IMG/VR virus record: IMGVR_UViG_3300020468_000037
Location: 1-31,796 of that record
Strand: one strand, 5' to 3'
Length of the DNA: 31,796 bases
From: a virus
Taxonomy: Duplodnaviria; Caudoviricetes
Made by a program: the position numbers and the translations under genes. The notes under the pieces are model-generated. The model made no database searches. It was given only the letters and a program-made list of their open reading frames with translations, and had not been told where the DNA came from. Of this stretch, positions 1 through 31,796 are shown one piece after another (the stretch's first letter is position 1; the number at the start of each line of letters is the position of its first letter).

Positions 1-2
1 AA

Positions 3-599
3 ATTACTGCAGAGATCGACCAAGAGGTTCTTAACTCATTAAGAACTTTAGCAGGTGCGGCTGAATCAGACGTTCAATACGATCAAAACGCAGTATCAGG
101 TACAGCAACATTCGTGGGTGATGAACACGCGGCGTTGGCTGTTATGATAAACAGAGCGGCAAACAAAATTGCACAACGTACAAGACGTGGTGCTGGTAAC
201 TTTGCAGTGGTATCACCGCATACGTTAACAGTTCTTCAGTCTGCAACAACTTCAGCGTTCGCAAGAACAACTGAAGGTACGTTCGAAGCACCAACTAATA
301 CTAAATTAGTAGGTACTTTAAATGGTGCAATGAAAGTTTACGTTGACGCTTATGCATCAGATTCAACTGATGTATTAGTAGGGTACAAAGGAACATCTGA
401 AGCAGATGCGGCGGCGTTCTATTGTCCTTACATTCCATTAATGTCAAGTGGCGTTGTACTTGACCCATCATCTTTCGAACCAGTTGTGTCTTTCATGACT
501 AGATACGGATATGTTGAGTTAAACAACACTGCTTCTTCATTAGGTAATGCGGCAGACTACCTAGCAAGAGTTAGTGTAGCAAACGTAACATTCTCGTAA
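3..599 (+). CDS. gp23: T4-like major capsid protein, C-terminal part (5'-truncated by window edge)
   Basis: The frame is open from base 3 (ITAEIDQEV...). It carries gp23 hallmarks: AANKIAQRTRRGAGNF, KVYVDAY, VGYKG..EADAAAFYCPYIPL, DPSSFEPVVSFMTRYG. The ORF-track GTG start at 114 is internal. Confidence 0.95.
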   Translation: MTAEIDQEVLNSLRTLAGAAESDVQYDQNAVSGTATFVGDEHAALAVMINRAANKIAQRTRRGAGNFAVVSPHTLTVLQSATTSAFARTTEGTFEAPTNTKLVGTLNGAMKVYVDAYASDSTDVLVGYKGTSEADAAAFYCPYIPLMSSGVVLDPSSFEPVVSFMTRYGYVELNNTASSLGNAADYLARVSVANVTFS

Positions 600-616
600 G
601 AGATTGTAAACTTATT

Positions 617-646
617 AAAAGGGCGGCTTTATGTCGCCCTTTTTTT
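617..646 (+). terminator. Rho-independent terminator after capsid gene
   Basis: AAAAGGGCGGC-tttat-GTCGCCCTTTTTTT: GC stem plus U tract, 17 nt after the stop. The A-run upstream makes it potentially bidirectional. Confidence 0.9.
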
Positions 647-694
647 ATGGCTATTCAAAATAGATATTTTGGTAAACCTTTTTGTATTTTTCGG

Positions 695-723
695 TTGCTT
701 TTATTTTCAAACAATGTTATATT
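695..723 (+). promoter_or_regulatory. sigma70-type promoter (-35 TTGCTT, 17 bp, extended -10 TGnTATATT)
   Basis: TTGCTT at 695-700, 17-nt spacer, TG at 715-716, TATATT at 718-723, AT-rich upstream. The predicted +1 (~729-731) coincides with the 5' strand of the RNA closing stem. Confidence 0.7.
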
Positions 724-728
724 AATAT

Positions 729-960
729 TAACTTTAACACAAACTAAGAGAGTTATAAACTCTTAGCACTTGTGGCAGAACAACCCTTCGGCAGGGGGGT
801 AATGCACACTAAAGTCTTTTACGCGGCCAAGTGGCTAGGTTTAGGCGGAGGTGGTTGGAAGTAGGTATCATATCTAAACCTTGCAAAATTCAGATGTGAT
901 CTGCTTATCGAAAGTTGGAGGTGAGTTCACAGCAAGGCCTCCCAAGTAGTGTTATAGTTG
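729..960 (+). ncRNA. Candidate structured non-coding RNA (~230 nt, multibranch), family unknown
   Basis: The 5' and 3' ends pair (729-740/949-960, 11 of 12). Internal stems: 744-750/760-766, 767-772/828-833, 783-789/794-800, 834-845/873-884, 891-895/899-903, 915-921/938-945. It is GC-richer than its flanks and followed by CTCCCTTTTT. Confidence 0.6.
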
Positions 961-973
961 CTCCCTTTTTCCA

Positions 974-981
974 GATAAATA
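974..981 (+). promoter_or_regulatory. T4-late-like promoter GATAAATA
   Basis: One mismatch to the T4 gp55 consensus TATAAATA. The same motif recurs in intergenic positions throughout the window. Confidence 0.65.
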
Positions 982-986
982 TATGT

Positions 987-1409
987 ATGAAAGACGAATA
1001 CACATCGGCCTTTCACGACATTGTCAAGGAGGCATCCGAGACTACGGGTTATCAATTGCCATTAGAAATTGAGTCCTATGTAGTGATGCTCCTTGCTGAC
1101 AAAATAGATAAACCAAATTTTTTACCCAAAACAACATTTGCAGAGGAATTATTACAAATCCAAAATCATCGATTGAGAGGAAAAGAACTAGGAGATAGTG
1201 CTCTATTCCTGTCAGGTGTATTCCCTGAATATTGTGAAAATAAGGTGTCTGTTAGTTACTTTGTTGAGATAGGCAGTACAAGTTATACCATGTGTAGTAA
1301 ACACCTACACAGCGACCTCTTTGAAGCATTAAGCGGTAATTTTAACTTCATCCGCGAGTTTATAAACGTAAGTGTTCGCAAGCCTAACCCATTATTACAT
1401 ATTGGATAA
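987..1409 (+). CDS. Conserved hypothetical protein (140 aa), probably leaderless
   Basis: ATG at 987 (MKDEYT...) is preferred over the TTG at 915, which lies inside the RNA. Motif KELGDSALFLSGVFP..VS.SYFVEIG..SY; function unknown. Confidence 0.75.
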   Translation: MKDEYTSAFHDIVKEASETTGYQLPLEIESYVVMLLADKIDKPNFLPKTTFAEELLQIQNHRLRGKELGDSALFLSGVFPEYCENKVSVSYFVEIGSTSYTMCSKHLHSDLFEALSGNFNFIREFINVSVRKPNPLLHIG

Positions 1410-1412
1410 ATA
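1405..1412 (+). promoter_or_regulatory. T4-late-like promoter GATAAATA
   Basis: Overlaps the stop codon of the previous gene and lies ~100 nt upstream of 1511. Confidence 0.65.
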
Positions 1413-1413
1413 C

Positions 1414-1510
1414 TTTTGTCATAGGTGTGCCACATAATTTTGGTGGACTTATGGGGACAAAACCCCGTAGCAGATAGAACCTGCATCGGACTCTAAATAG
1501 GAGAAACAAA
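1414..1510 (+). promoter_or_regulatory. Structured 5' leader (candidate cis-regulatory RNA)
   Basis: Hairpin CATAGGT..CCAC/GTGG..ACTTATG (1420-1453), then GGGGACAAAACCCC, then CCGtaGCAG/CTGCatCGG, then SD AGGAG. Confidence 0.45.
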
Positions 1511-2128
1511 ATGGGAAGACCAATTAATAAAAAACACATTGGTGATGGAGCAGGAAAGATCCAAGTGACTGCGGTTAAATTCGCGGCAGGTGGAGAAGTG
1601 ACTACTGAATCACACATTGTAAACCAAAGGTCAGCAAACAAATTTACTGTTACTGACGGAAGTAAAACAGAAGTATGTACACTTGTAAACAAGTCCATAG
1701 GTGGCTTAGGTGCAAGTGAATTCTGCATTAATGTAACTGATAGTGACGGTGTTACTAAACAGATTACAAAAATGTATAACAGAAAAATGCAACTCGAAGG
1801 ATCGACTAGACATAAATGGTCACGTGATGCTTCAGGTGCCTCAACAGCGATTGAAAAAACAATCACTGGTGCAACTGCGGCTAATCCAGTAGTAATTACA
1901 TCTGCGGGACACGGTTTCAGTAACGGTGATAAAATTTCAATCAGCAAAGTAGTTGGGATGGTTGAACTTAACGTTGAGACTGCATTTACAATAGCCAACA
2001 AAGCAACTAACACATTTGAATTGTCAGGTGTTGACGGATCGTCATACACTGCATACACTTCAGGTGGTATTGCAACAAAGGCGGCGGCAACTTCTGGAAG
2101 TATAGTAGTTGACGCACAGGCGTCGTAA
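1511..2128 (+). CDS. Putative virion structural protein with C-terminal E1-FCCH-like beta-barrel
   Basis: Good SD. ITGATAANPVVITSAGHGFSNGDKI.I..V.GMVELN...TFEL..D.S.YTAYTSGG is the FCCH-like module common in phage tail proteins. Confidence 0.7.
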   Translation: MGRPINKKHIGDGAGKIQVTAVKFAAGGEVTTESHIVNQRSANKFTVTDGSKTEVCTLVNKSIGGLGASEFCINVTDSDGVTKQITKMYNRKMQLEGSTRHKWSRDASGASTAIEKTITGATAANPVVITSAGHGFSNGDKISISKVVGMVELNVETAFTIANKATNTFELSGVDGSSYTAYTSGGIATKAAATSGSIVVDAQAS

Positions 2129-2135
2129 TAAAGTT

Positions 2136-2167
2136 TATAGTGTAGGGGAGCAATCCCCTACATTGTA
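2136..2167 (+). terminator. 14-bp GNRA-capped hairpin (weak terminator or processing/stability site)
   Basis: TATAGTGTAGGGGA-GCAA-TCCCCTACATTGTA; there is no immediate U tract. Confidence 0.55.
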
Positions 2168-2185
2168 TAATTAGGATTTTTTAGA

Positions 2186-3151
2186 ATGTCTAAATTTGTT
2201 AATGTTGCAAACGGGAATTATAAACTAACTGTTCAACCAGGTGGTACCATCACTATGGACACTGGGGTTGCATCTGGACAATTTATTGTCACAGGTGACC
2301 TGACAGTACAGGGTGCAACGACTTTTGTTAGTTCTACAAACATAGACATCAAAGACAATATCATTACTTTAAACAAAGGTGAAACTGGAGCAGGTGTAGG
2401 CTTAGGAACTTCAGGAATAAGAATAGACAGAGGAACTTTACCAGATGCAGAAATTGTATTTGATGAAACTATTACTTACAACGAACCTGTAACACAAACA
2501 ATTAAACAAGGTGCGTTCAAGTTTAAAGATGAAAACAATGATAACGTAGGATTTTTTCTTACACACATTGCTACAGGCGGATCAAATTTAAATTTAATTA
2601 ATCAAGGTACAGGTGTCATTAATGTATCTGGAACAGCCAACTACGAAAATCAAGTTCAGTTTGATGATGACATTCCAAACAGGAAGTTTGTAGTAGATAG
2701 AATTCAAAATGCCTTTTTAGGATTTTCAAGTCCTCAAATTACAAGTGGAGACACACAGGTTAAAGTAACTGATATAAGCGAAGACAGTACTATATCACAA
2801 GCATTTGTAGATATTAATGGGCAACGCACTGCAACATTCTTTGAGGAAAGAACAGAATTATTTGACATCATGTTTAAAGGTTCTACGATTAGTTCATATC
2901 TTAGTAACAGTGATTTAGTTTTAGAATCTCCAGGAACTGGAAGTATTAGAATTGATGACACATTACACATTAATTCAACACCAGGATTAGATGACTCTAT
3001 ATTGGATCCTGCGGCTCCAACAGATGGTGTTAAAATATATGCTAAAGCCGAAGGCAATGGAAATACTGGTATCTATTATGTAAATAGTACTAGTGAAAGA
3101 GACGAATTAATTAGTAGAAACAGATCTCTACTATATGGAATGTTATTTTAA
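2186..3151 (+). CDS. Putative tail fibre/baseplate structural protein (321 aa)
   Basis: Fibre-type motif GDLTVQGATTFVSSTNIDIKDNIITLN...SGIRIDRG; G/T/S-rich; hydrophobic C-terminus LLYGMLF. Confidence 0.65.
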   Translation: MSKFVNVANGNYKLTVQPGGTITMDTGVASGQFIVTGDLTVQGATTFVSSTNIDIKDNIITLNKGETGAGVGLGTSGIRIDRGTLPDAEIVFDETITYNEPVTQTIKQGAFKFKDENNDNVGFFLTHIATGGSNLNLINQGTGVINVSGTANYENQVQFDDDIPNRKFVVDRIQNAFLGFSSPQITSGDTQVKVTDISEDSTISQAFVDINGQRTATFFEERTELFDIMFKGSTISSYLSNSDLVLESPGTGSIRIDDTLHINSTPGLDDSILDPAAPTDGVKIYAKAEGNGNTGIYYVNSTSERDELISRNRSLLYGMLF

Positions 3152-3160
3152 GGAGGACAA

Positions 3161-3493
3161 ATGGCACTAGCAAATTCATTAATTGGATCAACTAACACAA
3201 ATATCGTAGTTGTACCATCTGGAAAACAGTATGCTATTTTGACTTTAATGGTATGTAACACTGCGGCAGAAGATCCAACAGGATCAAATGACAGTAAATT
3301 TGATTTACACTTTGTTCCTTCAGGACAAAGTATTGGTGCAGTTAATCAAGTTTGTAAAGAAATAAATGTTACTGGTGCAGAAACATTTACTTTTGACACA
3401 GAGAAGATGGTATTGAGTGCAGGTGATTCCATTGTTGCTGTATCACAGGCTCCATTAAATTTGTCAGCAACTGTAAGTTTTTTAGAGGTATAA
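3161..3493 (+). CDS. Small virion protein, ~105-110 aa adaptor family (copy 1)
   Basis: SD AGGAGG. T.(V/I)Y/V.VP....I..L.VCN...K.VL..GD...A......S.LE pattern shared with 10963 and 25759. Confidence 0.7.
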   Translation: MALANSLIGSTNTNIVVVPSGKQYAILTLMVCNTAAEDPTGSNDSKFDLHFVPSGQSIGAVNQVCKEINVTGAETFTFDTEKMVLSAGDSIVAVSQAPLNLSATVSFLEV

Positions 3494-3494
3494 G

Positions 3495-3998
3495 ATGAAA
3501 TTTTTGAAGGCTCAAACTACTAACATACGTGGTATCCAACACGGTAAAGGAATTTATTTCGATGCCGATGAAGGTGTACGCATGGAGTCTACAAACTCTT
3601 TAAACATACCAAGAGGAACTAACGCACAAAGACCTAGCACTGCCCAAATTGGACAGATAAGATACAACACTCAGGAAAATTATGTTGAATTTTATCAGTC
3701 AGGTGTTTGGAAACCTATCAGATTACAAGAACCTACAACAATAACACAACAAAGTTTAGGTAATGGCGACGGCACTGAAACAGTGTTTGGTCCATTAGCA
3801 AGTGGCGATAGTGCTTTTCCAGTTCCTAATGCGGCACAGAACGTTTTAGTATTGGTAGAAAACGTTTTTCAGTTATCAACAACAAACTACACACTGGTAC
3901 AGAACCCGGCGGGAAAAGCCGCAGGTTATTACATACAGTTTACAACAGCAGTTCCTTTAGGAAAGCCTGTAACTGTATTACATAACTTCGACAAGTAA
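3495..3998 (+). CDS. Putative virion structural protein (167 aa)
   Basis: Contains IPRGTNAQRP....GQIRYNT....EFY...W, a module also found twice in each of the 946- and 1237-aa proteins. C-terminal GDGTETVF...VLVENVFQ module. Confidence 0.7.
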   Translation: MKFLKAQTTNIRGIQHGKGIYFDADEGVRMESTNSLNIPRGTNAQRPSTAQIGQIRYNTQENYVEFYQSGVWKPIRLQEPTTITQQSLGNGDGTETVFGPLASGDSAFPVPNAAQNVLVLVENVFQLSTTNYTLVQNPAGKAAGYYIQFTTAVPLGKPVTVLHNFDK

Positions 3999-4210
3999 TG
4001 TCTAGCAACGGTATATCACACTTAGAATTCAAAAGACAACGCCAAGAACAAAAATTAAAATTGGCCGCTGAAAAACGTGCGGCTACAGGCAAAAGATCTA
4101 CACTTAAAAAGGGTTTAATGCCTACGTTATACCAAGCAGGTAATAACGACACATCTAAAAAAAAGCAAATAGAAACCGGAACTTTAACTACTGGCCGTCC
4201 TTGGAAGTAA
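3998..4210 (+). CDS. Small basic hypothetical protein (70 aa)
   Basis: TAATG overlap with the upstream stop; fills the gap to the next late promoter; K/R-rich; ends GRPWK; Ala-Ala codons follow the genome-wide bias. Confidence 0.7.
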   Translation: MSSNGISHLEFKRQRQEQKLKLAAEKRAATGKRSTLKKGLMPTLYQAGNNDTSKKKQIETGTLTTGRPWK

Positions 4211-4216
4211 TATTCC

Positions 4217-4224
4217 GATAAATA
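4217..4224 (+). promoter_or_regulatory. T4-late-like promoter GATAAATA
   Basis: Intergenic, followed by SD AAGGAG and ATG at 4244. Confidence 0.7.
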
Positions 4225-4243
4225 TAGTTAAGGAGTACTAACT

Positions 4244-7084
4244 ATGGCTTTGGGAAGAATTTCAGGACCGCTTTTAAAAAGCAACTTACAGAGAACATCA
4301 GATCTAGCAGTAGAAACTAATCTATTATACATTGGTCATACTGATGGAAAGATTGGTATCAAAACAGTAACCAGGCCTAGAGACTTCACTATAGACGGTA
4401 CTGCTAAATTTAGAAATTCAAGTGCTGGACAACCAGACCTATACATTAATAATTCATTAAACTTAGGAAACTTAACTGTAAGTACAACCGGTATTGATAG
4501 TTTAACAGGATCTATATTCTTAAATTCTGCACAAGATATTACAGTAGGTGGATTGGCTACAAACCAAATAAAGATAGATGGCAATGCTATTTCAACTTAT
4601 AATACAAATAGTAACATTGATATTAGACCAAACGGTATTGGAACCAATGAAATTGTAACAGCAGGTAAAACTGTGAGAGTCGAAGGTAATACAAAAGCAA
4701 CTGGTAACATTACATTTGACGGTAGTGTTATCATTGCTGGTTCGGGCGATGAAGATAATTTTACAATCAATGCAGATATAGTTGGTAATCTAGTTCCAGA
4801 TGTAACAAACACATATGATTTAGGTGTAACTGGAAAACGCATGAGCCTTTATGCCGAAGAAGTTACAACTAATAGTGTGTTTACAGAAAATTTAATTTAC
4901 CAAGGCATTGATTTAACAAAACGTGTTGGTAACATATATGTTGCAACTAACGGATTAGATTCAAACGTCGGTGATACGGTACAAGGTGCAGTGCGAACTA
5001 TACAAAAAGCATTGACTATTGCTACCTCTGGACAAGTTATTAATATAGAACCTGGAGAATATGAAGAAGCATTTCCTTTACAAGTACCAGCAGGAGTAAC
5101 AATTAAAGGTAGAGACCTAAGAAATTGTATTATCAAACCAACAACTGCAACAAATGACAAAGATTGTTTCTTATTAGATGGTGAAACAACAGTAACAGAC
5201 GTATCAATCAAAGACTTTTATTATAACAGCACGGACAACACAGGATACGCATTTAGATTTAGAAGTGGTGCAAAGGTAACGTCAAGGTCGCCTTACATAA
5301 TGAACATAACTGTTATTACAAAAGGCAGTGTAACCAGTGCAAGTGATCCAAGAGGCTTCGCACAAGGAGACGCTGGTAAAGGTGTTTACGTAGATGGTGA
5401 AGTTTGTGACCATGATACAAACGAAGCAAGTATGTTATTCCATGCCGCAACATTTATTACACCTGGTGTAGATGGACTTACAATGACTAATGGTGTCAGA
5501 GTAGAATGGCTAAACTGTTTTACATACTTTGCAAACAGAGGAATATACGCAATCAATGGACCAGGCAGATGGAGAAGTGATTCTGTTTTAGTAAAAGGAG
5601 CAGAAATTAGATCAATAGGTAGTGCCTGTGTATATGGAAATATAGGTGCCGAGGCAGATGGTGCCAATTGTTTGATGTATCTAATACAACACAATATGGC
5701 TTACGTTGGTTCAGGCAAAGAAGTTACCAATGATAAAACTTTAATTAATCAAGCAAACGAAATAGTTGAAGCAAACAGCGGAAATGTTTATTATCAAACA
5801 GTAGATCAAAGCGGTAACTTTAGAGTTGGTGATGATTTTTTCATTGACTTTGAAAAAGGAACAACAAGCATAGATACAAGTTCCATTGCAGGTGGACTTA
5901 CAAGTTTAAAAATTACTACAGGTGGGCAAGAAACTTTATTAGACGGTTCAAAAGTCCAAACAGGAAACATTAGAGTTGCAAGTCCTAATAAAATTACTAG
6001 CACAACTGGTGATATAACATTTAACAGTATAACAGGAACACATAATATTAATACAAGTGTTACGGCTCCAAACATAACAACTGGAGGCAATGTAACTTTA
6101 GCAGGATCTTTAATTAAGTTTGGTGATCAACCAAGCGATACTATTGATTTCAATACACCTTTTGCACAAGACATTAAACCTAATACGCACATGGTTTACA
6201 ATTTAGGAAGTCCAAGCAAACGTTGGTTGAACAGTAACCTATCACAAGCACTTATTGATGATTATAGAATATATGATAATGTAATAGAGCAAACATCAAC
6301 AAATGCAAACATTGAATTACGTCCACAAGGCACAGGTAAAGTAGTATTTGACAACATCACTGCTAGTGAGAATACAATAGGAAGTACTGACAGTACTGAC
6401 ATTAGATTAAACGCAACAAAATTTACTATAAGTGCAACTGGGTCAGCAGAATTACCAACAGGAAGTACTGTTCAAAGAAAGAACCAAGTAGGGGATTTTA
6501 GATATAATGCAACCTTTGGAGAATTTGAAGGAAACAATGGCGGAACAGTATATTTTCCTACAATGCGTGATAGTGATAGAGACACTTACATCAACTTAAA
6601 TGATAACCAATTTAGATTTGTAGCAGATGGGCAACAAAACACCTTATTGAATCAACATATATTACAAACAACTAAATTTACAAGTGATAGTAAGTTCAGC
6701 ATTGACGGAAATACTATTACATCTGCAACACCAGACGCAGATATTAACTTTTTTGCAAATGGTTCAGGCGGAATACCATTTGAAGACATTGAATTCAAAG
6801 GTCAAACTGTAACAAATAAACTAAACACTCCATTTAGATTCGGATTGGCAGATGTTTACAGTTATTTGAAGTTTGATAACGTATATGGACTTGTTGTGCC
6901 AGCGGGTGTTAATGCAGATAGACCTAGTACGCCTGAACAAGGTACTACACGTTGGAATCAAGACCAAGGATATTTAGAAACTTGGAACGGAACACAGTGG
7001 GTTTTAGCGGCAGGTGGTGGTGCATCTGTGACGGAAGAATACGCACAAGATATCAACTTTTTGTGGGCAACTTTACTAGGCTAA
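4244..7084 (+). CDS. Large virion fibre/appendage protein with pectin-lyase-like beta-helix region (946 aa); paralogue of 7245
   Basis: YVATNG.D..VG...TIQKAL...I.PG.Y.E.FPL.VPAGV.IKG beta-helix entry motif; DQSGNFRVG; N.NI.(L/I)RP.G.G repeats; P.G....RP modules. Confidence 0.75.
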   Translation: MALGRISGPLLKSNLQRTSDLAVETNLLYIGHTDGKIGIKTVTRPRDFTIDGTAKFRNSSAGQPDLYINNSLNLGNLTVSTTGIDSLTGSIFLNSAQDITVGGLATNQIKIDGNAISTYNTNSNIDIRPNGIGTNEIVTAGKTVRVEGNTKATGNITFDGSVIIAGSGDEDNFTINADIVGNLVPDVTNTYDLGVTGKRMSLYAEEVTTNSVFTENLIYQGIDLTKRVGNIYVATNGLDSNVGDTVQGAVRTIQKALTIATSGQVINIEPGEYEEAFPLQVPAGVTIKGRDLRNCIIKPTTATNDKDCFLLDGETTVTDVSIKDFYYNSTDNTGYAFRFRSGAKVTSRSPYIMNITVITKGSVTSASDPRGFAQGDAGKGVYVDGEVCDHDTNEASMLFHAATFITPGVDGLTMTNGVRVEWLNCFTYFANRGIYAINGPGRWRSDSVLVKGAEIRSIGSACVYGNIGAEADGANCLMYLIQHNMAYVGSGKEVTNDKTLINQANEIVEANSGNVYYQTVDQSGNFRVGDDFFIDFEKGTTSIDTSSIAGGLTSLKITTGGQETLLDGSKVQTGNIRVASPNKITSTTGDITFNSITGTHNINTSVTAPNITTGGNVTLAGSLIKFGDQPSDTIDFNTPFAQDIKPNTHMVYNLGSPSKRWLNSNLSQALIDDYRIYDNVIEQTSTNANIELRPQGTGKVVFDNITASENTIGSTDSTDIRLNATKFTISATGSAELPTGSTVQRKNQVGDFRYNATFGEFEGNNGGTVYFPTMRDSDRDTYINLNDNQFRFVADGQQNTLLNQHILQTTKFTSDSKFSIDGNTITSATPDADINFFANGSGGIPFEDIEFKGQTVTNKLNTPFRFGLADVYSYLKFDNVYGLVVPAGVNADRPSTPEQGTTRWNQDQGYLETWNGTQWVLAAGGGASVTEEYAQDINFLWATLLG

Positions 7085-7119
7085 AAAGAACTGCTTACTT
7101 AACTACTTTACCAAAATCA

Positions 7120-7127
7120 CATAAATA
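7120..7127 (+). promoter_or_regulatory. T4-late-like promoter CATAAATA
   Basis: Intergenic ATAAATA core ~120 nt upstream of the GTG start. Confidence 0.6.
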
Positions 7128-7132
7128 ATAGT

Positions 7133-7244
7133 AATGCAACAATGGCCGACCAAGCCGTTGCAGGACAAACCGCGGTTAACCAGCGATTGGGTAGGTCAAG
7201 ATAGGTTAGTGGGACAATAATGATCCCCGTGTTAGGAGAATAAG
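7133..7244 (+). promoter_or_regulatory. Structured 5' leader (candidate cis-regulatory RNA)
   Basis: GC-rich island. Stems TGCAAC..GGC/GCC.GTTGCA (7135-7162), 7175-7181/7204-7210 and GGGA/TCCC, then SD AGGAG at 7234-7238. Confidence 0.45.
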
Positions 7245-10200
7245 GTGGCAGTTGGTCGTATTTCGGGTCCACTCTTAAAGTCGAATCTATTGCGTAATGG
7301 CGTAGATCTGGCTTTTGAGACAGACCTATTATATCTAGATGTAAGTAATAGCCGAGTAGGTATTAAGACTACCACTCCTCAACACCCATTAGACGTCAAC
7401 GGTTCAGCAAGAATTACAGATTTAGATATTTTAACTCCTAACCTACCAATAGGAAATGTAACTATCAATGGATCAACAAACACAATTAGCACTTCTGCTA
7501 ATAGTTTAAACATTGGTACACCCAACGCAGTTGTATATCAAAATAAAATCATAGTTGACAATATTACATTAGATGGTAATGTTATACAAGCAACTGATGT
7601 AAACGGAAACTTAGAATTCAGACCACAAGGTACAGGAACAGTAAATTTCTTTGGTGATACAAATATTACTGGTAATTTACACGCAACAGGTAACATAAGT
7701 GCAGATGGTAACATAACTATTGGTGATCAAGACACTGATACACTTACAATTAATGCGGATATAGCCGGTGATTTAATTCCAGATGTAACAAACACTTATG
7801 ATATAGGTACAACTACTAAACGTTGGAAACATGGTTACATTAATAACCTAACAACTACTACACTAAATTCAAACAGTATCACACTTTCAGGTATTGATCT
7901 TGTATCAACACCAGGTAATTTATACTATGTTGGTGCAAATGGTGACGATACTAAAACAGGAACACACCCACAAGATCCATATTTAACAGTAGCAAAAGCA
8001 TTATCAGTTGCAACTGCTGGAGACACAGTTTACATATATCCAGGAACATACCAAGAAGCATTTCCTTTAACAATACCGGCAGGTGTTGCCGTAAAAGGAA
8101 CTGGTTTGCGTTCAGTAAAAATTACTCCAACAGCAGGAACAAATACAAATGATGCAATTTACTTAAATGGTGAATCTACAATAGAAGATTTAACACTTGC
8201 AGATTTTTATTATGACTCTTCAAATGACACAGGTTACGCATTTAAATTTGCAAACAACATGACTGTAACTTCTAGATCACCTTATCTAAGAAACTTAACA
8301 ATTTTAACTAAAGGTTCAGTAACTTCAGCAAGTGATCCTAGAGGATTTGATCAAGGTGACGCTGGTCGTGGTGCATTTTTAGATGGATCAGTAGTAAACA
8401 GTTCAAGCAGAGAAGCAGGTTGCTTATTTCATGCAGTAACATTTATTACTCCAAATCAAACTGCTTTACATATTAAGAATGGAACCAGAATAGAGTGGTT
8501 AAATTCATTTACATATTTTGCTGAAAAAGGTATATTAGCAGAAAATGGCACAACAGGATTATATGGTGCAGGTAAAACTAAAGTAAAACTAAGAACAGTT
8601 TCAGGAACTTTTGCCGCAGGACAAAGTTTTTCATATTTTGAAGGTGGAACATTAAGGGCATCAGGAACTATTGCAAGTGTAGATGGTGCGTATGTTTACC
8701 TTACAGGAAATATTTCAAACCTAATTGAAGCAGGTGCAAGGGTAGGAAAGACTGTCACTGCTAATGGTAATGCACAAATAGATACAGCAATTAAAAAGTT
8801 TGGTCAAGGTTCTGTATTATTAGATGGCACCGACGATTATCTGTCAATAGCATCTAATGATGACTTTGGATTCGGTACAGGAGACTTTGCTGTTGAAGGT
8901 TGGATATACTGTACAAACATCTCAGGCAACAGAACAATATTTGATTTTAGAGCAGGATCTAATACAGACACAGCACCAACAGTTGAAATAAATGGATCTG
9001 GTGCAGTAAACTATCTAGTAGGTGGCACTCAACAAATTACAGGCGGTACTGTTAATGTGAATACATGGCATCACATTGCAATATCAAGATTAAGTGGCGT
9101 AACAAGATTATTTTTAGATGGTAGCAAACTAGGAAGTGACTACACTGACACAAACAATTATGGAATAACAAAACCTTTGACAATAGGTGCAAGTCATGAT
9201 GGCACGGAAGACTTTATTGGTCACTTAGATGACATAAGAATTTCATCAATCAATAGATATTCTTCAAACTTTACAGCACCAACAGCCGAAGTTGCCAACG
9301 ATGAATATGTAAAATTAGTTTTAAGATTTAATGACCAAACTGATGCATCTACTACATTTACAGATGATGGTGTATATGAACAAGATATCAGATGTGGTAA
9401 TGGTGCAACTGCTAAATTTATGGACTTGGTTGACTATACAGACTTTGGTGGAGAAATTAGATCAATAGCAAGTGCTTGTATCTACGGAAATTATGGAGCA
9501 TATGGTAACGGTAATGGTGTAACAATGTACCTAATTGGTACAAACTTTGCATACATTGGTTTAGGAAAAGAAGTTGATAACGATCCAACACAGGTTATAC
9601 AGTCACAAGAAACTACAGAATTAAATGGTGCAAGAGTTTACTTCAACTCAGTTGACCATAAAGGTGATTTTAGAGTTGGTGAATTATTTCATGTTGATCA
9701 ACAAACAGGTACAGTTAACTTTACAAACGCAAACTTCAACATTGATACAACCACAGGTGTAACGTTCACAGATGGATCAAGCACAACAACAATAGACGGA
9801 TCAAAAGTTCAAACAGGAAACGTAAAATTAAGTTCAAACATTGTTGAATCACTATCAGGTGATTTAATTATTGATGCATCTGGCAAAGTAAACTTTAATG
9901 ACAATGTAAACATCACAGGCAACTTAGATGTATCAGGTGATTTAACAATAGGTGGTAACATTACTATTGGTGATGCGGCATCAGATACAATACAAATCAC
10001 AGCAGGTATAGAAAGTGATTTAGTTCCTAGCGTAGATGGAATATACAACTTAGGTTCGGCTACTAAACAATGGTCAAATTTATACACTGGTAGATTAAAT
10101 GTTGACAGCATTGCTATTGACGACAACTACATTACAACAACTGACTCAAACACAAACTTAGAACTAAGAGCAAACGGTACAGGTGATGTTGTAATTGATG

Positions 10201-10958
10201 ATTTAAGATTTAACACAAATACAATTAGAAATATAAATGGAGATTTAATACTAACTCCTGCTTCACAAACTGTGCATTTTGATAGCACAGGAAGTTTAAG
10301 ACTACCAGCAGGTACAACTGCACAAAGACCAGGTACTCCTGTTGTTGGTATGGTTAGATATAATACCGATACTAATGTATTTGAAGGATATGACGGAAAC
10401 TGGATTGCACTTAACGGATTATATGACTTAGACCAAGACACATATATTTCACCAGAAGCAACTCCAGGTACTGATGACGACACATTAAAATTTTATGCTG
10501 GAGGCACACTGGTTGCTTCAGCAACAGCAGATAGATTTGATGTACCAAAATTGAGTGTAGATGACATTGAAATCACTGGAGATACTATTACAACTACCGT
10601 AACCAATGGAAATTTGAATTTGGTTGCTAATGGAACTGGTGGAGTAAATGTAGAAAACTTTAGTTTTAATGCAAATACGATAACTAATAATGTAAGCGGT
10701 GGTGTAACAACATTGGCGCAATCAGGCACTGGATATTTTAAAATTGAAGGCACAGGCGGTTTTGTAATACCTACAGGGGACAACTTTAACAGACACCCGT
10801 CCCCAGTACTAGGAATGATGAGATTTAATACTGCTGATGATAGAGTAGAAATATACGATGCAAGTAACAACTGGGTTTCAGTAGCAGGTAGTTCAGGTGC
10901 TGTTTCGGCCTTGGACGCAGAAAATATTGCAATCCAAACAGCGATTATAATGGGATAA
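7245..10958 (+). CDS. Large virion fibre/appendage protein with beta-helix region and inserted LamG/ConA-like lectin domain (1237 aa)
   Basis: GTG start supported by SD and by an N-terminus matching 4244 (MA.GRISGPLLKSNL). LamG motif LDGTDDYL...GTGDFAVEGWIY...WHHIAISR...LFLDG...IG...F.GHLDDIRIS. Confidence 0.78.
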   Translation: MAVGRISGPLLKSNLLRNGVDLAFETDLLYLDVSNSRVGIKTTTPQHPLDVNGSARITDLDILTPNLPIGNVTINGSTNTISTSANSLNIGTPNAVVYQNKIIVDNITLDGNVIQATDVNGNLEFRPQGTGTVNFFGDTNITGNLHATGNISADGNITIGDQDTDTLTINADIAGDLIPDVTNTYDIGTTTKRWKHGYINNLTTTTLNSNSITLSGIDLVSTPGNLYYVGANGDDTKTGTHPQDPYLTVAKALSVATAGDTVYIYPGTYQEAFPLTIPAGVAVKGTGLRSVKITPTAGTNTNDAIYLNGESTIEDLTLADFYYDSSNDTGYAFKFANNMTVTSRSPYLRNLTILTKGSVTSASDPRGFDQGDAGRGAFLDGSVVNSSSREAGCLFHAVTFITPNQTALHIKNGTRIEWLNSFTYFAEKGILAENGTTGLYGAGKTKVKLRTVSGTFAAGQSFSYFEGGTLRASGTIASVDGAYVYLTGNISNLIEAGARVGKTVTANGNAQIDTAIKKFGQGSVLLDGTDDYLSIASNDDFGFGTGDFAVEGWIYCTNISGNRTIFDFRAGSNTDTAPTVEINGSGAVNYLVGGTQQITGGTVNVNTWHHIAISRLSGVTRLFLDGSKLGSDYTDTNNYGITKPLTIGASHDGTEDFIGHLDDIRISSINRYSSNFTAPTAEVANDEYVKLVLRFNDQTDASTTFTDDGVYEQDIRCGNGATAKFMDLVDYTDFGGEIRSIASACIYGNYGAYGNGNGVTMYLIGTNFAYIGLGKEVDNDPTQVIQSQETTELNGARVYFNSVDHKGDFRVGELFHVDQQTGTVNFTNANFNIDTTTGVTFTDGSSTTTIDGSKVQTGNVKLSSNIVESLSGDLIIDASGKVNFNDNVNITGNLDVSGDLTIGGNITIGDAASDTIQITAGIESDLVPSVDGIYNLGSATKQWSNLYTGRLNVDSIAIDDNYITTTDSNTNLELRANGTGDVVIDDLRFNTNTIRNINGDLILTPASQTVHFDSTGSLRLPAGTTAQRPGTPVVGMVRYNTDTNVFEGYDGNWIALNGLYDLDQDTYISPEATPGTDDDTLKFYAGGTLVASATADRFDVPKLSVDDIEITGDTITTTVTNGNLNLVANGTGGVNVENFSFNANTITNNVSGGVTTLAQSGTGYFKIEGTGGFVIPTGDNFNRHPSPVLGMMRFNTADDRVEIYDASNNWVSVAGSSGAVSALDAENIAIQTAIIMG

Positions 10959-10962
10959 AAGA

Positions 10963-11292
10963 ATGGCAACGTTTTTTAAAAATAAAGTAATTAAAGATGT
11001 AGGAAAACAAGCAGTAGAAGTTTATACTACTGGTGTTTCTACTAAGACAACTGTAATTGGACTTGCACTTTGTAACTTAACTGCAAGTGTAATTTCAGTA
11101 AGCATTTTAATAAGCGATGACACTTCAGTTACAGGATATTATCTCAAAGACGTACTTGTTCCACCGAACTCTACTTTGAAAGCATTGAACGGTGGTGAAA
11201 AATTAGTATTGCCTGCAACTAATGTGTTGTACGCACAAAGTAACATTGATTCAAGTTTAGATGTAATCATGAGTTACGTGGAGATTGTATAA
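10963..11292 (+). CDS. Small virion protein, ~105-110 aa adaptor family (copy 2)
   Basis: VYT......TVIGL.LCN...GEKLVL...S.DVIMSYVEI; similar to 3161 and 25759. Confidence 0.7.
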   Translation: MATFFKNKVIKDVGKQAVEVYTTGVSTKTTVIGLALCNLTASVISVSILISDDTSVTGYYLKDVLVPPNSTLKALNGGEKLVLPATNVLYAQSNIDSSLDVIMSYVEIV

Positions 11293-11753
11293 TGAGTAGT
11301 CCATTTTACGTTGGTCCTAATCCAAGCGACTTAATCTTTGACGGATTAGGCGAAAGATTCTTTTACGGTTTAAGAAGAACTGATGACGGAGAATTATTTC
11401 TAGCAAAGATTGATCAACTTGGAAGTGACTCATTAGTTATAAACAAGTCTGGGGATCCAGTAAAAAATTATCCAGACTTTGAAGAAGGACACGAATTTTT
11501 TGATGGTAGAGATATCAATCATAATTTAGTATATGAAAATTTAAACTATGAACAGTTTAGATGGGACGATGCAAATTTAGTTTACTACATTAATGATGAA
11601 GGTGAACTAGTTGTACGTGTCAACCAAGATGCAGATGCAGGCACAATATCTTATGCAGATACAAGTGACCAAGAAGAAAGCGGAGTATCAACTGGTTGGG
11701 ACGAAACAGGATATACATTTGATAACAATAGTTTGACATACGATAAAACATAG
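11292..11753 (+). CDS. Hypothetical virion protein, paralogue of 13240, with acidic WD...TFD...TYD tail
   Basis: TAATG coupling; RFFYGLRRTDDGEL and YENLNYEQFRWDD blocks. Confidence 0.75.
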   Translation: MSSPFYVGPNPSDLIFDGLGERFFYGLRRTDDGELFLAKIDQLGSDSLVINKSGDPVKNYPDFEEGHEFFDGRDINHNLVYENLNYEQFRWDDANLVYYINDEGELVVRVNQDADAGTISYADTSDQEESGVSTGWDETGYTFDNNSLTYDKT

Positions 11754-11765
11754 GAGCAGAGACAG

Positions 11766-13229
11766 ATGGCAAAACAAGCAGTTAACACAGGTGTACTTCC
11801 AAACGATGGACAAGGGGATAACCTACGTTCAGGTGCTGTAAAGATTAATAATAACTTTAGTGAACTTTACACGGCACTGGGAGATGGAACGAACCTAATA
11901 AACGTAACGAATGGTGTATTTAATAGTGCGCCGGCGTTATCAACAGGAAGTAATAAAATAACATTTAAGTATGCCGCGTTTAGCGACCTACCTTCAGCAA
12001 CAACATACGATGGTATGTTAGGAAAGGTTACGGCCGACAGTGCTGTTTACTATGCTCACAACAATGCATGGGTAAAACTTTTAGATGTCAACAAGAATAT
12101 TGGTGATTTGTCAAATGTCTCAAATACTGCTCCGACAAATGGCGATAGTCTCGTATGGGATCAAAGTTTAGGATCATGGAAACCAGATGCTGTATCCGGT
12201 GGCGGTGGAGGATCATCTTCCTTTGCAGGCTTATCTGATACTCCAGCAAGTTTTTCAACGCACGGTGGCAAACTTTTAAGAGTAAATTCAGGAGCAACAG
12301 CAGTTGAATTTGCAACAGCAATTACGGCTTCAGAAGTTGCAAATATATCAATTGATGCATTAAGTGATGTTGATACAACAACATCTGCTCCAAGCACTGG
12401 ACAAGTTTTAAAATGGGACGGGGCAAAATGGGCACCAGCGGCTGACGTAACATCAGGTGGTGGCGGAACTGATGCTGATACACTTGATGGTCAAGATGGT
12501 TCTTACTACTTAAACTATAATAACTTTACAAACACACCAACATTGTTTGGCGGTGCTTTCTTAAACTTATCTGACACACCAGGTGCGTTTACAGGAGCGG
12601 CAAATAGATTTGTAAAAGTTAAAGCAGACGGAACTGGTTTAGAATTTGTTGCGGATCAATCAACAGACCAAAACTTGTTTGCAACAGTGGCAGGTGACTC
12701 AGGTTCTACAACAGCAAACACATTAACAGACACATTAACGATTGCAGGTGGAGCCAATATTGCAACATCAGTAACTGGCGACACTTTAACAGTAGCCTTT
12801 AACGGAACACTAGGTGCAACAACTTTTGGTGCATTGACAGATGTTAACACAGCAGGCGCGGCCGCTGGTAACCATGTTGGATACAATGGATCAAGTTGGG
12901 AAGTTGTAAATGGTTCAAGAATAACTTGGACACTTGGAGCAAATCAATCAAGTGATTACACTTTTACTGGTCCAGGTTTTCCAACAACAACAAATGATCC
13001 AGTGTTGTATTTGATGAGAGGATTTACTTATGTATTCATTAATACAACTGGAGGTTCACACCCATTTGAAATAAGAACAACAAATGGTGGATCGGCATAT
13101 ACAGATGGTGTGTCAGGATCTAAAACAGGAACACAGTATTTTACAGTACCAATGGGTGCTCCAAATACTTTGTATTACCAATGTACTGCACATACAAACA
13201 TGGGTAACACGATTAATATAGTAACGTAA
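11766..13229 (+). CDS. gp9/gp10-like N-terminal anchor fibre protein with C-terminal cupredoxin-like domain (487 aa)
   Basis: MAKQ.VN.G..PNDGQGD.LR.G..KIN.NF.ELY matches the T4 gp9/gp10 N-terminal motif. LSDV/LSDTP fibre repeats. C-terminal HPF...LYYQCTAHTNMG. Confidence 0.75.
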   Translation: MAKQAVNTGVLPNDGQGDNLRSGAVKINNNFSELYTALGDGTNLINVTNGVFNSAPALSTGSNKITFKYAAFSDLPSATTYDGMLGKVTADSAVYYAHNNAWVKLLDVNKNIGDLSNVSNTAPTNGDSLVWDQSLGSWKPDAVSGGGGGSSSFAGLSDTPASFSTHGGKLLRVNSGATAVEFATAITASEVANISIDALSDVDTTTSAPSTGQVLKWDGAKWAPAADVTSGGGGTDADTLDGQDGSYYLNYNNFTNTPTLFGGAFLNLSDTPGAFTGAANRFVKVKADGTGLEFVADQSTDQNLFATVAGDSGSTTANTLTDTLTIAGGANIATSVTGDTLTVAFNGTLGATTFGALTDVNTAGAAAGNHVGYNGSSWEVVNGSRITWTLGANQSSDYTFTGPGFPTTTNDPVLYLMRGFTYVFINTTGGSHPFEIRTTNGGSAYTDGVSGSKTGTQYFTVPMGAPNTLYYQCTAHTNMGNTINIVT

Positions 13230-13239
13230 GGAGAGTTAG

Positions 13240-13608
13240 GTGAGTGCTTTTAGTGTAGGAAACAACATACAAACTGTAAATGCAACCGTAAAAGGTGCAA
13301 GATATTTTTATGGTTTGCGAAGAACTGATGATGGTGACTTGTATCTTATCAAGGCAGACGCTTTGAAAACCACTGATGGTGTGCAAGTTAACAAGCCAGG
13401 CGATCCTACACAAAATTTACCAGACTTCCAAAGAGGAATAGAGTTCTTTTCAGGTAGAGATGAAGAACATAACAAGACATACGAAAACCTGAATTATGAA
13501 CAATACAGATGGGATGACAGAAGTTTGTTTTATTATGTAGACAGCGAAGGACAATTAGTTGTTCGAGTCAATGAATCATACAGTTATCCTGACGGAGTAA
13601 GTCCATAA
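13240..13608 (+). CDS. Hypothetical virion protein, paralogue of 11292
   Basis: GTG start with SD AAGGAG; RYFYGLRRTDDGDL and YENLNYEQYRWDD blocks. Confidence 0.75.
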   Translation: MSAFSVGNNIQTVNATVKGARYFYGLRRTDDGDLYLIKADALKTTDGVQVNKPGDPTQNLPDFQRGIEFFSGRDEEHNKTYENLNYEQYRWDDRSLFYYVDSEGQLVVRVNESYSYPDGVSP

Positions 13609-13616
13609 TGTACAAC

Positions 13617-13624
13617 GATAAATA
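13617..13624 (+). promoter_or_regulatory. T4-late-like promoter GATAAATA
   Basis: Intergenic, upstream of 13655. Confidence 0.7.
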
Positions 13625-13654
13625 CAATAAGTTAAGTGAAAGAGTTCAAAACTA

Positions 13655-16600
13655 ATGGCCGAATTTAAACTAGATAGAATACGTTTTAGATGGAAAGGTG
13701 CGTGGTCTTCGACTACTGCATACATCAAAGATGACGTGGTAAGTTATGGTGGTAAAGTTTATGTTTGTATATTTGGCCACACATCAGTAGATGATACTAT
13801 TGCAGGAACAGATTTTTACACAGACGCATTTGATAGTACTAATCCTAAATGGACACAAATGCTTGATGGTGTTTCATGGAAAAACACTTGGCAACCAGGA
13901 ACATACTATAAAGTAAATGACATTGTCAAGTATGGCGGACAACTTTATCAATGTATCATCGGACACGATGCACAAAGTTATTCACCGCCATCATCCGCCA
14001 CAACTTACAACATTGTTACTGGATTTGATACAGTCAATTCTCCAGTAGATAAAGATTTTGTTGTAACAGTTGAAGCAGGTAGTCCTTCACAAGCAAATGG
14101 ATATTTTTTCATAGATGATGTACAGACACCTACATTAAGTTTTGTAAAAGGAAAAACTTATACGTTTGATCAATCACCAGGAAGTAATGGTAATTACAAT
14201 AATCAAGCACATCCATTGATGTTTAGTATTGGTCCTGATGGTGATCATAATGGTAATGGTCATTATAATACTGGTGTGACTTATAAGTTAGATGGTGCTA
14301 CGACTACCATGTCTGGATATGTTAGTGGATTTGCAACCGCTACTACTCGTAGTGTTGAGATTGCAGTTCCTTCAACTGCACCTTCTACGTTGTATTACTG
14401 GTGTCATACTCATACAAATCAAGGTGGCTCTATCAACGTTGCGGAAGCGGCAGGTAATTTTTATCTTGCAGGAACTGAAAACAGAGTATTAAGTTTAGTT
14501 GAAGGTCATCAATACATATTTGATCAATCAGATAATTCAAACATAACATTTGGTGGACAAACACATCCAATGGTGTTAAGCACGTATTGGGACGGACATC
14601 ATAACAACGGATCGGTATATGCAAATGGTGTGACTTACTTGCTTGATGGATCAGTTGTTACACTTGCAAACTACCTAAGTGGATTTGCATCAGCATCAGA
14701 TAGAAAAGTTAAATTTATAGTTCCAAGTAATCCACCTGATAAAATTTATTACTATGATTACAATCAAGCAGACACTGGCACTGTTCATACTAATGCTGGA
14801 CAATATTTTCATTTATATGACAATGGTGCTATTGGTGATACAGATATTGGTAACTGGAAAATTTTAGATGCTTCTGATAATTGGAGATTTGAGTGGCAAC
14901 CTCTTACAATTTATAGAGTAGGAGACACAATAAGTTACGGCGGAATATTATATAGATGTGTAACTGAACATACAAGTTCAAACACAGTTACTGGTTTAGA
15001 ATTAGACGTAGCAAAATGGACCACAGTAATTGAAACAGATTCTTGGAGAGGCGATTGGACACCTAGCACAAGATATTTTAATCATGACATTGTAAGATAC
15101 GGTGGAGTAACTAAAAGATGTGTTACAGGACACGTTGCTCAGGCAGACGATAATTTAGGAATTGAACCAGATGATGCTAAATGGGAAACATTGGTTGATG
15201 GTCTTGAATACATTGGTGAATGGAAAGCAAAAGAAGATCTTAACATTACATCATTTGCAGGAACAAGTGCAACGTGTGTTCATACGTTTACATCAGATGA
15301 CAACGGAACAATATTAAAGTACACACAAACTGGTACAATTGATTCTGCTTTAGTAGATAACAAAAATTACTATATTAGATATGTTGATGCAACAAATATT
15401 AGTTTCCATACAACAAAAATTGATGCAACATTCGGAAGAAATGCAATTACTTTTAACGCAGATTCAACAGGTTCACAGACATTAGAAGTCAGTAAAAAAA
15501 TTAAAGTTGGAGACATAGTACGTTATGGACCAACATTATTTAGATGTACTACTGCTCATGTGCCTACAAGTATATTTTCAACTTCATTCTTTGAAACATG
15601 GATACCAGGATTAGGATTTGAAAATCAATGGCAAGATTCTATTACGTATCAACCAGGTGACATTGTTACTTATGGAGGATATAGTTATACAGCATTGACA
15701 GTAAACACTACAAGTGTACCTAGTGCAAATTTAAAACTACAAGACACAGGAGACTGGGAATTACTTACACAAGGTTACAGACTTGGTGCTCAATATAACC
15801 AAGATGCATCAACGCAAGACACTGCAAGTGACTGGAAAAGTACAACAGCATATAAAACAGGTGACGTTGTTAGATTAAATGGTCATGTGTTTATAGCATT
15901 AAGAGATAGCACAGGTAGTGAACCAGATGATTCATTAACAACCACAACTTATGCAGTAACAGTTGGTAATCCTGGATCAGGAAATAGATATTATATAGAC
16001 GGTGTAGCAGAAGCAACAATTACGTTGATAGAAGGTAACACTTACATCTTTAATCAATCAGATAGCACAAACAATACAAATCCAATTTATATTAGTACAC
16101 AGAAAAATGGTCATTGGGTTGATAGTTCATACAATTATTTTCAAGCAGGAGTTGTATATCATTTAGATGGTACTGATTATTTGAATCCACAAGATTACGA
16201 CAGTGGATTTGATAGTGCAACAGTTAGATATGTAAAAATTACTGTACCAAGAGACGCATACAGTCAGTTGTATCCTGTTTCTGGAAACAATACAAATATG
16301 TACGGCAACGGCGTATGGAATACAGCACAATCAGGAAACACATGGCAAACATTAATTACAGGTGACCATTGGAGAGACTATTGGATTGAATCAGATCCAG
16401 TAACACTATCGCCTACAAATTATTTCTTAGGCGACATAGTAACGTATGAAGGTACACTTTATAGATGTGTCAAACGTCATACAGCAACAGCATCAGGATC
16501 AAGACCAGATCTTGATATGGATTATACTCAAGACAATTTTTGGACAAAAGTTATTCAAGGTGGATTGACAAACGTACTTCAATACAGAGGTGACATTAGA

Positions 16601-19600
16601 ACACACGATGGTACAAGTACGGTAAGACAAGGTATAGGAAATCCAGGTGATGTATTAAAAGTAATTAACACTATTCCTGCATACGAAGATTTAGGTGCAG
16701 TTGCAAACGTATTTTATGTTGCACCAGATGGTTTAGATAACAGTACAACTGGCAGAGGACTTTCAGATTCAGCACCATTTAAATCAGTAAAATATGCTTG
16801 TGATTATATTTTCCAAGATGAAGCAACTAGATCACCTGCTACAATTTTTGTAAAAACAGGTACTTACAAAGAACAACTTCCAATTAAAGTACCGGCAGAT
16901 GTTGCCATTGTTGGAGACGAATTACGTTCAACTAGAATTGAACCGGCAAGTAGTGCATTTGAAGATCAGGATATGTTCAGAGTGCGTAATGGTTGTGGAA
17001 TTAGAAACATGACTCTTGCAGGATTAAAAGGTTCATTAGGAAACATTGACACGTTCCAAACAAAACGTGTTACAGGCGGTGCCTTTGTTGCTCTTGATCC
17101 AGGTGATGGACCAAGTGATCAAAGTGTATGGATTACAAATAAATCAACTTATGTACAAAACGTTTCAACATTTGGTGAAGAATGTATTGGTTTAAGAATT
17201 GATGGTGACCTACACAATGGTGGTAACAAATCTGTTGTTGCAAATGACTTTACACAAATTTTACAACAAGGTATTGGCTTCTGGTGTAGCGGTGAAGGTA
17301 AAGCAGAATTAGTATCAGTGTTTACATACTACTGTCACATAGGTTATCTATGTACTGATGGTGGTAAGGTTAGAGCAACTAACGGTAACAACTCATATGG
17401 TGACTTTGGATCGGTTGCGATTGGATATGATAATTCAGAAAGTCCAATAACAGGTAAAGTTAACAACTGGTCAAAAGAAGCAACTATAAGTCAAGTATAT
17501 AATGATGAAAACCAATTGTTCACAGTTGGATATAATAATGCAGGTAATAATTATACAAGTGGTACTGTTGCTATTACAGGATCAGGACAAAATGCCGCGG
17601 CTAAGATTAGCGAATTTAGAGACAATGGTATTATGGAAGTGCGTGTACTAGATCCAGGAGATTCAAGTATTGCAGGTGGTGCCGGATACACTTTTGTAAA
17701 CAACAGAGCACAACTTGGAGATAGTTTAAGTATCAACATTGCAAACTCTGATACACAACAAGAAAATTATTATCTAAATAAACTTTTGACTATTGTTGAA
17801 GGTGAAGGTAGAGGACAGTATGGTTATATTACAAGTTACGATTGGAACACAGGTGGAGTAATTGCAGGAACAGTTACAAGTTCAACTGATGCTACAAGGA
17901 TAGAAGGAACATACACAGGTAAAGTAGGTCAAAGTAGTAACGCACTAGCAACAGAACCAACTGTAACAATAACAATTGATGCAACAGGTGATGCAACAGT
18001 CTCAGTAACAAATGTTGGAAAAGATAATCTTGCAAATGATATTATCACTTACACTAACACAGACTTTGGTGGACAAGGTGCAGACATTACGTTTTTAATT
18101 AGTTCAGTAAGTTTAGGTAACAAGAGAATGACCATAGCAAGACAGGCAGATGGTATTTCTGGTTGGGAACACTTATTGCCTGGACAACCTATTAAAACTG
18201 TATTAGATGAAACAACTAGATATCAAATTACTCCTAGAATTGATGTATCGGAACCACCATATAGCACACTTAACAATAATGCACCATCAGGTACAGACAT
18301 TAAATCTATGGCGTATCAAAAATTAGGAAATAACAGATTAACAGTTGCAGTTGGTAACAACAGTATTATATGGACCACTGATGGAACAACTTGGAACAAC
18401 GCGGCAAGTTACACTAACTTACCTTATGTAGCAGTTGCAGATGGAAATAATTTCTTTGTAGCAATTGATCAAGCAGGAAATATTAGGAAGTCAGGAGATG
18501 GTACAAACTGGACAAGTGGAGGTACACTACCGTCAGGCACGTATAATAGTTTACTTTACGGAGATGGATATCATGTTGCACTAGCGGACAGTGATTCAAA
18601 TGCTTATGTAAGTACTAACAACGGAGACACTTGGACAACTGTTGCGGCAGGATTTAGTAATGTAAAATTTTTAGCATATGGTAACGGCAAATGGATTGCA
18701 ATGAACGAAGCAGGGGATACTTGGGAAAGTGTAGACAACGGTTCAACTTGGACACAAGGCCCAGACTTAGGTAATGTACAATATGATGTTGCAAGTTTAT
18801 GTTTTGGTAATGGTAGATTTGTAGCGGCGGCTTATGACTCTCCAAATGATATATCAACTGTAAATAATAAATTCTTTTACAGTTTGACAAACAGTAGCAC
18901 TGCGGCAGGTAACACACAATGGTTAATGGGTGAAGATACTCCGGCGGCAGATAATTTTTATGTAACTTACCAACAAGGTGTGTTTGTGGCTGTAAGTGCT
19001 AATGGACAGGTTTGTGTTTCTCCAGATGGAAATTTATGGGATAACAAATCACCTTTAGGTGGAGCATACAATGGAATATTTGCAGGTAGTTCACGTACTG
19101 GTGGTCCACAGTTTTTCCCAACACAAAACGGAACAGTATCTCAAATTACAACAATTGAATATGGTGCTAAGGCAAGAATAATTGCACAAATTGTAAGTAA
19201 CAGAATAAGTGAATTTACAATAGTTGAAGCAGGATCAGGTTATAATAGTGCACCAACATTAAGTATTATTGATCCAGATAAAACAGGATCAGTTACTTAT
19301 GAAGTTAGACTTGGAACTGGAGTATTAGGTCCGATAGAATTTACAAACAGAGGTACAGGATATCTAAACATTGGAGTAACAGTAACTGGAGATGGTTACA
19401 AAGATGAATATCAACTAGGCGAAAAATTAGTTGTAAAAGAATTATCAAGGGAACCAGGACCTGGTGATAACTTATACATTAATGAAATCAATGATGTAGT
19501 TTATAGCATTCAGTCAGTGACAAACTTGGCAGGATCTGAACCAAACTTAACTGCAACCTTAACAATTAGTCCAACGTTAGATAGAGCAGAATCTCCTATT

Positions 19601-20272
19601 CACAATGAAACGTTTATTATTAGACAGAAATACAGTCAGGTAAGATTAACAGGACATGACTTCCTAGAAATAGGTAGAGGAGACTTGTATCAATCAAATT
19701 ATCCATTGTTGATACCAGATGAAAACTATGAGGACAAACCATTTAATGAAACCGCACAAGGTGACGGTGGTAGAGTATTCTATACAAGTACAGACCAAGA
19801 TGGTAACTTTAGAGTTGGTGAATTGTTTGAGGTTGAACAGAGCACAGGTATCGTAACACTTAACGCAAGTTATTTCCAATTAGAAGGATTAACTGAACTT
19901 AGATTAGGTGGTGTAACACTGGGTGGTACTAACGCACTCATACAAGAATTTTCGAAAGACGGTACATTTGCCGCAAATAGTAACAATATTGTTCCAACAC
20001 AAAGAGCAGTAGCGGCTTATATCGCTTCTAGAATATCAGGTGGTGGAGTTAATGTTAATGTTAACGCATTGATATCTGGTGAAGTAAAGATTATTGGTAA
20101 TCAAATTGAAACAACCAGTGGAAATACTATACAAGTTCCAGTAAAAATGAATTTTCAGAAGGGAATTGATGGATCTATGACGGCAATGACGTATTTTACA
20201 GCAGGTGGAGTATTTTCGAATATCGATGAGGGTGATCCTACTACACCACAAGAACAAGGGTATGGTTTATAG
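13655..20272 (+). CDS. Giant virion structural/fibre protein (2205 aa): 8 CBM5/12-like repeats, 3 cupredoxin-like inserts, beta-helix core, Asp-box propeller
   Basis: W...T.Y...D.V.YGG..Y.C...H repeats; YTFDQS..HP..LYYWC..H; FYVAPDG...TIFVKTGTY.E.LP..VP..VAIVGDELRS; S/T.DG.TW repeats; SQVRLTGHDFL and STDQDGNFRVG. Confidence 0.8.
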   Translation: MAEFKLDRIRFRWKGAWSSTTAYIKDDVVSYGGKVYVCIFGHTSVDDTIAGTDFYTDAFDSTNPKWTQMLDGVSWKNTWQPGTYYKVNDIVKYGGQLYQCIIGHDAQSYSPPSSATTYNIVTGFDTVNSPVDKDFVVTVEAGSPSQANGYFFIDDVQTPTLSFVKGKTYTFDQSPGSNGNYNNQAHPLMFSIGPDGDHNGNGHYNTGVTYKLDGATTTMSGYVSGFATATTRSVEIAVPSTAPSTLYYWCHTHTNQGGSINVAEAAGNFYLAGTENRVLSLVEGHQYIFDQSDNSNITFGGQTHPMVLSTYWDGHHNNGSVYANGVTYLLDGSVVTLANYLSGFASASDRKVKFIVPSNPPDKIYYYDYNQADTGTVHTNAGQYFHLYDNGAIGDTDIGNWKILDASDNWRFEWQPLTIYRVGDTISYGGILYRCVTEHTSSNTVTGLELDVAKWTTVIETDSWRGDWTPSTRYFNHDIVRYGGVTKRCVTGHVAQADDNLGIEPDDAKWETLVDGLEYIGEWKAKEDLNITSFAGTSATCVHTFTSDDNGTILKYTQTGTIDSALVDNKNYYIRYVDATNISFHTTKIDATFGRNAITFNADSTGSQTLEVSKKIKVGDIVRYGPTLFRCTTAHVPTSIFSTSFFETWIPGLGFENQWQDSITYQPGDIVTYGGYSYTALTVNTTSVPSANLKLQDTGDWELLTQGYRLGAQYNQDASTQDTASDWKSTTAYKTGDVVRLNGHVFIALRDSTGSEPDDSLTTTTYAVTVGNPGSGNRYYIDGVAEATITLIEGNTYIFNQSDSTNNTNPIYISTQKNGHWVDSSYNYFQAGVVYHLDGTDYLNPQDYDSGFDSATVRYVKITVPRDAYSQLYPVSGNNTNMYGNGVWNTAQSGNTWQTLITGDHWRDYWIESDPVTLSPTNYFLGDIVTYEGTLYRCVKRHTATASGSRPDLDMDYTQDNFWTKVIQGGLTNVLQYRGDIRTHDGTSTVRQGIGNPGDVLKVINTIPAYEDLGAVANVFYVAPDGLDNSTTGRGLSDSAPFKSVKYACDYIFQDEATRSPATIFVKTGTYKEQLPIKVPADVAIVGDELRSTRIEPASSAFEDQDMFRVRNGCGIRNMTLAGLKGSLGNIDTFQTKRVTGGAFVALDPGDGPSDQSVWITNKSTYVQNVSTFGEECIGLRIDGDLHNGGNKSVVANDFTQILQQGIGFWCSGEGKAELVSVFTYYCHIGYLCTDGGKVRATNGNNSYGDFGSVAIGYDNSESPITGKVNNWSKEATISQVYNDENQLFTVGYNNAGNNYTSGTVAITGSGQNAAAKISEFRDNGIMEVRVLDPGDSSIAGGAGYTFVNNRAQLGDSLSINIANSDTQQENYYLNKLLTIVEGEGRGQYGYITSYDWNTGGVIAGTVTSSTDATRIEGTYTGKVGQSSNALATEPTVTITIDATGDATVSVTNVGKDNLANDIITYTNTDFGGQGADITFLISSVSLGNKRMTIARQADGISGWEHLLPGQPIKTVLDETTRYQITPRIDVSEPPYSTLNNNAPSGTDIKSMAYQKLGNNRLTVAVGNNSIIWTTDGTTWNNAASYTNLPYVAVADGNNFFVAIDQAGNIRKSGDGTNWTSGGTLPSGTYNSLLYGDGYHVALADSDSNAYVSTNNGDTWTTVAAGFSNVKFLAYGNGKWIAMNEAGDTWESVDNGSTWTQGPDLGNVQYDVASLCFGNGRFVAAAYDSPNDISTVNNKFFYSLTNSSTAAGNTQWLMGEDTPAADNFYVTYQQGVFVAVSANGQVCVSPDGNLWDNKSPLGGAYNGIFAGSSRTGGPQFFPTQNGTVSQITTIEYGAKARIIAQIVSNRISEFTIVEAGSGYNSAPTLSIIDPDKTGSVTYEVRLGTGVLGPIEFTNRGTGYLNIGVTVTGDGYKDEYQLGEKLVVKELSREPGPGDNLYINEINDVVYSIQSVTNLAGSEPNLTATLTISPTLDRAESPIHNETFIIRQKYSQVRLTGHDFLEIGRGDLYQSNYPLLIPDENYEDKPFNETAQGDGGRVFYTSTDQDGNFRVGELFEVEQSTGIVTLNASYFQLEGLTELRLGGVTLGGTNALIQEFSKDGTFAANSNNIVPTQRAVAAYIASRISGGGVNVNVNALISGEVKIIGNQIETTSGNTIQVPVKMNFQKGIDGSMTAMTYFTAGGVFSNIDEGDPTTPQEQGYGL

Positions 20273-20286
20273 GAATTTACGATTAT

Positions 20287-20294
20287 GATAAATA
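20287..20294 (+). promoter_or_regulatory. T4-late-like promoter GATAAATA
   Basis: Intergenic, upstream of 20322. Confidence 0.7.
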
Positions 20295-20321
20295 TATTAA
20301 AGAAAGCGATAGGTTTCAAAA

Positions 20322-23300
20322 ATGGCAGAATTTAAACTAGGTAGAATCAGATTTATATGGAAAGGTGCATGGTCAACAGGCACTATATACTATAAAGATG
20401 ACGTTATTAGATATGGTGGACGTACATATATTTGTATTCTTGGACACACTGCTTCTGGTACGTTTGAAGCAGATCAATCTACAAAATGGAACAACCTAGC
20501 AGACGGTCAAGAATGGAAAAGTGACTGGGCATTATCAACAATTTATAAGCCAAACGACATTGTAAAATATGGTAGTTTGCTATATGTTTGTAACACAGGA
20601 CATACTTCAGCATCAACAACATCAGATGGATTAGAATTAGATCAATCCAAGTGGGATCTATGGTCAGAAGGTTTTGATTGGAAAGGTGTTTGGGGAGTTT
20701 CAAGTAGATACAAAGTAAATGACATTGTTGCTTATGGTGGAGATTTATATCTTTGTACTGAAAAACACACTTCGGCGGCTTCAACTTCAGATGGTTTAGA
20801 ATTAGATAATGCAAAATGGGACACTTTTGCAAGAGGTCTTGAATGGAGAGGAAACTGGACAGCAACAACAAGATATAGAACTAATGATGTTGTAAAATAT
20901 GGTGGTCAGGTTTATGTTTGTGGTACAGGACACACAGCCGCGGCAACCAATGCTTTAGGTTTAGAAGCAAATCAGTCTAATTGGGATTACCTACACAAAG
21001 GTATTGAGTACAAAGGAAACTGGGCAACTACAACAAGATATAAAATTAATGATTTAGTTAAGTATGGTGGAGACATTTGGATTTGTACTACATATCATAC
21101 TTCAACAACTACACTTGCCGCAGACGAAAGTAACTGGGCAATATTTGTTCCAGGATTAGAATTTGAAGACAGTTGGCAAAATAATGTAAACTATCAACCA
21201 GGTGACGTTGTTACATACGGTGGATATTCTTATATTTCAAAAACAAACAACTTTGCGGCAACACCATTTAACAATACTTCTAACTGGGATTTATTTACAA
21301 CTGGATTTAGTTTAAAAGGTGATTACAACAACACAACAAATTACAAAGTAGGTGATGTTGTAAGAGTAGGTGGTTGGACATATTTGGCAATCGCTGACGG
21401 CGTTGGTAACAGACCACCAGACAATACAAAATGGGATAAATTAAATCAAGGCTTCTATTGGAAAAATACTTGGACTAATGGTGCTTACTATGACAAAGGT
21501 GATACTGTCAGAGGTATTAACAATATTAACTCTTATGTTTGTGTGCTTGAACACACAGCGGATCAAGTAACTGCACAGAATAGACCAGATCAAGATACTT
21601 CAGGAACCAATTGGAATTTATTAAGTGGTGGTGTTGAATCAGGAAACTTAACTACACGTGGTGACCTAGTTTACTACGGTGGAGCAGGACCAACTAGACT
21701 TGCAATAGGTTCACCAGGACAAGTATTAAAAGTAAACGATGCTGGTACAGATCCAGCGTGGGGATACTTTGGTCAGATTGAAGCAGTTTATTATGTTGCA
21801 CCAACAGGAGTAGACGAAGAAGTTCCTGCTTATGGTGTTACATTAGATAAACCTTTCAAGACTGTACAGTTTGGTTTACAACAAATTGAAAAGGGTGCTA
21901 GAAAACCATATGCAACTCAATTATTAAAAAGAAACAAAGCATTTATTGTTGCTGAAACTTTAGCATGGGTTGACAGACAGATTTCAACTAACGCAAGTCC
22001 ATTTAGTGCGGCATTCACTTATACTGCCGCTGATTGGTCAAGAGATTTAAGACATTTATTAGATGGTGTTGAGTTTGATTTGAGTCATGGTGGTAATAGA
22101 AAATCTAGACAGGTTGCTTTAAACTTTTTCAGATCAAATTCATTTAGTTATTATGTAACTAACAGTTCACTTACAACAGAGTGGGCGGCTATGTTGGCTT
22201 ACATGAAAACATTAATTGATGATGTGTTAACACAAAACACTCCAAGCACAAATTATCAAACATTAATGAGTGTGTCTCCTGCAACATTGCAAATTAAAAA
22301 TGCAACTATAAGTGAAGAAGCAGGTGCACAAACAGTAGTTGATAGTTTAATAAATGTTTCAAGAGATGCTATTGTATCAAACAGTGCAACAAGCACAACT
22401 TACAATGTTACAGCGGCAACTTATGATGGCGCTACTGGGGATATGGATTTAACTATTGGTTCTCATAGTTTAGCAGTAAACACAAAAATTATTATAAAAA
22501 CAAACAGTTTAACATTTACTTGTGATAAAGATAATAACGTATCACAGAAAACATATCCAAGAACAACTGACCCAGCATACGTTACTCCAATTGCAATTAC
22601 AAGTACAACAGGTACAACAATTAGAGTAAACGTTGGAAAGAATCCTGATGGAAATTATGCTCACACATTTGTAAGTGCAACATCAGGTGCAGTTTCATTA
22701 GCAAGTGGCGGTGGTATTCCAGCAGAGATAGTTGCTAACGATACATTATTTGTTAAGACTGGAACATTTGCAGAAGTACTTCCAATGGTAATTCCAGAAA
22801 GTTGTGCTGTTGTAGGTGACGAACTACGTTCAACAAAAATTACTCCAGCAGGTCAATTGACAAGTTCAGATGACACTGCATTTAGTTTGTATGGTATTCT
22901 TCATATGAAATCAATCATTGACAATATCATTCTTAACACAAGTATTACAAAACAAACAAACAATCCTTTAACACAGGATACTGCACACCCGGCAGGTGAT
23001 GCCGCGGCAGTAACAAAAGCAGAAGCAGTTGTTGATGCTATACATGATTATATTAATTACAATGTAGTAAGTGATTCAACAGCAGTTAATCCAACAATGT
23101 CAGGACAAATGAGTCCAAACCAAGAGTTGGGCGTAAAAAATGCTATTTTAAGATTAGAAGAAAACAAAGATTTTATTGCAGAAGATGTAACAAATTACAT
23201 TTTAAATACATTCCCAGGATACACTGGTTTTGATGCTACTGCTCAAGCGGCTTGTAAGAGAGACGTAAGAAGATATGTAGAAGCAGTACAGCATGATATT

Positions 23301-25745
23301 CTTTACGATGGAACATACATGGCAATTAGAGCAGGTAGACTTTATGCAAATAGTGTAAGTGGATCTACTTTAGAAAATATGTTCTTTGTTAGAAATGGAA
23401 CAGGTTTAAGAAACTGTACAGTAAGTGGATTAAATGGAACACTTGGAGTAGCAAACTCATTTGGTACTAAACGTCCAACAGCAGGTGCTTATGTATCGTT
23501 GGATCCAGGTTGGGGACCAGCACACGAAGATGTGTGGGTCAAAAACAAATCTTGTTATGTACAAAACGTAACAACATTTGGTACAGGATGTATAGGATTA
23601 AAAATTGACGGTGACCTACACGCAGGTGGTAATGACTCTGTTGTTGCTAACGACTTTACACAGGTACTATCAGATGGTATTGGTGTATGGGTAACAAACT
23701 TAGGTAGATCAGAACTTGTTTCCGTGTTCTCATATTATGGTCACATAGGTTATCTTGCAGAAAACGGCGGTAAGATTCGTGCTACAAACGGTAACTCATC
23801 ATATGGTGATTTTGGTTGTGTGGCGGAAGGTGTTGATGCAACAGAAACACCTATCACAGGATTTGTAGATAACAAAGCAGGTCAGGCACTAGTTGCAAAC
23901 GTAACTACTGACGGTGAAAGAGTATTAACATTAGAATACCTAAATGCTGGACGAGATTATGATCTTGGAGGTGGAACTGCAAACATAGCCATTACAGGTG
24001 AAGGTTATAACTTGGGTACTGTTACTCCTGTTTACAGAACAGGTGGTGTGATGGAAGTTAGAATGCTTGAAACACAAACAAGTCCAAGTAACTTAGGTGG
24101 TGCTGATTACAAATTTGTAAGCAACAATGCTCAGATTGGTAACGCAACACAGATTACAATATCAAACACTGACACAAATACATCAGGCGCATTAGTAGGA
24201 TTAGGAATCTTTATTAAAGCAGGACTTGGTGCAGGTCAGTATGCTTACATTGACACGTATAACTCAGGTACAAAAGTTGCAACTGTTAGAAAATATTCAG
24301 ACGGTACAGCAGGTTGGGATCACTTGTTAGGTGAATCAATCTTAAATTTACTTGACAGTACAACTGCATATGAGATTGAACCAAGAATTACTTTCTCAGC
24401 ACCAACAGGTGATGGTTCAAGTTCAAGCATCAAAGCATTAGGAAGAGCAACAGTTGTTGATGGAAAAATATCACAGATTAGAATTTGGGAACCAGGACAA
24501 GGTTATTTAACTGCTCCTACAATTACAATTACTGATCCTAACAACACAACAGAAGCACCAACAAGTGTAAGAATAGGTGACGGTGTGTTAGCACAACCTA
24601 CTTACGCAGGTTCAACAAACGCAGGTAGAGGTCAAGCATTTGAAACTGCAAGTGCAACTGTAACTGCTACACTTACTGAAACTAATATTACTGGTGTTGC
24701 TTTAAACAATCCAATTAGAGTTACAGCAAGTGGCGGACACACAATTCAAAATGGTGCTAAAGTAAAAATTACAGAAGTTGTTGGAAGTATTCAACTTAAT
24801 GACAATACTTACTTTGCAAAAGTTATTGATGCAAACAACATAGACTTATTCATAGATCCAGCATTAACAACTGGTATTGACGGAACATTAAGTGGCGCTT
24901 ATGGAACTTATCTATCAGGCGGTAAATTAAAATATGGTGGTGGATTTAGAGATCAATTCCAATCAGGACAATATGTAGATGTAATTGGAATGGCAAAATC
25001 ACCAGTTGCAGGATCAAACGTACAATTTAGTAACATAAGTGATACAGTATTCAAACTTGTAAGTGTAACAAACTTGATAGGTCAAGGACCATTCAGTGCA
25101 ACACTTCAAGTATCACCAAACGTTGCAGTAAGCAGTGCACCTGCTCACAATCAAGATACAACAATTAGAATTAGATATTCACAAGTTAGATTAACAGGAC
25201 ATGACTTCTTAGATATTGGTACTGGTAACTTTGCTAATACCAACTATCCAAACATTCCATTACAGAATCCTATTCCAGCAAACGAGACTAGGGAACGTGA
25301 TGGAGGTAGAGTGTTCTTTACTTCAACTGACCAAGATGGTAACTTTAGAGTTGGCGGGTTATTTACAGTTGAACAAAGCACAGGAGTCGCGACCCTAAAT
25401 GCTGATGCATTTAATATTAGTGGTCTACAAGAATTATCACTAGGATCTGTAGCATTAGGATCAACAGGTGCAACTATTAATGAGTTCAGCACTGACGGAT
25501 CATTTGCGGCTAACAGTGATAGTATAGTGCCAACACAAAAAGCAATTAAAACATATATCACATCACAAATAGGTGGTGGTGCTTCCACATTGAACGTTAA
25601 CCAGATAACTGCTGGACTAGTACAAATTTCCGGACAGGAAATTACTACAACAACAGTGGTTCCGATCAATGTAAACGCAACTATGAACTTCAAGGGTGGA
25701 GTTGATGGGACGCCGGTTGCACTAAATATGTTTTTAATGGGATAA
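20322..25745 (+). CDS. Giant virion structural/fibre protein (1807 aa), paralogue of 13655
   Basis: MAEFKLGRIRFIWKGAW start; 8 tandem CBM5/12-like repeats; helical NK.FI.(A)E...RD inserts; FCCH-like insert; same beta-helix and C-terminal motifs as 13655. Confidence 0.8.
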   Translation: MAEFKLGRIRFIWKGAWSTGTIYYKDDVIRYGGRTYICILGHTASGTFEADQSTKWNNLADGQEWKSDWALSTIYKPNDIVKYGSLLYVCNTGHTSASTTSDGLELDQSKWDLWSEGFDWKGVWGVSSRYKVNDIVAYGGDLYLCTEKHTSAASTSDGLELDNAKWDTFARGLEWRGNWTATTRYRTNDVVKYGGQVYVCGTGHTAAATNALGLEANQSNWDYLHKGIEYKGNWATTTRYKINDLVKYGGDIWICTTYHTSTTTLAADESNWAIFVPGLEFEDSWQNNVNYQPGDVVTYGGYSYISKTNNFAATPFNNTSNWDLFTTGFSLKGDYNNTTNYKVGDVVRVGGWTYLAIADGVGNRPPDNTKWDKLNQGFYWKNTWTNGAYYDKGDTVRGINNINSYVCVLEHTADQVTAQNRPDQDTSGTNWNLLSGGVESGNLTTRGDLVYYGGAGPTRLAIGSPGQVLKVNDAGTDPAWGYFGQIEAVYYVAPTGVDEEVPAYGVTLDKPFKTVQFGLQQIEKGARKPYATQLLKRNKAFIVAETLAWVDRQISTNASPFSAAFTYTAADWSRDLRHLLDGVEFDLSHGGNRKSRQVALNFFRSNSFSYYVTNSSLTTEWAAMLAYMKTLIDDVLTQNTPSTNYQTLMSVSPATLQIKNATISEEAGAQTVVDSLINVSRDAIVSNSATSTTYNVTAATYDGATGDMDLTIGSHSLAVNTKIIIKTNSLTFTCDKDNNVSQKTYPRTTDPAYVTPIAITSTTGTTIRVNVGKNPDGNYAHTFVSATSGAVSLASGGGIPAEIVANDTLFVKTGTFAEVLPMVIPESCAVVGDELRSTKITPAGQLTSSDDTAFSLYGILHMKSIIDNIILNTSITKQTNNPLTQDTAHPAGDAAAVTKAEAVVDAIHDYINYNVVSDSTAVNPTMSGQMSPNQELGVKNAILRLEENKDFIAEDVTNYILNTFPGYTGFDATAQAACKRDVRRYVEAVQHDILYDGTYMAIRAGRLYANSVSGSTLENMFFVRNGTGLRNCTVSGLNGTLGVANSFGTKRPTAGAYVSLDPGWGPAHEDVWVKNKSCYVQNVTTFGTGCIGLKIDGDLHAGGNDSVVANDFTQVLSDGIGVWVTNLGRSELVSVFSYYGHIGYLAENGGKIRATNGNSSYGDFGCVAEGVDATETPITGFVDNKAGQALVANVTTDGERVLTLEYLNAGRDYDLGGGTANIAITGEGYNLGTVTPVYRTGGVMEVRMLETQTSPSNLGGADYKFVSNNAQIGNATQITISNTDTNTSGALVGLGIFIKAGLGAGQYAYIDTYNSGTKVATVRKYSDGTAGWDHLLGESILNLLDSTTAYEIEPRITFSAPTGDGSSSSIKALGRATVVDGKISQIRIWEPGQGYLTAPTITITDPNNTTEAPTSVRIGDGVLAQPTYAGSTNAGRGQAFETASATVTATLTETNITGVALNNPIRVTASGGHTIQNGAKVKITEVVGSIQLNDNTYFAKVIDANNIDLFIDPALTTGIDGTLSGAYGTYLSGGKLKYGGGFRDQFQSGQYVDVIGMAKSPVAGSNVQFSNISDTVFKLVSVTNLIGQGPFSATLQVSPNVAVSSAPAHNQDTTIRIRYSQVRLTGHDFLDIGTGNFANTNYPNIPLQNPIPANETRERDGGRVFFTSTDQDGNFRVGGLFTVEQSTGVATLNADAFNISGLQELSLGSVALGSTGATINEFSTDGSFAANSDSIVPTQKAIKTYITSQIGGGASTLNVNQITAGLVQISGQEITTTTVVPINVNATMNFKGGVDGTPVALNMFLMG
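20355..21630 (+). repeat. Eight degenerate ~50-aa coding repeats (CBM5/12 / chitin-binding type 3-like)
   Basis: W.G.W...T.Y..ND(V/I)V.YGG..Y.C...HT......GLE.D..KW units counted in the translation. Confidence 0.8.
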
Positions 25746-25758
25746 AGGAGATAGAACT

Positions 25759-26076
25759 ATGGCAACAGGAAGACTAGGCGCCGCAGATTTAGCCGCAGGC
25801 ACGAATACCACTGTTTATACAGTTCCGGCATCAACTTATGGAGTTGTTACGTGTTCAGTATGTAATAGAGGGAATAGTGCTATTTCGGTAAGAATGGCGG
25901 TTGCAAGTGCAGATACACCCACAAATGGCGAGTACATTGAGTACGATGTAGAAGTTTTAGCCAAGGGAGTACTGGAGAGATCTGGTATCGTTATGGATGC
26001 TGGGAAGAAATTGGTAGTGTACTCATCTGCCGTTAACGTTAGTGCCGTTGTTTTCGGAATTGAAACAACTGCATAA
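25759..26076 (+). CDS. Small virion protein, ~105-110 aa adaptor family (copy 3)
   Basis: SD AAGGAG; TNTTVYTVP......VT.SVCNR...YIEYD...LERSGIV..AG.KLVV. Confidence 0.72.
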   Translation: MATGRLGAADLAAGTNTTVYTVPASTYGVVTCSVCNRGNSAISVRMAVASADTPTNGEYIEYDVEVLAKGVLERSGIVMDAGKKLVVYSSAVNVSAVVFGIETTA

Positions 26077-26078
26077 AG

Positions 26079-26086
26079 TATAAATA
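26079..26086 (+). promoter_or_regulatory. T4 late promoter, perfect TATAAATA
   Basis: Exact gp55 consensus, intergenic, at the head of the 26110-30342 unit. Confidence 0.8.
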
Positions 26087-26109
26087 CTAATAAGGATAAG
26101 GATAAAACA

Positions 26110-26436
26110 ATGGGAAGATATATAACAACCACAGGAACAGCAGGTACAGTTGTTAAAGAAGTCAATGCTACGTATCAATCTGTAGTAAATGACAGAATTC
26201 TTTGTACAACTGGCGGGTTCACTATTACACTTCCTCTTTCTACGTCATTGTTAGTTAACGACACCGTTCAGATTATTGATGTGACTGGTGTTGCTAACGC
26301 ACAGAACATTACAGTAGCAAGAAACGGTGCAAAGATACAGAACCTTGCAGAAAATTTAGTGCTAGATGTCAACAACGTTGCAGTAACACTTGTATATACA
26401 GGTGCAACTTACGGTTGGATCATAAGCGGAACGTAA
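26110..26436 (+). CDS. Single-domain tail-fibre connector-like protein (108 aa)
   Basis: FTITLP.....ND.V.IID..G.....NITV.RNG.KI......L.LD......TLVY.....GW resembles the repeated domain of T4-like proximal fibre/gp9-type proteins. Confidence 0.65.
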   Translation: MGRYITTTGTAGTVVKEVNATYQSVVNDRILCTTGGFTITLPLSTSLLVNDTVQIIDVTGVANAQNITVARNGAKIQNLAENLVLDVNNVAVTLVYTGATYGWIISGT

Positions 26437-26457
26437 GAATTAGGAGAAGGAAGTACG

Positions 26458-27189
26458 ATGTCATCATTAAGAGCATTTTTAAGTGACGTAGCACCAGTTA
26501 AGGGTGGAGTCACCCAACAACTTTGGGTCTACAGAAAAGATGATAGCATAGGTAACGGAGGAAGATGTTGCTTATGGACCGTACCGGCTCAAAAAGTAAA
26601 CGCTACATTTGAACTATGGGGCGGCGGCGGAGGCGGCGGTGGCGGATGCTGTTGTCAGTTTCCAAATAGACCAGCCTCTGGTGGAGCATACGCGATAAGA
26701 ACAGTCTCAACAGCGGCAGGTTGCACATATACGGTTTGTGCTGGTGGTTCTACTCAGTGTTGTTGTCACGGATGTTTAGGTGGCGATGGCTTTCCAAGTT
26801 TTGTAACAGGATCAAGTATTCCAACAACGTGTGCACCGGGTGGTTGCGGTGGCAAACAATGTTGCTTTACTGATGCTTACACTTGTCATCCAAGTTTCGT
26901 ATATAGTTGCGGAACAGGTGATTGGGGACTTCCAAGAGTAACTGGAAGTGCAAAAAGATCTCAGTACTGTCACAATCAAATGTGGACATGGACTGGTGGT
27001 ACACCAATATTTGGTGGACAAAGAAAAAGTAAAGACTGGTGTGCAGGTAACTTTACAAACACGGGATCGTGTTTTAGTTGTCTAGCAGAATTCCCAGGCG
27101 GTGGTGGAGGCTCAGGTGCGGCCTGTGGTAATCCATGCTGTTGGGGAGGCTGGGGACAAGCCGGCGCAGTCAAAATATCGTATAGTTAG
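26458..27189 (+). CDS. Cys-rich, Gly-rich tail-fibre-tip-like protein A1
   Basis: 24 Cys in 243 aa by hand count; GGRCCLWTVP..FELWGGGG...CCCQ ... FPGGGG ... G.G.V.I.Y. Confidence 0.7.
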   Translation: MSSLRAFLSDVAPVKGGVTQQLWVYRKDDSIGNGGRCCLWTVPAQKVNATFELWGGGGGGGGGCCCQFPNRPASGGAYAIRTVSTAAGCTYTVCAGGSTQCCCHGCLGGDGFPSFVTGSSIPTTCAPGGCGGKQCCFTDAYTCHPSFVYSCGTGDWGLPRVTGSAKRSQYCHNQMWTWTGGTPIFGGQRKSKDWCAGNFTNTGSCFSCLAEFPGGGGGSGAACGNPCCWGGWGQAGAVKISYS

Positions 27190-27212
27190 AAAGGGAATAG
27201 GAGACTTAAATT

Positions 27213-27905
27213 ATGCCAAATACTATAATTGAAAAAGACTTTACCTATAATATCCCTGATGATTATCTGGCGCAGACTAACAACGACAATAAAACTGCTG
27301 AGGCGACTTTTAAAGGCCCGGATAAGATTTGGATATTTGTAGATAAAGACACAGGCAAGTCTACTAGAAGTAGACTATTGCTTACAGACGAGGAGAATGG
27401 ATCAGAATTTCCAACTCCAGAAGATCAGTTTAAAATCGAAGTTGATTGTGCAACTGATCCTACAATATGTTCTTTATGGGATACAACTGAATGGGAAACT
27501 GTTAAAAATCAATCTCAACTAGTAGTAGATTTGCCAGATGGTACTACTTATGAGAGACCAAACCCAACAGATGTAGATCATACATATGAATTAGATGATT
27601 GTGTTTATAACATGGACGGAACATTGTCAGCAGATGGTACAACTTACACAGGTGGTACTTGGACAATGGCTTGGAAACAACCTTGGAGTTCATGGGATGA
27701 ACTAATCCTAGTAAGAAACAATTTGCTTACTGGATCTGATGCCAAAATTGCAGAAGATATGCCAGAAGCAACAAAGACAGTATGGAAAGAATACAGACAA
27801 AAGTTGAGAGACTTACCTGCTACTTTTAAAAGAGGTACAGCAGAAGAGTTTCCAGCACACATGGTAAACTTTCCAGTAGAACCAGGCGCGGATTTAGGAG
27901 AATAA
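27213..27905 (+). CDS. Phage tail assembly chaperone-domain protein B1
   Basis: C-terminal W..L...RN.LL..SD.....D.P.....W..YRQKLRDLP...FP..P matches the tail-fibre assembly chaperone motif; acidic N-terminal extension. Confidence 0.8.
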   Translation: MPNTIIEKDFTYNIPDDYLAQTNNDNKTAEATFKGPDKIWIFVDKDTGKSTRSRLLLTDEENGSEFPTPEDQFKIEVDCATDPTICSLWDTTEWETVKNQSQLVVDLPDGTTYERPNPTDVDHTYELDDCVYNMDGTLSADGTTYTGGTWTMAWKQPWSSWDELILVRNNLLTGSDAKIAEDMPEATKTVWKEYRQKLRDLPATFKRGTAEEFPAHMVNFPVEPGADLGE

Positions 27906-27906
27906 G

Positions 27907-28647
27907 ATGGCCTCTTTAAGGACATTATTACAGTACGGTACTAGTTCAGCAGGGTCTGATCCATTAAGAAGTTTGAGAGTATATAATACAAGTATTACAA
28001 GTTCAAACAATGGCGGACAATGTTGTCAGTGGACTGCACCTACAGGAGTTACTTGGGTCGCTTTCGAAATTTGGGGAGGCGGTGGACCAGGTGCTGGTGT
28101 ATGTTGTTGCCAACAAGGTTGGGCCGGCGGTAGTGGTTCTTATGCAAGACGTATTATTACAGCGTCAGCAGGTGATCAATTTACTTTATGTGCGGCAGGT
28201 AGTACTTGCTGTCACTCAAGATGTTATCCATGCAGAGGATTTCCTACTTACGTATGTGGACCAGGCGGATTCTGTATGTGTGTATCTGGTGGAGCGGAAA
28301 CGGCTTCTAAATGTTTTTGGAGTCAAGGATGTTCTTACTCAGGATGTCAACAATTTAACTGTGGTTGTGTAAACGGTGGTACATTATCATTCTGTGGTAC
28401 AACAGGTGGCGGACATGGTTCTGCTCACTGTGCCTCTGATATGCACCAGTTTATACCAAGTGCACCTTTAACAGCACCAACTAGAATGTCTAGAAACGGT
28501 TGCTACAAAACACACGGACAAGATCAAGGAGATCACGGTGTGTTCCCAGGAGGTGGTGGTGCATCAGGTGTAACACACAACGAAACTTGTTATTGCGGAG
28601 CGAAAGGAATGGGCGGTTTAGTAACACTTTACTTTGCACACCCATAA
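27907..28647 (+). CDS. Cys-rich, Gly-rich tail-fibre-tip-like protein A2
   Basis: 23 Cys in 246 aa; GGQCCQWTAP..FEIWGGGG..CCCQ. Confidence 0.7.
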   Translation: MASLRTLLQYGTSSAGSDPLRSLRVYNTSITSSNNGGQCCQWTAPTGVTWVAFEIWGGGGPGAGVCCCQQGWAGGSGSYARRIITASAGDQFTLCAAGSTCCHSRCYPCRGFPTYVCGPGGFCMCVSGGAETASKCFWSQGCSYSGCQQFNCGCVNGGTLSFCGTTGGGHGSAHCASDMHQFIPSAPLTAPTRMSRNGCYKTHGQDQGDHGVFPGGGGASGVTHNETCYCGAKGMGGLVTLYFAHP

Positions 28648-28656
28648 GGAGAAGTT

Positions 28657-29379
28657 ATGAGTAGTTTAAGACAATTTTTATTTGGATATGCTGAAGAGAC
28701 AACTGTTCCTCAAGAACTTGCAGTATATAATACATCAACTACTTCTGTAAACAATGGAGGTAGATGTTGTTTATGGACTGTACCTGCAGGAACTAGTTAC
28801 GCAATATTTGAATTATGGGGCGGAGGTGCTTCAGGAGATGGTGCTTGTTGTTGTCAAATGGGATATCCATCAACTTCAGGATCATATGGACAAAAAGCAT
28901 TAACAGTAGAGGCTGGACAACAAATGACAATTTGTGCGGCTGGAACTACTTGTTGTAGACAAAAAGGAAACTGCCAACAAGGTTATGACACCTATGTATG
29001 TAGATCAAGTAACTGGTGTGCAAGAGCCTGTGGTGGTAGAGTTATGCGTACAGAATGTTTCATGTATAGAACGTGTTACTCATGTTGTAGAATGGAATAT
29101 TGTGTACATGGATATTCGGGTATGGACTTTGGTCTAGGTGCTACGCAGGCATCTTCACAGTTAAGTCAATACTGTCATGATAGAGGTAATATGTATGTAA
29201 CACAAAACGTTGCACAAGGATCACCAAGAAACGGACCTAACGGTTGTTGTGCTTGGGGTGGATCACAAGGCTTTGGACTATTTCCAGGTGGTGGCGGAAT
29301 GTCAGCACAGGTATTTGGAGAGCCATGTTGTTGTGGATCACCAGGTGGTGGTGGACTAGTGTACGTGGTGTACTATTAA
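28657..29379 (+). CDS. Cys-rich, Gly-rich tail-fibre-tip-like protein A3
   Basis: 23 Cys in 240 aa; GGRCCLWTVP..FELWGGG..CCCQ; SD AAGGAG. Confidence 0.7.
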   Translation: MSSLRQFLFGYAEETTVPQELAVYNTSTTSVNNGGRCCLWTVPAGTSYAIFELWGGGASGDGACCCQMGYPSTSGSYGQKALTVEAGQQMTICAAGTTCCRQKGNCQQGYDTYVCRSSNWCARACGGRVMRTECFMYRTCYSCCRMEYCVHGYSGMDFGLGATQASSQLSQYCHDRGNMYVTQNVAQGSPRNGPNGCCAWGGSQGFGLFPGGGGMSAQVFGEPCCCGSPGGGGLVYVVYY

Positions 29380-29394
29380 GGATAGGTAAGAGAT

Positions 29395-30342
29395 ATGGCG
29401 TTTAAACAAATTACATTTAACTACCCTAAACCAGATGAGTATCTAGGTCAGTTTGATAACGAACAACTTCAAGGAACACACACTTATGATGGTCCAGAAG
29501 ATATGTGGATTTTCGTTGACAAAGAAACTAAAAAGTTGGCTCCTAGTGCTTACATGGATTACGATGAAGGGTTAGATTTTCAACCAGCACCGCATTTAGA
29601 AAAAGTGTACGTTGATTGTGATGAACATCCTATTATTTGTGCTTTACAAGAATGTGATTTTGAAGATGAAGCATTAGAACAAATTACAGAAACATTACCA
29701 AATGGATCACAATACTTAACTTACAAAGATCCACCACCAGAACACACTTACGAAAAGTTTGACATTGAATATGACTTTGATGCTAAATCTTTTAAGAAAG
29801 TAGCAAGTTCAATAGAAGGTGGACGTGAACATTATCCTTGGAAACAACCTCATGTGAAATGGCCACACGTAAGAAAACACAGAAATTCATTATTAGCGGG
29901 TACTGATCACAAAGTAAAAAGTGATATGCCAACTGAGGTATCAACTGCTTGGGCAACTTTTAGACAAGAATTAAGAGACCTTCCTGTAAAATATGGAGAC
30001 AGTTTTGATGCAGAAATTACAGCGGCTGGTTCAGGTTATTCAGTTGATGACGAATTAAGTTTTGCAAAAGCAGATATAGGTGATTATATTACTGCTGATG
30101 CAATGAAAGTTACTGTCACAACAGTTGATGGTAGTGGTGCTATAACAGGTATTAAACTATCAAGCAACCAAGCAATAAATGACGGTAACGACATTGTTAT
30201 AGGTAGAGAAGCAAAAGAATATGCAGACGCTACTTATACTACTTCAAGTGCAGGTACTGGTGCTAAATTTAAAATACATAAGTGCCAAAGATATGCGGCT
30301 TGGAAAGTTCTTTATCCTAGTTCCCCTTGCGGAACAATTTAA
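29395..30342 (+). CDS. Phage tail assembly chaperone-domain protein B2 with extra inserted domain
   Basis: WPHVRKHRNSLLAGTD....DMP.....WATFRQELRDLP; N-terminus collinear with 27213. Confidence 0.78.
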   Translation: MAFKQITFNYPKPDEYLGQFDNEQLQGTHTYDGPEDMWIFVDKETKKLAPSAYMDYDEGLDFQPAPHLEKVYVDCDEHPIICALQECDFEDEALEQITETLPNGSQYLTYKDPPPEHTYEKFDIEYDFDAKSFKKVASSIEGGREHYPWKQPHVKWPHVRKHRNSLLAGTDHKVKSDMPTEVSTAWATFRQELRDLPVKYGDSFDAEITAAGSGYSVDDELSFAKADIGDYITADAMKVTVTTVDGSGAITGIKLSSNQAINDGNDIVIGREAKEYADATYTTSSAGTGAKFKIHKCQRYAAWKVLYPSSPCGTI

Positions 30343-30360
30343 TAAAAAATAAGTAAATTC

Positions 30361-30384
30361 AAAAGGCGCTACGGCGCCTTTTTT
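30361..30384 (+). terminator. Rho-independent terminator
   Basis: AAAAGGCGC-TACG-GCGCCTTTTTT (cUACGg tetraloop). Confidence 0.9.
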
Positions 30385-30388
30385 ATTC

Positions 30389-30396
30389 TGTAAATA
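30389..30396 (+). promoter_or_regulatory. T4-late-like promoter TGTAAATA
   Basis: TAAATA core just after the terminator, 5 nt before the ATG; same geometry as 974-987. Confidence 0.55.
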
Positions 30397-30401
30397 TCTG
30401 T

Positions 30402-31214
30402 ATGCAAACAGAAGAAAGACCACCGGTACGATTTGCTGGCTTACAGATGCCTGTAACACAGGAAATAGAAAAGAACAAACAGGTAATTTTAGACTGTTTA
30501 GATTGGTGTAAAGAAAATGAAGTAAATTGGTTGATCACTCCTGAAGGATCTCTTACAGGATATTTTCCTAATTTTGATTTAGTAGCAAAGGACGGAGTGA
30601 CTGGAATACAGTCAGCCGCAACAGAACTAGTTGCTAAAGCACAAGGTTTACAAATTGGTTTAGCATTAGGCACACTTTGGGTAGACGTAGAACATAGAGG
30701 CGCAATAAGAAAAAATCAAATAAGATATTATGACCCTGAAGGATTATTTTTAGGTGCAACAAACAAACAATACATAGTAGGTGGCATGGATAGTCCTAGC
30801 AGTAGTTGGGACCAAGTATTAGCAGATCCTCCTGGAACAATTAAAACACATTATTGCAACGGTATTAGAACAACCGGAATGATATGTAATGATTTTTGGG
30901 GAAATGGATTTAGATTTAATGCTCCGTCTTTACCAATGTTAGCAAGTATGAACGGTGTTGAGTTGATATTGCATAGCACAAATGGTGATAGAGGCAACGA
31001 TCAAGATGAGATTTGGATGGAATGGCATGACATACATTTAAGAATGATGAGTCTACAGTATAGAATACCTATTATTACAGTTGACAGTTGTTGTGACAAG
31101 TACGGTAATAGGCACGATTTACCTACAAGCAGTCCTAGTGGAGTAGTAATTAACGGCAAATGGGAAGTACAAATGCCAAGAACCGGAACTCAGATGTTCT
31201 ACTGGGATTTCTAA
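30402..31214 (+). CDS. Carbon-nitrogen hydrolase (nitrilase/amidase superfamily)
   Basis: E-K-C triad motifs in order: LITPEG, ATNKQY, GMICNDFW; N-terminal FAGLQM; C-terminal SPSGVV. Confidence 0.85.
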   Translation: MQTEERPPVRFAGLQMPVTQEIEKNKQVILDCLDWCKENEVNWLITPEGSLTGYFPNFDLVAKDGVTGIQSAATELVAKAQGLQIGLALGTLWVDVEHRGAIRKNQIRYYDPEGLFLGATNKQYIVGGMDSPSSSWDQVLADPPGTIKTHYCNGIRTTGMICNDFWGNGFRFNAPSLPMLASMNGVELILHSTNGDRGNDQDEIWMEWHDIHLRMMSLQYRIPIITVDSCCDKYGNRHDLPTSSPSGVVINGKWEVQMPRTGTQMFYWDF

Positions 31215-31246
31215 ATAAGTATCTATATCAAAGGAAATATTAACAA

Positions 31247-31796
31247 ATGACAGAAAAAAGAAATACAGCAATTTTTATTAATGGTGGAGCAGGAAGGACA
31301 ATCTCAAGTATTCCAGCATTAGAAAAATTTAAAGAAGAAAATCCAGATGATGATTTTGTTATAGTATGTGAAGGTGGAACAGATTTTTATAAAGGACATC
31401 CAGATCTTTTTAACAGGACATATGATGTTTGGCACAAAAATTTATTCCAAGATAAATTAAAAGATAGAAATTTATTAACACCTGAACCATATAGAGTATG
31501 GGAATATTATAATCAAAAATGTAACCTTCATGAAGCATATGACATTGCAATTAATAACAAAGGTGTAAGAGAACTTCCTAAACCTACAATTAAATTATCA
31601 ATGCAAGAAAAAATGACAGGTAAAAAACTTATTGATGAAGTAAAAGCAAAAACTGGAAAAGATAAAATTATTGTATTCCAATCCTTTGGTAGAGGTACAA
31701 TTAATGACAATGGCATCATAGGAGATCCATCAGGTAGAAGTTTTGAAGCAGAGAACACTGTCAATCTTGTTAACAAACTTTCTAAACACTTTGGTG
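31247..31796 (+). CDS. GT-B glycosyltransferase, GT9/heptosyltransferase-like (3'-truncated; absent from ORF track)
   Basis: Open from ATG 31247 to the window end: MTEKRNTAIFINGGAGRTISSIPALEKFKEENPDDDFVIV...KGHP...PKPTIKL...KIIVFQSFG...RSF. The pattern resembles the GT9 N-terminal G.G....P.L..L....P and second-domain I...P/S motifs. Confidence 0.6.
   Translation, partial: MTEKRNTAIFINGGAGRTISSIPALEKFKEENPDDDFVIVCEGGTDFYKGHPDLFNRTYDVWHKNLFQDKLKDRNLLTPEPYRVWEYYNQKCNLHEAYDIAINNKGVRELPKPTIKLSMQEKMTGKKLIDEVKAKTGKDKIIVFQSFGRGTINDNGIIGDPSGRSFEAENTVNLVNKLSKHFG

Follow-up and report, generated by a model that had tools for sequence, protein, structure and literature searches.

A virus sequence of jumbo phage type (IMGVR_UViG_3300020468_000037) encodes, downstream of its major capsid gene, a real, conserved and folded RNA of 231 nt at positions 730 to 960 of the window, by which we mean the whole stretch of 31,796 nucleotides analysed. 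All window features described below lie on its + strand. The RNA is very probably both a diverged, uncatalogued relative of manA (RF01745) with a replaced middle and a stand-alone gene. manA is described as a riboswitch candidate of marine phages and cyanophages (PMC2864571), with its role given as unverified in PMC9964418. Sixteen years after its description it has no known function, and it has recently been seen to form RNA-only cages in vitro. A first-pass annotation of the window had proposed a stand-alone structured phage RNA of an orphan class. The conserved promoter together with varying neighbours and orientations upholds the first part of that proposal, while synteny, architecture and model scores replace the orphan class with kinship to manA.

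Results

Genomic setting of the RNA

The window record is a linear virus sequence with an estimated completeness of 16%. Its 5' end falls inside a gp23-type major capsid gene, of which the 3' part is present (3 to 599; PF07068, 7e-58; phrog_138), and structural genes lie downstream. The closest cultured capsid relatives, at 74–75% identity, are phages of 349–469 kb, and the source is a jumbo marine phage. Following the capsid stop codon are, in order, a hairpin, an AT-rich gap, the RNA segment, the late-promoter-like motif GATAAATA (974 to 981, by sequence match), a 140-aa ORF and a freshwater-2 RNA. The hairpin and its U-tract (621 to 646; stem 621–627/633–639) resemble an intrinsic terminator by sequence. 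Similar post-gp23 hairpins are present in most relatives shown, and the terminator scan did not list 621–646. Late-type GATAAATA/CTAAATA sites have six matches in the window, every one intergenic and on the + strand; the first-pass annotation had read all promoters other than that of the RNA as late-type.

The 140-aa protein (987 to 1409) has 247 homologues and matches no family in Pfam or PHROG. An ORF can be opened from a TTG at 915, but ATG 987 is taken as the true start because the closest homologues are 139–142 aa long. The ORF serves as a marker of the slot in relatives, with an RNA of manA type or of group A adjoining it in 22 of 26 viral loci, and the protein may be regarded as a candidate partner of the RNA. 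The freshwater-2 RNA (RF02980; 1430 to 1513; 66.7 bits) is a separate, known element. Here (1405–1513), and likewise in many relatives, it stands directly after a late-promoter-like GATAAATA and ahead of a virion gene, a position from which it is likely to be a late translational leader.

Fold and conservation

Relatives were gathered by pattern scans and profile searches over 517 loci. The close variants of the window RNA, group A, number 28 distinct sequences with a mean identity of 86%; 20 were aligned and 8 incomplete ones left out. Over the whole structure 98.1% of 1200 cells are paired in the 20 relatives, and two-sided changes occur at 20 of 60 pairs, the cells tallying sequences rather than evolutionary events. 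None of 500 shuffles reached four of the five measures used, the fifth (further pair types) being not above shuffles, and slid-structure controls paired at 35–50%.

The first-pass annotation had drawn a 12-bp closing helix around at least six further stems. The helix, P0, is present as 730–740/949–959 plus U729–G960 with one U-U mismatch, and at its position all 20 aligned relatives form a helix of 7–11 bp from quite unlike sequences. Inside it lie the P1 hairpin (744 to 766; 744–750/760–766), with two-sided change at five of seven pairs, and P2 (768–772/943–947), which closes the multiway junction, is 100% paired and covaries at three of five pairs. P3 (775 to 805; P3a 775–777/803–805, P3b 784–788/795–799) also covaries, and its internal loop GAAYAA...UAA (778–783 and 800–802) is invariant apart from one Y. 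The central domain (807 to 853) consists of P4a (807–809/851–853), P4b (814–817/843–846) and a hairpin (825–828/833–836). It is followed by the P8 domain (855 to 915), which carries an AGUA/GAA motif invariant in all 20 group A sequences and a group A-specific insert (871–890); the base of P8 (864–866/907–909), of uncertain register, reaches just 67% pairing. The 3' hairpin P9 (917 to 942; 917–921/938–942) is 100% paired, covaries and aligns with the manA-type P9. The inner stems hold up in the relatives, P1, P2, P3a, P3b, P4a, P4b, the hairpin and P9 being 98–100% paired with at least one two-sided change each, and many unpaired bases are invariant in group A.

The segment is GC-richer than its flanks (44%, with 27% on the upstream and 37% on the downstream side) and holds no credible ORF, the longest entirely within the RNA being 30 aa, both as first described. 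Folding energy by itself gives weak support that varies with the chosen ends. Against shuffles it is weak for 725–970 (z −1.66; 12/200) and better for 729–960 (z −2.99; 2/200), whose ends were chosen after the helix was seen, and the reverse strand gives z −1.95. It is the relatives, and not folding energy, that decide that the RNA is real. The minimum-energy fold of the single sequence is contradicted by covariation in P2, P3 and P8. An extension of the 838–846 pairing with 810–817 or 873–875 was dropped, RNAalifold showing 814–817/843–846 to covary, and mimicry of a tRNA D-arm by 825–836 was rejected, given that this stem covaries in the manner of an ordinary hairpin. As the first-pass annotation had stated, the segment is neither tRNA nor tmRNA (ARAGORN 0, Rfam none), and a scan of 50 loci from groups A, B and C returned 0 tRNAs.

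Promoter, 3' end and expression

A sigma70-type promoter is predicted at 695 to 723, with a −35 box TTGCTT (695–700, matching at 3 of 6 positions), a 17-nt spacer and an extended −10 element TGn-TATATT (715–723; hexamer 718–723), which would place +1 near 730. The scan tool gave no listing for it. The upstream alignment covers 18 of the 20 group A relatives, all of which retain TTG-17-TATATT/TATAAT (TTGAC in 11) around a spacer of varying sequence, so that the host-type promoter first read in the window is kept in boxes and spacing. Early expression, as first suggested, may be predicted from this promoter type. The U-run noted after the helix is present at 966–970 but not conserved, a count by eye giving five or more T in 5 of 20 relatives, and the scan called no terminator there; a conserved terminator is not supported.

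Part of the stretch occurs in 14 RNA sequencing runs, selected for containing it, of which eight were examined, all as contigs and without a DNA control. Four studies each gave a single near-identical contig restricted to the RNA (744–953, 744–943, 755–946 and 752–949), and a fifth metatranscriptome contig covers 753–846. Contigs in three of the eight runs reach farther upstream (598–1492, 678–938 and 708–895) and, by crossing the predicted start, weigh against our preferred explanation. As contigs show neither strand nor ends, they are compatible with a discrete RNA and nothing beyond. No splice joint occurs at the RNA in any contig examined. One metatranscriptome contig, with a loose end at 868, belongs to a divergent variant of group A, so that RNA libraries contain more than a single variant.

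A sister group in Pelagibacter phages

A sister group, B, comprises 62 distinct variants, with 90 viral stretches holding the B pattern, and has no match to Rfam at threshold. A covariance model from 44 group B RNAs scores the window at 70.2 bits, and the central domain is replaced in group B as in group A. The RNA of phage 023Pt_psg01 scores 240 bits, and that of the cultured Pelagibacter phage HTVC008M 169 bits (locus L518, 2486–2690; KC465899.1, about 5025–5230). The latter is preceded by a perfect TTGACA-17-TATAAT, and its promoter and 5' half are overlapped by an annotated hypothetical protein, AGE60342.1, which is probably a spurious ORF. At one group B locus a neighbouring gene has 41 matching records, 36 of them from Pelagibacter phages. 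One further pattern scan yielded mostly chance matches plus two new group B RNAs. Three loci in GC-rich sequence, L087, L118 and L139, matched by chance and were left out, and the C profile, which contained two of them, was not used. Neither the window RNA nor the divergent L432 had a real match among cultured phages by blastn. An exact-pattern scan of GTDB genomes, with a pattern that misses HTVC008M-like variants, gave 62 matches, none extending past the anchor.

Kinship to manA

The position after gp23, marked by the 140-aa ORF, defines a genomic slot. Among 80 loci fetched by capsid protein, group A occupies it in 2 and a different RNA in 10, three of which exceed the manA threshold (55.7–79.9 bits); the resulting 12 of 80 includes many incomplete loci in its denominator. 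When the 140-aa ORF was used to fetch loci, 26 were obtained, with group A in 9, a manA-type RNA directly before the ORF in 13 and neither in 4. Six manA-type RNAs tested ahead of this ORF score 36–51 bits on RF01745.

Model R1, a covariance model of 15 slot manA-type RNAs obtained via proteins, none of them found with the window's RNA, places its top hit over the 31.8-kb window at 733–958 (21.4 bits; runner-up 12.9). P2, P3, P8 and P9 are matched and about 70 central bases skipped, the P4 domain (807 to 853) remaining unaligned. The nominal E of 4.5e-5 is too optimistic because AT-rich noise is overscored, 240 hits being returned in the window at E up to 10. Over 30 other loci each of the best 14 R1 hits falls on an RNA of group A, of group B or of true manA, the last scoring 30.4 and 24.5 bits. 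At E up to 1 the model misses RNAs of both groups, 4 of 14 in group A and 3 of 12 in group B. Model R2, run against 10 loci, recovered 4 of 8 canonical manA-type RNAs, weakly. RF01745 itself, with a gathering threshold of 55.2 bits, has no match to the window RNA (729–960) even at E 10, and over 560–1100 Rfam gives nothing but weak hits to the capsid terminator, in line with the earlier failure to recognise a class. It does touch two of five divergent group A loci (L409, 24.4 bits, E 0.033; L408, 22.9 bits, E 0.028) and the HTVC008M RNA (25.9 bits, E 0.0037).

With manA, the RNA shares a length of about 200 nt, a 5' hairpin, the closing stem P2 round a multiway junction, P3 with its GAAYAA...UAA loop, the base of P4, P8 and P9, the L3–L8 and L8–L9 complements, an occurrence in marine phages and, in related phages, the post-gp23 slot. 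The kinship is drawn from this slot synteny, the shared architecture and the model scores. The RNA differs in that the window has no hit and its relatives reach 23–26 bits against 55.2, and in that P5, P6, P7 and the L5–L7 pair give way to one tetraloop hairpin, which has a covarying contact of its own. The group A insert adds two further complements, and the 5' UTR position on metabolic genes from which manA is known is not found here. Slot manA-type RNAs do keep three P4 hairpins, with L5–L7 68% and L3–L8 83% paired. Since membership is defined by a P4 junction with P5 (GUGGU loop), P6, P7 (ACCA loop) and the L5–L7 pair, which the RNA lacks, it was not filed as RF01745. Helix numbers are our own, matched to the text of preprint 10.64898/2026.07.01.735769.

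Further elements were seen in related loci. An enlarged manA-like RNA at L101 (1302–1566, − strand; 28.3 bits on RF01745), with about 90 extra central bases, is a further variant. The manA-type RNA at L016 (3710–3994; 42 bits) has a tRNA within 6 bases downstream, and tRNA processing could generate its 3' end. In related jumbo phages glutamine riboswitch aptamers (RF01739, 47–60 bits) are located 3' of the capsid terminator and 5' of the manA-type RNA, ahead of small ORFs (L005, 3681–3730; L008, 4076–4122; L038, 3658–3705; L044, 4090–4137; L064, 3654–3701).

Long-range pairs

Loop L3 (790–794) is complementary to 901–905, 895–899 to L9 (927–931) and 823–824 to 831–832. Group A adds 838–842 with 876–880 and, from the insert, 881–884 with 932–935. 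These pairs give no covariation of their own in group A because all are invariant, and 901–902 has a competing local pairing (892–894/900–902). Group B, in which 61 of 62 variants parsed and one did not, is more informative. L3 pairs with the strand before the P8 3' arm in all 61, with three pair types; the adjacent strand pairs with L9 (J8–L9) over at least 5 bp in 53 of 61 and varies in step; and the base before the hairpin pairs with the third loop base (flank–tetraloop) in all 61, again with three pair types. Such covariation reads the same for pairing in cis and in trans. Correspondences between the groups were drawn by hand because the joint alignment A5 is too gapped for cross-group pair counts. 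The flank–tetraloop pair, formed across a 4-bp stem without a linker, looks strained in cis.

Discussion

Our preferred reading, held with about even confidence, is that of a conserved manA-related RNA gene that acts in trans and joins copies of itself through its loops. Host sigma70 polymerase would transcribe the RNA alone, starting near 730 and early in infection, to give a stable product of 200–230 nt whose ends would be protected by the closure of P0. The strand 895–905 would then pair side by side with L9 and L3, and some L3/L9 contacts and the 823–824/831–832 pair may be intermolecular, as contacts are in the solved manA oligomers, resulting in an RNA-only assembly, closed or finite, whose geometry would be unlike those published. 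In the cryo-EM work of bioRxiv 10.64898/2026.07.01.735769, L3–L8' and L8–L9' are contacts between manA molecules, and 8-, 10- and 60-mers are built through L5–L7' plus L8–L9', or L5–L7' plus L3–L8' and L6–P6'. The cages are reported in vitro only, and the term 'in vivo' is absent from the preprint text available. Two published intermolecular contacts are kept here, the one common to both pentamer types is lost and a covarying pair that looks strained within one molecule is gained, from which our best guess, an evenly balanced one, is that the RNA self-assembles into a different oligomer. The assembly may act in trans on a host factor, as its multivalent scaffold or as a decoy for it, a cellular role that we put forward tentatively; no partner molecule was found.

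The phage-encoded ornate RNAs ROOL and GOLLD, described as building RNA-only cages via evolutionarily conserved contacts (bioRxiv 10.1101/2024.12.08.627333), may provide a working model. They are likewise ornate phage RNAs with no function assigned in that account, but are several hundred nt longer and often near tRNAs, compared with 231 nt and no Rfam match here. The literature searched, with few subscription papers covered, contains no description of this manA variant. PMC10690425 reports 8495 viral candidate RNAs of 29–151 nt, and its supplements may hold fragments of the motif.

A stand-alone manA relative that stays monomeric, with intramolecular long-range pairs, and whose partner in trans is a host protein or small molecule, would satisfy the same evidence from fold and context, and is an unlikely though serious alternative. 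Assembly may indeed be lost, as the L5–L7' contact of both solved pentamer types is absent, and the many invariant unpaired bases also count in favour of a monomer. Against a monomer, both retained contacts are intermolecular in the manA structures described in the preprint, and the flank–tetraloop pair over its short stem would seem hard to form within one molecule.

A cis-regulatory leader or riboswitch for the downstream gene, as originally proposed for manA, is improbable. PMC2864571 (Weinberg 2010) lists manA as cis-regulatory, a gene for an ssDNA-binding protein follows several group A RNAs and that of HTVC008M, no conserved terminator lies 3' of the RNA and glutamine riboswitches are located near the same slot. 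In the sample of loci in which promoters and neighbours were read, however, the gene 3' of group A RNAs changes between the 140-aa ORF, the ssDNA-binding protein, ClpP and an 87-aa ORF, and a promoter-like site separates RNA and gene in the window, in all four divergent loci aligned and in HTVC008M. The group B RNA of 023Pt_psg01 is antisense to all 14 annotated neighbours, and in similar phages the orientation is antisense at L094 and sense at L086. Neither a terminator nor a ribosome-binding site overlaps the fold. Varying neighbours and orientation argue against a cis-leader and fit a portable gene that brings its promoter along. Genes for a porin and for ClpP, both phage-borne, were observed beside group A RNAs (L102, 2066–3001; L432, 517–1170). 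The RNA likely acts in free form as a self-pairing structural molecule instead of switching a gene.

That a separate new RNA class has become manA-like through convergence would accord with the missing RF01745 match, the third of the molecule unaligned by R1 and the low cross-model scores, but is very improbable given the shared order of P1, P2, P3, P4, P8 and P9, the loop words, the long-range contacts and the genomic slot. Slighter still is the prospect of a ribozyme or selfish mobile RNA cassette of no benefit to the phage, for which patchy presence (12/80 capsid loci), several sites, both orientations and dense pseudoknot-like pairing might speak, and against which stand no match to ribozyme families, no flanking mobility gene in the contexts read and no splicing-out joint at the RNA in the contigs examined.

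The reading of a self-joining, trans-acting RNA would have wider consequences. It is conceivable, if doubtful, that groups A and B represent a second manA class, ranging from jumbo myoviruses to small SAR11 phages, in which the interface common to every solved manA cage has been given up and a new one would build an RNA-only particle of new geometry in infected cells. In that case manA in its entirety would count among the structural RNAs with which phages act in trans, rather than among riboswitches.
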